Assembly: GCF_905237065.1 (NCBI RefSeq)
Contig: NC_059464.1
Span: 3,175,803 to 3,239,802 of the forward strand
Length of the DNA stretch: 64,000 nucleotides
Source: Salmo salar
Taxonomy: Eukaryota
Reading direction: 5' to 3'
The notes beneath the pieces are model-generated. The model worked only from the letters and a program-made list of their open reading frames with translations. It had not been told where the DNA came from and searched no databases. Below are positions 1 to 64,000 of this stretch, one piece after another (position 1 is the first letter of the stretch; every line of letters starts with the position of its first letter). The position numbers were made by a program, and so were the translations under genes.

Positions 1-80
1 AGCAGAACTCGACAGATGAAGAAAGTGACCAGCATGAGAGCGCCATTCACTTTATGAAGAAGAGTGTGCTGCTTCTTGAA
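1..80 (-). CDS. tlcd3b: TLC-domain protein TLCD3B/FAM57B-like, 3'-most exon in window (partial; continues past window start). Encodes FKKQHTLLHKVNGALMLVTFFICRVLL...
   Basis: Acceptor ...tccccctcag|TTCAAG. In frame (phase 0) with the upstream exon. The peptide matches the conserved YKQQHTLLHKVNGALML region of TLCD3B as I recall it. Confidence 0.6.
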
Positions 81-451
81 CTGAGGGGGACAAAGAGAGA
101 TAGAGAGGGCAGCAGCAAGGGAGGGGAAAACGAGAGCAGGGTGAAGGACCGAGAAAGAGAACTTGGGTAAATGTTAACCCAAAATCACAGGAGACAAGAA
201 TGTTAACATGAAAGCTAGTAAGTGAGCACTTCAGAATCAGAAAGACTCAAGTTCTTAGACTGCTGCAAGGAGAGTAAGAGACTGAGGAAGAAAGGTAGAA
301 GGAAGAAGAGGTGTAGAGAGAGAAAGCAGGAGGAAAGAGAAAGAAAGAGCGAGGGAAGGAGAGAGGGAGAGAAAGATTGAGAACGAGACAGCAAAAGGAC
401 AAAAGAAAGAGGGAGAAGAGGGGTTAAAAGAGAGGAGGAGAGGAGTATTAC

Positions 452-547
452 CTGGATGAGGATTTTTCCCAGGCAGACGGACGGAGTGCTGAGTTCAGCC
501 ATGAACATGACACCCTGGAAGTAATCCCCCTTTCCCTGCCTCCAGAA
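452..547 (-). CDS. tlcd3b: TLCD3B-like exon (FWRQGKGDYFQGVMFMAELSTPSVCLGKILIQ), 96 nt, phase 0/0
   Basis: Acceptor ctctctcag|TTCTGG and donor CAG|gtaata. The ORF track entry 215..508 (-) contains MFMAELSTPSVCLGKILIQ. Confidence 0.65.
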
Positions 548-924
548 CTGAGAGAGAGAGAGTAGAGAGAGATGAGATGGAGGGCCATGATATGGCTGAT
601 AAAGTATTTAGACAGATCATTGAAAAAAAAGCTCACAAACACGCACACCTTATCTCCCCGTAAAAACACATGTCCATAGAAGGGATGTTAACATTGGCTG
701 CCAGTAGCAACAGGAGGCAGATGGGGATTGGAGCAGGAATGTCTAGTCTGCAGATGGCAGCCCGTTAGGGACAATTTTAGGGATCAGAAGCCAAGGGTTA
801 GTGTGTGTGTACATGTGCATCATTTATCATGAGCTTTCCCCCCCCTTTAGACATAAGACAGACCGTGGCACGGTAGACTAATAAAAGAGTCCACTAGAGC
901 CACCATAGTTACAGCAATAGTTAC

Positions 925-1150
925 CACGGAGACGGGGAAGCAGATGGTCACCATGACGACGTGGTGCAGCACCATGAGGAACTCTCTGCGCAGGTAGCTG
1001 GCCACTGCCGAGCCCATTGGCTTTGGCCTGCCGCCCTCTTCCTCATGCCCTTTAACCTGCAGCTTGTGCCAGTAGCACAGGAACATGGCGTAGATGTCGT
1101 ACACAAAGTAGGGCACCGCAAACAGGATGTAGGTACTGGTAAGCCAGTGT
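925..1150 (-). CDS. tlcd3b: TLCD3B-like exon (HWLTSTYILFAVPYFVYDIYAMFLCYWHKLQVKGHEE...LMVLHHVVMVTICFPVSV), TLC-domain HH motif
   Basis: Acceptor cctctccag|ACACTGG and donor GTG|gtaact. ORF 847..1116 (-). The LHH..M motif is typical of TLC/Lag1-type domains. Confidence 0.7.
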
Positions 1151-4100
1151 CTGGAGAGGTGTGGCGCAAGGGGGGGAAGAGAGGGTGTGGGGGTGAGAGA
1201 CAGAAAGTGAGAAAGGAGAGAGCGAGAGAGAGAAAGAGGTGTAATAGTTTAAGTTCTATGTAACAATGTGTACCTACATGTACACTGTAGCTGCCTATGT
1301 GACTACCATATAAATACGCTATTGCCTATTTCAGTGCGATGCATCCTGTATGTGAGGCTCTAGCCTAGACGTCAGGGGGTTAAGTGACTGGCCAGGATGC
1401 ACTGCTCTGGGGCACGTGCGTGATTTGGACAGGTTCATGATTTGGTATTCAAATGGGCCGGCACGAGCGCCTCCCGACTTTGACTGGCAAATGAGGCCAA
1501 GGGGGAGGGAGGGAGTCGGTGGCTGGCAGTATCTCTCCCCCTCTCCATTTTTCCTCTCCCTTTTTCTCCCCCGCCTCCTAATTGATGGAGAGACGAGGGG
1601 GAAGAGGAGAGGGAGGGGGAAGAGGTGCAGCTGTGTCACATTGCGAGTTATCTTAAGACAACAGTGTCTGACTCACAGCATCTCACTAGTCTAAAGTATC
1701 TTCCTTTCTTCCTCTCCTCCTCCAACCCAAAACAAACCTTCCACTTTCAGTGTGCATTTTAGTTTTATGTAGTCCACTGTTAACAAAGTTGCAGTTGTAA
1801 AACCAGTGGAGACATGTTTGAGTAGCTACTCCTACAGATCCATAGGAGCATGCTGCAGTCTAGGTTTATGGCTTCTGTGTGACTGCATTACAGATACTAA
1901 AATAGTGCTGCTGGCTTTGGGACAAATAGAGGTTAATTGGGTTGAAATACTAATTAGGTTAACAGGGACAAGGTGAGCAGGGAGAGAATGACAGATTATT
2001 ACGCACACACACTTGAATACTTTATTTGGATCGAAAGTTAAACATACACAGCAAATTGGCCAGTGTTAACTTGTGTTGATTTTTCAATGTCACATTTCTA
2101 GTGTTGATTCAGGAGTTAAATTAACTCTGTAAGATTGAAATTAACACTTAGTGGTGTAAAATAACCCCAATGTGGGGGTTAATAACAAGTGTTGAGTGTG
2201 AGTGTGATTGTGTCAGTTTTACTCTGTGGAGAGTAAAACATTCCCATCAAAACCACCCCCACCATTATCAGATTTCCCAGCATGCTCTACTACCAGGTAA
2301 ACCTTTTTAGGATTGTTTTTAATATCTGTATTTTTGCATGTACATTGACTGATTAATCTCATGCTACACAAAGATAAATTCTAAACTAATCCAATCAGAT
2401 TTATTGCACCATTTACTGAAATGGTTGTTCCAGTTCAAAATGGTTTTGGTCGCGAAAGAAACTCTGGGGAAAAAAATTGCGCTTGGTTCATAGAACCGGG
2501 GTTACGCGAGTGACCTCCGGTAGCCACTAAATGCGGGTGTAAGTTTCCGTTTTCTTCCAAAAAATGTTGCTCTAACTTTTAAACATTAGAAGCCACAAAA
2601 TATTATGACCCCTGAAAATATAAGACTTTCAGAAACACACCTGTCTTCTGTTTCCCTCAGAACAGAGTGGACAGGACCAGGCAATAAATCAGACTGGTGA
2701 AGAAAAAAAAATAACATGATCAATTATGGTTCTTTTCTACACAAAAAATCATACACAATTATTGCCTGATGTTTTCCTAAATCCTGAACTTCCCAAATCC
2801 TTTCTGATGTATTTCAAACCATACTTCTGACTGAAATAGTATTACAAATCAGTCTAAAACAATGTTTGACAAGCCGTCATAGCTCCAATTAAAAAAGTAA
2901 AAACATTGTTTGTTGATTACGGCACTTTTTTACATGGTGGGGTTACGAAACATTTTTTATATCAAAATGGGGTCACGGACCAATAAAGTTTGGGAACCCC
3001 TGCTTTAGGTAGTCTCCTCACAATGTTACTAACCCTAACAGTCATTCTGAATGCAGATGCGGGTGAATAAAAATTCCAACTGGTGGATGTCCTAACTGGC
3101 TGAATTCCAATAGGAATCATACATCACTTTGCAAGTCAGCAGAATGTGACTTGCAGGCCTGATGTGGCCTGTAAACCAGGAGGTTTCTAACACCACCGTG
3201 GTAGGGTAAAACTTGGCCATCAAACTAAGGCTTTATGATATATTAAATGTATTGCCCTAAAGAGCTTAATTTTAATGATAACATTTGTCTACAGTAGGAA
3301 CTCATTTGGTGGTCCACAGGACTAAAAATGAACAAATTCAACAACCATGTCTCTGTCACCAACAAATACAGTCATGGGTGGTAAACTCCACAATTTACTC
3401 GAAAAAGCAAGACACACTGGGAAATTATATTGGAGGAGTGGCTTAGTGGGGGTGTGGCTTTCAATGAGTTGTTTTTGGCAAGTAAAGTCATACCGTATAA
3501 AATAAAAAAAATCAAGATAGCTGTGATGGAAATAGGTAGTTTAGGTACAATTTTATAAATGCCAACAGATAATTTGTTCGTTGGACATGGTGTGATTTTT
3601 TTGTGTTGGTAAAATTAATTATTTGAGAAAGTGTGGTGGAAATGCCTTTATGCGCAAATATTTATATAATAACCATCATATCAAAGTAAACTTGGAGTCA
3701 CGAGATGATATGGTGTGCGGTCCTCCCACTATGACTCGGGAAAACATGCAGTTAATTAAGCTTCAGATTAAGTAAATTATGATTAACTTCACAGGGTGGT
3801 GAAAGTGCATGGTGATTTTGATGCTGCTTTCCAATAAATATTGTGGGTCTTATTCTGGTGACACAACACCATTTGACAAATAAAAATATTTATTACATTT
3901 ATTATCAATAATAATCTCATCATGTAGACTAGCCTACCCACACTGTATCTGCAAGCTGTTGGCTAGAGCGCACATGCCAAGACCAGAGTAGTTTGTGACA
4001 AAACTATCCGCAGAGTTTAAAATACGATGGAAAAACATTGAACTTTAGACTTTTATTTGGTACATGAAAACTTAAGTGAAAAAGCACATTGTGTGCACTA

Positions 4101-4689
4101 CGTCATCACACAATGACTTTTATCTGCAACAAGGTCATTTAGTGGGAACCCACCGCTGGTGGGAAAATATGCAGATTTTCTTTATGCAGATTTTAGAATA
4201 TTTGCATGAAAATCTGTCGCCAATTGGATGGAAACCTAGGTAGTGTTGATTTAACACTGGAAAATTTGCTGTGTAGTTAAGGACCAAAATATTTTAGACA
4301 CACCTCTTCGACGCACACAGTCACACACACACACAGGGCCATGCACAGACTTTTTGGGGGGCATGTGCTCAAACAAAAAAATATTTGTAACTGCGGTTAA
4401 TGACTCGTTGAGCAATGACTGATTATTTAGTTACATAAAAGCAATTGATGGCAACATCTTAATGGCTAATTAAATTACACATATTTAACAACGACTTGCG
4501 GGCAATTGGTTCAGAACAACAATGACAAAAACTGTATACCCAAAACAAAAGGGCACTTTAGAGACTGGAAGGGCAAAGAGGCATAGGCTCTTCCTGTACA
4601 GAGCACATCTGTGCAGGTGCCTGCAAACATACATACACACACACAACTTTACAGCAACTACTACTGCATTATCATTATTTTGTAATTAC

Positions 4690-4773
4690 TGATCCTCGAC
4701 GATGTCCTCACAGGAGGATGCGATGATGTAGCCAGCTGAGGAAGCCATGATGGCTTGGATGGATGACACCAGC
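4690..4773 (-). CDS. tlcd3b: TLCD3B-like exon (LVSSIQAIMASSAGYIIASSCEDIVED-Q), 84 nt
   Basis: Acceptor ccccactag|GCTGGTG and donor GATCA|gtaatt. The frame is continuous with the flanking exons (phase 2 in, phase 2 out). Confidence 0.65.
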
Positions 4774-5003
4774 CTAGTGGGGAGAGAGAGGGCAGAGAGT
4801 GGGGTTTCAATGTACATATTTATACCCATAACTCCATAGAAAAAAAGTATTGACATTCAACAATGTAAACCATAGCAGAATAGTATAAAATGTCAAGCAA
4901 AGCAGAATAGCATAAGATAAGGTATGATAGGTCTGCATAGTCCTCACATTGACTCATCTGACTTGTGTGTATGTGTATCTGACTTGTAAGTGTGTGTGTG
5001 TAC

Positions 5004-5128
5004 CTGGCAGACACAATGGTGGCCTCTCCCTCGCTCAAGGCCAGGCCTGGGTTGTGTTTCAGGCATCTCTTAGACAGCAGGAACAGGCCCGGGAAGAAGA
5101 TGGAGCCAGCAGCCAGGATGCTCAGCAT
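5004..5128 (-). CDS. tlcd3b: TLCD3B-like first coding exon in window: ATG at 5128 (MLSILAAGSIFFPGLFLLSKRCLKHNPGLALSEGEATIVSA-R)
   Basis: ATG lies 5 nt after a possible acceptor cactcag|GGACC. Donor CCAG|gtacac. The peptide resembles the TLCD3B N-terminus (M...VFPGLFLLSK...AVIVSARLVSS). The exon may extend 5' as UTR. Confidence 0.55.
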
Positions 5129-5136
5129 GGTCCCTG

Positions 5137-5168
5137 AGTGTGTGGGTGTGTGTGTGTGTGTGTGTGTC
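5137..5168. repeat. (GT)n microsatellite immediately 5' of the TLCD3B-like start codon
   Basis: gtgtgtgggtgtgtgtgtgtgtgtgtgtgtgtc. Confidence 0.9.
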
Positions 5169-7289
5169 TCAACAGGTACCTCACCACTGCCCTCAAACCA
5201 CTTGACAAGTGGGAAAGGTTGAATGACTGATCTATGCAGGGTACTCTCAAAGCTATGGTAGCAGTTTCCAATTATCATTTGCTGCTAGATGTTTGAAGGT
5301 ATTGATAGCTATATCGTTAGAATGAGTGGCAGCGTGTAAGTACTGTCAATAGAACACTAGTACAGAATTCTAGTAGTGTTATCCTAGTTATGTTATGCTA
5401 GTAGTAATGTTATGCTAGTGTTTTGCTAATGCAGTATGTAGTAAAATGCTGTATTTGTTATTAGTAGGCTAGTTTTGGGGATATTTGGGGAATGAAAATG
5501 GACTTGCTAGTGGTTACGGTTAATGTTAATAAAATAGATGCATCAGGAAAGAGAAGGCTACGATAAAGCTGTGGGTGGTATGTTTGTTAACTCCCCACAC
5601 CTCCCTCCCAACCCCCTGCTCATAACCAGCAGAGGCCTGGTGGCTTCTGGGTCTACACACACACAAAGACAGACAGAGAGACAGAGAGAGAACAAACAGA
5701 AGATGGGGGGGGGGGGGCAAAGAGAAAAAAATATTAATTACATCTATTTCACACACTTTGATTAAGAGTTCAGTAAATGTACAATAAATGAGTTATATGC
5801 ACATAAAACTGTTCAACTGTCAGCATATAGTTTCTACGAATGTCACATTTATTCAGTGTCATCATGCAGCCTTTAAAACATGATCAAAATCGTATCCACT
5901 CAAGTGTGTAGACAGCCCTACACTACACTCTAATCTCACAAATGCTGACAAATCCATTGACTACACTGTAGGTGTCATGTATCGCTGGCTGTACCAGTTG
6001 TGCTACATGACTCCGGTGGGGAATGAATCAATTTAGGTTTTCCACTGTCATTGCTCTCTAGGTAAATGCATGTACTCAGTGGGACTGGAGAGACAGGATG
6101 AATAGGTGGAGAGGGAAAGGTGGCTGAAACCAAAATAGATTTAGAAAAGGATTAGAAAAGCAGGAGATTTAGACAGAGTACAGCTGGGAGAGAGGGAATT
6201 AGAGAGAGAGAGAGAGAGAGGGAGATGGGGTGACAGTTGACAAAGGGGAGTACCTACAGTACAGATGAGAATTGATGAGGGGTGGGGTGGAGGAGGATGT
6301 TGTTGGGGCGGGGCCCATTGTTTCATCCTAGTCTATGTTGGACAATAGGGGTTAGGTGATGCACCATCACAATATAACAACAGGTTCATCCAACAACCAA
6401 CAAACGGTTTTGATTGACGGGCTAAAGGCCTATCTGGACATAATATAAATACTTGCAGATTTATCTTGGCTAGCTGAATTTTTTTGGTCAGCACAGCAGT
6501 ACATAGGCTACACCTCCTAACTGTAGGCGACCAACAATTTACAGGGTGGAATAAAAAAGAAAACAAAAATAGTCCCCCTCCATAACCCCGTCCCCTATGA
6601 TGCCAAGCATATCTTGACGTTGTTATATACAGGCTCACTTCACTCAAAACCTAGCTGGCAAGCCCGTGCAACAACGTGTCTCAGACTCAATTATCAAAAT
6701 ACGCAATGCGAGTAAGTAACACGGTCCTCCTCTATTAAAAAATTAAAACGGGGACAAGTCTGTGTTGCACTAAATAGCAGTTATCACGACCCATTAAGTC
6801 AACTCAACAACACATTATTTTGAAAATGGCTTGTGCCGGTCTTTGGAACGGCTCCAAATCTGCATAGGCTAACCTTTGTCATATGTTGCCTACTGTAGTC
6901 CAGTGTAGACTACAAACTGGACAAATCAATGTAACTATTTGTGTGTGACTGCGAGCTCGCTTATATTTGCATTCAATACATTTTTTTTTACCTGGAGTCG
7001 TTTCATGCACAAGAGTGATTGAAGGTTGTGGGCACGCGGTTTGCCTAGTATGAACACATGCAAGGGATAGCCTATTTTCAGTTTTTACAGACAATGCATG
7101 CTTGCTAAGGGTGACAGATTATTCAGGCCTGTATAAACTAAAGCGTGACTGTTTGCGACAGACACAACATTTATTACAGACATATTGAGTTTCTTGCCTA
7201 ACCTCGGAGCAGGATGGTGAGAACGAAGAAGACTTGGGTGTTGAGGTAATAAAAGGGAGAGTAAAAAAGAAAAGGGATGGATAAGCTAA

Positions 7290-7800
7290 ATTTACATTCG
7301 GGTGGTGAGGCGTCCCGTTCTGCGGCCCGGTCGGTCGGATCAAGGGGAAATCAGTGTGTTGGGTCCTGGTTGTAGCCTACACGTCGAGAATTGTTCCACA
7401 TTATTATTGTGTTTTGTTGCCTTATTCCGTGTTCTGGATATCTGCAAGAAATCAGAACGTGCGTCAAGCAAGACAAATTGATGTGTGTGTCCTCCCCGCT
7501 TCTGGCGTGTGCTTTCTGTATTGGTCCGAATCAGAATATGACTCCCTCCCCGACGTGCTGCCTTCGGATCGTTGCTTCAATAATTGTATTTCTGAGCGGC
7601 AAAATGCTTTTGAAGTCGATGGCTCTCTCGAGTGTTTTGATTTATATTGCGAGGGCACAGCTCTTCTCGCGTTTGGCCGCCGCACTAGCCTACTGATATC
7701 TGAACAGTTATGCCATATCAACCGACCTTATTGCTTGCCCGATACATTCACTGTGAAGTCTTCAGCTGCATATTATTTTATGACCTGTCGCACTGGATCC
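7290..7800. promoter_or_regulatory. CpG-island-like segment, about 2.2 kb 5' of the TLCD3B-like ATG; candidate promoter or alternative first exon
   Basis: CpG density is locally high (gtcccgttctgcggcccggtcggtcgg ... cgacgtgctgccttcggatcgttgc ... ctcgcgtttggccgccgcac), unlike the AT-rich surroundings. Confidence 0.3.
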
Positions 7801-10800
7801 GTTGTCGTAGAACTAATTTCAGCAAACAGTCTAGGAAAAAAAATCCTAGTGTATGCATGATACAGTCCCGCTGTGGATAAAGTGTAGCCATTAAGCCGGA
7901 TACATAACCAGCTCGCTGTCACCTCTATCTCCTCCCCCTTGCTCCCGGGTATGGTAGGCTTTGAGGTCGCCCCATAGGCTATGACTCCTAGGACTAGCCG
8001 TGCTGTGATAGCCTACTGCTGTCCCTGGATAAAGTATTTTATTTTATTTTCAAGGGCAAAGGTCTTTAATAGCCTACCCGAAGTTATTTTCAGATAAAGC
8101 TGGCTAGGAAAAACTCCTTAGGTTTTACAAGACATCAAACTGCAAGCTGACAAACCGTTGGTTGAATTATTCATTTGACTATTTTGAGAAAGTCAGATAA
8201 AACTGTAAAAGTTCCAGAAACAGTGGGGTCCGCTAAACTACCCAGTCTACAGTGGTTAATTAGGTCTATAGGCCTACAGCTCTCTAAACATTTCTGATCT
8301 TGGAAATTATGTTTAGCACCTGGATAGAACATATAAAAGCAATCTAATGTGCACAACCTCTGCAGGTCAACCTGATAACCTGTACAATAATGTGTGATAA
8401 ATTGGGTAACACTTTACTGAAAGATAGACACTTGTCAAATGTATAAACTGATTATATCTCAGTATCATATATAGGATATAATGCAATAGGCATAATAACC
8501 AGAGTTATCAGACATGTTGGAAAATTGCCATATAGAAAGAGAACATATAACTTTCTGAACACAAGAAAAAGTATACAACCAAAAAATAAAAACATTGTAT
8601 GGGGCAAAAATAACTTGTAATTTGAGGCAGCAGCCCTTAAGTCAACAACCTGATACAGTACAATTTAACCCCCTCCCCATTGATAAGCGGACAGACACCA
8701 CACAGGAATATTATCCAGTGACTATGCATTTATTCATTCACTACTTTACTCTTGTCGTTTTTTTTTAAGAAATTCAAGTATTTGTTGGGAGCACAAGTCC
8801 AAAACGTTTCCTAAACATCATGACAAAAAAAAAAAACCAACCAACAGAATTTTAACATTTTCAAAACAGCAGTATTCAACATCGGTTTCATATTCAGAAT
8901 AATCAAAAAACACAAGTATCACTTTTTTTCTTATCATCAGAAACATTTCTAACATCTACATTCCCAGGTGTAGTCTTCTCTCCAGTGCCTATTGAGCTCA
9001 TGAACAAAGGATATAGACCTGCTTCTTTTTCCTTCAGTAGATGCATCCCAAATGGCACCCTATTCCCTATATAGTGCACTACTTTTGACCAGACCCTCAT
9101 TAGTAGTGCACTACAAAGGGAATAGGGTGTCATTTGGGATGGATCATAGATCTGATCTGAAGAGAACTGGACATCTGAAAGAAAATCCCTAACGGTGCTT
9201 CTCTCTGATACATTGCTTTAACCATTGCTTTAGCTGGGTCATACTCCTTAGTGCACACTGTAGGAAAACATTTTGCAACAAGTTTCTTATTGGACAAGTT
9301 CAAATAGTCCCTCCCAGTTTTAGTCAGTTTTATTTTTTTGGTGCCTAATGAATATGACCCTGCTATAAAAGGCGAACAGAGACGAGACGACAGTGTGAGG
9401 GGGATAGAGAGAAGAAAGGAGTGTGTGAGGGAAAGAGACGGACCCTGGTGAGCTCTTCTAAAACTCAGCCTGCTTGTGCTCTCTACTAAAGACAATAGCA
9501 AAGTTGTGAAACCAAAAAATAACTTTTTAAATGGATCACATCACAAAACATAAAAATATGAATCATATTTCCTAAAATCTAATTAATTAACATCACCACA
9601 AGGAAGGCTTGTCCATGGCGACAACTCCCATTGCACTGCATTCAAATCCAAAAGCCTCCTCCTTTTTTTTTATTTTTATATATCATAAATACAGACATGC
9701 AGGTTTAAGTGAAACATTCTGGCAATCCCCCGTCAACCCCTTAGCCTACACTTAGCACACAATAGCACCATCAGGTGGCGGGACAAGGGCCTGACCACTG
9801 CCATGATGGCAATGCCAACTAGCACAGTACAGCGTCTTCAGGAGCCTTATTTTAGTTAGTACTAGCTCCAGTCAGAGCTTCAGCGCACAGAGCTTTGCAG
9901 TTCCTCTTTGTGGAGAAAAAAAAGAGTTGAGGCACACTGTTATTGGTGAATAATATCTGTGTGTATTTGCGTGGTCGGGTCCACAGTCTTTGCAATGGAA
10001 CACCTGAGCCGTGAACTCAACTGGAAATGAACCAAAAACCAATAAAGGAAAAACAAAATACAGCAGCATTTCACCAATACATTTCAACAAGCTGTTCTTC
10101 CTGTCATCTGTCCCTCATCCTCCATCCCTCTCTCCAAGAGGGAGCGACAGAGGTTAAGGAGGACAGTGATTTAGTACAAAGGAATGACATCACGTTACAG
10201 TGCGTAGTAGTTGAGTTGGGTCTATGTACACTTTACCCAGTAGACTCTCTCTGGGTTCCCTTTTTGACTCCAACATTTTTTGAGGTAATGAAATCATTGA
10301 AGCCGAAAACTGCACTTTCCCTTAAACTCTACACACAGACACACGTGAGTTCGCGCACACACACACACACACATACTGAAAGGGCTGACTACTCAGTACA
10401 TGGGGACAACACGTGCTTTAGCTCGAACCGCCACTCACAGAGAAGCTAAAAAAATTAAAAAAAACACAAATTAAAATATAAAATAATATGATTTTAAAAA
10501 CATGAGCGAGGCTCCATCTGCCTCAGAAGCCGTGGCCCCACCCAATCAAAGAATGCGGTCAATTTGTTGTCTAGGAAATGGTTTGATCTTATGGACGAGG
10601 GCAGATTGGGAGGGAAGATTCACAAGTAGCACGGAGTGAACCTCAAGGCCAGAGGTTGCATTGTAGCGCAGATCTAAAACCAGTTTACCGAAGATATTGA
10701 GAATGGGTCCAGTGAAACTATCAAACCAAATTTTATGGAATCGATGATAAAGGTAGGGTCATCAATGTAACATTAACATGACTAAGTCACTGAGAGCACA

Positions 10801-11527
10801 GGTAAGAGAGTATGGTGTCGCCAGGAGCACGTTGCTTAGACACTTTATCATATTGCACGAGGCTGGAATGACTTCAAAATTAACAGAGCAGAACAATTAT
10901 TCAACATAAATTAATTAAACAGTTATTCCTTTGTCTCTACCTTCAACCACATTTGGAGCACAACACAACCAACTTCAACTCTTCTAGTAATAAATGTTTC
11001 CAATTTCCCTCTTCTACCACTCTTCCTCTTTATTCCTTTTTTAAAATTCAGCAGCACATTTTAGTTTTCAGCATTGGGGAAATGCCTATAGCGTTGGTGT
11101 AGTCAAGTCTTCACCAGTGTCAATAGTCGTTTTCATAGTTGGGAACTGTAGTTTTCATTGAAGGGAAATGTACTCTTTAGTAAAAAATGAGCATTTCCTC
11201 TGACACTGTTCTTCTCTCTGAGAGGCTGGCGTACTGTTTCATTCACACCTCCCCTCCATCCAGAGAAACCCAAACCTATCTCTATTATATTGACCAAAGC
11301 AAGTCTTGTTCTTTTTTATCAAACTGAATTTCCCATGATTGTTCTTGAACATGAACGATACTCCCCTTCATCTCTCCTCCTTCCTGGAGACTTTGGAGGA
11401 ATGCCACGCAGTAGACCTGCGAGATCGAGAAAGATAAACAAAGAAAGAGAGATGTAGATAGTGCATGGCAAAATAGTATTTTAAGCTGTATGTATATTAG
11501 TTGTGTTCATCCCTCCCTTGGTGTTCC

Positions 11528-11625
11528 TCACCTGATGAAGGTCTTGAAGGCGGCACTCTGGGGGTTGATGCACAGCGGCACTCGTTTCCCCTGCTGGTGC
11601 TCTGTTATGAAGCGATGGATGAGCT
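11528..11625 (-). CDS. nlk: NLK (nemo-like kinase) exon 10, last coding exon incl. stop (ELIHRFITEHQQGKRVPLCINPQSAAFKTFIR*)
   Basis: Acceptor tctatcag|AGCTCATCC. ORF 11528..11869 (-). The peptide is a near-exact match to the conserved NLK C-terminus. Confidence 0.85.
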
Positions 11626-11773
11626 CTGATAGAGCGAGAGAGAGAGGAGAGATTGCGAGAACGAGATCGCAACAGGCCATCAATTTCAATAACAAGCTGG
11701 GTTGGAAAAAAGTCAAAGAGAAGAGAATTGAAGAGAAAGAGGAGTAGAGGGAAGAGCACCAGATAGCTCCTAC

Positions 11774-11972
11774 CTTTGCCCTGCCAGACAGAGAGCAGGC
11801 TGTTATCGTAGCTGTGGCTGAAGTTGCGGTCGGCGGGCGGTTCAAAGTCCCGCGTGTACACACGCCCACTGGGCACCGAGTAGCAGCACTGACACATGCA
11901 CGTGTGGTAGCGCAGACGGCCCTCGTCCAGGTAGGGGTGGGAGAGGGCGTCGCTGCCCGAGATCCGTTTGGC
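11774..11972 (-). CDS. nlk: NLK exon 9 (AKRISGSDALSHPYLDEGRLRYHTCMCQCCYSVPSGRVYTRDFEPPADRNFSHSYDNSLLSVWQGK)
   Basis: Acceptor gtgactcag|GCCAAACGG and donor AAAG|gtagga (phase 0 in, 1 out). ORF 11481..11987 (-). Confidence 0.85.
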
Positions 11973-12156
11973 CTGAGTCACACACATGGAAAGAAAGTTG
12001 GTCCCTCTCTAATCTTGTATTTTCTCCCTTACTGTAGCTAGCTTTTCCTTCTCAGGAGGTTGCTAGCTACATTTTCAGCTTTTGTTGCTTAAAGTTAAAA
12101 CTTCCCTATCAGAGAGGTAGCCAATTGTGTGACAATAGACTTCTGTCTGTACTCAC

Positions 12157-12243
12157 CGGATCAAACACCAGCATACGACACAACAGGTGCACGGCCTCGT
12201 GGGTCGCCCCGTCCGACAGCATATATAACACAGACAGCGACGG
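12157..12243 (-). CDS. nlk: NLK exon 8 (PSLSVLYMLSDGATHEAVHLLCRMLVFDP)
   Basis: Acceptor ccccctcag|CCGTCG and donor GATCCG|gtgagtac. 87 nt, phase 0/0. Confidence 0.85.
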
Positions 12244-12399
12244 CTGAGGGGGAAGGGAGGGGGAGAGATTTTACATCATGAACTGCTGCACCTGGTTTTA
12301 AATAAGGATTGTGGGTGGGGTATAGATTAGATAATATCTGGGCCCAGTTTCACAAAAGCATCTTAAGGCTAAGTTCACCAATTAACTTAGTCTTCCAAG

Positions 12400-12620
12400 A
12401 TGCTTTTGGGAAACAGGGCCATGAGCAGTAATATTTTGGCACCCTTGCACGATTCTCTATTTCTTCAAAAATATATATTTTTGGGGGGGGGGGGGGTATT
12501 AACCTTAACACAAACACGTTTGGCAGGAAATGCCAAACGTGTGTTTGTGTTTAATACCCCCCAAAAAAAATTTTTTAAGAAAGAGAGAATCGTGCAAGGG
12601 TGCCAAAATAGTGTCAATTT
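12400..12620. repeat. ~220-bp near-perfect palindrome (hairpin / MITE-like) with a G16 tract in the left arm; centre at ~12525
   Basis: The left arm tgcacgattctctatttcttcaaaaatatatattttt-G16-tattaaccttaacacaaacacgtttggca is the reverse complement of the right arm tgccaaacgtgtgtttgtgtttaataccccccaaaaaaaattttttaagaaagagagaatcgtgca. Confidence 0.85.
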
Positions 12621-13263
12621 TCTATGCATAGCCTACAATCCAAGTATAAAAACTATAAGAAATTAATTTTATATAGCATACACCATCCCAATAAATCCAT
12701 TATTTATTTTAGACAGGTCTAAAGAAACATGATGAAGAAAATGTAGGCTATTTCAGAAAAACAGAATAGCATATTCTGAGTTGTCCTTATGTTAGGTCCT
12801 GATCTGGCTATGCCATATGGCTGTGAACTACACTAGTTAATTTAGCAGACAGGATTTGCTTAGAATTCCGTGGCATTCTTTTATAGTATGAAGAATACAA
12901 TTGAACATAGCTGAATAAAATAGAAAGCATATTTTCCACCAAACGATTTCAGAGGAAGTGAAACATGTAAGCTATTCAGTGTTGAGCGGTTAACAAAGAA
13001 ACAGGGGCTCCTATATGTTTCATTTGTAGTTCTTTTTGCAACTTTAGTTGTGATACAAACTTAGAATGCATTAAAAATCTAAACATATAGCTTAAGGCTG
13101 CATGATGAGACAAATGACTTAAAAAAGTCACATGAAAGACATGAGCTCTTCTCCTTGCAGGCTGCATTCTCTCATTCACAATTTGACAAGCACTTGATAA
13201 TATTCTGACCCATCAAACTATTCTTCATTTAAATCTGGTCTTTACATATGGCAATATACAATA

Positions 13264-14300
13264 TACACTACAAGACCAAAAGTATGTGGACACCTGTTCG
13301 TCGAACATCTCATTCCAAAACCAGGGGCATTAATATTGAGTTGGTCCCCCCTTTGCTGCTCTAACAGCCTCAACTCTTCTGGGATGGCTTTCCACTAGAT
13401 GTTGGAACATTGCTGGTGGGACTTGCTTCCATTCAGCCACAAGAGCATTAGTGAGGTCGGGCACGGATGTTGGATGATTAGGCCTGGCTCGCAGTCGGCG
13501 TTCCAATTCATCCCAAAGGTGTTCGATGGGGTTGAAGTTCTTCCACACTGATCTCGACAAACCATTTCTGTATGGACCTCGCTTTGTGCATGGGGGCATT
13601 GTCATGCTGAAACAGGAAAGGGCCTTCTCCTAAACTGTTGCCACAAAGTTGGAAGCACAGAATCTTCAAGAATGTCATTGTATGCTGTAGCGTTAGATTC
13701 GTCCGTCCGACTGCCAGATGGTGAAGCGTGATTCATCACTCCAGAGTACGCATTTCCACTGTTCCAGAGTCCAATGGCAGTCACTCCAGCCGACGCTTGG
13801 CATTGGTGATTTTAGGCTTGTGTGCGGCTGCTTGGCCATGGAAACCCATTTCATTAAGCTCCCGAAGAACAGTTCTTGTGCTGACGTTGCTTCCAGAGTT
13901 TGGAACTTGGTAGTGAGTGTTGCAACCGAGGACAAATGATTTTTACACGCTTCAGCACTAGGCAGTCCAGTTCTGTGAGCTTGTGTAGCCAACCACTTCG
14001 CGGCTGAGCCGTTGTTGCTCCTAGACATTTCCACTTTACAATAACAGCATTTACAGTTGACTGAGGCAGCTCTGGTAGGGCAGACATTTTACGAACTGAC
14101 TAGATGGCAAGGTGGCATCCTGAAGGTGCCACGTTGAAAGTCACTCAACACTTCAGTAAGGCCATTCTATTGCCAATGTTTAACTATGGAGATTGCATGG
14201 CTGTGTGCTTGATTTTATACACCTATCAGCAACAGGTGGCTGAAATAGCCAAATTCACTAATTTGAAAGGGTGTCCACATACTTTTGCATATATAGTGTA
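13264..14300 (-). mobile_element. Tc1-like DNA transposon (degenerate), in NLK intron 7
   Basis: Terminal inverted repeats tacactacaagaccaaaagtatgtggacacc ... ggtgtccacatacttttgcatatatagtgta. Minus-strand ORFs 13330..13605 and 13693..14034 encode Tc1 transposase fragments (DDE C-terminus NPIEHLWDELERRL). Confidence 0.85.
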
Positions 14301-15692
14301 TGTGCGGAATTATTTTTGATTTAGAACAGCCCACAAAAAAAAAAGTAATACGTAGCCTGCACTCGAATAGCAAACGGCGGTTACGTTTTTTAATATGCAA
14401 GCATATACGGCGTGTCCATTAGGCTAGGGGAAGCTTTCCCGAAAGTAAATTGAATTAAATTGCCAAAATTAATTATATAGGAGAAATAAATAAAATAATT
14501 CAAAATAGAATACTAAAGCATGATTTAGCCACGGAAGATCATTAGCTTCTTTAAAAAAAAATAAGTTGTGGATTGTTTTAAATCGCATTGCCTACAGTCG
14601 GAAGGAAAGACAGCTTGCGCAATATGGGCAGATTCATTGTTGAGTTGCGACGGACTGTGAAAAGTGGGGAGACCAAGCCAGGCATATCGCAATTTAAAAA
14701 TACAACCGCGGGGAAAAAAGGCAACGAAAGAAGAAACATATCTGATAAAGCTGGTAAACTAGACCTACTCTAGGTTAGACGCACTCAGCCACGCATTGAA
14801 CGTTCTTTTTTGCTAACACTGATTGAGTTATATTATGACTATCCAACCTATTCATCACACTACGAATAGTAAGTAGGCTCTTACATAAGTCAGCAAATGC
14901 GATTATGCATGTAATGTTTTTATTATAAAGGCGCATTTTTTATGGGGAAAATGATCTTCCCCAAACTTAACTCACGCGCTGTCTATGTATGCCTGGTAGG
15001 CTACACTGCTTGTAAAGCGGATTTATGTGCTTAATTTTAAGAAATGAGCAGGGAAAAAAATCAATAATACATGTCATCATATACACAAATAGCAAATTGA
15101 GGACACTTTTCCTGCGGTTCATTTTCATACCAGCCAGGCTGCTCCTGTTGTAAAAGTGAAGCAATGTGCTTAATATTAAGAAAGTTGAGAAATAAATAGT
15201 AGACCTAGCCTAGAGAAATCGGATGGGATCCTCCCTCCTCGTTTTTAATAGAGACCTTCAAAACTCTTATTTTCTCACACAAATGCATAGCATATAGAAG
15301 TGTTCATGGGCTCTCATGATGTGTTCAATTTGATTTTCGATTGCATTTGCATTGATGTCAGAGTGATTAGAGGGGCAATAAGTACCAGGTCATTAGTGAC
15401 TGGCAGTTAGCAAGTTTGGTGGGATACTAATGACCATCAGCGGCATCAGAGCGCAGTTTTGGAGAAGCCTAGTTACCGTGACTAAACGGTCACATGGAAT
15501 TTGATTGCGGTCATGACTCGGGACGCAGGTGTGGTGGTAAAACCGTTACCGTAACAACCCTAGTTGGAAGTAAGGTATTTCCGTTTGTATAGTGCAAGGG
15601 GGACAATATTTGACCACATGTGTCTCATAGTAATACAAAGGAAGTTCTGATCAGTCAGTGAGTAGTTCATAGGTTCAGTGAGGAGGAAGTAC

Positions 15693-15794
15693 CGGTTTGT
15701 GAGGTCCTCTCAGGATGTGAGCTCTGGCCCCCTCACAGGCAGATGCCATGGCAGAGAGAGGAGGGGTACCCAGCAGATCAGTGATCAGATCCAA
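15693..15794 (-). CDS. nlk: NLK exon 7 (LDLITDLLGTPPLSAMASACEGARAHILRGPHKP)
   Basis: Acceptor acccctcag|TTGGATCTG and donor AAACCG|gtacttcc. ORF 15675..15869 (-). Confidence 0.85.
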
Positions 15795-17279
15795 CTGAGG
15801 GGTAGAGGGAGAGAGAGAGAGAGAATATAGAGAGTGAGGAGATTTAATTTGACAACAAACCAACAACAAAAAAATTATGCATTTGATTAATAATTGATAG
15901 ACAAAAGTTACAATTATTGCCCAGACAGATTACACCTTCAGATGGCTTTCCCTATTTCCTCCCTCCCAACCTGTTGAATAGGGTTCTGTGCCTCCCACCC
16001 CTCTACGAGAGCTGTGGTGGGCACACAATTTCGTCAGTAGGTGATTGTCAAGCAAATAACTGTCGGTCTCACGGTAATTGACCGTTAATTAACAAACACA
16101 TTTAGCATCTCCTGGCTTCCACACACAGCCTACAAGCCACTGATGCAGACCTTTGGAACATCCACATTTCAAAAAGTTTAATAAATCCATGTAATATAGC
16201 CTACACCTTGACAATAAATCAATTATTTATTTTAGACAGGTCTAAAGAAGCATGATATGAAGAAAATGTAGTCTATTTCAGGAGAACAGAATAACATACT
16301 CTGAGTTGTCCTTATGTTAGGTCCTGATCTGGCTTTGCCAAATGGCTGTGGGCTACACTAGTTAATTTAGCAGACAAGATTTACTCAGAATTTCATGGCA
16401 TTATTTTATATTATGAAGAATACAATTGAACAAAGCTGAATAAAATAGAAAGGATATTTTCTCCAAAAGATTTGAGGGAGTGTGCACATGCGGCTATTCT
16501 GTGTTGAGCGGTTAACAAAGAAACAGGGGCTCCTATAAGTTTCATTTGTAGTTATTAATGTAACTTTAGTTGTTCTACAAACGTTGGGCTATATATTTTG
16601 ATTTTTAATACATTATAAGGCTGCATGATGCGACTAATGGTGATTTTTAAAAAGTAACTTGAAAGGCATGAGCTCTACTTTTTTTTGCGCAGGCTATAAA
16701 CACTTCATCAGTCTCTCATTCACAATTTTACAAGCACTTAATAATGCCTCGAATTTCATAGCGGCATCCCCTTTGTGTGGCCGTAATGCACCCTAAAAAA
16801 ATCCATGCCTTTTGCTGGCCAGTGGCCGATGTGCCCTTGGCCCAGAGTGCTGCGTTGTGCCCTTTTCCCTGAGTGCTGCTTGCTCCGAAGCAACTCTCAC
16901 TCACATGGCTCTCCATCACAGGCTACAAGTGAAGACAGACACATTGGGGACGCAACTGCGCAAGTTCTTATCCAATTCCGAGGTGCATATTGAAAATATT
17001 GGAAGAACTGTCCACATTTACTTAGTCAGCAAACAAGATGAGTAGGCCTTATGAACAGCAAAATATCTTATTCTATGTGAGAAATACATATTCCCCCCCC
17101 AAAAATGTACGCAATGTGGCTGACGCAACAGATCAGAGTGTTTAGCTTAAAATGTTGATAAACTATTTGGTTATTTCTTCACATTATAAGCGCAGCAATA
17201 CGCACACGGCAGTAGGTTATAAGAGTGAATGTTCCATTAGCGGGAAAACTAGAGACTAAAAAACAGCTTCTATCTCAAG

Positions 17280-17478
17280 GCCATCAGACTGTTAAATAGC
17301 CATCACTAGCACAGATAGGCTGCTGCCAACATACACAGAATTTAAATCATTGGCCACTTCAAAAAAATGGAACACTAGTCATTTTAATAATGTTTACATA
17401 TCTTGCATTACTCAACTCATATGTATATACTGTATTCTATACTATCTACTGTATCTTAGTCTATGCCGCTCTGACATA
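17280..17478 (+). repeat. Common salmonid interspersed repeat (aaggccatcagactgttaaatagccatcac... family), 5' part, interrupted by the tandem array. The 3' part resumes at 18321-18545.
   Basis: Same family as 31310-31760 (+) and 40200-40570 (-). The tail ...acccgcagtaacatctgctaaacacgtgtatgtgacaaatacatttgatttg is at 18460-18515. Confidence 0.6.
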
Positions 17479-18320
17479 GTGTAACCGATGTGAAATGGCT
17501 AGTTAGTTAGCGGTGGTTCGCGCTAATAGCGTTTCAATCGGTGACGTCACTCGCTCTGAGACTTGAAGTAGGGTTGCCCCTTGCGTTGCAAGGGCCGCGG
17601 CTTTTGTGGCGCGATGGGTAACGATGCTTCGTGGGGTGTCAGTTGTTGATGTGTGCAAGGGTCCCTGGTTCGAGCCCAGGTTGGGGCGAAGAGAGGGACG
17701 GAACCTACACTGTTACATTGATGCTGTTGACCCGGATCATTGGTTGCTGCGGAAAAGGAGGAGGTCAAAGGGGGGGTGAGTGTAACCGATGTGAAATGGC
17801 TAGTTAGTTAGCGGTGGTGCGCGCTAATAGCGGTTCAATCGGTGACGTCACTCGCTCTGAGACTTGAAGTAGGGTTGCCCCTTGCGTTGCAAGGGCCGCG
17901 GCTTTTGTGGCGCGATGGGTAACGATGCTTCGTGGGGTGTCAGTTGTTGATGTGTGCAAGGGTCCCTGGTTCGAGCCCAGGTTGGGGCGAAGAGAGGGAC
18001 GGAACCTACACTGTTACATTGATGCTGTTGACCCGGATCATTGGTTGCTGCGGAAAAGGAGGAGGTCAAAGGGGGGGGTGAGTGTAACCGATGTGAAATG
18101 GCTAGTTAGTTAGCGGTGGTGCGCGCTAATAGCGTTTCAATCGGTGACGTCACTCGCTCTGAGACTTGAAGTAGGGTTGCCCCTTGCGTTGCAAGGGCCG
18201 CGGCTTTTGTGGCGCGATGGGTAACGATGCTTCGTGGGGTGTCAGTTGTTGATGTGTGCAAGGGTCCCTGGTTCGAGCCCAGGTTGGGGCGAAGAGAGGG
18301 ACGGAACCTACACTGTTACA
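17479..18320. repeat. Tandem repeat, about 301-bp unit x 2.8 copies, in NLK intron 6
   Basis: Units start at 17479/17780/18082 (gtgtaaccgatgtgaaatggctagttagttagcgg...) and are nearly identical. Each contains a tRNA B-box-like ggttcgagccc. The duplicate ORFs 17547..17768 and 17848..18069 (-) are repeat artefacts. Confidence 0.9.
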
Positions 18321-18823
18321 ATTGCTCATCCATATATTTATACATTCTTAATTCCATTCCTTTACTTAGATTTGTGTGTATTAGGTATTTGTTGTGAAAT
18401 TGTTAGATATTACTTGTTAGTTATTGCTGCACTGTTGGAACTAGAAGCACAAGCTAGACCCGCAGTAACATCTGCTAAACACGTGTATGTGACAAATACA
18501 TTTGATTTGAACACCATTATCAAGTGACCGCAAATGCAATTATGCATGTAATGCTTTCATGTATGCCAGTTAGGCTCTTCACCCCTTGTAAGAAGATATT
18601 TTGCCACTTTAGTTGTGATGCAAACCTCAAAACATAAAGGCCTATGGGCTAGGCTACATGAGGTGTGCAACTATCATTCGTAAAAACCTAAAAAAAAAAG
18701 GCATTATTTCTTGCCTTACGCGGGGCATCAGTGATAATATATAATTCACAAGTGATAGGCTAATATTGTCACCCATCAGACTATTCTTCATTAAATATTG
18801 TCTTTACATATACTAAATAATAT

Positions 18824-20162
18824 ACAGTAACAGTCAAAAGGTAGAACACCTACTCATTCCAGGGTTTTTCTTTATTTTTACTATTTTCTACATTGTAGAA
18901 TAATAGTGAAGACATCAAAACTATGAAATAACACATATGGAATCATGTAGTAACCAAAAAAGTGTTTAACAAATCTAAATATATTTAGATGTATAAGATT
19001 CTTCAAAGTAGCCACCCTTTGCCTAGATGACAGCTTTGCACACTCTTGGCATTCACTCAACCAGCTTCATGGAGGTACAGTAGTCATTACTTTAAGACAT
19101 GAAGGTCAGTCAATCTGGAAAATGTCAAGAACTTTGAACGTTTCTTCAAGTGCAGTCGCAAATACCGTCAAGCGCTATGATGAAACTGGCTCTCATGTGG
19201 ACCGTCACAGGAAAGGAAGACCCAGAGTTAGCTCTGCGGCAGAGGATAAGTTCATTAGAGTTAACTGAACCACAGATTGCAGCACAAATAAATGCTTCAC
19301 AGTTCAAGTAACAGACATCTCAACATCAACTGTTCAGAGGAGACTGCTTGAATCAGGCCTTCATGGTCAAATTGCTGCAAAGAAACCACTACTAAAGGAC
19401 ACCAATAAGAAAAAGAGACTTGCTTGGGCCAAGAAACACGAGCAATGGACATTAGACCGGTGGAAATCTGTCCTTTGGTCTGATGAGTCCAAATTTGCGA
19501 TTTTTGCTTCCAACCGCCGTGTCTTTGTGAGACGCAGAGTAGGTGAACGGATTATCTCCGCTTATGTAGTTCCCACCATGAAGCATGGAGGTGTGATGGT
19601 GCTTTGCTGGTGACACTGTCAATGATTTATTTAGAATTCAAGGCACACTTAACCAGCATGGCTACCACAGCATTCTTCAGCGATACACCATCCCATCTGG
19701 TTTGCGCTTAGTGGGACTCATTTGTTTTTCAACAGGACAATGACCCACACCTCCAGGCTATGTAAGGGCTATTTGACCAAGGAGGAGAGTGCTGCATCAG
19801 ATGACCTGGCTTCCACAATCACCCAACTTCAACTGAACTGAGATGCTCTGGGATGAGTTGGACCGCAGAGTGAAGAAAAAGCAGCCAACGAGTGCTCAGC
19901 ACATGTGGGAACTCCTTCAAGACTTTTGGAAAAGCATTCCAGGTGAAGCTGGTTGAGAGAATGCCAAGAGTATGCAAAGCTGTCATCAAGGCAAAGGGTG
20001 GCTACATTGAAGAATCTAAAATAGAAAATCTATTTTGATTTGTTTAACACTTATTTGGTTACTACACGATTCAATGTGTGTTATTTCATAGTTGATGTCT
20101 TCACTATTATTCTACAATGTAGAAAATAGTTTTTTTTTTAAAAAACCTTGAATGAGTAGGAG
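18824..20162 (+). mobile_element. Tc1-like transposon (frameshifted transposase, 3' end truncated), NLK intron 6
   Basis: Left terminus acagtaacagtcaaaaggtagaacacctac... The internal sequence encodes a Tc1 transposase (plus strand, multiple frameshifts). Same family as 28773-30323 and 61400-62575. Confidence 0.85.
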
Positions 20163-21358
20163 CGATCAACAGGTGAAGTTGCCGATCCTATCCTCGTCGC
20201 CAAAAATGTAGTGGAAATTCAGTACTGAGATAGACTTGGTAATTTCTCCAAACAACCATCTTTATTTAATATCAATTAATTATTGCAGTAATGAAACCAA
20301 CGACCCCACGCTCTGAAGTGTGTTGCCGAGTGCTTAACTGATAATGAAAAAAACAGATTTTATATAGGACCTAAAACAATGCTTAGTCAGGCTGGTTCCA
20401 ACCCCTCCCATGCAGAGTGGGGGCACCATAAGCTACTTTGGGTTCATCCTGTGGTCATCTGCATGGTTGTTGTTCTAACCCTCCAGGCTAAGTTTCCCAG
20501 ATGCCAGGATGATGAGACAATGAGGGTTTTGTTCTGTTCCTCCAGGCTCTCTTTATCTCTGCTACACCCACCACATCTTATCTATGGAATGCCAGCTGTA
20601 GGTTTTTACCTAGACATCACTTAATCAGTTGCCAGCCCAAGCTTCAAAAGACTCCTCTCAGTTCACTCAGAATGAAGAGAGAGAAGTGTCTTACTATTAG
20701 TTATGTATTTAATCATTAACTATTAATATCAAACAAATCAGGTGAATATGAAAATGTTCTATCACAGTAGGTGTGTGCAACCTGTTGACTGGTACTGTAT
20801 GTGTGAAATTTGTTTTGATTTAGGATGAAACGTCATCATGCACCTGTATCGAAACAGGGGCAGGGGGAAAAATACATGTCATCTATGCATTTAAATAGCA
20901 AATGGAGGACGCTTTTCCCGTGGTTCATTTTCACGCCAGCCAGGCTATACTCCCGTTGCAAAGATAAGCAATGTGCTTCATATTAGGAAAGTTGAGAAAT
21001 AAATAGAAGGCCTAGCCTATAGAAAGCTGATGGGATCCTCCTCTTTTTAATAGAGACCAACACCCTGTTTTATTGCGCAATTGCATAGCCTATAGAAATG
21101 TTTCGCAACATAAGCTCATGGGCTCTCATGAAATGTTTGATTTGATTTTTGATTACATTTGCATTGATGTCAGAGTGATTAGAGGGACGATAGAGTGCTG
21201 AGTACCAGTCAGTTAGCAAGTTTGGTAGGCTACTAATGACCAGCAGCATCAGAGCATGGAGGAGCCTAATTACCGTGACCGTGGAATTTGACTGCCTTCA
21301 TGACTTGTGACCGCCGGTGTGACGGTAATACGGTCACTGCAACAGCCCTACCCTCTAC

Positions 21359-21568
21359 CTGTTGTATGGGGCTCTGGGCCTGGAACAGGATGCGTCGACC
21401 CAGTAGTTCAGCAAAGATGCAGCCCACCGACCAGACATCTATGGCAGAGCCGTAATGGCGGCTGCCCATCAGCACCTCAGGAGCCCGGTAGTACTGAGTC
21501 ACCACCTCCTGGGTCATGTGACGAGACGGGTCCGGCTCCTCCACACGTGCCAGCCCAAAGTCACAGAT
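21359..21568 (-). CDS. nlk: NLK exon 6, kinase subdomains VII-IX (ICDFGLARVEEPDPSRHMTQEVVTQYYRAPEVLMGSRHY...ILFQAQSPIQQ)
   Basis: Acceptor tctctctcag|ATCTGTGAC and donor CAACAG|gtagaggg. ORF 21266..21631 (-). Contains the DFG and APE kinase motifs. Confidence 0.9.
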
Positions 21569-21639
21569 CTGAGAGAGAGAGAGAAGGAGAGGGAAGAGGG
21601 AGAAAGAAAGAGGTGAGTTACATGATAACACTGAGTATA

Positions 21640-22620
21640 CAAAACATTAAGAACACCTGCTCTTTCCATGACAGACTGACCAGGTGAAAGCTACCCTTTT
21701 GATGTCACTTGTTAAATCCACTTCAATCAGTGTAGATGGAGGGCATTTTTAAGCCTTGAGACAATTGAGACATGGATTGTGTATGTGTGCCATTCAGAGG
21801 CTGAAAAATGGGCAAGACAAAAGATTTAAGTGCCTTTGAACAGAGTATGGTAGTAGGGGCCAGGTGCACCAGTTTCACTGTGTCAAGAACTGCAACGATG
21901 CTGGGTTTTTTCACGCTCAACAGTGATGGGTTCGGATTTCTAAACTTGAAATATAGTTAATCATCAGTTATACTAGAGACATGAGGGGTGCCATAGTCTA
22001 GGGTCTACACTAGAAGTTAATGGTTATCTGTAGGAGGAATGTATATGGTGGATGCAATTAAGCTTGGAATGTACTGAGTGGATGGAAGACTGGGTGGAGA
22101 GCGGTGGATTAGTGAGGAAGGGGGTCGAGGTCAGGTCACATTAAGGGAGAAGGAACAGTTTATTGCCCGTATCACTTAACTTCCTGTCTAGCAATAAATA
22201 TGTAATGTTTAGAGAGAAGGAGGAGACTCCATCCAAATTAGGGTATATATACTACCACTGGTGGAAATATGCTTTTGTCTTATGCAGCTGTATGACCAAA
22301 TGGGTGAATAAACTTGGTCTAAGCTTTACTAATCGTCCATGAGTTTTAATAGGTTCATTTAGAACCTAACAACAGTTTCCCATGTGTATCAAGAATGGTC
22401 GACCACCCAAAGGACATCCAGCCAACTTGACACAACTGTGGGAAGCACTGGAGTCAACACGGGCCAGCATCCCTGTGGAACGCTTTCGATACCTTGTAGA
22501 TTCCATGCCCCAATGAATTGAGGCTGTTCTGGGGGGCAACAGGTGTGGGGGGGGGGGGGGTGCAACTCAATATTAGGAAGGTGTTTGTAATGTTTGGTAT
22601 AATCAGTGTAGGTTGACGAG
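21640..22620 (+). mobile_element. Tc1-like transposon remnant with an internal unrelated segment (about 21945-22370), NLK intron 5
   Basis: Terminus gagtatacaaaacattaagaacacctgctctttccatgac at 21644. Transposase C-terminal coding at 22380-22540. A related fragment lies at 39110-39420. Confidence 0.7.
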
Positions 22621-22739
22621 TGTAATTACAGCATAATATACGTGTATGTTTGTCAAAATGTGTATAGATGAAATTCTTCAGCCCATATTGACCTCTACTA
22701 AGTTATTTTCTTCTTGGCCAGCATAATGCTTTCTTGTCA

Positions 22740-22934
<195 letters not shown>

Positions 22935-23111
22935 TCATAACGGTTCAAATACAGCCCCGAGCCAATTCCCCTTCAGTGTTTGCAGTCAATGACAACATGA
23001 ATCCATCAATATGGCTCCATCACATGAAACAAGCTGGCTCCTTTAAACCTGCAAACCCAGAAAGGCTAGGAGGCAAACTCACAAATGGCTTGTTTTGGGG
23101 CTCAGGAGTCA

Positions 23112-23318
<207 letters not shown>

Positions 23319-23609
23319 TCAAGGAAACAGAAGCCTATAGGATGTGGATGGACCACATAGAAGAAAGCGTAATACTACATCTATCTATATTAAAGTTAAA
23401 TGTATCTATCATAACACAAGACTATCACTAATGGTATCATCTCTGTTGAGGTTTATCTTGATTTAGATTGTACTATGTAGATTCAGACTGTTTTGAAAGG
23501 AGGAGGACATGATAATAGAGAGAGGAAGTGCAGGAGTGAACAATGGCTGACACATAACAGTCATGTGTGCAAGTGTGTGTGTGCACATGAATGTGCGTGT
23601 GAAGGATAC

Positions 23610-23665
23610 ATTTCCTCGAAGCAGTCCATCTGTGGAGGCTGCAGAATGTCCAGCGCTGACAACAC
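23610..23665 (-). CDS. nlk: NLK exon 3 (VLSALDILQPPQMDCFEE-I), 56 nt
   Basis: Acceptor gtgtttacag|GTGTTGTCA and donor GAAAT|gtatcc. Matches the conserved VLSALDILQPPHIDYFEEI segment of NLK. Confidence 0.8.
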
Positions 23666-24179
23666 CTGTAAACACACATCATCATCATCACCCTTCTCGT
23701 TGTTTTAATGATTAGAGATCTAAAGGACAAAACAGACAGACGAATGGTTAAAAGCAGTGAGTGGCCATCCTATCGCCTTTGACCACAGAACATTGGCCGT
23801 CATTTCGTGTTCATTTTCTGACGATTATACATCGCCACCATTCATCAACACTCAGCAAGTGATCTACCGTTCACAGCCAACGTTTGTTATGGCACTTCTT
23901 GTCCTTAAGTGTCTAAACTATAACAAACCTCTAACTTCACAGTGATATTTGTAAAGCTAGCCTCTGTATGAAAACATATCAATGAGCAGTGTGAAGACGC
24001 ATCGCTATGTCTTATGTTATGGATGCAATACTGTATGAAAATGTCTCAAATGGCACCTTTTTCCTATAGCAAGTCCACTATTTCTTTTTACCAGTGTATA
24101 GGAAATAGGGTGCCATTTAGGACGCTGCCTATGTGTGTTGTGCAGTCCTGTGTATAGATGTATCGCTATCCATTCTTAC

Positions 24180-24309
24180 ATTGTCGTGTTTGAAGAAGCA
24201 GAGCATCCTCAGCTCTCTGAAGACCCTCTTACAGGAGACTAGGTTCTGGAAGACATTGGGCATCTTCTTCAGGGCTACCTTACGCCCGTCACGAGGGTCT
24301 GTCACTGAC
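24180..24309 (-). CDS. nlk: NLK exon 2 (W-SVTDPRDGRKVALKKMPNVFQNLVSCKRVFRELRMLCFFKHDN)
   Basis: Acceptor ctcctgcag|GTCAGTG and donor GACAAT|gtaaga. ORF 24129..24374 (-). Contains the VALKK ATP-site lysine. Confidence 0.85.
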
Positions 24310-24491
24310 CTGCAGGAGCAATATGAAGAGGGGCATCTGTTAGCACTGGTCAACAATGGGGAGTGCACGTGCACAGTATGTCTATCTCATTCCCTTGTCA
24401 GATACACACCCTTTTTTTGGAAAGGAAAAACACCATGCAAAAACTCACATGGAAATCAGTCTTAATTCTCATTTGAAATGGCACAACTTAC

Positions 24492-24802
24492 CAGACCACA
24501 CCAAATGCGCCATAACCGATAGGTCGATCAGGCTCCATCTCAGCAGGGCTTGGTACTTCACTGGCAGGACTACTATGAGGCTGTGGTACAGCGGCCCCGC
24601 CGCCTATGCTTCCCCCAAGAGATGTTGGATGTCGTGGCGTCCCCGCTGGGGCAGTGGGTCCAGTTAGACTCGGTGTTGCACTGAGGCCCGTGGAAGTGGC
24701 TCCAGTTGAGGTGTTGACGCAAAAATACTTATGGCCTAACTCAGATCCGGGGAACAGGTTACCACATACTGTCTGCTGCCGGCCTGTACCATGGAATGCC
24801 AT
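24492..24802 (-). CDS. nlk: NLK exon 1 coding part: ATG at 24802 (MAFHGTGRQQ...low-complexity...EMEPDRPIGYGAFGVVW)
   Basis: ORF 24488..24802 (-), with an in-frame TGA 3 codons upstream of the ATG. Donor GTCTG|gtaagttg (phase 2). Contains the glycine loop GYGAFGVV. Confidence 0.7.
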
Positions 24803-27209
24803 TCTAATTCAAACCCCTATCAGAAGAATTAATTTGGGAGCCATGTCTAATACTGTACTCACTTTGAACGTTGCATACATTACATATACATGATCCGAGA
24901 GCTTCACTTCAATGTTCTATGCAGGCATGATTGTGACTATGTTTCTTGCTTGTAGAACATGCAACGGAAAATGTAAACAATGTCTGATATGGTTGGCAGC
25001 TATCTTGATAGCTATATAATAACAGGAGCAGTGCTGTTAAGCTTGCTATTAGACTCGTCGTGGAATCACCAGTATTGGCTTCAGTGAGGTAGGTAGGTCA
25101 CGACAAAAAAACTAAAGTATAATTAGCAGTGCGTGTTCCTGAGCTAACGTTATATAGACACAAACGCTATCTAATTGGCCAGTGATCACATAATCAATGC
25201 AAGCCTGGTTGGGGAAAACAATGCCTGTCACTGTCAATACATTTTGTGGCCTAATTTTACGACGAGAAAGAAGTCTCCCCTTAGCTAACAATGCTATGTT
25301 ACATTACCTGGCTACCAGCTCACGCTACATTAGTTTATTGCCCGGGCTCAGCTAGCTACTGTAGCTACCTTTGTCTGGTTGAAGTTAACTAACGAACTAG
25401 CTAGCTAAACCTTAAAGTAGACACACCTGTGTTTGCATATAGTTAGCTGAGTAATTACACTAGCTTATTATATAGCTAACCAGTTGCACTGTGTTGCAGA
25501 GGTAGCTAAATAGAGGTAGCAAACGCCCATTTCATCCACTTCAGATGTCGGTCAATGACATTAAGATTCGTAGAACGTTAGCTAGCTGGCATCAGTCCGA
25601 TTGCTAACCAGCTGTTCCATGCCCCTTACAGATAGCCGGTATTTAGCTAGTAGACTATCGTGACATATATATTTGCTTTGAGCAAAAGCACTTTCAGTAG
25701 ACGAAACGGTTCCAGGAAAATGAACGAAAAACAAACCAGCAAACGTTGTTCGCAGCGCGAGGAAATCCTATTTGATTTTACACAACGAAAGTCAGTTTTG
25801 CATCGCTAGCTGCGTTAACCGGGGTTGTCAGCTAGCTAAATTGCTAACAAGCTAGCCATATATCATACCCAATGCTAAAAATGAAAAGTGCCAAGAGAGA
25901 TTAAACCAGCTGCTATGTGATATATTCCATCGCTCTTCTCTATATCATCTGCTAAACATGTCTTCCGAATTATCCCTTTCTTTCTTGGAAATCAGCTGTT
26001 TGAAAGAGTGGGATAGTGAGTGAGTTGGGGGATGGATAGAAAAGGTGGGGGAGGGTTAGACCACTAGTGTAAACAATGCCATGGACAATAGATATACGGC
26101 TCATATAATCACTATTCAGATTATCATAACTACATTTTATAGAGATAAAAAATAATATTAATAGTTCAATAATAATTACATTTTTCTCCATTCAGAGAAA
26201 TACTCATTTTCTATTCTACTGCATCTCTGATATCAGATGCTGTACATGTTCACAGATAAAGTGCATATAGGTTATACATACTACCGCTTTAATACAGTGA
26301 CGTTAACAGAGGAGATTCTACACCAACAGATGAACAGTCAAGAATACAGTCTCACAAAAACGTGTCACAAAAGTACAAATACTTTTCAGACCAATGCAAC
26401 TTTGAGAGAATAAAAAAATCAGAGCATCCAGAATAATAACAAGATCATAGAAAGCAAAGAAAGACGAGCATTCAGTGGCCAAATATACAAATAAATACCC
26501 ATTTTGATGCCACCTGTCTATCAGTCATAGGGTAAAGTTACATGGTGATGACATATTTCTGATGAAAAGGCAACAGTCCTTTCTTGGAGACAGTTCATTT
26601 GAAAAAGCTAAAAGCCAATGTAGGACCACAGCTCATACTGCGTCTGGGTGATCATATACTGTATAATCAATATTTCCAAGGAAAATAAATGGCGATGTAT
26701 TTCTAAAATCCCAAACATTGTTATGGGAGTTTGTGTTCTGTGTGAATGGAAAAGTGGCATATTGCACCGGAAAACTTTATATTTCGTTCAGTAGGATTTA
26801 ATTGAAAAAAAAACAGGGATTCCATGGTCTCTCCTTTCCTCCCCTCTCTCGTGTCCACCAATGGCAGTTGAGAAAGTGACTGTTGCGTAAACAACAGCAA
26901 CATTTTAAATAGGATCAAATACAAAGGGGACCTGGTTTGCCGCATACTTTGGCCTTCATAACATACATAGACATCCACTGGAGGGTAAATGCCCCTATAT
27001 GCTGATCCTGGGTCAGTTTTTCAGTTTCCCCACTAATGGTTAAGGTTAGGATTGGGGGAGGGGAAGCTGATCCTACATCTGTACTTAGGGGAAACTTCAT
27101 CCCGGAGCCACATCCAGTCCTCTCTCACTTGTCCTGACTGCAGTCTCCACGAAACCCCTCTACCTCCATCCTCTCTCCCCCTTCCCCCTCCCTCCAATAG
27201 GCCTGGCTG

Positions 27210-27541
27210 CTAGCTGAGAGGCTGGGGGGCGATGCTGGAGCAGTCAGTGACCAGCAGGCCCACGGTTGAGCTGCCTGACAGAGACACGGCCACAGCCATG
27301 GTACCGGTCCCCGCGAGGCTACTGCTGGGGCTGGGGGCGCCCTGGACCTGGGTGACGGTGTGGGTGCCCATGTGGCCCTGGAGCTGGGTGGGTGTCTTGC
27401 ACTGCACCCCACACAGTTGGCACAGCAGCACCCCGCCGGCACCGGCCCCGCCGAACATGCCCCGTGTCCCGCCGCTCTCCTTCCACTCCTGGCCATGGTG
27501 TTTCTGAGCGTGGACACGCAGGTAGGTGAGGGTGGTGAAGC
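27210..27541 (-). CDS. maz: MAZ last coding exon incl. stop (S-FTTLTYLRVHAQKHHG...LLCQLCGVQCKTPTQLQGHMGTHT...). Two extra C2H2 fingers as in the MAZ-2/SAF-2-type isoform.
   Basis: Acceptor ctccctccag|GCTTCACC. ORF 27210..27947 (-) reads through the intron. The peptide resembles the alternative MAZ C-terminus (GFTTAAYLRIHAVKDHG...CKTPAQLAGHMQTH). Confidence 0.75.
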
Positions 27542-27736
27542 CTGGAGGGAGACGAGAGGGAGGAAGAGAGCGGGAGAGAGAGCATTGAGAAATAAGAAAA
27601 GGTGTGGAACAAAAGATGACGAACAAAAGATAAGGACATGAGTAATGAGAGAGGGATAACTGTGTAACCACCTCCGTTACACAGGTATTTTCCTCTCCTT
27701 TCACACATTTAAAAAATAACATGGAAGTCCACTCAC

Positions 27737-27908
27737 TGCGGTTGCACAGGTGGCAGGCATGGTGCTGTGATTGGTTGTGGACCCTCATGTGATCGGTGAT
27801 GTAGGCGGCAGAGAGGAGCTTGCCACAGATGTGACACGGCACCTTCTCCTCATGGCGAATCAGGTGGGCACGGAGACGGTCCCTCGTGGCGAAGGCAGAC
27901 GTGCAGGT
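27737..27908 (-). CDS. maz: MAZ exon (TCTSAFATRDRLRAHLIRHEEKVPCHICGKLLSAAYITDHMRVHNQSQHHACHLCN-R), two C2H2 fingers
   Basis: Acceptor ctacacag|ACCTGCACG and donor CCGCA|gtgagtgg. Near-identical to MAZ (AFATKDRLRAHTVRHEEKVPCHVCGKMLSSAYISDHMKVH). Confidence 0.85.
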
Positions 27909-28129
27909 CTGTGTAGCGCGCGCGCCCGCCCGCACACAGACACACACAAAACCATTGGTGTATCTTGGACATTTGGAAATGTTTCTTTGCCATTATATTT
28001 TAGAAGCTAGGCAGGTCAATGTCATTAAATTGCCTATAAAATAATTCATACAGTGCATACAGAGAAGCAAGGGACATACGACAGGAAACAAGGTTGAAAA
28101 TAGGGAGAAAGAACAAGGCAAGAGTTAAA

Positions 28130-28500
28130 ATGTCGTTCCCCCGAATTATGCAGTTTCGCGCAGATAGGTCATTCGGTGCCAGGAGTTACGTTTTTCACAA
28201 AATCCAAAATAGTGTAAAATCCATCATGGCGGACCTTATGGGTCCCTGAGTAAAATGTCTTCCTTGTGAGGAGGGACCTATGTACCGAATTTCATGACTT
28301 TAGGTCAAACGGGTTGAGGGGCGTGACCTTTCAAAGTTAGCATTTGAATCGCTGGTTATAGCGCCACCATCTGGCCATTCAGTGTAATTTTGTAAATTAC
28401 TGATCTTTATGGCAAGACCCATCTGAGATATCGCGTGTGACTTACTAACTAACAGACAAATGGACCGAGAGAGATTCATCGTGGGGGTCAAATATACATG
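28130..28500. repeat. Unclassified interspersed repeat (family also at 49040-49870)
   Basis: Shared blocks tcattcggtgccaggag...ttttcacaaaatcc...gacctatgtaccgaatttcatgacttta...gcgccaccatctggcca...gatatcgcgtgtgac. Confidence 0.6.
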
Positions 28501-28559
28501 CAGAGAGTAGAAAAAGAGAGAGTGAAAGAGTTAAAGTGAGTTATAAAAAAGAGGATTAC

Positions 28560-28623
28560 CGGGCATTTGAAGGGTCTCTCAGTGGAGTGCACCTGTCTGA
28601 CGTGACTGTTGAGGTGGTCAGGT
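28560..28623 (-). CDS. maz: MAZ exon (R-PDHLNSHVRQVHSTERPFKCP), 64 nt
   Basis: Acceptor ctgttccag|ACCTGACC and donor TGCCCG|gtaatcc. Exact match to the MAZ PDHLNSHVRQVHSTERPFKC linker. Confidence 0.85.
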
Positions 28624-28772
28624 CTGGAACAGACAGGAGAAGGGATTAAGACCCCACGTGTGTCTTATCGTAATTTCTCGTCGATAGTGCTACCCATGCA
28701 CTACAGACGTCAGTTAGAACTGAATTCTATTAGAACTCCAGACTAGTTTCACAAAAATGTGCATGTACATAT

Positions 28773-30323
28773 ACAGTACCAGTCAAAAGTTTGGACACAC
28801 CTACTAATTCAAGGGTTTTTCTTTATTTTTACAGTTTTCTACATTGTAGAATAATAGTGAAGACATCAAACTATGAACACATATGGAATCATGTAGTAAC
28901 CAAAAAAAGTGTTCAACAAATCTATGTATATTTTAGATTTTAGATTCTTCAAAATAGCCACCCTTTGCCTTGATGACAGCTTTGTACACTCTTGGCATTC
29001 TCTCAACCAGCTTCACCTGGAATGCCTTTCCAACAGTCTTGAAGAAGTTCCCACATATGCTGAGCATTTGTTGGCTGCTTTTCCTTGACTCTGCGGTCCA
29101 ACTCATCCCAAACCATTGAGGTTGTGTGATTGTGGAGGCCAGGTCATCTGATGCAGCACTCCATCACTCTCCTTCTTAGTCAAATAACCCTTACACAGCC
29201 TGAAGGTGTGTTGGGTCATTGTCCTGTTGAAAAACAAATGATAGTGCCACTAAGCACAAACCAGATGGGATGACGTATCACTGCAGAATGCTGTGGTAGC
29301 CATGCTGGTTAAGTCTGCCTTGAATTCAAATAAATCACAGACAGTGTCACCAGCAAAGCATCCCCACACCATCACACCGCCATGCTTCACGGTGGGAACC
29401 ACACATTGCGGAGATCACCTGTTCACCTACTCTGCGTCTCACAAAGACACGTGGTCGGAACCTTAAATCTCAAATTTGGACTCATTAGATCAAAGGACAG
29501 ATTTCCACTGGTCTAATGTCCATTGCTCATGATTCTTGGCCCAAGCAAGTCTCTTCTTCTTATTGGTGTCCTTTAGTAGTGGTTTCTTTGCAGCAATTTG
29601 ACCACGAAAGCCTGATTCACGCAGTCTCCTCTGAACAGTTTATGTTGAGATGTGTCTGTTACTTGACCTCTGTGAAGCATTTATTTGGGCTGCAATTTCC
29701 GAGGCTGGTAACTTTAATGAACCTATCCTCTGCAGCAAAGGTAACTCCGGGTCTTCCTTTCCTGTGGCGGTCTTCATGAGAGCCAGTTTCATCATAGCAC
29801 TTGATGTTTTTTGCGACTGCACTTGAAGAAACTTTCAAAGTTCTTGAAATTTTCCAGATTAAGACATGAAGGTCAGTCAAAGTAATAATGGATTGTCATT
29901 TCTTGCCATAATATGGACTTGGTCTGTTACCAAATAGGGCCATGTTCTGTTATACACCCCTACCTTGTAACAAAACAATTGACAGGCTCATACACATTAG
30001 TGAGGAAAGAAATTCCACAAATTAACTTTTAACAAGGCACACTTGTTAATTGAGATGAATTCCAGGTGACTACCTCATGAAGCTGGTTGAGAGAATGCCA
30101 AGTGTGCAAAGCTGTCAACAATGCAAGGGGTGCTACTTTGAAGAATCTCAAATATAAAATATATTTTGATTTGTTTAACACTTTTTTACTTACTACATGA
30201 TTCCATATGTGTTATTTCATAGTTTTGATGTCTTCACTATTATTCTACAATGTAGAAAATAGTAAAAATAAAGAAAAACCCTGGAATGAGTAGGTGTGTC
30301 CAAACTTTTGACTGGTACTGTAT
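28773..30323 (-). mobile_element. Tc1-like transposon, full length with long terminal IR/DRs, transposase frameshifted; in MAZ intron
   Basis: Termini acagtaccagtcaaaagtttggacacacctac ... gtaggtgtgtccaaacttttgactggtactgtat. Minus-strand transposase ORF fragments at 29640..29880. Confidence 0.9.
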
Positions 30324-30382
30324 GTGCATGTGTGTATACTTGTCTCACAATTGAACCCCCCCCCAGTCATCCCCCTTCTCAC

Positions 30383-30603
30383 CGTGAGAATCCCTTGGCG
30401 CAGTGGGGGCAGACGTAAGGTTTCTCCACCCCTCCTTGGTGTGAGCGTACATGGTAGCTCATGCGGTCTTTCCTCTTGAAGCGCTGCTGGCAGATGGGGC
30501 AGTGGTAGGGCTTTTCGTCCGAGTGTGAAAGCCGGTGGCGGTTCAGGTGGTACACGTCTCGGAAGGCCTTCCCACAGGCCTCACATGCATGGTTCTTCCT
30601 CAC
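30383..30603 (-). CDS. maz: MAZ exon (VRKNHACEACGKAFRDVYHLNRHRLSHSDEKPYHCPICQQRFKRKDRMSYHVRSHQGGVEKPYVCPHCAKGFS-R), three C2H2 fingers
   Basis: Acceptor ccccaaccag|GTGAGGAAG and donor TCACG|gtgagaagg. ORF 30379..30603 (-). Near-identical to MAZ zinc fingers 2-4. Confidence 0.9.
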
Positions 30604-30814
30604 CTGGTTGGGGCTAGGGTTGGGGTTGGGTTGAGGCCCCAGGTTCTGGTTCTAGGTTTGATGAGAAGAAAGGGACAGTTGGCTAGTGTTGGCTGTGGGG
30701 TCAGTGTAGCTACTCTGGTTACATTGCACAATAAAGCAGACGAGGAAAGAGAGAAAGGCAAAGGGAGCAACAAATTATTCTTCAACAATTATGACAAAAC
30801 AGGCTCCAACCAAC

Positions 30815-31179
30815 CTGTACCATTGTCCCGGCAACCACAACTGAAGCTTGGAGCACCTGGGGTGCAGCCATGGTGATGGTAGCTGGGGCGATGGACACCG
30901 CAACAGGTTGGCCCTCCTGGTTTCCAAGTGGGGAGGGTTGGGGGAGGGATTCTGCGGGAGGAGGATGAGAGGGCAGAGAAAGGTGGAGGAGGGAGAGAGG
31001 GATTGTTTGCCGTCCTCCTCTTCCCTTGCTCTCGTCCTCCCTCTCTCTGGCTGCTCTGTCCTTCATTTTGATGCCAGTGTGCACCGACTGATGGCGCCGG
31101 AGGTTGTAGTTGTTTTTAAACTGCTTGTTACATGTGTTGCAGATGTGTGTCGGCCGGCCAGGCTTGGAGACGGCCTTCT
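30815..31179 (-). CDS. maz: MAZ exon (E-KAVSKPGRPTHICNTCNKQFKNNYNLRRHQSVHTGIKMKDRAA...VVAGTMVQ), first zinc finger plus linker
   Basis: Acceptor ctcctttag|AGAAGGCC (phase 1) and donor GTACAG|gttggttgg. ORF 30782..31084 (-). Resembles MAZ ...KGPYICALCAKEFKNGYNLRRHEAIHTG.... Confidence 0.75.
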
Positions 31180-31309
31180 CTAAAGGAGAGAGGGGAAAGA
31201 GAGAGAGAAAGAGAGAAGTGAAAGGGAAAGAGGGAAAACAGAAGTGTGAGAGAAGGTAACTCCTGAAAGGGAACTACGGGTAGAGTTTGTGGGTTGGATT
31301 CCTACATGG

Positions 31310-31760
31310 GCCCCACATACTGAATAAGTAAGCTATTGGGCTCCTCTAGGTCCAAGAGGCTAGGTCCAAGAGGGTTCTAAACCGCTTCTACCCCCCAAGC
31401 CATAAGACTCCTGAACATCTAATGGCTACCCAGACTATTTGCATTGCCCCCCCCCTCTCTTTTATGCTGCTACTACTCTCAGTTATTATCTATGCATAGT
31501 CACATTAATAACTCTACCTACATGTACATATTACCTCAATTACCTCGACTAACGCGGTGCCCCCGCACATTGACGATGTACTGGTACCCCCTGTATATAG
31601 CCTCTCTATTGTTATTTTACTGCTGCTCTTTAATTATTTGTTACTTTTATTTCTTTTTTTAGGTATTTTACTTAAATCTGCATTGTTGGTTAAGGGCTTG
31701 TAAGTAAGCATTTCACTGTAAGGTCTACACCTGTTGTATTCGGCGCAAGTGACAAATACA
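31310..31760 (+). repeat. Salmonid interspersed repeat (LINE 3'-tail-like), MAZ intron
   Basis: ...gctactactctcagttattatctatgcatagtcacattaataactctacc...gcatttcactgtaaggtctacacctgttgtattcggcgcaagtgacaaataaaatttgat. Same family as 17280-/40200-. Confidence 0.6.
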
Positions 31761-32599
31761 AATTTGATATGAAATGTTTTGGAGCCTTTTTGTCCCATTT
31801 CAACAGAAGTAAATGAACTTAGCTAGCTTTCGCCAGTTGATGTACCATCAGAGAGCGAGCTGGCCAAAAACAGGTATTATTTTTGCCTCATTCACATTAG
31901 ACCTGAATCAAACTATGAAACCAGCGGCCAAATGATTGAAGACTGATAATGCTGATGTTTTTTGTTGTTGTATAATGTGAGTTTTTATTAGAGTCAGTAT
32001 AGTAATGTAATGTTATTGATTTGTCAGTTTCCCTAGCTAATTCCCTACTTTTAAAAATGACAGTGATAAACAGCTCTACAGGCTTCACTGTCATGGTGCA
32101 CCGTCAGTACACAACACTATGATCATCATGTCTTAGCAGGATCAGATGGTGATAGCTGTCCCAGTAGGGTCAGACCGCCAGGAAAGACCAGTCTACAGAG
32201 CTCAGGTGAATTTTGCAGTATATTAACAACATCAGTGAATGATACAAAGTTCCATCTTGAGTTGATGGGTAGACCTACAGTAGCTACAGGACAGCATTTT
32301 AAGATTAAGGTTACAGTCTGGGATCTGGGAATAATGGTCATTTCAATTATTGAACCATTATATTATCCAAGAATAGAATCAATGTATAAATGTACACCAA
32401 GGTAATTCTTTGTCATGCCTCATCTTAGGATGGTGACCGGTCTCAGCAGGGTCAGGCAGCCAGGGAAGACCAGTCTGTGACACAGCTGAGGTGAATTTTA
32501 GCAGATACGACACTTTATTCCCTCTGTGCAGCAAACACTGGACAAGCCAGATACTTCAAAGATTGAAACTATTTTAAGGCAGTCTGGAAATCAACTTTG

Positions 32600-33060
32600 G
32601 AGGTTTGTCAAACTGTAACAAGGGTTGATAGAGGCTTTTCCTGATTACACAAAGCATGTAAAACAAAAATGTGAGGAAGACCTGGTAGAAGATATTGATG
32701 ATGATGAATGGATACAGATATGTTTGAATGCCCAGTCATGTTCATATAATCTTAGACATCAATTATTGCAGTTTAAGACCATCCATAGAACATACTAGAT
32801 GCCAGTGTAACTGAATAACATGCACTCAGAAATGTCCTTCCTCTGCTGGATGTGTAAAAAACAAAATGGGACATATTTGCATATGTTATGGTCTTGTGAA
32901 GGCTGGCTGAATTCTGGCAGAGTATGGTATTTTATCTCAGCATGTCTACAGATTCTCCTTTCTCTGTTTTTGTTTGCTTGTAAATGTTGATACTGGAGAC
33001 TGTTATCAAATGAAATTGTAACTAAGCATTTAAGAAATGCATTGCCATTAATAAAAATAT
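32600..33060 (+). mobile_element. L1/Tx1-like LINE ORF2 C-terminal fragment
   Basis: The plus-strand translation has the LINE-1 C-terminal Cys/His motif ...CSYNLRHQLLQFKTIHRTY...FLCWMCKKQNGTYLHMLWSCEGW.... Confidence 0.5.
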
Positions 33061-34689
33061 GACAATTTTTCTTTATTGAATATTTAAAACATGCAGTGAA
33101 GCCGCTCAACAACTACATCACATTAGTCATCTAACAGACTCCCATCCAGAGCGACACACAGAAGCAACCAGGGTCAACACCCTGCTCAAGGGCACGTCGA
33201 CAGATCTCCCACAAGGTCAAAAATGGGAACCCGAACCAGTTATCCATCAGAAACCGGCCAAAGCTCCCAACCGCCAGGCCACCAGCCCTCCAAGATCCCC
33301 CCCCCAGTTCCCCAAGAGCTGCCCCACAACCATCCGAGACCCCCCCAACAGTCCCCCCAAAAAAAATTATAATAATAATAATAATAACAACACTCCCCAC
33401 CCCCAAGACACCCCCCATGCATCTACAACCAACAAAATGAACAAAAGAGAAAGACAAAGGAAAACAGAAAATAACTATGCAAAAAACTAAAGAAATCAAG
33501 GACAACAAAATCACAACAGCAAAGCCAACTGAATATGTTGGAGTGCATGTATGGCACTATTTATTAAATCATCTATTTACATGTGTGTGTGTCCATGTGA
33601 GCATTTGAATGAGAGTGTGTTCATATGCATGTGTACAAACACCTGCACGTTGCTATTCACTGGAAGGTTGGTTATCCACGATGTCACAATGCATGGCAGA
33701 AATGTCAAGTTATGTATTACTAGATTTATTCCAATATTAATGGTATACTGGGCAACTTTCATAAGGTCTGCATGCCGTACATGGAATACAGTATGACAAA
33801 ATGAGACTGTATTGAAAACATGCCCACGTCAGGGGAGATACCTATTTAGGTAATTTTTAGCTGCTGGACGGCTCAGTCCTGGCCCTGGGGGTCGACCGTC
33901 CAGTGGGTTGTCACTCTGGCCTTGGCATAACACACCCAAAACCAATAATGAATGGGTCATATTGGATTGTGTAAAAATGCAGGAAATTAGCCTTAGATGC
34001 CCCCGAAAAATATGGGAGAGGACCCCCAGACCCCCCGCCAGGTTATGCCCCCCCACTTCTAAAACCAAAGTTGTGCCCCTGGTTAAAGTAATGAAATACC
34101 AAGAAAATTGTCAAGTTCCTTAAACGTGCTGAGAATGTTCCAAAGCCAAGCAACTATCCTGCACTATTCCCAGAAAGCTGTAGGAAGGTTACATGCAAAA
34201 TAACCACAGGACAAAAAATATATGGTTCTCAGAACATTATGTGCGTGCTGGGCAGAAACTATAATCTAGCACTGTTGCACTGCTCTCACCATCACAGATG
34301 TAGACAATCCAGTCATAATTTTTTTTAAATTACATTTCTTTATCTTTTTATCTCTCACAACCTCTCTCTTTAGTCCTTCTCTCTCTCTCTTTCTCCACCC
34401 CTCTCTGTCTGTCACAAACATATGCAACAGACACAGGGAGTGTGAAAAGGACATTGTTTCCTCAGGTAAGAAATCCCATGGTTCAGGGTGGGGCTGAAGA
34501 GATATCGGATTGTGTGTGTGTTTTCAGCTTTTTATATGTAAAGGTCAAGGTGCATCCGCTGAGTCTGCAGCAGCTGTGACTCTTGACAACAAGAAAACCT
34601 CTCTCTGCCCCTCCACCCCCCTCCTATCTAGTTGTTTATTGGGGATTCCATATGTGTTTATTGAATTGGAATAATATTGAATAAACATT

Positions 34690-34815
34690 GTGGTCCTCTG
34701 TGGCTCAGTCAGTAGAGCATGTAGCTTGCAATGCCAGGATTCGATTTCCGCTGGGACCACGCATACAAAAATGTATGTATGTCGCTTTGGTTAAAAGTGT
34801 CTCATAAGTGGCATA
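34690..34815 (+). repeat. tRNA-derived SINE (SmaI/FokI-like), MAZ intron
   Basis: tggctcagtcagtagagcatgtagcttgcaatgccaggattcgatttccgctgggaccac...gtcgctttggttaaaagtgtctcataag, a tRNA-like head plus conserved tail. Confidence 0.7.
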
Positions 34816-34992
34816 TATTATTATTCTAATATTATTATAGACTGTGTAGAATTGATTAATTGAGTAAATTGTACCTGATCCTGGCTGTCTCAAATGGCAC
34901 CCCCCACCCTATTCCATACACAGTGCACTACTTTTGTAGTGTACTATATAAGGAATAGGGTGCCTTTTGGGACACAAAACATGCATTCTCAC

Positions 34993-35143
34993 CAGGTAAA
35001 GGCTCTTCATTCAGGGCGGCTGTGTCCACTGTGGATGGGGGAGGGGCTATGTGCTCTGTAGGGGGGCTCTGGGCAGAGCCAGTCATGTCCGGAAGCAGCT
35101 CTGATTGGAGGGCTGTCTCAGACTGGGTCTGTGAGAGAGGAGT
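34993..35143 (-). CDS. maz: MAZ upstream exon (TPLSQTQSETALQSELLPDMTGSAQSPPTEHIAPPPSTVDTAALNEEPLP)
   Basis: Acceptor ttccccag|ACTCCTC and donor CCTG|gtgagaatg. ORF 34928..35161 (-). The STVDTAAL motif also occurs in the MAZ N-terminal region. The first (ATG) exon lies further 5' and was not identified. Confidence 0.6.
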
Positions 35144-35175
35144 CTGGGGAAATGAGAGCAATAATTAGCTGCTGA

Positions 35176-35412
35176 GGACTTGAAAGTGGGATACCTAGTC
35201 AGTTGTACAACTGAATGCAAAAAACTGAAATGTGTCTTCTGCATTTAACCTAACCCCTCTGAATCAACATCCACATCTTCCACGCCCAGGGAACAGTGGG
35301 TTAACTGCCTTGCTCAGGGGCAGAACAACAGATTTTTACCTTGTCGGCTCGGGGATTCGATCCAGCAACCTTTCGGTTACTAGCTCAATGCTCTAACCAC
35401 TAGGCTACCTGA
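35176..35412 (-). repeat. HpaI-family tRNA-derived SINE (salmonid), immediately upstream of a MAZ exon
   Basis: The reverse complement reads caggtagcctagtggttagagcattgagctagtaaccgaaaggttgctggatcgaatccccgagccgacaaggtaaaaatctgttgttctgcccctgagcaaggcagttaacccactgttccctg... Confidence 0.85.
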
Positions 35413-36838
35413 AACATCAATGGGGGATCATACCACCTTTGAACCCAGTCACCACACACACAAGCTCTTACTCTTGCCCTCATCAGCAGTACTACAACAA
35501 ATCTGTAAGGGGCACAGTTAACAAGCTGTCAGTTTAAGACTTATATGACATCACAAACATAAGCATGTGTATGATCCCAGGATCCCAAGTGCATTCACTT
35601 CTGCAGCCATAGCACTCTGATGAGTGAGACACTAAACAGAATTTGTATGTTTCTTTCTCTGACACACACACAAACTTACCTGAAACAGAAAATTACTCCA
35701 AGAAGAATCCATTTTGAAGCACGATGATGTCAGATACTTTTATTCCAGGTGTCAAAACTAGAAATATGTATCCCCCTGAGACTCGGGGCCAACCAACCAT
35801 AGGCTGGGGCCAACTGATGAATCACTCCACCTGCTGTAATAGCCTACCTAGTTCCTCTCTGCAGTTTCAAATATCAAAGGTGAATATTTATGTGTGAAAG
35901 TTTAAATCGCGGTGCATTCAATAGCTGAAATTATTATTGAAGATGAATGATCAATTTAGAAAGGCTGTCAGTTATATGACAATATTATTTACAGTAATGA
36001 TGTTAGACTAAAATGTTGTTATATGGTTTGGGACGAAAGGATGCAACATGACTAAAATGCGACAAAATGGTTGATGCATGCTTTTTAATTATGCATTTAC
36101 AATGCAATTTACATTGTATATTTATATTATAGCCCAAGGAAAAAGTATATTCTCAAATCGCTGCATAAATGTGGCTATTGAAAATAAGGAAAAATATATA
36201 AAAAGTAATAATAAGTCCGCAGTTGTTTGTAAATGCGTGGAGGAAGAGTCATTTATTTCGATAGCTCCGAGAGGCCAAAGCGGTGGTGGATTCCAAAGCC
36301 TCGGTGTTGCGTAAAATCGTGTCCCTAGCTAGAGAGTCCCTGATCGGCCGCAATCCAAGCTTCGCCTCGGCTTTTCAAACGAGAGGATGACATCTTTCTT
36401 TTTTTCTATTTCTCTCTCCCTCCCACCCTCGCTGTCTTTCTTCCTTTTATTTATTTTTTTAAAATCTCTTCCCTCTCCCCTCTCTATCTATCCCCCGCCG
36501 CCGTGTCCCCTGTTTAAAGGGAAAGTATTTTGTGTAGCTTCTGCACCCTCCTCTCTGTTCTCGTCTCCTCCGTGGCGTACGCTGTTTTCAATAGACCCGT
36601 GCATCCGCCTTCTTGCCTCCGTCAGTTCGGCCGACAGAAATACATATTTTATTAACAGCTAGTAATGCAATAGAATTGCACAACTCCAAACTTACATATC
36701 ACAACATCCTTATAGTGAGATAATATTGAGAATACCCAACTAGCTGACATCAAGAGAAACGTATGAGAGCAATAAAACAAGATCACACGCACCTTAAAGG
36801 TAAATATACACGCTGCAGGTGCAACAGCTTCATAACAA

Positions 36839-38489
<1,651 letters not shown>

Positions 38490-39109
38490 CATCAAAATAA
38501 CATTTTTTTTTTGTTTTCACTAGATTGTTAATGCTAGAATGCACCACATTGAGGTAGGCTAATGCTCCAAAGATAGATATGCAGATAGGAGTAAGAAATC
38601 TGTCTGTAAAAGAATGCTGCTGCGAATTTGACTATTGTAGGAGAGTTACAATAGTTATTCCATTCAACTTTAAATTACTGGAACAGTACACAAGGCAGAA
38701 CAGAACACATCCAGGTTAATGGTCAGTGGCCCAAGCCCAGTTCAGACAGAAAGTGGAATCAGATCGCTATCATCTCCAGGAACTTTACTTTTGGTTTATA
38801 TTTTCATTTGTTGCGCTACTAGTACTGCCTATTGATGTTTAGGAGGCAGCTACAGTAGCTGGAAGATACCATCTTCTGTTTTTATTTCATTGAATGCATT
38901 TTATTTAATCTGGGTGCTTACATCACCTGCTAGCACTATGGTACTACTCGTAGCCTCCTTTCTTCTCAGTCCCTGAAAACACTGAGTGAGAAAGAACAAC
39001 TTGTGCATTGGAGACCGATGTGCTCCTGTCCTGTCTTTTCATAATATCATTGCAGAGCTACATAAAAGCCCCAAAAGACAGCCTTGGTGTCGCTCTTCAT
39101 TTCTTGGTG

Positions 39110-39420
39110 GTTCTGTGATTTGTACACTGAGTGTACAATAATGGGCAAGAGAAAATATTTAAGTTCCTTTGAACAGGGTATGGTAGTAGGTGCCAGGTGC
39201 ACCGGTTTGTGTCAAAACCTGCAACGCTGCTAGGTTTTTCACACTCAACAGTTTCCAGTGTGTATCAAGAAGGGTCCACCATCCAAAGGACATCCAGCCA
39301 ACTTGACACAACAGTGGGAAGCATTGGAGTCAACATGGACCAGCATCCCTGTGGAACGCTTTCGTTACTTTGTAGAGTCCATGCCCCACAGAATTGAGGG
39401 TGTTCTGCTGTGCGAATTTG
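39110..39420 (+). mobile_element. Tc1-like fragment (same family as 21640-22620)
   Basis: gtacactgagtgtacaa...tttaagttcctttgaacagggtatggtagtaggtgccaggtgcaccggttt... Confidence 0.6.
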
Positions 39421-40045
39421 CTGGATATTGGCGGGAACTGGAACATGCTGTCGTGCACGTCAACCCAGAGCATCCCAAACATGCTCAATTGATAACATAT
39501 CTGGTGAGAATGCAGGCCGTGAAAGAACTGGGACGATTTCAGCTTCCAGGAATTGTGTACAGATCCTTGCGACATGGGGCCGTGCATTATCATGCTGAAA
39601 CATGAACTGATGGCGGTGGATGGATGGTACGACAATGGGTCTCAGGATCTCGTCACGGTATCTCTGTGCAATCAACTTGTAATTGTGTTCTTTTTCCATA
39701 GTTTAAACCTGTCCATACCATAACCCCACCGCCACTATGGGGCACTCTGTACACAACGCCATACATGTGTTCTGCGGTTGTGAGGCCGATTGGACGTACT
39801 GCCAAATTCTCTAAAACAACATTGGAGAGAGAAATTAACATTGCATTTCTCTGGCAACAGCTCTGGTAGACATTCCTGCATTTGGCATGCCAATTTCACG
39901 CTCCCTCAAAATTTGAGATATCTGGTGCACCTGTGTAATGATCATGCTGTTTAACCAGCTTCTTGATATGCCACACCTGTCAGGTGATCTCAGACCAGTC
40001 CTGGACCTGGGTGAGTGGGGGGGGCGCAGAGATGGCAAGTTCTGT
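39420..40045 (-). mobile_element. Tc1-like transposon fragment (family with cacctgacaggtgtggcatatcaagaagctg terminus)
   Basis: ORF 39460..39699 (-) is the DDE C-terminal region (FMFQHDNARPH...SPDMLSIEHVWDALG). ORF 39835..40038 (-) is the N-terminal HTH ([17 protein letters not shown]). Confidence 0.75.
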
Positions 40046-40199
40046 AGGAGGTGGTCCCCAGTGTGAACTGTTCCAGCTCAGTGCATCTCCTCTGTAGCTC
40101 AGTGATTTCCTGCTCCAGCTCTTCGATACCCGCTCTACTCCACCTCTCTGCACTTTTCTTCTTCTTGTTTATAAATGTAGTACCTGAGAGCAGTTAAGA

Positions 40200-43100
40200 C
40201 CTGCACGCCATCTGCTATGTCAAATCAAATTTGATTTATCACGTGCCAAATACAACAGGTGTATACCTTACAAGCCCTTAATCAACAATGCAGTTTTAAG
40301 AAAAAACGTTAAAAAAGTAAGAAAATAACAATAGCGAGGCTATATACTGGGGGTACCGGTACAGAGTCAATGTGCAGGGGCAACAGTTAGTCGACATAGT
40401 ATGGACATGTAGGTAGAGTTATAAAAGTGACTATGCATAGATAACAGCGAGTAGCAGCAGCATAGAAAAGGGGGGGGGGGGGGGCAATGCAAAAAGTCTG
40501 GGTAGCCATTTGATTAGATGTTCAGGAGTCTTATGGCTTGGGGGTCGAAGCTGTTTAGAAGCCTCTTGGGCCTAGACTTGGCGCTCCAGTACTGCTTGCC
40601 ACGCGGTAGCAGAGAGAACAGTCTATGACTAGGGTGTCTGGAGTCTTTGCCAATTTTTAGGGCCTTCCTCTGACACCGCCTGGTATAGAGGTCCTGGATG
40701 GCAGGAAGCTTGGCCCCGGTGATGTACTGGGCTGTACGCACTACCCTCTAATGCCTTGCGGTCGGAGGCCGAGCATTTGCCATACCAGGTAGTGATGCAA
40801 CCCGTCAGGATGCTCTCAATGGTGCAGCTGTAAAACCTTTTGAGGATCCGAGGACCCATGCCAAATCTTTTCAGTCTCCTGAGGGGGGATAGGTTTTGTC
40901 ATGCCCTCTTCACGACTGTCTTGGTGGATCATGTTAGTTTGTTGGTGATGTGGACGCCAAGGAACTTGAAGCTCTCAACCTGCTCCACTACAGCCCATCG
41001 ATGAGAATGGGGGCGTGCTCGGTCCTCCTTTTCCTGTAGTCCACAATCATCTCCTTTGTCTTGATCACGTTGAGGGAGAGGTTGTTGTCCTTGCACCACA
41101 CGTTCAGGTCTCTGACGACCTCCCTATAGGCTGTCTTGTCGTTGATCAGGCCTACGACTGTTGTGTCATCGGCAAACAATGATGGTGTTGGAGTCGTGCC
41201 TGGCCCATCAAGAAGTCCAGGATCCAGTTGCAGAGGGAGGTGTTTAGTCCCAGGGTCCTTAGCTTAGTGATGAGCTTTGAGGGCACTATGGTGTTGAACG
41301 CTGAGCTGTAGTCAATGAATAGCATTCTGACATAGGTGTTCCCTTTGTCCAGGTGTGACAGGGCAGTGTGGAGAGCAATAGAGATTGCATCATCTGTGGA
41401 TCTGTTGGGGCGGTATGCAAATTGGAGTGGGTCTAGGGTTTCTGGGATAATGGTGTTGATGTGAGCAATGACCAGCCTTTCAAAGCACTTCATGGCTACA
41501 GATGTGAGTGCTACGGGTCAGTAGTCATTTAGGCAGGTTACCTTAGTGTTCTTGGGCACAGGGACTCTGCTTGAAACATGTTGGTATTACAGACTGCGAC
41601 AGGGAAAGGTTGAAAATGTCAGTGAAGACACTTGCCAGTTGGTCAGCATATGCTCAGAGTACCCGTCCTGGTAATCCGTCGGGCTCTGCGGCCTTGTGAA
41701 TGTTGACCTGTTTAAAGGTCTTACTCACATTGGCTGCGGCGAGCGTGATCACACAGTCGTCCGGAACAGCTGATGCTCTCATGCACGTTTCAGTGTTACT
41801 TGCCTCAAAGTGAGCATAGAAGTTATTTGGCTCGTCTGGTAGGCTCGTGTCACTGGGCAGCTCTCGGCTGTGCTTCCCTTTGTAGTCTAATAGTTTGCAA
41901 GCCCTACCACATCCAACGAGCTTCGGAGCCGGTGTGGTACGATTTGATCTCATGCCTGTATTGACGCTTTGCTTGTTTGATGGTTTGTCGGAGGGCATAG
42001 TGGGATTTCTTATAAGCTTCCGGGTTAGAGTCCCCCTCCTTGAAAGCGGCAGCTCTACCCTTTCGCTCAGTGCGGATGTTGCCTGTAATCCATGGCTTCT
42101 GGTTGGTGTATGTACGTACAGTCACTGTGGGGACGACGTCATCGATGCACTTATTGATGAAGCAGTGACTGATATGGTGTACTCCTCAATGCCATCGGAA
42201 GAATCCCGGAACATATTCCAGTCTGTGCTAGCAAAACAGACCTGTAGTTTAGCATTATCTGACCACTTTTGTATTGACTGAATCACTGGTGTTTCCTGCT
42301 TTAATTTTAGCTTGTAAGCAGGAATCAGGAGGATAGAATTATGGTCAGATTTGCCAAATGGAAGGCAGAGGAGAGCTTTGTACGCGTCTCTGCGTGAGTA
42401 GTAAAGGTGACCTAGAGTTTTTTTCCCTTTGGTTGTACATTTAACATGCTGATAGAAATGAGGTCAAACGGATTAAAGTTTCCCTGCATTAAAGTCCCCG
42501 GCCACTAGGAGCGCCACCTCTGGATGAGCGTTTTCCTGTTTTCTTATGGCGGTATACAGCTCATTGAGTGCGGTCTTAGTGCCAGCATCAGTCTGTTGTG
42601 GTATGTAGACAGCTACGAAAAATACATATGAACATTCTCTAGGTAGATAGTGTGGTCTACAGCTTATCATGAGACTATTTCAGGCGAGCAAAACCTTGAG
42701 ACTTCCTTAGATATCGTGCACCAGCTGTTGTTTACAAATATACATAGACCGCCACCCCTCGTCTTACCAGAGGCTGCGGTTCTATCCTTCCGGTAGAGTG
42801 TGTAACCCGCCAGCTGTGTTATTCATGTCGTCGTTCAGCCGCGACTCGGTGAAACATAAGATATTACAGTTTTAAATGTCCCGTTGGTAGGATATACGTG
42901 CTTTTATTTCGTCCAATTTATTTTCCAGTGATTGCACGTTGGCTAATAGTACGGATAGCAAAGGCAGATTAGCCACTTGTCGCCTGATCCTCACAAGGCA
43001 CCCCGATCTCCTTCCGCGAAATCGCGGTCTCTTTCTCCTGCGAATGACGGGTATGAGGGCCTGTTCGGGTGTCTGGAATAAATCCCTCTCGTCCGACTCA

Positions 43101-43250
43101 TTACAGAAAAATTCTTAGTCCAATTCAAGGTGATTAATCGCTGTTCTGATGTCCAGAAGCTCTTTTCGGTCATAAGAGACGGTACCAGCAACATTATGTG
43201 CAAACTAAGTTACAAAATGCAAAAAAACGAACAAAATAGCACGGTTGGTT
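40200..43250 (-). mobile_element. Non-LTR retrotransposon (CR1/L2-like LINE), about 3 kb, degenerate ORF2
   Basis: Minus-strand ORFs: 42473..42670 is the endonuclease region (GDFN), 41152..41493 is RT ([13 protein letters not shown]), 40988..41179 is RT (FADDTTVVG). The 3' tail at 40200-40570 equals the common salmonid repeat. Confidence 0.8.
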
Positions 43251-45440
43251 AAGAGCCAATAAAATGGCAGCAATCCTCTCCAGCACCATTATATTTCTGT
43301 GTCTCTGTTTATCACGCTTGTCTGAAGAATGGGACCAAGGCACAGCGTGTGTATCGTTCCACATTTTAACTGTGAAACTATACAATACATACAAATAAAC
43401 TAATAAACAAAACAACAAACCGTGACGAAGAGGTGCAACATACACTAACTCAAAATAATCTCCCACAAAACCTAGTGGGAAAAACAACAACTTAAATATG
43501 ATCCCCAATTAGAGACAACGATGACCAGCTGCCTCTAATTGGAGATCATCCCAAAACAACAACATAGAAATACAGAAACTAGAACCCCCACATAGAAATA
43601 CATAAACGAGATAAAAACCCAACATAGAAAAAAGAAACTAGAACCAACAGACATAAATAAACTAGACAAAACCCCCTGTCACGCCCTGACCTACTCTACC
43701 ATAGAAAAATAATAGCTTTCTATGGTCAGGACGTGACAGTACCCCCCCAAAGGTGCGGACTCCGAACGCACAACCTTAAACAACAAAAAAAAACAGGGAG
43801 GGTTAGGGTGGGTGTCTAATGTCTGTGGCGGCTCTGGTGCAGGACGAAGAACCTTCACATCCCGCGGATCCTCCTGCATCGGAGGTGGTTCTGGTGCGGG
43901 ACGAAGAACCCTTACATCCTGCTTATCCGCCAACATAGGAGGCGGCTCCGTTTCGGGGCGTAGCCCCCGCTCCGCCAGCTGATCGCTTTCGTGTCACCGG
44001 ACAGTGGGCCATCTCAGGAGGCTCCGGACAGTGGGCCGTCGCCGGAGGCTCCGGACAGGGAACTGTCGCCGGAAGCTCCGGACAGGGAACTGTCGCCGGA
44101 AGCTCCGGACAGGGAACTGTCGCCGGAAGCTCCGGACAGGGAACTGTCGCCGGAAGCTCCGGACAGGGAACTGTCGCCGGAAGCTCCGGACAGGGAACTG
44201 TCGCCGGAAGCTCCGGACTGGGAAGGCGCACTGGAGGCCTGATGCGTGGGGCTGGCACAGGTGGCGCCAGACTGGTAACACGCACCTCAGGGCAAGTACA
44301 GAGAGCAGGAACAGGACACACTGGACTGGGCAGGCGCACTGAAGGCCTAGTGCGTGGGGCTGGCACAGGTGGCGTCAGACTGGTGACACGCACCTCAGGG
44401 CAAGTGCAATGAGCAGGCATAGGGCATACCAGACTGGATAGACTCATTGGAGGCCGGGTGCGTGGGGCAGGTACAGGATATACTGGGCCCTGTAGGCGCA
44501 CCGGAGGTCTCAACCCGTCCTGGCTGGATGCTTACTTTCGCCCGGCAAATGCGGGGCGCTGGCACAGGACGCACTGGGCTGTAAATGCGCATTGGCGACA
44601 CAGTGCGTGGAGCCGGCGCAGGATATCCTGGACCGAGGAGGCGTACTGGAGACCAGGAGCGCTGAGCTGGCACCACCCTTCCTGGCTGAATGCTCACTCT
44701 AGCCCGGCAAATGCGGGGCGCTGGCAACGAGCGCACCGGGCTGTGAATGCGCACTGGAGATACAGTGCGCATCACCGCATAACACGGTGCCCGACTGGTC
44801 ACATGCTCCCCACGATAAGCACTGGGAGTTGGCTCAGGTCTCCACCCTGACTCTGCCAATCTACCAGTGTCTACCCAATCTCACTGCCTCCAACTCCTCC
44901 TTCGGACGGCGATTCTTCCCGGGCCTTGTCCAGGGTCCTGCTCCATCCAGGATTTCCTGCCATGTCCAACTCATCTTCCCCGTAAACGCACGCTGCTTGG
45001 TCTTTTTGTGGTGGAAGATTCTTTCACGTTTGTCGTACGATGAAGACCAAGGGGCAGCGTGTGTATCGTTCCACATTTTATTTTAACTGTGAAACTATGC
45101 AAGACATACTAATAAACAAAACAACAAACCGTGACGAATAGGTGCAACATACACTAACTCAAAATAATCTCCCACAAAACCTAGTGGGAAAAACAACTTA
45201 AATATGATCCCCAATTAGAGACAACGATAACCAGCTGCCTCTAATTGGAGATCCAAAAAAACAACATAGAAATACAGAAACTAGAACCCCACATAGAAAT
45301 ACATAAACGAGACAAAAACCCCAACATAGAAAAAAGAAACTAGAACCAACATAGACATAAATAAACTAGACAAAACCCCGTCACGCCCTGACCTACTCTA
45401 CCATAGAAAAATAAAAGCTTTCTATGGTCAGGACGTGACA
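43250..45440. mobile_element. LTR-like element: about 430-bp direct terminal repeats (43300-43735 and 45020-45440) flanking a 1.3-kb internal region of tandem repeats; non-autonomous (TRIM/LARD-like?)
   Basis: The direct repeats share ...ccaagg.cagcgtgtgtatcgttccacatttta...ccaattagagacaacgat.accagctgcctctaattggagat...gtcacgccctgacctactctaccatagaaaaata.tagctttctatggtcaggacgtgaca. The interior has a 30-bp unit (agctccggacagggaactgtcgccgga) x about 7 and degenerate ~120-bp units. Confidence 0.55.
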
Positions 45441-46539
45441 CTGTTGCTGAGCTCTACAGAGTGTTTGAGCTCCTCAACCTTCAGCTGTCGCTCCTGGATC
45501 ATCTTCTGCACCTGTGCTTCCAGCTAAGCCTTCCTTTCTCCATACTTTTCCTAGAGAGACGGTGTGTTGATCCTTGTAGTGTGTCTCAGTGCAGAACTGA
45601 CTCACATATGCCTTCAGAACATCTCCAGGAGTCTGTCATGCTTCTTACACATCCTGTCGTCCAGGCTCTCCATGGGGTCGATCAGCATGTGTCTCTTCAG
45701 GGCTGGGGCTGAGGCTGCAGGTGAGTCTCACAGAAAGCGGTTAGACACACCAGGAAAGAAAGTAGTGCCTTGCGCTTCGTCCCAGTGCAGACGTCACAGG
45801 CCACTTCTCCAGGCTTAGTAGGGTGCTGGCCTGGGCTGCTGGTAGCTTTCCCTTAAATTGATTTCCTGAAATAAAGTATCAACACAGATCTGGTCTCCTA
45901 TCAAAAGTAATTTTACACAGTGGACACTGGCACATGCAATTGCTATCCCAGTACTTTCTGATGCAGGTCTTGCAGAAGTTGTGGTGGCTGGCTCAGTAAA
46001 CAAGTCCAGATAGATAGAGCACTGGAACTGCTCTTCAGACAGCAGACTGCTGCAGGTAGCCATGTCTAGACAGAGACCAAAGATGAAATTATAAAGCTAT
46101 ATTACACAATTATAATGCATTTACTGGAATTATTGGTATAACTTGTGATAATACTTTATGAATAAACACATCCAGCCTAGTTGAAGTGATCAATATACTA
46201 AACTGGATACCAGTGGAGGCTGCTGAGGGGAGGAAGGCTCATAATAATGGCTGAAACGGAGTGTAATTGCAGGAATGGAGTGAATGGAATGATAAACCCA
46301 TGAACCCCTCCCCCCACAATTTTTTTTTATTTGGGTTTGATACCATTACATTCCAGCCATTATTATGAACATTCCTCCCCTCAGTAGCCTCCACTGCTGG
46401 ATACCAACATTTCGGTGAAGTTCATTTAGTTTAGTAAAAAAAATTGCCTGCTTGACATTTCAAACTGAATAGGGACCAAACTTGAAATGGCATTTTATAT
46501 TCAACACTCCTTGGCTACTTTAAAGTTTCCGATGTTCGA

Positions 46540-46862
46540 TCTACTGAACAAAATAAATGCAACATGCAACAATTTCAAAGATTTTACTGAGTTACAGTTC
46601 ATATAAGGATATCAGTCAATTTAAATAAATCTATTAGGCCCTAATGTATGGATTTCACATGACTGGGCAGGGGTCCAGCCATGGGTGGGCCTTAGAGGGC
46701 ATAGGCCCACCCACTTGGCAGCCAGGCCTACACACTGGGGAGCCAAGCCCAGCCAATAAGGTGGTGGTGGAGGTCCTGGGCCGGCGTGGTTACATGTGGT
46801 CTGTGGTTGCGAGGCTGGTTGGATGTACTACCAAATTCTCAAAAATGATGTTGGAGACAGCT
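46540..46862 (-). mobile_element. Tc1-like fragment (same family as 63400-64000), truncated by the next element
   Basis: cagttcatataaggatatcagtcaatttaaataaatctattaggccc...ggcccacccacttggcagccagg... is shared with 63440-63790. Confidence 0.6.
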
Positions 46863-46864
46863 TA

Positions 46865-48250
46865 AAGTGCATTCGGAAAGTATTCAGACTCCTTGACTTT
46901 TTCCACATTTTGTTACAGCTTTATTTTCCCCCTCATTAATCTACACACAATAACAAAGCAAAAACTGGTTTTTAGAAAAGTTTGCAAGTGTATTCAAAAT
47001 AAAAAACAGAAAGATCACATTTACGTAAGTATTCAGACCCTTTACTCAGTACTTTGTTGAAGCACAATTAGCAGCGATTACAGCCTAGAGTCTTCTTGGG
47101 TATGAAGCTACAAGCTTGGCACACCTGCATTTGGGGAGTTTCTCCCATTCTTCTCTGCAGATCCTCTCAAACTCTGTCAGGTTGGATGAGGAGCGTTGCT
47201 GCACAGCTATTTTCAGGTCTCTCCAGAGATGTTCAATTGGGCTCAAGTCGTGGTTCTGGCTGGGCCATTCAAGGACATTCAGAGACTTGTCCCGAAAGCT
47301 CTCCTGCATTGTCTTGGCTGTGTGCTTAGGGTTGTTGTCCTGTTGGAAGGTGAACCTTCGGCCCAGTCTGAGGTCCTAAGCGCTCTGGAGCAGGTTTTCA
47401 TCAAGGATCTCTCTGTACTTTGCTCCATTCATCTTTCCCTCAACCCTGACTAGTCTCCCAGTCCCTGTCACTGAAAAACATCCACACAGCATGATGCTGC
47501 CACCACCATGCTTCACGGTAGGGATGGTGCCAGGTTTCCTCCATACGTGACGCTTGGCATTCAGGCCAAAGAGTTCAATCTTGGTTTCATCAGACCAGAG
47601 AATCTTGTTTCTCATGGTCTTGAGTCTTTAAGGTGCCTTTTGTCAAACTCCAAGCAGGCTGTCTTGTGCTTTTTACTGAGGGGCTTCTGTCTGGCCACTC
47701 TACCATAAAGGCCTGATTGGTGGAGTGCTGCAGAGATGGTTGTCCTTCAGGAAGGTTCTCCCATTTCTACAGAGGAACTCTGGCGCTCTGTCAAAGTAAC
47801 CATTGGGTTCTTGGTCACCTCCCTAACCAAGGCCCTTCTCCCCCGATTGCTCAGTTTGGCCGGGCGGCCAGCTCTAGGAAGAGTCTTGGTGGTTCCAAAC
47901 TTCTTCCATTTAAGAATGATGGAGGCTATTTGGTTCTTGGGGTCCTTCAATGCAGCAGAACTTTTTGGGTTCCCAAGATCTTTGCCTCGACACAATCCTG
48001 TCTCGGAGCTCTACGGCCAATTCCTTCGACCTCATGGCTTGGTTCTTGCTCTGACATGCACTTTCAACTGTGGGATCTTATATAGACAGGTGTGTGCCTT
48101 TGCAAATCATGTTCAATCAATTCAATTTACCATAGGTGGACTTCAATCAAGTTGTAGAAACATCAAGGATGATCAATGGAAACAGGATGCACCTGAGGTA
48201 AATTTTGAATCTCAGAGCAAAGAGTCTGAAAAGTTATATAAATAAGGTAT
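46865..48250 (-). mobile_element. Tc1-like transposon (family with agtgcattcggaaagtattcag termini), transposase degenerate, right IR missing
   Basis: Left terminus at 46865. Minus-strand transposase fragments are ORFs 47085..47309, 47376..47615 and 47747..47995. Confidence 0.85.
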
Positions 48251-49010
48251 TTCTGTTTTATTTATATACACTATCATTCAAAAGTTTGGGGTCACTTAGA
48301 AATGTCCTTGTTTTTTAAAATACCTTCTTTTGTCTATTAAAATAATATCAAATTGATCATAAATACAGTGTAGACATTGTTAATGTTGTAAATGACTGTC
48401 GTAGCTGGAATATCTACATAGGCGTACAGAGGCCCATTATCAGCAACCAGGAGTGATGTGTTCCAATGGCACGTTGTGTTAGCTAATCCAAGTTAATAAT
48501 TTTAAAAGGCTAATTTATCATTGGAAAACCCTTTTGCAATTATGTTAGCACAGCTGAAAACTGTTGTGCTGATTGATTAAAGAAGCAATAAAAATGTCCG
48601 CCTTTAGACTAGTTGAGTATCTGGAGCGTCAGCATTTGTGGGTTCGATTACAGGCTCAAAATGGCCAGAAACCAAAAAGCCTTCTGAAACTCATCAGTCT
48701 ATTCTTGTTCTAAGAAATAAAGGCTATTTAATGCGAGAAATTGGCAAGAAACTGAAGATCTCATACAACTTTGTGTACTACTCCCTTCACAGAACAGCGC
48801 AAACTGGCTCTAACCAGAATAGAAAGAGTGGGAGGCCCCGGTGCACAACTGAGCAAGAGGACAAGTACATTATATTGTCTAGTTTGAGAAACAGATGCCT
48901 CACAAGTCCTCAACTGGCAGCTTTATTAAATAGTACCCGCAAACGACTAAATAAACATTTACAAGCAACTCAAAAATGTTCCAAGTATTGTTTTTGACCG
49001 AAAGAGTCAC
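48250..49010 (+). mobile_element. Tc1-like fragment: terminus plus transposase N-terminal HTH only
   Basis: acactatcattcaaaagtttggggtcacttag... ORF 48638..48997 (+) is a paired-like HTH (SILVLRNKGYLMREIGKKLKISYNFVYYSLHRTAQTGSNQNRKRSGRPRCTTEQEDKYI). Confidence 0.75.
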
Positions 49011-49039
49011 CTCTTCCATGTGACTAACGTACGTAAAGT

Positions 49040-49870
49040 TGATTACTATAGGCCCCTTGGGCCAATGTTTAATTTAGTAAATGGCGAATCTCTGTGTCAA
49101 GACATCATTCACCCAAGTTCTTTCAAAATTGGGCCAGTGATATCAGATATCGCGTGGGTTAGCTAGACATATACCTGAGAATGTCTTCCAAATTGTATCA
49201 CTCTGAGTCAAACAGATAAACATGTTCCTGTTATAGCACCACCTTGTGGTCAATATGATTTTTCTTACATATATGGAGTCTTGACAGTGTTTTCAACGTG
49301 TACCAAACCTTGTTACAATACAAATATCCTTAAATGATTTATAAGCTTATATTTATGTGCCAGACCACACCCAAGTGATTTGGTCAATAGTCTGGAAAAA
49401 TGAGAGACCTTAGTTATTAGATGCCATCTATCAAGTTTCGTACAGATTGGTCATTCGGTGCCGGAGGAGTAGCGTTTAAGAGTTTTTCACAAAATCCCAA
49501 ATGGCAGAAAATCCATCTTGACTGACCTTATGGCTCCCTGAGGCAAATTTGTTCCTTGTGAGGGACCTATGTACCGAATTTCATGACTTTAAGGGCGTGA
49601 CCTTTCATAGTTTGCGTTTTCAAATTGCTTGTTATAGCGCCACCATCTGGCCAATTTTGTAAATGCCGGATCTCTATTGTGTGCCGCCTCATTCACCAAA
49701 GTTGTCAAAATCAGGCCAGTGGGGTCAGATATCGCGTGTGACGTAAAAATGTACGCACGGAACCGATACAGTCCCCTCCCAGATTTCATCGTGGAGGACA
49801 ATGACGACGTTGCTAATGCTTCGAGTTATCTTCAAAGCAGCATCAGAACTCAGAGTGAGTCATAAGAAGC
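49040..49870. repeat. Unclassified repeat, two tandem sub-copies (49040-49440, 49440-49870), same family as 28130-28500
   Basis: Shared blocks as listed for 28130-28500. The internal duplication gatatcgcgtg...tcattcggtgcc.../...ccaccatctggcca...gatatcgcgtgtgac is visible by eye. Confidence 0.55.
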
Positions 49871-50042
49871 CACACATCAGAAGCCCTAGACCTGACTCTT
49901 ATGTTTGTTCCTTGTATAATGACAAACCGGGGCATAAGTTTAAGTACTTTTTTTAATGAACATATACTTCAGCTAGAAAACTCCTTGTTTAGCCATGCAA
50001 GGAATTCTTCAACCACCTGCCCCCCCCGCATAGCCTGCTGGG

Positions 50043-53000
50043 TAACGTAGTCTAAATGTTATTAACGCATAACACATCTTCCTTCCTTTAAAATAAAACT
50101 ACTTTTCTATGTAACTACACGTCACATTTGTTTACTCAACCTGCATAACACGCAATTTTCAATAACACACATTTCTTTCCCCCAATTTTTTTATATTGCT
50201 CTCATCACTTATTAAGAGGCAATAAACATATTCTAATGTATTCTTTTTTCCCCCAACTAAATATAGTCTGTCCAACAATACTCTATTGTGGCTCTATTTA
50301 TTTTCACATAAACAAAACATTCAGTCCAGGTGCCCCTTTTAATATTTTTATTTTTTTTAGCAATTCTCAATAAACCTTTCAGGGGCTCTGACAGTCCTTT
50401 TTGGTCGTTCTGCTGAAGTGCTTCCTGAAACAGTTGGACAGCGTTCGTTGTCAGTCAGGGTGTTCTGACTGAATTTTCCATTGCTAAAGGCATTTGACGC
50501 TTCAGCAGTATCCTCCTGATGATCCTCAGTCCCTTGACAGAATGGCTGAAGCCTTAGATCCACTCTGTTTCGTCTCAGTTGTGATCCATGCTCCGTTTGG
50601 ATCTCATAGGATCGCGGTGCAACTTCTCTCTGCACACACCCTTGCTGCATCCAGGTACCTGTAGTGATGTCTCGGAGTCGTACATGATCTCCAGGTTTCA
50701 GTTCAGTTAAGTGTCTTGGACTTTTGTTGTGTCGCTGTTTTTGTTTGTCTTTCCTTTGCGAGTTTGACTTTGTGAGGACCTCTGGGTGTTAGCAAGTCCT
50801 CGTGGATGTGTAGGTTGGTTCTGATGCGACGTCCCATCAACATTTGTGCAGGTTAAAGTCCGTTCTGCAGCGGTGCGCTGCGGTAGATCACATTTTTTAG
50901 GAAATCCTCCTTTCCATCGTGTGCCTTTTTCATCAGACCTTTGACTATTTCGACTGAACTCTCTGCCAAGCCGTTGGACCTTGCGTAGTTGGGGCTGGAG
51001 GTGTTGTGTCGGAATCCCCAGTCGTTAGCGAACGATTGAAATTCGGAACTTGAGAACTGCGGGCCATTTTCTGAGTACAGTTCAGACCCAACCCCATGTC
51101 TTGCAAATACTGATTTCAGGTAGATGATTACAGCTTTGCTGGGAGGTAGTTGGCAGTGTTGCTACTTCAGGGTAGTTTGAGTAGTAGTCCGTAACAACAA
51201 TGTGACTTTTGCCGTTGCAGTCAAAAAGGTAATCTCCAACTTTGTAGTAGGGTCTGTTGGGTACTGGATGTGGCATTAGCAGCGCTGCTTGCTGCTTTGG
51301 CCTGTAGGTCAAACACAGTTCACATTAAGCAGTGGTCTGGCTGATTTCCTGGTTCATTCCTGGCCAGTACATTACTTCTCGTGCTCGTCGTTTGCATTTT
51401 TCCTCACCCAAGTGGTCCTCGTGTATTTTCTGTAGCATTTCTTTGCGTAGTGTCGTGGGAATGACAATCTTGTTGCCTTTGAACACTATGTCATCTACAA
51501 TGGTGAGCTCTGCTCTGCACATCCAGTAATCCTGTATTCTCCTTGGACAGTTGTTTTTCTGTGCGGGCCATCCTATCAGTGTTGTTTCTTTCAACTCTGT
51601 CATTGTTCGGTCAGCTGTGGTCTCTTTTGATCTGCTCCATTCTCTCAGAAGACACAGGAAGTAATGCTACGATCATGTCGACGTAGGCCTGAATCTGTGT
51701 TTTTCTGAGTGTCGAAGCTCTCTTGTCGACTGCTCGAGAAAGAGTGTCGGCGGCGAACATGAACTTTCCCGGGGTATAGAGCATCTTCACATCATACTTT
51801 TTCAGTCTGATCAACACTCTCTGGATTCTCATTGGACAATCATTCAGTGACTTAGACATGATTGACACCAATCATGTGGTCGGTTTCTACTTCGAAGTCT
51901 CGTCCGTAAACGTATTGGTGAAACCTTTCGCAAGCGTATGTGCTCGCCAGTAGTTCTTTCTCTATTTGTGCATACCTTGTCTCTGCACCTGTCAAGGCTC
52001 TGGACGCATAAGCGACGGGTTGCCATGTGTTGTCATGCTGTTGCAGAAGAACTGCTCCCAGACCAAACTTTGACATGTCTGCAGAAATCCTTGTGCTTTT
52101 CTCTGGATCATATAACCTGAGCACTGGCTCTTCTGTGATTGTCTTCTTTAGGTTTTTGAAGCAGTTCTCCTGTTCATGGGACCATTCCCATTCATTTTTC
52201 TATTCCAGAAGACATCTGAGTGGAACTGACTGTGCTGGCAGTTGAGGTATGAACTTTGCAAGGTAGGTGATCACGCACATGAAACCTCTCACGTCGTCCT
52301 TGTTCTTCGGGCGCTCCATGTTGTTGATGGCTGATGTTTTCCTTGGGTCTGGTTTGACTCCATCCTCTGAAAGTACGTCTCCCACGAAGGTAAGTGTTTT
52401 CACACCAAACTCCTTGTTTAGTTTTAGGTTGACTTTCCTTGTCAGATCCAGCACTTGTCTCACTCTCGCGTCGTGTTCTCCTTTGTGGACCCCCAGCCGA
52501 TGATGTCATCTATCATGGTCTCCACTCCTGGAATGTGCTTGAAGATCATGTGGATTGTCTTGTGGTAGACCTCTGGTGCCGAGAGAATCCCATATGGTAG
52601 ACGAAGAAATCTGTACCTGCCTTCAGGTGTGTTGAATGTGCATAGACTTGAAATGCTCTCTCTTGATTGCTTTGTTGAGATCTCTCGGGTCTAGACATAT
52701 CCTGAGATCGCCGTTCTTTTTCATCACAATAACCAGTGAGCTTACCCAGTCTAGGTTCATCCATTTTTGTGATGACGTCCATCTTTTCTATGCTTCCAAG
52801 TTCCTCTTTGAGCTTTTTCCTCAGTGCAAATTTAACTTTTCTGCATGCATGCACAACTGGGGTAATTTTGTCATCAGTACATATTTTGTGTTCTCCTGGT
52901 AAACATCCAAGACCCTCAAACACATCCTCATACTCAGCCAGTAGTGATTCTTGGTCATTTTCAGTCTGTGATGTCACTACATACACTCTTTTCACCAAAT

Positions 53001-53412
53001 TGAGCTTTTCACATGCATTGATCACTAGAATAGGCTGTACACTCTTTTCGACGATCAGCAGCTGTGCTTTGAACTGTTTTCCTTTGTGCTGTAAAGTTAC
53101 TATGCAGCTTCCTTTGACTGGTACTTTCTCCAGAGTATAACCACTAACCTTCATTTTCACTGGGTGATTTGCTCTTCACTTTCAGTGTTTTGTAGTCATC
53201 CGCAACAGGTTTACCTGTGCTCCAGTATCAAGCTTGAATGGTATTATAGTTTCATTCACAGTCAATGGCACAATCATTCAATTTTTTGGTGCATTGCATA
53301 TTTCCACAGAATCAACAAAGAATTATTCAATCTCCTCGACTGTGTGAACCTTTTTCTTTGTAGCCTCAGCTTTGCAGCATTTTGAGAAACGTAGTCTAAA
53401 TGTTATTAACAC
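50043..53412 (-). mobile_element. Ty3/Gypsy-type LTR-retrotransposon pol remnant (PR-RT(partial)-RNaseH-IN), frameshifted, no LTRs seen
   Basis: Minus-strand ORFs: 52546..53160 PR/RT start, 52200..52463 RT C-terminus, 51852..52124 RNase H (ASRALTGAETRYAQIEKELLA), 51325..51603 integrase zinc finger (HEDHLGEEKC), 51082..51312 integrase core. A 22-bp direct repeat acgtagtctaaatgttattaac lies at 50043 and 53391. Confidence 0.75.
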
Positions 53413-54094
53413 ACTGACAGGACGGATATGTAGAGGCCCCCATCCGATTTGGGATTAAATTATAGACTTTAAATAGTGTTTTAGCATTTGTTTGCCTGGC
53501 GTGGCACAGGAGCGAGATGTTTACTTTTCCAATTTTTGGTTCCATTTTTCCAGTCAAGCTCAAATAAAGTATTTGAAATTAATTCAAATAATATTTAACC
53601 AACCCTGGTCTGGCACACAATACAACCATTACATAGTTTAGATGATGATACAGGTGGCTGGTACTAGCTCCCTCACTACAGTACTAGTTAATCTCTAGCT
53701 ACTTGTATTGTGAACATAATACCCAATTCATGATGGCAAAACTGGCTAAAATCAAACAAACACAATTATACTATTGACTAGGCTGTTTACACGCTGCTAA
53801 TTTGCTATCGTACTCTAGTACATTTTAGCCAGTTTTCATTGGATTTGAACCATCCATGTCAACCGAAACTCACTGACAAATTCAGAACGAAAAGGAAGCT
53901 GTTTTCCTCGGCCATTGCAGTGGTCTTCAAGGGTTTTCGATAGAGTTTAACATATTTTCGACAAATGGCAATATTTGTCTTATTCTACTCTTCTAGTTTT
54001 AGCTACCCTTCTGACTGATTTCTTTTCTGATAATACTGTGCGACGTCAGACTTCTGATGAGACGCACAACTAGGAACCTCCCCTTCAATTGTCA

Positions 54095-54215
54095 TTCGTG
54101 TCGTCCCAAATGGCACCCTATTCCCCTGTGTAGTGAACTACATTTGACCAGAGCCCTATAGACCTTGGTCAAAAGTAGTGCACTAAACAGGGAATAAGGT
54201 GCCATTTGGGGTTTA
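54095..54215. repeat. Salmonid palindromic hairpin repeat (cccaaatggcaccctattccc...gggaatagggtgccatttggg); other copies at 9040-9140, 24040-24125, 34890-34985
   Basis: The two arms are near-perfect reverse complements. Confidence 0.8.
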
Positions 54216-54949
54216 TTTTCGGTCTCCATCATCAAGGACAGGGGAAAAGAAATCAAGCAATATCTGGCTTATGAGGGCACATCGTATGCATGCATGAGTG
54301 TCCTACTTGCTGTTACTGTATGAATGATCCATGTACATACGGTAAATGACTGCAAACTCACTTTGCACTGCAAATAACACCTGGCAATGACCATGTTCTC
54401 AGTCAAAATAAGTAAGAAAATTACCACTCTTGGCTATTTAATAATTATTGTAAATCTCTACAATGTGTGGCCATATCCCCTTGGCCTAGAATACGACCTG
54501 GTCTGTCAGTGGCCTGTACACCTGTGCCTGAAATCAATTACTGTACTAGTTATAAAACCTGAAAAGGATCTGGATGACCTCTGCTAAACACTATGCTGAC
54601 TCGGGGATGTGTGAAGGACCACAGGGATGTCCGGCAAGAACAAAGCCAAAGGATGTCAAGGCAAAGGGGTTTTATTGTCACCAAAACACACTCCCAGTGG
54701 TGTAGTGGAGGTACTGTAGTGGAGGTATATGCCATATCAATTAATAGGGCTGGAACAGATCGGAATGTTTATTTTCAAGTGTATATAAATGATCATTTCT
54801 TCACAATTTAGGCGCAGCAATGTACACATGGCTGTAGGCTTACAGCCTGACTACACCGCTTTGCTAAATAAATGTAGAAATCTATATTATTAAATTATTG
54901 CCCGCGGGCCAACGAGCGTCTGCGTTGCCAAGGGCTAAAATAGAAGTCA

Positions 54950-55250
54950 GTTCTATTTGTGACGCAGATCGCGCTGCAAGTCCTGCCTCTCCCATCTGCT
55001 CATTGGTTTATAGAAGCAGGTGCCCACGTGCCATCTCCTCATTGGTTATACCCACGTGGGTGACTGAAAGACGAACGAGGTCAGTGGTGGTAAAACACCT
55101 AATTTATGAAATTTGCCGATCGCAATATAAAGTCAAGAGAAGAAAAAGCCTAGGAGGAGGAGAGATGACTAGAAACGATTCGGTTTTATGTGTGGATTAA
55201 TTGTCGGAGTGGAGGACCTTGTGCATTTCAGGTAAAATAACAACTCAATG
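54950..55250. promoter_or_regulatory. Candidate promoter: two CCAAT/ATTGG boxes each paired with a CACGTG E-box, followed by a short GC-richer segment ending in a GT donor (first non-coding exon?)
   Basis: ctcattggtttatagaagcaggtgcccacgtgcc and ctcattggttatacccacgtgggtgac are separated by about 45 bp. Downstream ...gtgcatttcag|gtaaaataac. Confidence 0.3.
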
Positions 55251-56099
55251 TTTACATCCCAGGACAAATTAGCTAGCAACAGTAAGCCAGCTAAATAGGA
55301 TGAATTAGCTAGCAAGTGCAAGCTAGCTAGCTAAATTGCCATAAATGTTTAATACTTTCCGACCTGTCCCCAAATTAATGTAATTGGTTCAGAGTTTGTT
55401 TTGATATTTTAACCTGCGTGTCGTGATCGCGTTTGGTGTGGGGGAGACAAAATAAATGTATGCACGATGGCGCACGCACGCAGCCAGTTAGGGTTCCGTG
55501 TTACCCGTGAATGTTCCAAAATGCAATTTGCCGGAAAACATAGTTCTAAAATGCGCAACGCACAGGCAAGTGGTTTCATGGACAGATAAGGAAATATTTG
55601 TTAGAAATAGGGAGGATTGAAAGATGCAACAAATTCTTCGGTTGTTAATATGATTAGGATAATGTCTTTGGCTGCTAAAACAATTAAATAAAGTTGAAAG
55701 ACAAATTGAGCAGGAGAAGGCATATGAATAAGTCTTTATAAAAATAATTGCCTCCACGTTTCTAAAGTGGGATTTTGGTTATAGGCTACTTTAAAGCAAG
55801 GTAAGATATGCCTCATAATATGAAGTAAAACGTCCAGGTTTCAAACAATTAAGGGACAGAAAAAATATAGCGAGGATAATGATAAGTCTTCTGGTAGATG
55901 AAAATAAAAAAACGTTCTCTATTAAATGTTAACTAGCTACAAAGTACTGATTATCATGATTATTGGTGTCAATCCAGTGGCCATTTATTTTGTAAACTCC
56001 ATCTCATGTGCTACAGAAACATCTCTAGTCAAGCAATAGTACTTGCACAAAATGTATTAGATTTTTCCCAGACCTCAAAAGTGGTCTCCTGATGTGGTT

Positions 56100-59000
56100 T
56101 AAGCATAGTTATGGACTTAGAACAACTTATTTTATTTCACCTTTATTTAACCAGGTAGGCCAGTTGAGAACAAGTTCTCATTTACAACTGCGACCTGGCC
56201 AAGATAAAGCAAAGCAGTGCGACAAAATCTATGTACAGTGTGTGCAAATGTAGAAGAGTCAGAAGGTAAGGCAATAAATTGGCCATAGAGGCGAATTAAT
56301 TACAATTTAGCATTAACACTGGAGTGATAGATGTGCAGATGATAATGTGCAAGTAGAGATACTGGGATGCAAAAGATCAAGAAGATAAATAACAATATGG
56401 GGATGAGGTAGTTGGGTGTGCTATTTACAGATGGGCTGTGTACACGTGCAGTGATCGGTAAGCTGCTCTTACAGCTAATGCTTAAAGTTAGGGAGGGAGA
56501 TAAGTCTCCAGCTTCAGTGATTTTTTCCAATTCGTTCCAGTCATTGGCAGCAGAGAACTGGAAGGAAAGGCAGCCAAAGGAAGTGTTGGCTTTGGGGATG
56601 ACCAGTGAAATATACCTGCTGGTGGGTGTTGCTATGGTGACCAGTGAGCTGAGATAAGGCGGGGCTTTACCTAGCAAAGACTTATAGATTACCTGCTCTG
56701 TGGGTTTGGCGCCGAATACGAAGCGAAGGCCAGCCAAAGAGAGCATACAGATTGCAGTGGTGGGTAGTATATGGGGCTTGGTGACAAAACAGATGGCTCT
56801 GTGATAGCCCCCAAACTGGATGTAGTCTATTTTGTAAATGACATCGCCGAAGTCAAGGATCGGTAGGATAGTCAGTTTTATGAGGGTATGTTTGGCAGCA
56901 TGAGTGAAGGAGGCTTTGTTGCAAAATAGGAAGCCGATTCTAGATATAATTTTGGATTGGAGATGCTTAATGTGAGTCTGGGAGTTTACAGTCTAACCAG
57001 ACACCTAGGTATTTGTAGTTGTCCACATATTCTAAGTCAGAACCGTCCAGAGTAGTGATGCTAGTCGGGCGGGCAGCAATTGGTTGAAGAGCATGCATTT
57101 AGTTTTACTAGCATTTAAAAGCAGTTGGAGGCCACGGAAGGAGTGTGGTATGGCGTTGAAGCTCGTTTGGAGGTTTGTTAGCACTGTGTCCAAAGAAGGG
57201 CCAGATGTATACATAATGGTGTCATCTGCGTAGAGGTGGATCAGAGAATCACCAGCAGCAAGAGTGACATCATTGATATTTCAGAGAAAAGAGTCGGCCT
57301 GAGAATTGAACCCTGTGGCACCCCCATAGAGACTGCCAGAGGTCCTGACAACAGGCCCTCCGATTTGACATAAGGAACTCTATCTGAGAAGTCATTTGAG
57401 AAACCAAGGCTATTGAGTCTGCAGATAAGAATGCGGTGATTGACCAAGTTGAAAGCCTTTGCCAGGTCGATGAAAACAGCTGCACAGTACTGTCTTTTAT
57501 TGATGGCGGTTATGATATCGTTTAGGACCTTGAGCGTGGCTGAGGTGCACCCATGACCAGCTCGGAAACTAGCTTGCACAGTGGAGAAGGTACGGTGAGA
57601 TTCGAAATGGTCGGTGATCTGTTAACTTGGCATTCAAATATTTTAGAAAGGCAGGGCAGGATGGATATAGGTCTATAACAGTTTGGGTCTAGAGTGTCTC
57701 CCCCTTTGAAGAGGGGGATGACAGTGGCAGCTTTCCAATCTTTGGGGATCTCAGACGATACGAAAAGAGAGGTTGAACAGGCTAGTAATAGGGGTTGCAA
57801 CAATTTCGGCAGATCATTTTAGAAAGAGAGGGTTCAGATTGTCTAGCCCAGCTGATTTGTAGGGATCCAGATTTTGCAGCTCTTGGAAAGTTGAGAGAGA
57901 GTTGTTGGCCGGGGAAGGGGTAGCCAGGTGGAAGCATGGCCAGCCATAGATAAATGCTTATTGAAATTCTCGATTATCGTTGATTTATCGGTGGTGACTG
58001 TGTTTCCTAGCGTCAGTGCAGTGGGCAGCTGGGAGTAGGTGCTCTTATTTTCCATGGACTTTACAGTGTCCCAAAACTTTTGGGAATTAGTGCTACAGGA
58101 TGTAAATTTCTGTTTGAAAAAGCTAGCCTTAGCTTTCCTAACTGACTTTGTATATTGGTTCCTGACTTCCCTGAAAAGTTGCATATCGTGGGGGCTATTC
58201 GATGCTAATGCAGAACGCCACAGGATGTTTTGTGCTGGTCAAGGGCAGTCAAGTCTGGGGTGAACCAAGGGCTAGATCTGTTCTTAGTTCTACATTTTTT
58301 GAATGGGGCATGCTTATTTAAGACGGTGAGGAAAGCCCTTTTAAAGAGCAACCAGGCATCCTCTACTGACGGGATGAGGTCAATATCCTTCCAGGATACC
58401 CGGGCCAAGTCGATTAGAAATGCCTGCTCGCTGAAGTGTTTTAGGGAGCATTTGACAGTGATGAGGGGTGGTCTTTTGACCGCAGACCCATTACGGACGC
58501 AGGCAATGAGGCAGTGATCGCTGAGATCCTGGTTGAAGACAGCAGAGGTGTATTTAGAGGGCAAGTTGGTCAGGATGATATCTAAGAGGGTGCCCATGGT
58601 TATGGATTTAGGGTTGTACCTGGTAGGTTCCTTGATAATTTGTGTGAGATTGAGGGCATCTAGCTTAGATTGTAGGACGGCCAGGGTGTTAAGCATGTCC
58701 CAGTTTAGGTCACCTAACAGTACGAACTCTGAAGACAGAAGGGGGCAATCAATTCACATATGGTGTCCAGGGCACAGCTGGGGGCCAAGGGGGGTCTATA
58801 ACCAGCGGCAACGGTGAGAGACTTGTTTCTGGAAAGGTGGATTTTAAACAGTAGAAGCTCGAATTGTTTGGGCACAGACCTGGATGGTATGACAGAACTC
58901 TGCAGGCTATCTCTGCAGTAGATTGCAATTCCGCCCTCTTTGGCAGTTCTATCTTGTCGGAAAATGTTGTAGTTGGGGGTGGAAATTTCAGGATTTTTGG

Positions 59001-59620
59001 TGGCCTTCCTAAGCCAGGATTCAGACAAGGCTAGGACATCTGGGTTGGTGGAGTGTGCTAAAGCAGTGAATAAAAAAACAAACTTAGGGAGGAGGATTCT
59101 AATGTTAACATGCATGAAACCAAGGTTTTTACGGTTACAGAAGTCAACAAATGAGAGCGCCTGAGGAATGGGAGTGGTGCTGGGGGCTGCAGGGCCTGGG
59201 TTAGTCTCTACATCACCAGAGGAGCAGAGGAGGACTAGGCTAAGGGTACGGCTAAAGGCTATAAGAACTGGTCGTCGAGTGCATTCAGAACAGAGAGAAA
59301 AGGAGCAGGTTTCTGGGCGCGTCACATCGGAAGAGCCTGTTGAAACCACCTCGGACGATTACGTCGGCAGACCAGTCGTGATGGATCGGTGGGTCTCCGT
59401 GTCGGCAGTAAAGGGTCCAGGCCAATTGGCAAAAGAGGTATTGTAGCCGAATAATTGGCTGGTGGACCTCTTCGGCTAGCCGGGAGATGGGCCTAGCTCG
59501 AGGCTAGCTCAAGGCTAACTGGTGCTCGCTTCGGGAGACATTAGCCAGGAGTAGCCACTCGGATTGCAGCTAGCTAGCTAGCTGCGATGATCCTGTGTAA
59601 AGGTTTAGAGCTTGCGGTAG
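56100..59620 (-). mobile_element. CR1/L2-like LINE, about 3.5 kb, ORF2 largely intact but frameshifted; 5' region GCTAGC-rich
   Basis: Minus-strand ORFs: 58714..59349 (2A-like peptide plus endonuclease N-terminus), 58205..58696 (endonuclease), 57522..57803 and 57241..57579 (RT: FIDLAKAFN, GVPQGSIL), 56300..56746 (RT C-terminus). The 3' tail at 56100-56300 equals a known salmonid repeat (cctttatttaaccaggtaggc...). Confidence 0.85.
58714..59349 (-). pseudogene. LINE ORF2 N-terminal segment: 2A-like peptide (GDVETNPGP) followed by the apurinic-endonuclease-like domain
   Basis: ORF 58714..59349 (-) reads ...LLCSSGDVETNPGPAAP...LALSESWL...NYNIFRQDR...GGIAIYCRD. The motif nucleotides are at about 59191-59217. 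Confidence 0.7.
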
Positions 59621-59895
59621 GAATCCGGAGATGTGGAAGAGAAAAAGCAGTCCGATATGTTCTGGGTTGATATCACGCTGTGCAGACTGGCAGGTATTGA
59701 CTGAGCTGAGGCTTGCTGGTGTCTGAGTTAACGGTGAAGACCACTAGCAGTGGCTAACTGACTACTAGCTCGTAGCTAGTTAGCCGGCTGGCTTCTGATG
59801 GGGGTTCCGGTTCTAAAGTATAAAAATAGCAGATCCGTACCACATTGGGTGAGGCGGGTTGCAGGAGAGTATATTCAGTCTGTAGATTGAAAGTG

Positions 59896-59896
<1 letters not shown>

Positions 59897-59936
<40 letters not shown>

Positions 59937-59961
59937 TACATACATATACACACACATATAC
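59897..59961. repeat. Compound (TA)n(CA)n microsatellite
   Basis: tatatatatatatatacacacacacacacacacacatacatacatatacacacacatatac. Confidence 0.9.
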
Positions 59962-60022
59962 AAAGAAACAATATTTACACGGGACAAGACAAAACACACG
60001 TCCGACTGCTACGCCATCTTGG

Positions 60023-62798
60023 AAAAAAACGGTGTATTGGGAAAGTATTCAGCCCACTCGACTTTTTCCACAATTTGTTACATTACAGCTTTATTCTAAA
60101 ATGGATTAAATTGTTTTCCCCCCACTATTAATTTACACAAAATACCCCATACAGACAAAGCAAAAACAGGTTTCGTTTTTTTTTTTTTTCACAAAATAAT
60201 GTAAAAGAAATTGAAATCTCACATTTACATAAGTATTCAGACCCTTTACTCAGCACTTTGTTTTAGCACCTTTGGCAGAGATTACAGCCTCGAGTCTTGT
60301 TGGGCATGACACTATAAGCTGTATTAGGGGAGTTTCACCCATTCTTCTCTGCAGATCCTCTCAAGCTCTGTCAGGTTGGATGGGGAGCGTCGCTGCACAG
60401 CTATTTTCAGGTATCTCCAGAGATGTTCAATTGGGTTCAAGTCTGGGCTCTGGCTGGGCCACTCAAGGACATTCAGAGACTTGTCCCGAAGCCACCCATG
60501 TGTTGTCTTGGCTGTGTGCTTAGGGTCGTTGTCCTGTTGGAAGGTGAACCTTCGCCCCCAGTCTGAGGTCCTGAGCACTCTGGAGCAGGTTTTCATCACG
60601 TACCTCTCTGTACTTTGCTACATTCATTTTTCCCTAGATCCTGACTAGTCTCCCAGTCCCTGTCTCCACAGCATGATGCTGCCACCAACATTCTTCAGTA
60701 GGGATGGTGCCAGGTTTCCTCCAGATGTGACACTTGGCATTCAGGCCAAATAGTTCAATCTTGTTTGTTATGGTCAGTCTTTTTGGTGCCTTTTGGCAAA
60801 CTCCAAGAAGGCTGTCATGTGCCTTTTACTGAGGAGTGGCTTCCGTCTGGTCAATCTACCATAAAGGCCTGATTGGTGGAGTGCTACAGAGATGGTTGTC
60901 CTTCTGGAAGGTTCTTCCATCTCCACAGAGGAAATCTGGAGCTCTGTCAGAATGACCATCGGGTTCTTGGTCAACTCCCTGACCAAGGGCCTTCTCCATT
61001 GATTTCTCCATTTAAGAATGATGGAGGCCAGTGTGTTCTTGGGGACCTTCAATGCTGCAGAAATGTTTTGGAACCCTTCCCCAGATCTGTGCCTCGACAC
61101 AATCCTGTCTTGAAGCTCTACGGACAATTCCTTCAACCTCATGGCTTGATTTTTTGCTCTGACATGCACTGTCAATTGTGGGACCTTACATATTTGTGCC
61201 TTTCCAAATCATGTCCAATCAATTGACCACAGGTGGACTCCAATCAATTTGTAGAAACATCTCAAGGACGATCAATGGAAACAGGATGCACCTGAGCTCA
61301 GTTTCAGTCTCATAGCAAAGAGTATGAATAAGGTATTTCTGTTTTTGTTTCTTTATAAATGTGCAAACATTTATTAACCAAAATTGTGTTAAAATCCATT
61401 TTATATTTGAGATTCTTCAAAGTAGCCACCCTTTGCCTTGACAGCGCTGCACACTGTTGGCATTCTCTCAACCAGCTTCATGAGGTAGTCACCTGGAATG
61501 CATTTCAATTAACAGGTGTGCCTTGTTAAAAGTTAATGTGAAATTTCTTTCCTTCTTAATGCGTTTGAGACAATCAGTTGTGTTGTGACAAGGTAGAGGG
61601 GTGTACAGAGATGGTATTTTACCAAATAGGGCTAAGTCCATATTATGGCAAGAACAGCTCAAATAAGCAAAAAGAAATGACAGTCCATTACTTTAAGACA
61701 TGGTCAGTCAATCCAGAACATTTCAAGAACTTTGAATGTTTCTTCAAGTGCAGTCGCAAAAACCATCAAGTGCTATTATGAATCTGGCTCTCATGAGGAC
61801 AGCCACAGGATTGAAAGATCCAGAGTTGCCTCTGCTGCAGAGGATAAGTTCACACATCTCAACATCAACTGTTCAGAGGAGACTGCGTGAATCAGGCCTT
61901 CATGGTCAAATTGCTGCAAAGAAACAACTACTAAAGGACACCAATAAGAAGGAGACTTTCTTGGGCCAAGAAACATGAGCAATGGACATTAGACCAGTGG
62001 AAATCTGCCCTTTAGTCTGATGAGTCCAAATTTGAGATTTTTGCTTCCAACCGCTGTATCTTTGTGAGACGCAGAGTAGGTAAACGGATTATCTCCGCAT
62101 ATGTAGTTCCCACCATGAAGCATGGATGAGGTGTGATGGTGCTTTGCTGGTGACACTGTCAATTATTTATTTAGAATTCAAGGCACACTTAACCTGCATG
62201 GCTACCACAGCATTCTTCAGCGTACACCATCCCATCTGGTTTGCGCTTAGTGGGACTCATTTGTTTTTCAACAGGACAATGACCCAACACACCTCCAGGC
62301 TATGTAAGGGCTATTTGACCAAGGAGGAGAGTGCTGCATCAAATGACCTGGCTTCCACAATCACCCAACTTCAACTGAATTGAGATGCTCTGGGATGAGT
62401 TGGATCGCAGAGTGAAGGAAAAGCAGCCAACGAGTGCCCAGCACATGTGGGAACTCCTTCAAGACTGTTGGAAAGGCATTCCAGGTGAAGCTGGTTGAGA
62501 GAATGCCAAGTGTGCAAAGCTGTCATCAAGGCAGCATAAATATAAAATATATTTCGATTTGTTTAACACTTTTTTGGTTACTACTACTTTTACCTGGTAC
62601 TGCATAATTTTTTACTAAAAATGTGGGGTTCAAAACACACCCCATGCCCCACCTGCCCTGAATGACGGGTCGCTACTGGGTATTGTGGGTAGATTGATGA
62701 GGGACATTTTTATTTAATCCATTTTAGAATAAGGATGTGACAGTGACATAACAAAATGTGGAAAAAGTCAAGAGGTCTAAATACTTTCCGAATGCACT
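60023..62798 (-). mobile_element. Tc1-like transposon (agtgcattcggaaagtattcag family), carrying a nested insertion of a second Tc1-like element
   Basis: Left IR at 60023-60140, right IR at 62690-62798 (...ctttccgaatgcactgtag). Minus-strand transposase fragments are ORFs 60324..60599 and 60774..61175. Confidence 0.8.
61400..62575 (+). mobile_element. Truncated Tc1-like element (family of 18824/28773) nested inside the 60023-62798 element
   Basis: Plus-strand transposase from about 61640, frameshifted. ORF 61736..61978 (+). Both of its own termini are missing. Confidence 0.75.
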
Positions 62799-63399
62799 GT
62801 AGAATAGTTTTTATTTTTATTATTATAATTTTTTTCCTGGTAAAAAAATGTCTCCAGGCACCACTAAACACTCCGGTTCACTTTGGTTACTTTAAAACAG
62901 GGTGTGCGGTTTCTAGGAGGTAAGAGAAATGGAAGTAGAATTAACCATGCAAAGTTATACACAGAAGGCTTACAAGGAAATTAAGCCAATACATAATTGC
63001 ACACTACTGCGTCATAAGTTAAGCTAAATACAGTAAAAATGTTCTCAATTGCACACTATGAAGATAAACATGCCATAAAGCTAAACATGGATAATATTGC
63101 AGTGCCTGAATCACATTTCAATACACATGGATGGCTGAATAGTAAGCAGGCCCAGGTAGAACCTGAAGCTAGCGTTAGCCATGTCGGGTGTGCTAGAAGG
63201 TCAGGATAAAGCACTGGGTCTGGATATGACTACCATGTGGGAAAGGCACTGTCACCGTTGCATACAATTATACCAGTAAAATATGAACTATCTGCACAAT
63301 AAGGACTAATGTGAGACAATGGCATCAGACTTAACAGCCCATGTGTAGCCATAGCATTATCATTAGCGGTGGGCTACAAACATTTAGCAGGCCATGCTA

Positions 63400-64000
63400 A
63401 CAAATATACTGAACAAAATTATAAATGCATCAATTTCAAAGATTTTACTGAGTTACAGTTCATATAAGGAAATCAGTCAATTTAAATACATTTATTAGGC
63501 CCGAATCTATGGATTTCACAAGTGGGGAAGGGGTGCAGCCATGGATGGGCATAATCCCACCCACTTGGCAGCCAGGTCCATCACTGGGGACTCAGGCCCA
63601 GCCAATCAGAATGAGTTTTTCCCCATAAAAGTGCTTTATTATAGACACAAATATTCCTCAGCGCTCACCCTCAGATGATCCCACAGGTGAACAAGCCGGA
63701 TGTGGAGGTCCTGGGCTGGCATGGTTGAGGCCGGTTGGACGTACTTCCAAATTCCGTAAAACGACGTTGGAGGCAGTTTATGGTAGAGAAATTAACATTC
63801 AATTCTTTGGCAACAGCTCTGGTGGACATTCCTGCAGTCAGCATGCCAATTGCACGCTCCCTCAACTTGAGACATCTGTGGCATTGTGTTGTGGCAAAAC
63901 TGCACATTTTAAAGTGGCCTTTTATTGTCCACAGCACAAGGTGCACCTGTGTAGTGATCAATGTTTAATCAGCTTCTTGACATGTCACACCTGTCAGGTG
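63400..64000 (-). mobile_element. Tc1-like element, 3' part plus transposase N-terminus; the element runs off the window end
   Basis: ORF 63671..63961 (-) reads [39 protein letters not shown] (HTH). Terminus motif cacctgacaggtgtgacatgtcaagaagctg at 63969-64000. Confidence 0.75.

What the first reader, a model, noticed from the sequence alone, without database searches (positions are those of the whole stretch)
59191..59217. 2A-like 'ribosome skipping' peptide (GDVETNPGP) at the N-terminus of a LINE ORF2
The LINE at 56.1-59.6 kb encodes ...LLCSSGDVETNPGP|AAP... immediately upstream of its endonuclease domain. D(V/I)ExNPGP is the canonical 2A co-translational separation motif. Here it would release an upstream peptide from the EN-RT polyprotein. 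2A-like motifs have been reported in some non-LTR retrotransposons. This copy would be a concrete, testable instance in this LINE lineage.
Basis: partly seen in the sequence, partly recalled or inferred. Interest (0 to 1): 0.5.

Follow-up and report, generated by a model that had tools for sequence, protein, structure and literature searches.

The report
2A skipping peptide in fish LINE
The GDVETNPGP motif is real and is the family-wide "2A/StopGo" ribosome-skipping peptide of a single-ORF salmonid LINE retrotransposon, a kind of arrangement already described in other animals' LINEs, but the copy in this window is a dead, untranslatable relic.

Summary
Observation confirmed. The reverse complement of window 59191-59217 encodes GDVETNPGP. 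It is the only NPGP in all six frames, and 7e-5 D[VI]ExNPGP matches are expected by chance.

It lies about 30 residues upstream of the endonuclease domain of a ~3.9 kb minus-strand LINE (~60026 to ~56130) in a salmonid genome.

The refutation test failed: the family consensus keeps the motif. Of 34 homologous proteins covering the site, 31 have NPGP and 3 have one-step decay forms. The salmonid consensus is RTLILLLLCSSGDVEVNPGP. Relatives only 39-59% identical (Perca, Oreochromis, Anarrhichthys) keep LLLLSG-N(V/I)(Q/H)xNPGP, with synonymous codon variation. Two intact relatives (1074 and 1088 aa) encode leader-2A-APE-RT as one ORF, and no ORF1 was found.

This matches the known 2A-bearing, ORF1-less APE-type LINEs (Heras 2006; Odon 2013; 2025-26 surveys that include fish).

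The window copy is dead. It lacks the ATG and about 90 leader codons, and carries a 1-nt deletion 17 codons upstream of the motif, at least 5 frame changes and several stops.

Likely role in active copies: co-translational release of a ~130-aa hydrophobic leader and/or throttling of ORF2p output. Activity is untested. Verdict: a new member of a known kind, of modest interest.

The parts
59191..59217 (-). GDVETNPGP: the G plus the core octapeptide D-V-E-x-N-P-G|P of a class-A 2A/StopGo peptide. The predicted skip lies between the Gly codon GGC (59194-59196) and the Pro codon CCT (59191-59193).
   Evidence: Direct translation. It is the only NPGP in six frames, with 6.6e-5 expected by chance. 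The family consensus is GDVEVNPGP.
59218..59250 (-). Hydrophobic, Leu-rich upstream context (SRTLSLVLLCS, positions -19 to -9, plus flank). It corresponds to the exit-tunnel helix of 2A peptides. The family consensus is RTLILLLLCSS.
   Evidence: Positions -19..-10 hold 4 Leu in the window copy and 5 in the consensus. The AlphaFold model of homolog P0012 puts a helix at 101-122 that ends at position -10, followed by a loop to the skip site. The block is conserved in the alignment.
59251..59331 (-). Remnant of the C-terminal part of the leader coding region. A 1-nt deletion about 17 codons upstream of the motif shifts the frame. There is no in-frame ATG.
   Evidence: DNA alignment with three other copies and three-frame translation.
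59332..60026 (-). LINE 5' region (5'UTR). The 5' terminus reads CCAAGATGGCGTAGCAGTC. Two internal deletions (at about 59331 and about 59455) removed the start codon and about 90 leader codons. It contains an (AC)n microsatellite at 59914-59956.
   Evidence: blastn and MAFFT against L001-L003; Tandem Repeats Finder.
58450..59130 (-). Apurinic/apyrimidinic-type endonuclease (APE) domain, split by one frameshift near 58745.
   Evidence: Pfam Exo_endo_phos on the window ORF. tblastn of intact relative P0106 residues 85-442. Pfam boundaries in P0106 and P0012.
56990..57700 (-). Reverse-transcriptase domain (includes YADD), with frameshifts and in-frame stops.
   Evidence: Pfam RVT_1, E=8e-10. tblastn of P0106 residues 567-1060, with 6 and 3 stops inside the two HSPs.
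56125..56215 (-). LINE 3' end: a ~70-nt conserved tail forming a stem-loop, followed by AAATAAAATAA. It is the presumed recognition element for the element's reverse transcriptase.
   Evidence: RNA fold gives -27 kcal/mol, z = -3.3. The tail is 97% identical to that of the Coregonus copy, against 86% for the body.

Best explanation
The motif is the conserved class-A 2A (StopGo, 'ribosome skipping') peptide of a single-ORF, ORF1-less APE-type LINE family of salmonid fishes. Relatives occur across teleosts. In an intact element the one ORF encodes four parts in order. First comes a ~107-139-residue poorly conserved leader, usually with a hydrophobic N-terminal segment. Second is a Leu-rich helix plus SG(D/N)(V/I)xxNPG|P. 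Third is a ~30-residue linker, and last the endonuclease-RT protein. When the ribosome reaches NPG-P, the nascent helix in the exit tunnel is expected to prevent formation of the Gly-Pro bond. The leader would then be released with ...NPG at its C-terminus, and translation would continue (with less than full efficiency) to give an endonuclease-RT protein that starts with Pro. The likely benefit to the element is twofold: removal of the leader, and throttling of the amount of endonuclease-RT made, standing in for the down-regulation that an upstream ORF1 normally imposes. Shown here: the motif, its family-wide and cross-teleost conservation at the protein level, its position, the single-ORF architecture and the helix-then-loop context. 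Inferred: actual skipping, its efficiency and its biological role. The copy in this window is an old, inactive insertion in which the peptide can no longer be made.
For: The motif is exact and far beyond chance. It is conserved in 31/34 and 16/20 homologs that cover the site; the misses are one-step decay variants. In an alignment of 15 N-termini only 29-75% identical overall, the only invariant leader columns are S, G and N-P-G-P, next to a hydrophobic block. NPGP is encoded by AAT/AAC, CCA, GGA/GGC/GGT/GGG and CCT/CCC/CCA in 9 loci, so conservation is at the amino-acid level and not the nucleotide level. Intact 1088-aa and 1074-aa relatives have leader-2A-APE-RT in one ORF. No conserved second ORF lies in the ~0.8-0.9 kb (about 770-940 nt) between the 5' terminus and the main-ORF ATG of three salmonid copies. 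There are 4-5 Leu at positions -19..-10, and the predicted helix ends at -10. These are the features reported for active eukaryotic 2A-like peptides (PMC13405545), for class A peptides (PMC12338488) and for the 'LLLLSG-like' upstream motif (PMC12846837). The architecture and the link to ORF1 loss match Odon et al. 2013 (PMC3708506), and the down-regulation idea matches Luke et al. 2013 (PMC3894237).
Against: No translation assay exists for this peptide. Odon et al. found that several LINE peptides with a good core motif were weak or inactive because of their upstream context. Snell and Matreyek (PMC13405545) report that peptides with 3-6 Leu upstream often give reduced protein abundance rather than clean skipping. 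Most non-salmonid relatives carry N for D and Q/H for E together. Each change is tolerated singly in viral contexts (PMC12846837), but the pair is untested, so the ancestral peptide may be only weakly active. The leader is 107-139 aa, longer than the 40-80 aa reported by Odon et al., and its function is unknown. I found no fully intact salmonid copy; the longest open salmonid product is 628-635 aa.
Confidence: 0.8

Rival explanations
1. The peptide is conserved mainly as a translational brake, a Leu-rich 'stall helix' that lowers output of the endonuclease-RT protein (or triggers quality control). Little or no productive separation of two proteins occurs.
For: There are 4 Leu (window) or 5 Leu (consensus), and up to 7 in relatives, at positions -19..-10. 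PMC13405545 reports that 3-6 Leu in this stretch go with reduced protein abundance, and that 59% of the ORF2p-associated 2A-like peptides tested fell in a reduction class. PMC3894237 argues that down-regulation of ORF2p is the point of 2A in ORF1-less LINEs.
Against: The salmonid core GDVEVNPGP is fully canonical, and NPGP is invariant, which is what skipping specifically requires. Reduction and skipping share the same sequence features and are not exclusive. The assays in PMC13405545 were done in human cells with 20-residue inserts.
Confidence: 0.3
2. The conserved hydrophobic stretch is primarily a membrane anchor or signal-type targeting element of the leader. Together with the hydrophobic N-terminal segment it would give dual targeting, as described for N-terminal 2A-like signal sequences. 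Recoding would be secondary.
For: A hydrophobic segment lies within the first ~25 residues in 12 of 14 diverse family members, and a second one lies directly before the motif. PMC4981915 shows that a 2A-like sequence can act as a signal sequence.
Against: A membrane anchor does not explain the invariant SG...NPGP directly after the helix. No signal-peptide predictor or translocation assay was available. The leader model has low confidence. A retrotransposon enzyme has no known need for ER targeting.
Confidence: 0.07
3. The motif is a chance occurrence private to this copy.
For: NPGP alone is expected 0.7 times per window. The T at the x position is private to this copy.
Against: The full motif is expected 7e-5 times per window. 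It is present in the family consensus and in distant relatives.
Confidence: 0.01
4. The sequence is a fragment of an RNA virus (for example picornavirus-like) polyprotein integrated in the genome.
For: GDVETNPGP and GDVEVNPGP also occur in picornavirus and dicistrovirus 2A peptides (PMC8623073).
Against: The flanks are a LINE leader and an APE-RT body, with the LINE's 5' and 3' termini shared with other copies. There are no viral domains.
Confidence: 0.01

Closest known systems
[quoted passage not shown] 2006; Rex1, L2, L2A, Crack and CR1 elements of sea urchin, amphioxus, molluscs, Xenopus and Nematostella, Odon et al. 2013, PMC3708506)
   Same: The GD(V/I)ExNPGP peptide sits in the N-terminal region of the APE-RT protein, upstream of the endonuclease domain. 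The elements lack an ORF1. The glutamate position varies among relatives (E to Q/H/N/K).
   Different: The host is a teleost (salmonid), a group not listed by Odon et al. The leader is 107-139 aa rather than 40-80 aa and usually begins with a hydrophobic segment. The clade of this LINE was not determined here, and activity was not assayed.
Class A 2A/StopGo peptides of RNA viruses (F2A, T2A, P2A, E2A) and the 'LLLLSG-like' or L-rich upstream motif group (PMC12338488, PMC12846837)
   Same: The core octapeptide, the preceding Gly and a Leu-rich helical upstream stretch that ends about 10 residues before the skip site.
   Different: It is encoded by a cellular retrotransposon. It has more Leu than typical viral peptides (4-5, against 1-3 reported for viruses in PMC13405545). 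It separates a short leader from an enzyme, not capsid from replicase.
ORF2p-associated 2A-like peptide clusters 'from algae to fish' and non-LTR-like contigs from fish datasets in recent surveys (PMC13405545; bioRxiv 10.64898/2026.09.24.754024)
   Same: The same architecture (2A before the APE domain) in fish. This family may be among the catalogued sequences, because O. mykiss and O. keta proteins carrying it are in UniProt and NCBI.
   Different: No paper in the searchable library names the salmonid peptide or a LINE bearing GDVEVNPGP. The only GDVEVNPGP hit is a tortoise picornavirus. Supplementary tables were not available to check.
RSg-1 LINE of salmonids, partner of the HpaI, SlmI and OS-SINE1 SINEs (PMC3747384, PMC5135761, PMC3272025)
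   Same: A salmonid LINE with a ~70-nt strongly conserved 3' tail that forms a stem-loop, as expected for 'stringent' 3'-end recognition.
   Different: Identity with RSg-1 rests on my recollection of the tail sequence. No RSg-1 or SINE reference sequence was available to align.

Membership tests
Class A 2A / StopGo peptide | Core octapeptide D(V/I)ExNPGP, usually preceded by G | tested here: met
   GDVETNPGP at window 59217-59191, minus strand. The family consensus is GDVEVNPGP.
Class A 2A / StopGo peptide | Suitable upstream context: a hydrophobic, Leu-rich, helix-prone stretch at about -19 to -10, followed by a loop to the skip site | tested here: met
   The stretch is RTLSLVLLCS in the window (4 Leu) and RTLILLLLCS in the consensus (5 Leu). 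In the AlphaFold2 model of P0012, helix 101-122 ends at -10 and residues 123-145 are loop.
Class A 2A / StopGo peptide | Lies in frame inside a translated eukaryotic ORF | tested here: not met
   For this copy it is not met. There is no in-frame ATG between the upstream stop and the motif. The ATG and about 90 codons are deleted, and a 1-nt deletion lies 17 codons upstream. For the family it is met: intact ORFs P0106 and P0112.
Class A 2A / StopGo peptide | Conserved under selection in the lineage that carries it | tested here: met
   31/34 and 16/20 homologs keep NPGP. The columns are invariant across 29-75% identical proteins, and codons differ synonymously.
Class A 2A / StopGo peptide | Produces two separate polypeptides during translation (Gly-Pro bond skipped) | not testable with these tools
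   This needs a reporter translation assay or N-terminal sequencing.
2A-bearing APE-type non-LTR retrotransposons (Odon et al. 2013) | APE endonuclease and RT encoded in one protein, with the 2A in its N-terminal region upstream of APE | tested here: met
   Pfam Exo_endo_phos and RVT_1. The 2A ends 29-34 residues before the APE domain. The distance from the N-terminus is 107-139 aa, longer than the 40-80 aa described.
2A-bearing APE-type non-LTR retrotransposons (Odon et al. 2013) | No ORF1 (the majority pattern) | tested here: met
   Only short, non-homologous ATG ORFs (43-84 aa) lie in the 5' regions of L001-L003. The main ORF starts about 60-290 nt from the contig start in L005, L007 and L008. 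The sample of copies is small.
2A-bearing APE-type non-LTR retrotransposons (Odon et al. 2013) | RT phylogeny places the element in the Rex1, L2, L2A, Crack, CR1 or Ingi clade | not tested
   No reference RT set (Repbase RTclass1) was available, and the paper's supplement is not held.
RSg-1 / L2-type 'stringent' LINE | Conserved 3' tail with a stem-loop and short terminal repeats, shared with partner SINEs | tested here: inconclusive
   The stem-loop (-27 kcal/mol, z -3.3) and the 97%-conserved ~70-nt tail are present. Sharing with HpaI, SlmI or OS-SINE1 could not be checked, because there are no SINE sequences in the window or in the available collections.

The most novel reading that the evidence does not exclude
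In this teleost LINE group the 2A may not merely trim a spacer. It may separate a conserved-in-form leader from the nuclear endonuclease-RT. The leader has a signal-peptide-like hydrophobic N-terminus, a GLP-containing middle and a Leu-rich C-terminal helix. Under this reading the leader is a small membrane- or ER-directed protein, or it localises the translating LINE mRNA to the ER, and it functionally replaces ORF1p. The widespread N-V-(Q/H)-x-NPGP double variant would then be a tuned low-efficiency version, and the salmonid lineage would have re-evolved the canonical high-efficiency core.
Probability: 0.12. Interest if true: 0.6.

Novelty: new member of a known kind. Interest (0 to 1): 0.3.

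Why it matters
The finding adds a well-supported vertebrate (teleost and salmonid) LINE family to the list of retrotransposons that use viral-type StopGo recoding. The family has a canonical core in salmonids and a conserved non-canonical double variant (N at p12, Q/H at p14) in other fishes. That natural series could be used to test how the core and the Leu-rich helix set the balance between skipping and reduced output, and how ORF1-less LINEs control endonuclease-RT dosage. It also explains why annotated salmonid 'genes' contain 2A motifs. It does not change the current picture, because 2A in APE-type LINEs has been known since 2006/2013 and recent surveys already mention fish.

Tried and rejected
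1. Other copies in the window: blastn of the element against the whole window found only itself, so the family had to be studied through external homologs.
2. Clade assignment: Pfam gives only RVT_1 and Exo_endo_phos. The Odon et al. supplement is not held. A literature search for the 3' tail sequence found nothing. Source names are generic. The clade is left open.
3. Whether the salmonid peptide was already catalogued or tested: the supplements of PMC13405545 and PMC12338488 are not held. The full-text search for GDVEVNPGP and related strings found only virus tables.
4. I first read the 70-nt match at L003 11071-11140 as a SINE sharing the LINE tail. ARAGORN and Rfam found no tRNA-like head. 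Reading the sequence showed it is the same LINE's own 3' end, displaced by a ~1.5 kb insertion.
5. Leader identity: there are no Pfam domains. The AlphaFold2 model of the leader has low confidence, with pLDDT 30-60 outside the pre-2A helix, so no fold search was run.
6. Rejected: chance motif, viral insertion, and a nucleotide-level (not peptide) constraint. The last is excluded by synonymous codon variation.

Full report
**1. The observation.**
The reverse complement of window 59191-59217 is GGT GAT GTA GAG ACT AAC CCA GGC CCT, which encodes GDVETNPGP. The motif is therefore on the minus strand. Its context is ...RRPVLIAFSRTLSLVLLCSSGDVETNPGP|AAPSTTPIPQALSFVDFCNRKNLGFMHVNIR... It is the only NPGP in the six-frame translation of the 64-kb window. 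From the window's own six-frame amino-acid frequencies, the expected counts are 0.70 for NPGP, 6.6e-5 for D[VI]ExNPGP and 3.5e-6 for GD[VI]ExNPGP.

**2. What surrounds it.**
- The downstream minus-strand ORF fragments match Pfam Exo_endo_phos and RVT_1.
- Homologs come from Oncorhynchus, Salvelinus, Coregonus and Hucho, so the window is salmonid DNA.
- Three other genomic copies were aligned: L001 from Salvelinus, L002 from O. mykiss and L003 from Coregonus.
- That alignment places the element's 5' terminus (CCAAGATGGCGTAGCAGTC) at about window 60026 and its 3' end at about 56130.
- The 3' ~70 nt are 97% identical to the Coregonus copy, against about 86% for the body. They fold into a stem-loop (-27 kcal/mol, z = -3.3) followed by AAATAAAATAA.
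- The literature describes a ~70-bp tail shared by the salmonid RSg-1 LINE and the HpaI, SlmI and OS-SINE1 SINEs (PMC3272025, PMC5135761, PMC3747384). I suspect this is that family, but I could not align a reference, so the family name and the clade (probably the L2/CR1 group) remain untested.
- No other copy of the element lies in the window.

**3. This copy is dead.**
- Relative to the three other copies, it has two internal 5' deletions, at about 59331 and about 59455. These removed the start codon and about 90 leader codons.
- A 1-nt deletion lies 17 codons upstream of the motif.
- There is no in-frame ATG between the upstream stop and the motif.
- tblastn with an intact relative needs five frame changes across the body. 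The RT-region alignments contain 6 and 3 stops.
- The motif here cannot be translated. It is a fossil of the family's coding sequence. Its T at the variable x position is private; the consensus has V (GTT, against ACT in the window).

**4. The family consensus.**
- In the first protein search, 34 homologs cover the site. Of these, 31 have NPGP and 3 have NPGH or NPGL.
- The salmonid consensus is (R)PVLIAFSRTLILLLLCSSGDVEVNPGPAVPSSTP.
- Relatives only 39-59% identical keep a Leu-rich block followed by SGN(V/I)(H/Q/K/N)xNPGP.
- A second search seeded with such a relative added Perca fluviatilis, Oreochromis niloticus and many unnamed assemblies. Of 20 that reach the site, 16 have NPGP, and the rest show decay forms such as NPSP and NPCL.
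- In an alignment of 15 N-termini, the only invariant columns upstream of the endonuclease domain are S, G, N, P, G and P, next to a conserved hydrophobic block. The rest of the leader is barely alignable.
- Across nine loci, NPGP is written AAT/AAC, CCA, GGA/GGC/GGT/GGG and CCT/CCC/CCA. The constraint is therefore on the peptide and not on the DNA or RNA.

**5. Architecture.**
- Two intact relatives, P0106 (1088 aa) and P0112 (1074 aa), encode one ORF. It comprises a leader (114 and 107 residues up to the Gly), the 2A-like peptide, the APE domain (Pfam 149-347 in P0106) and the RT domain (649-889).
- The 2A ends 29-34 residues before the APE domain.
- Three salmonid copies have about 0.8-0.9 kb between the 5' terminus and the ATG. 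This stretch holds only short, unrelated ORFs, so there is no ORF1.
- The leader has no Pfam domain.
- In 12 of 14 diverse members, the leader starts with a hydrophobic segment that looks like a signal peptide.
- In an AlphaFold2 model of P0012, the leader has low confidence except for a helix at 101-122. That helix ends exactly at position -10 relative to the skip site and is followed by a loop containing GDIEVNPGP. The APE domain is confidently folded.

**6. Mechanism.**
The features match what is described for active 2A/StopGo peptides:
- the core octapeptide and the preceding Gly;
- a Leu-rich stretch that is helical from about -19 to -10, followed by a 10-residue loop (PMC13405545);
- 'class A' peptides (PMC12338488);
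- the 'LLLLSG-like' upstream motif group (PMC12846837).

The cryo-EM work in PMC12846837 explains the chemistry. The nascent chain in the exit tunnel distorts the peptidyl-transferase centre, so the Gly-tRNA ester is hydrolysed instead of being attacked by Pro-tRNA, and translation continues from Pro.

Applied here, an active element would release a ~130-aa leader ending in ...NPG and then make an APE-RT protein beginning PA(V/A)PS... For ORF1-less LINEs, Odon et al. (PMC3708506) and Luke et al. (PMC3894237) proposed that 2A replaces ORF1 as the device that limits ORF2p output.

Snell and Matreyek (PMC13405545) found that eukaryotic peptides with 3-6 Leu at -19..-10 often lower protein abundance, and that 59% of the ORF2p-associated peptides they tested did so. 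This family has 4-5 Leu in salmonids and up to 7 in relatives. I therefore regard skipping plus throttling as the most likely function. A stall-only role is the main rival. None of this has been assayed for this peptide, and Odon et al. showed that motif-bearing LINE peptides can be inactive.

**7. Variation worth noting.**
Salmonids carry the canonical D-V-E core. Most other teleost relatives carry N at p12 together with Q or H at p14. PMC12846837 shows that p12 = N and p14 = H are each over 95% active in natural viral contexts, and Odon et al. found that E to Q retains activity. The double variant is untested. Either the ancestral fish peptide is a tuned, weaker version, or the upstream LLLLSG context compensates.

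**8. Comparison with what is known, and novelty.**
2A-like peptides at the N-terminus of the APE-RT protein of non-LTR retrotransposons have been reported as follows:
- L1Tc and Ingi (Heras 2006, cited in PMC3708506);
- Rex1, L2, L2A, Crack and CR1 elements of invertebrates and Xenopus (PMC3708506);
- recent surveys that report ORF2p-associated clusters 'from algae to fish' (PMC13405545);
- hundreds of non-LTR-like contigs, including contigs from fish datasets (bioRxiv 10.64898/2026.09.24.754024).

I found no paper that names the salmonid peptide, and the relevant supplementary tables could not be checked. This is a new, well-documented member of a known kind. The only less familiar aspects are the long leader that begins with a hydrophobic segment and the conserved double-variant core in non-salmonid fishes.

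**9. Verdict.**
This copy is a non-functional relic, the element has a single ORF, and activity is inferred rather than shown. Interest is modest (0.3).

Noticed in passing
window 60324-61175 (minus strand): Remnants of a Tc1/Sleeping-Beauty-like DNA transposon transposase (Pfam DDE_3, HTH_SB, HTH_Tnp_Tc3_2) lie directly beside the 5' end of the LINE.
   Followed up: no
window 59914-59956: An (AC)n microsatellite of about 21 units has expanded inside the LINE 5'UTR. It is not present in the other copies aligned.
   Followed up: partly
window 56130-56199 (minus strand); L003 11071-11140: The ~70-nt 3' tail of the LINE is 97% identical between this copy and a Coregonus copy, while the body is about 86% identical. 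It folds into a stem-loop. It is probably the tail reported as shared by the RSg-1 LINE and the HpaI, SlmI and OS-SINE1 SINEs, but no reference was available.
   Followed up: partly
Homologs P0025, P0034-P0037, P0050, P0106, P0112, P0125, P0129 and others: Non-salmonid teleost relatives conserve a double-variant core, LLLLSG-N-(V/I)-(Q/H)-x-NPGP (Asn for Asp and Gln/His for Glu). Salmonids have the canonical GDVEVNPGP. The activity of the double variant is unknown.
   Followed up: partly
Leader of the family (for example P0074 residues 16-30, P0012 8-22, P0025 11-24). Deleted from the window copy; it would lie near 59331.: The ~107-139-aa leader released by the 2A begins with a signal-peptide-like hydrophobic segment in 12 of 14 diverse members and has a small conserved G-L-P motif. 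It has no Pfam domain, and the AlphaFold model has low confidence.
   Followed up: partly
Nine loci (window, L001-L008) at the NPGP codons: The first Pro codon of NPGP is CCA in all nine loci, while the Asn, Gly and second Pro codons vary synonymously. The sample is small, so this may be ancestry and not codon constraint.
   Followed up: no
Proteins P0053, P0075, P0091, P0096, P0097, P0100, P0101, P0103, P0105: Public gene models in salmonids fuse fragments of this LINE to host genes such as CNG channel, TRIM35-like, globin, CaMK1 and WIPI2. In P0075 the fused fragment includes the leader and the 2A. These are probably annotation chimeras or exonised fragments.
   Followed up: no
window 56001-60000: GC skew is strongly positive (+0.22 to +0.26) on the plus strand across the LINE, compared with about 0 in its neighbours. 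This reflects the strand-asymmetric composition of the element.
   Followed up: no
L003 9480-11000: The Coregonus copy of the LINE is interrupted near its 3' end by an insertion of about 1.5 kb, so its conserved tail lies 1.5 kb downstream of the body.
   Followed up: partly
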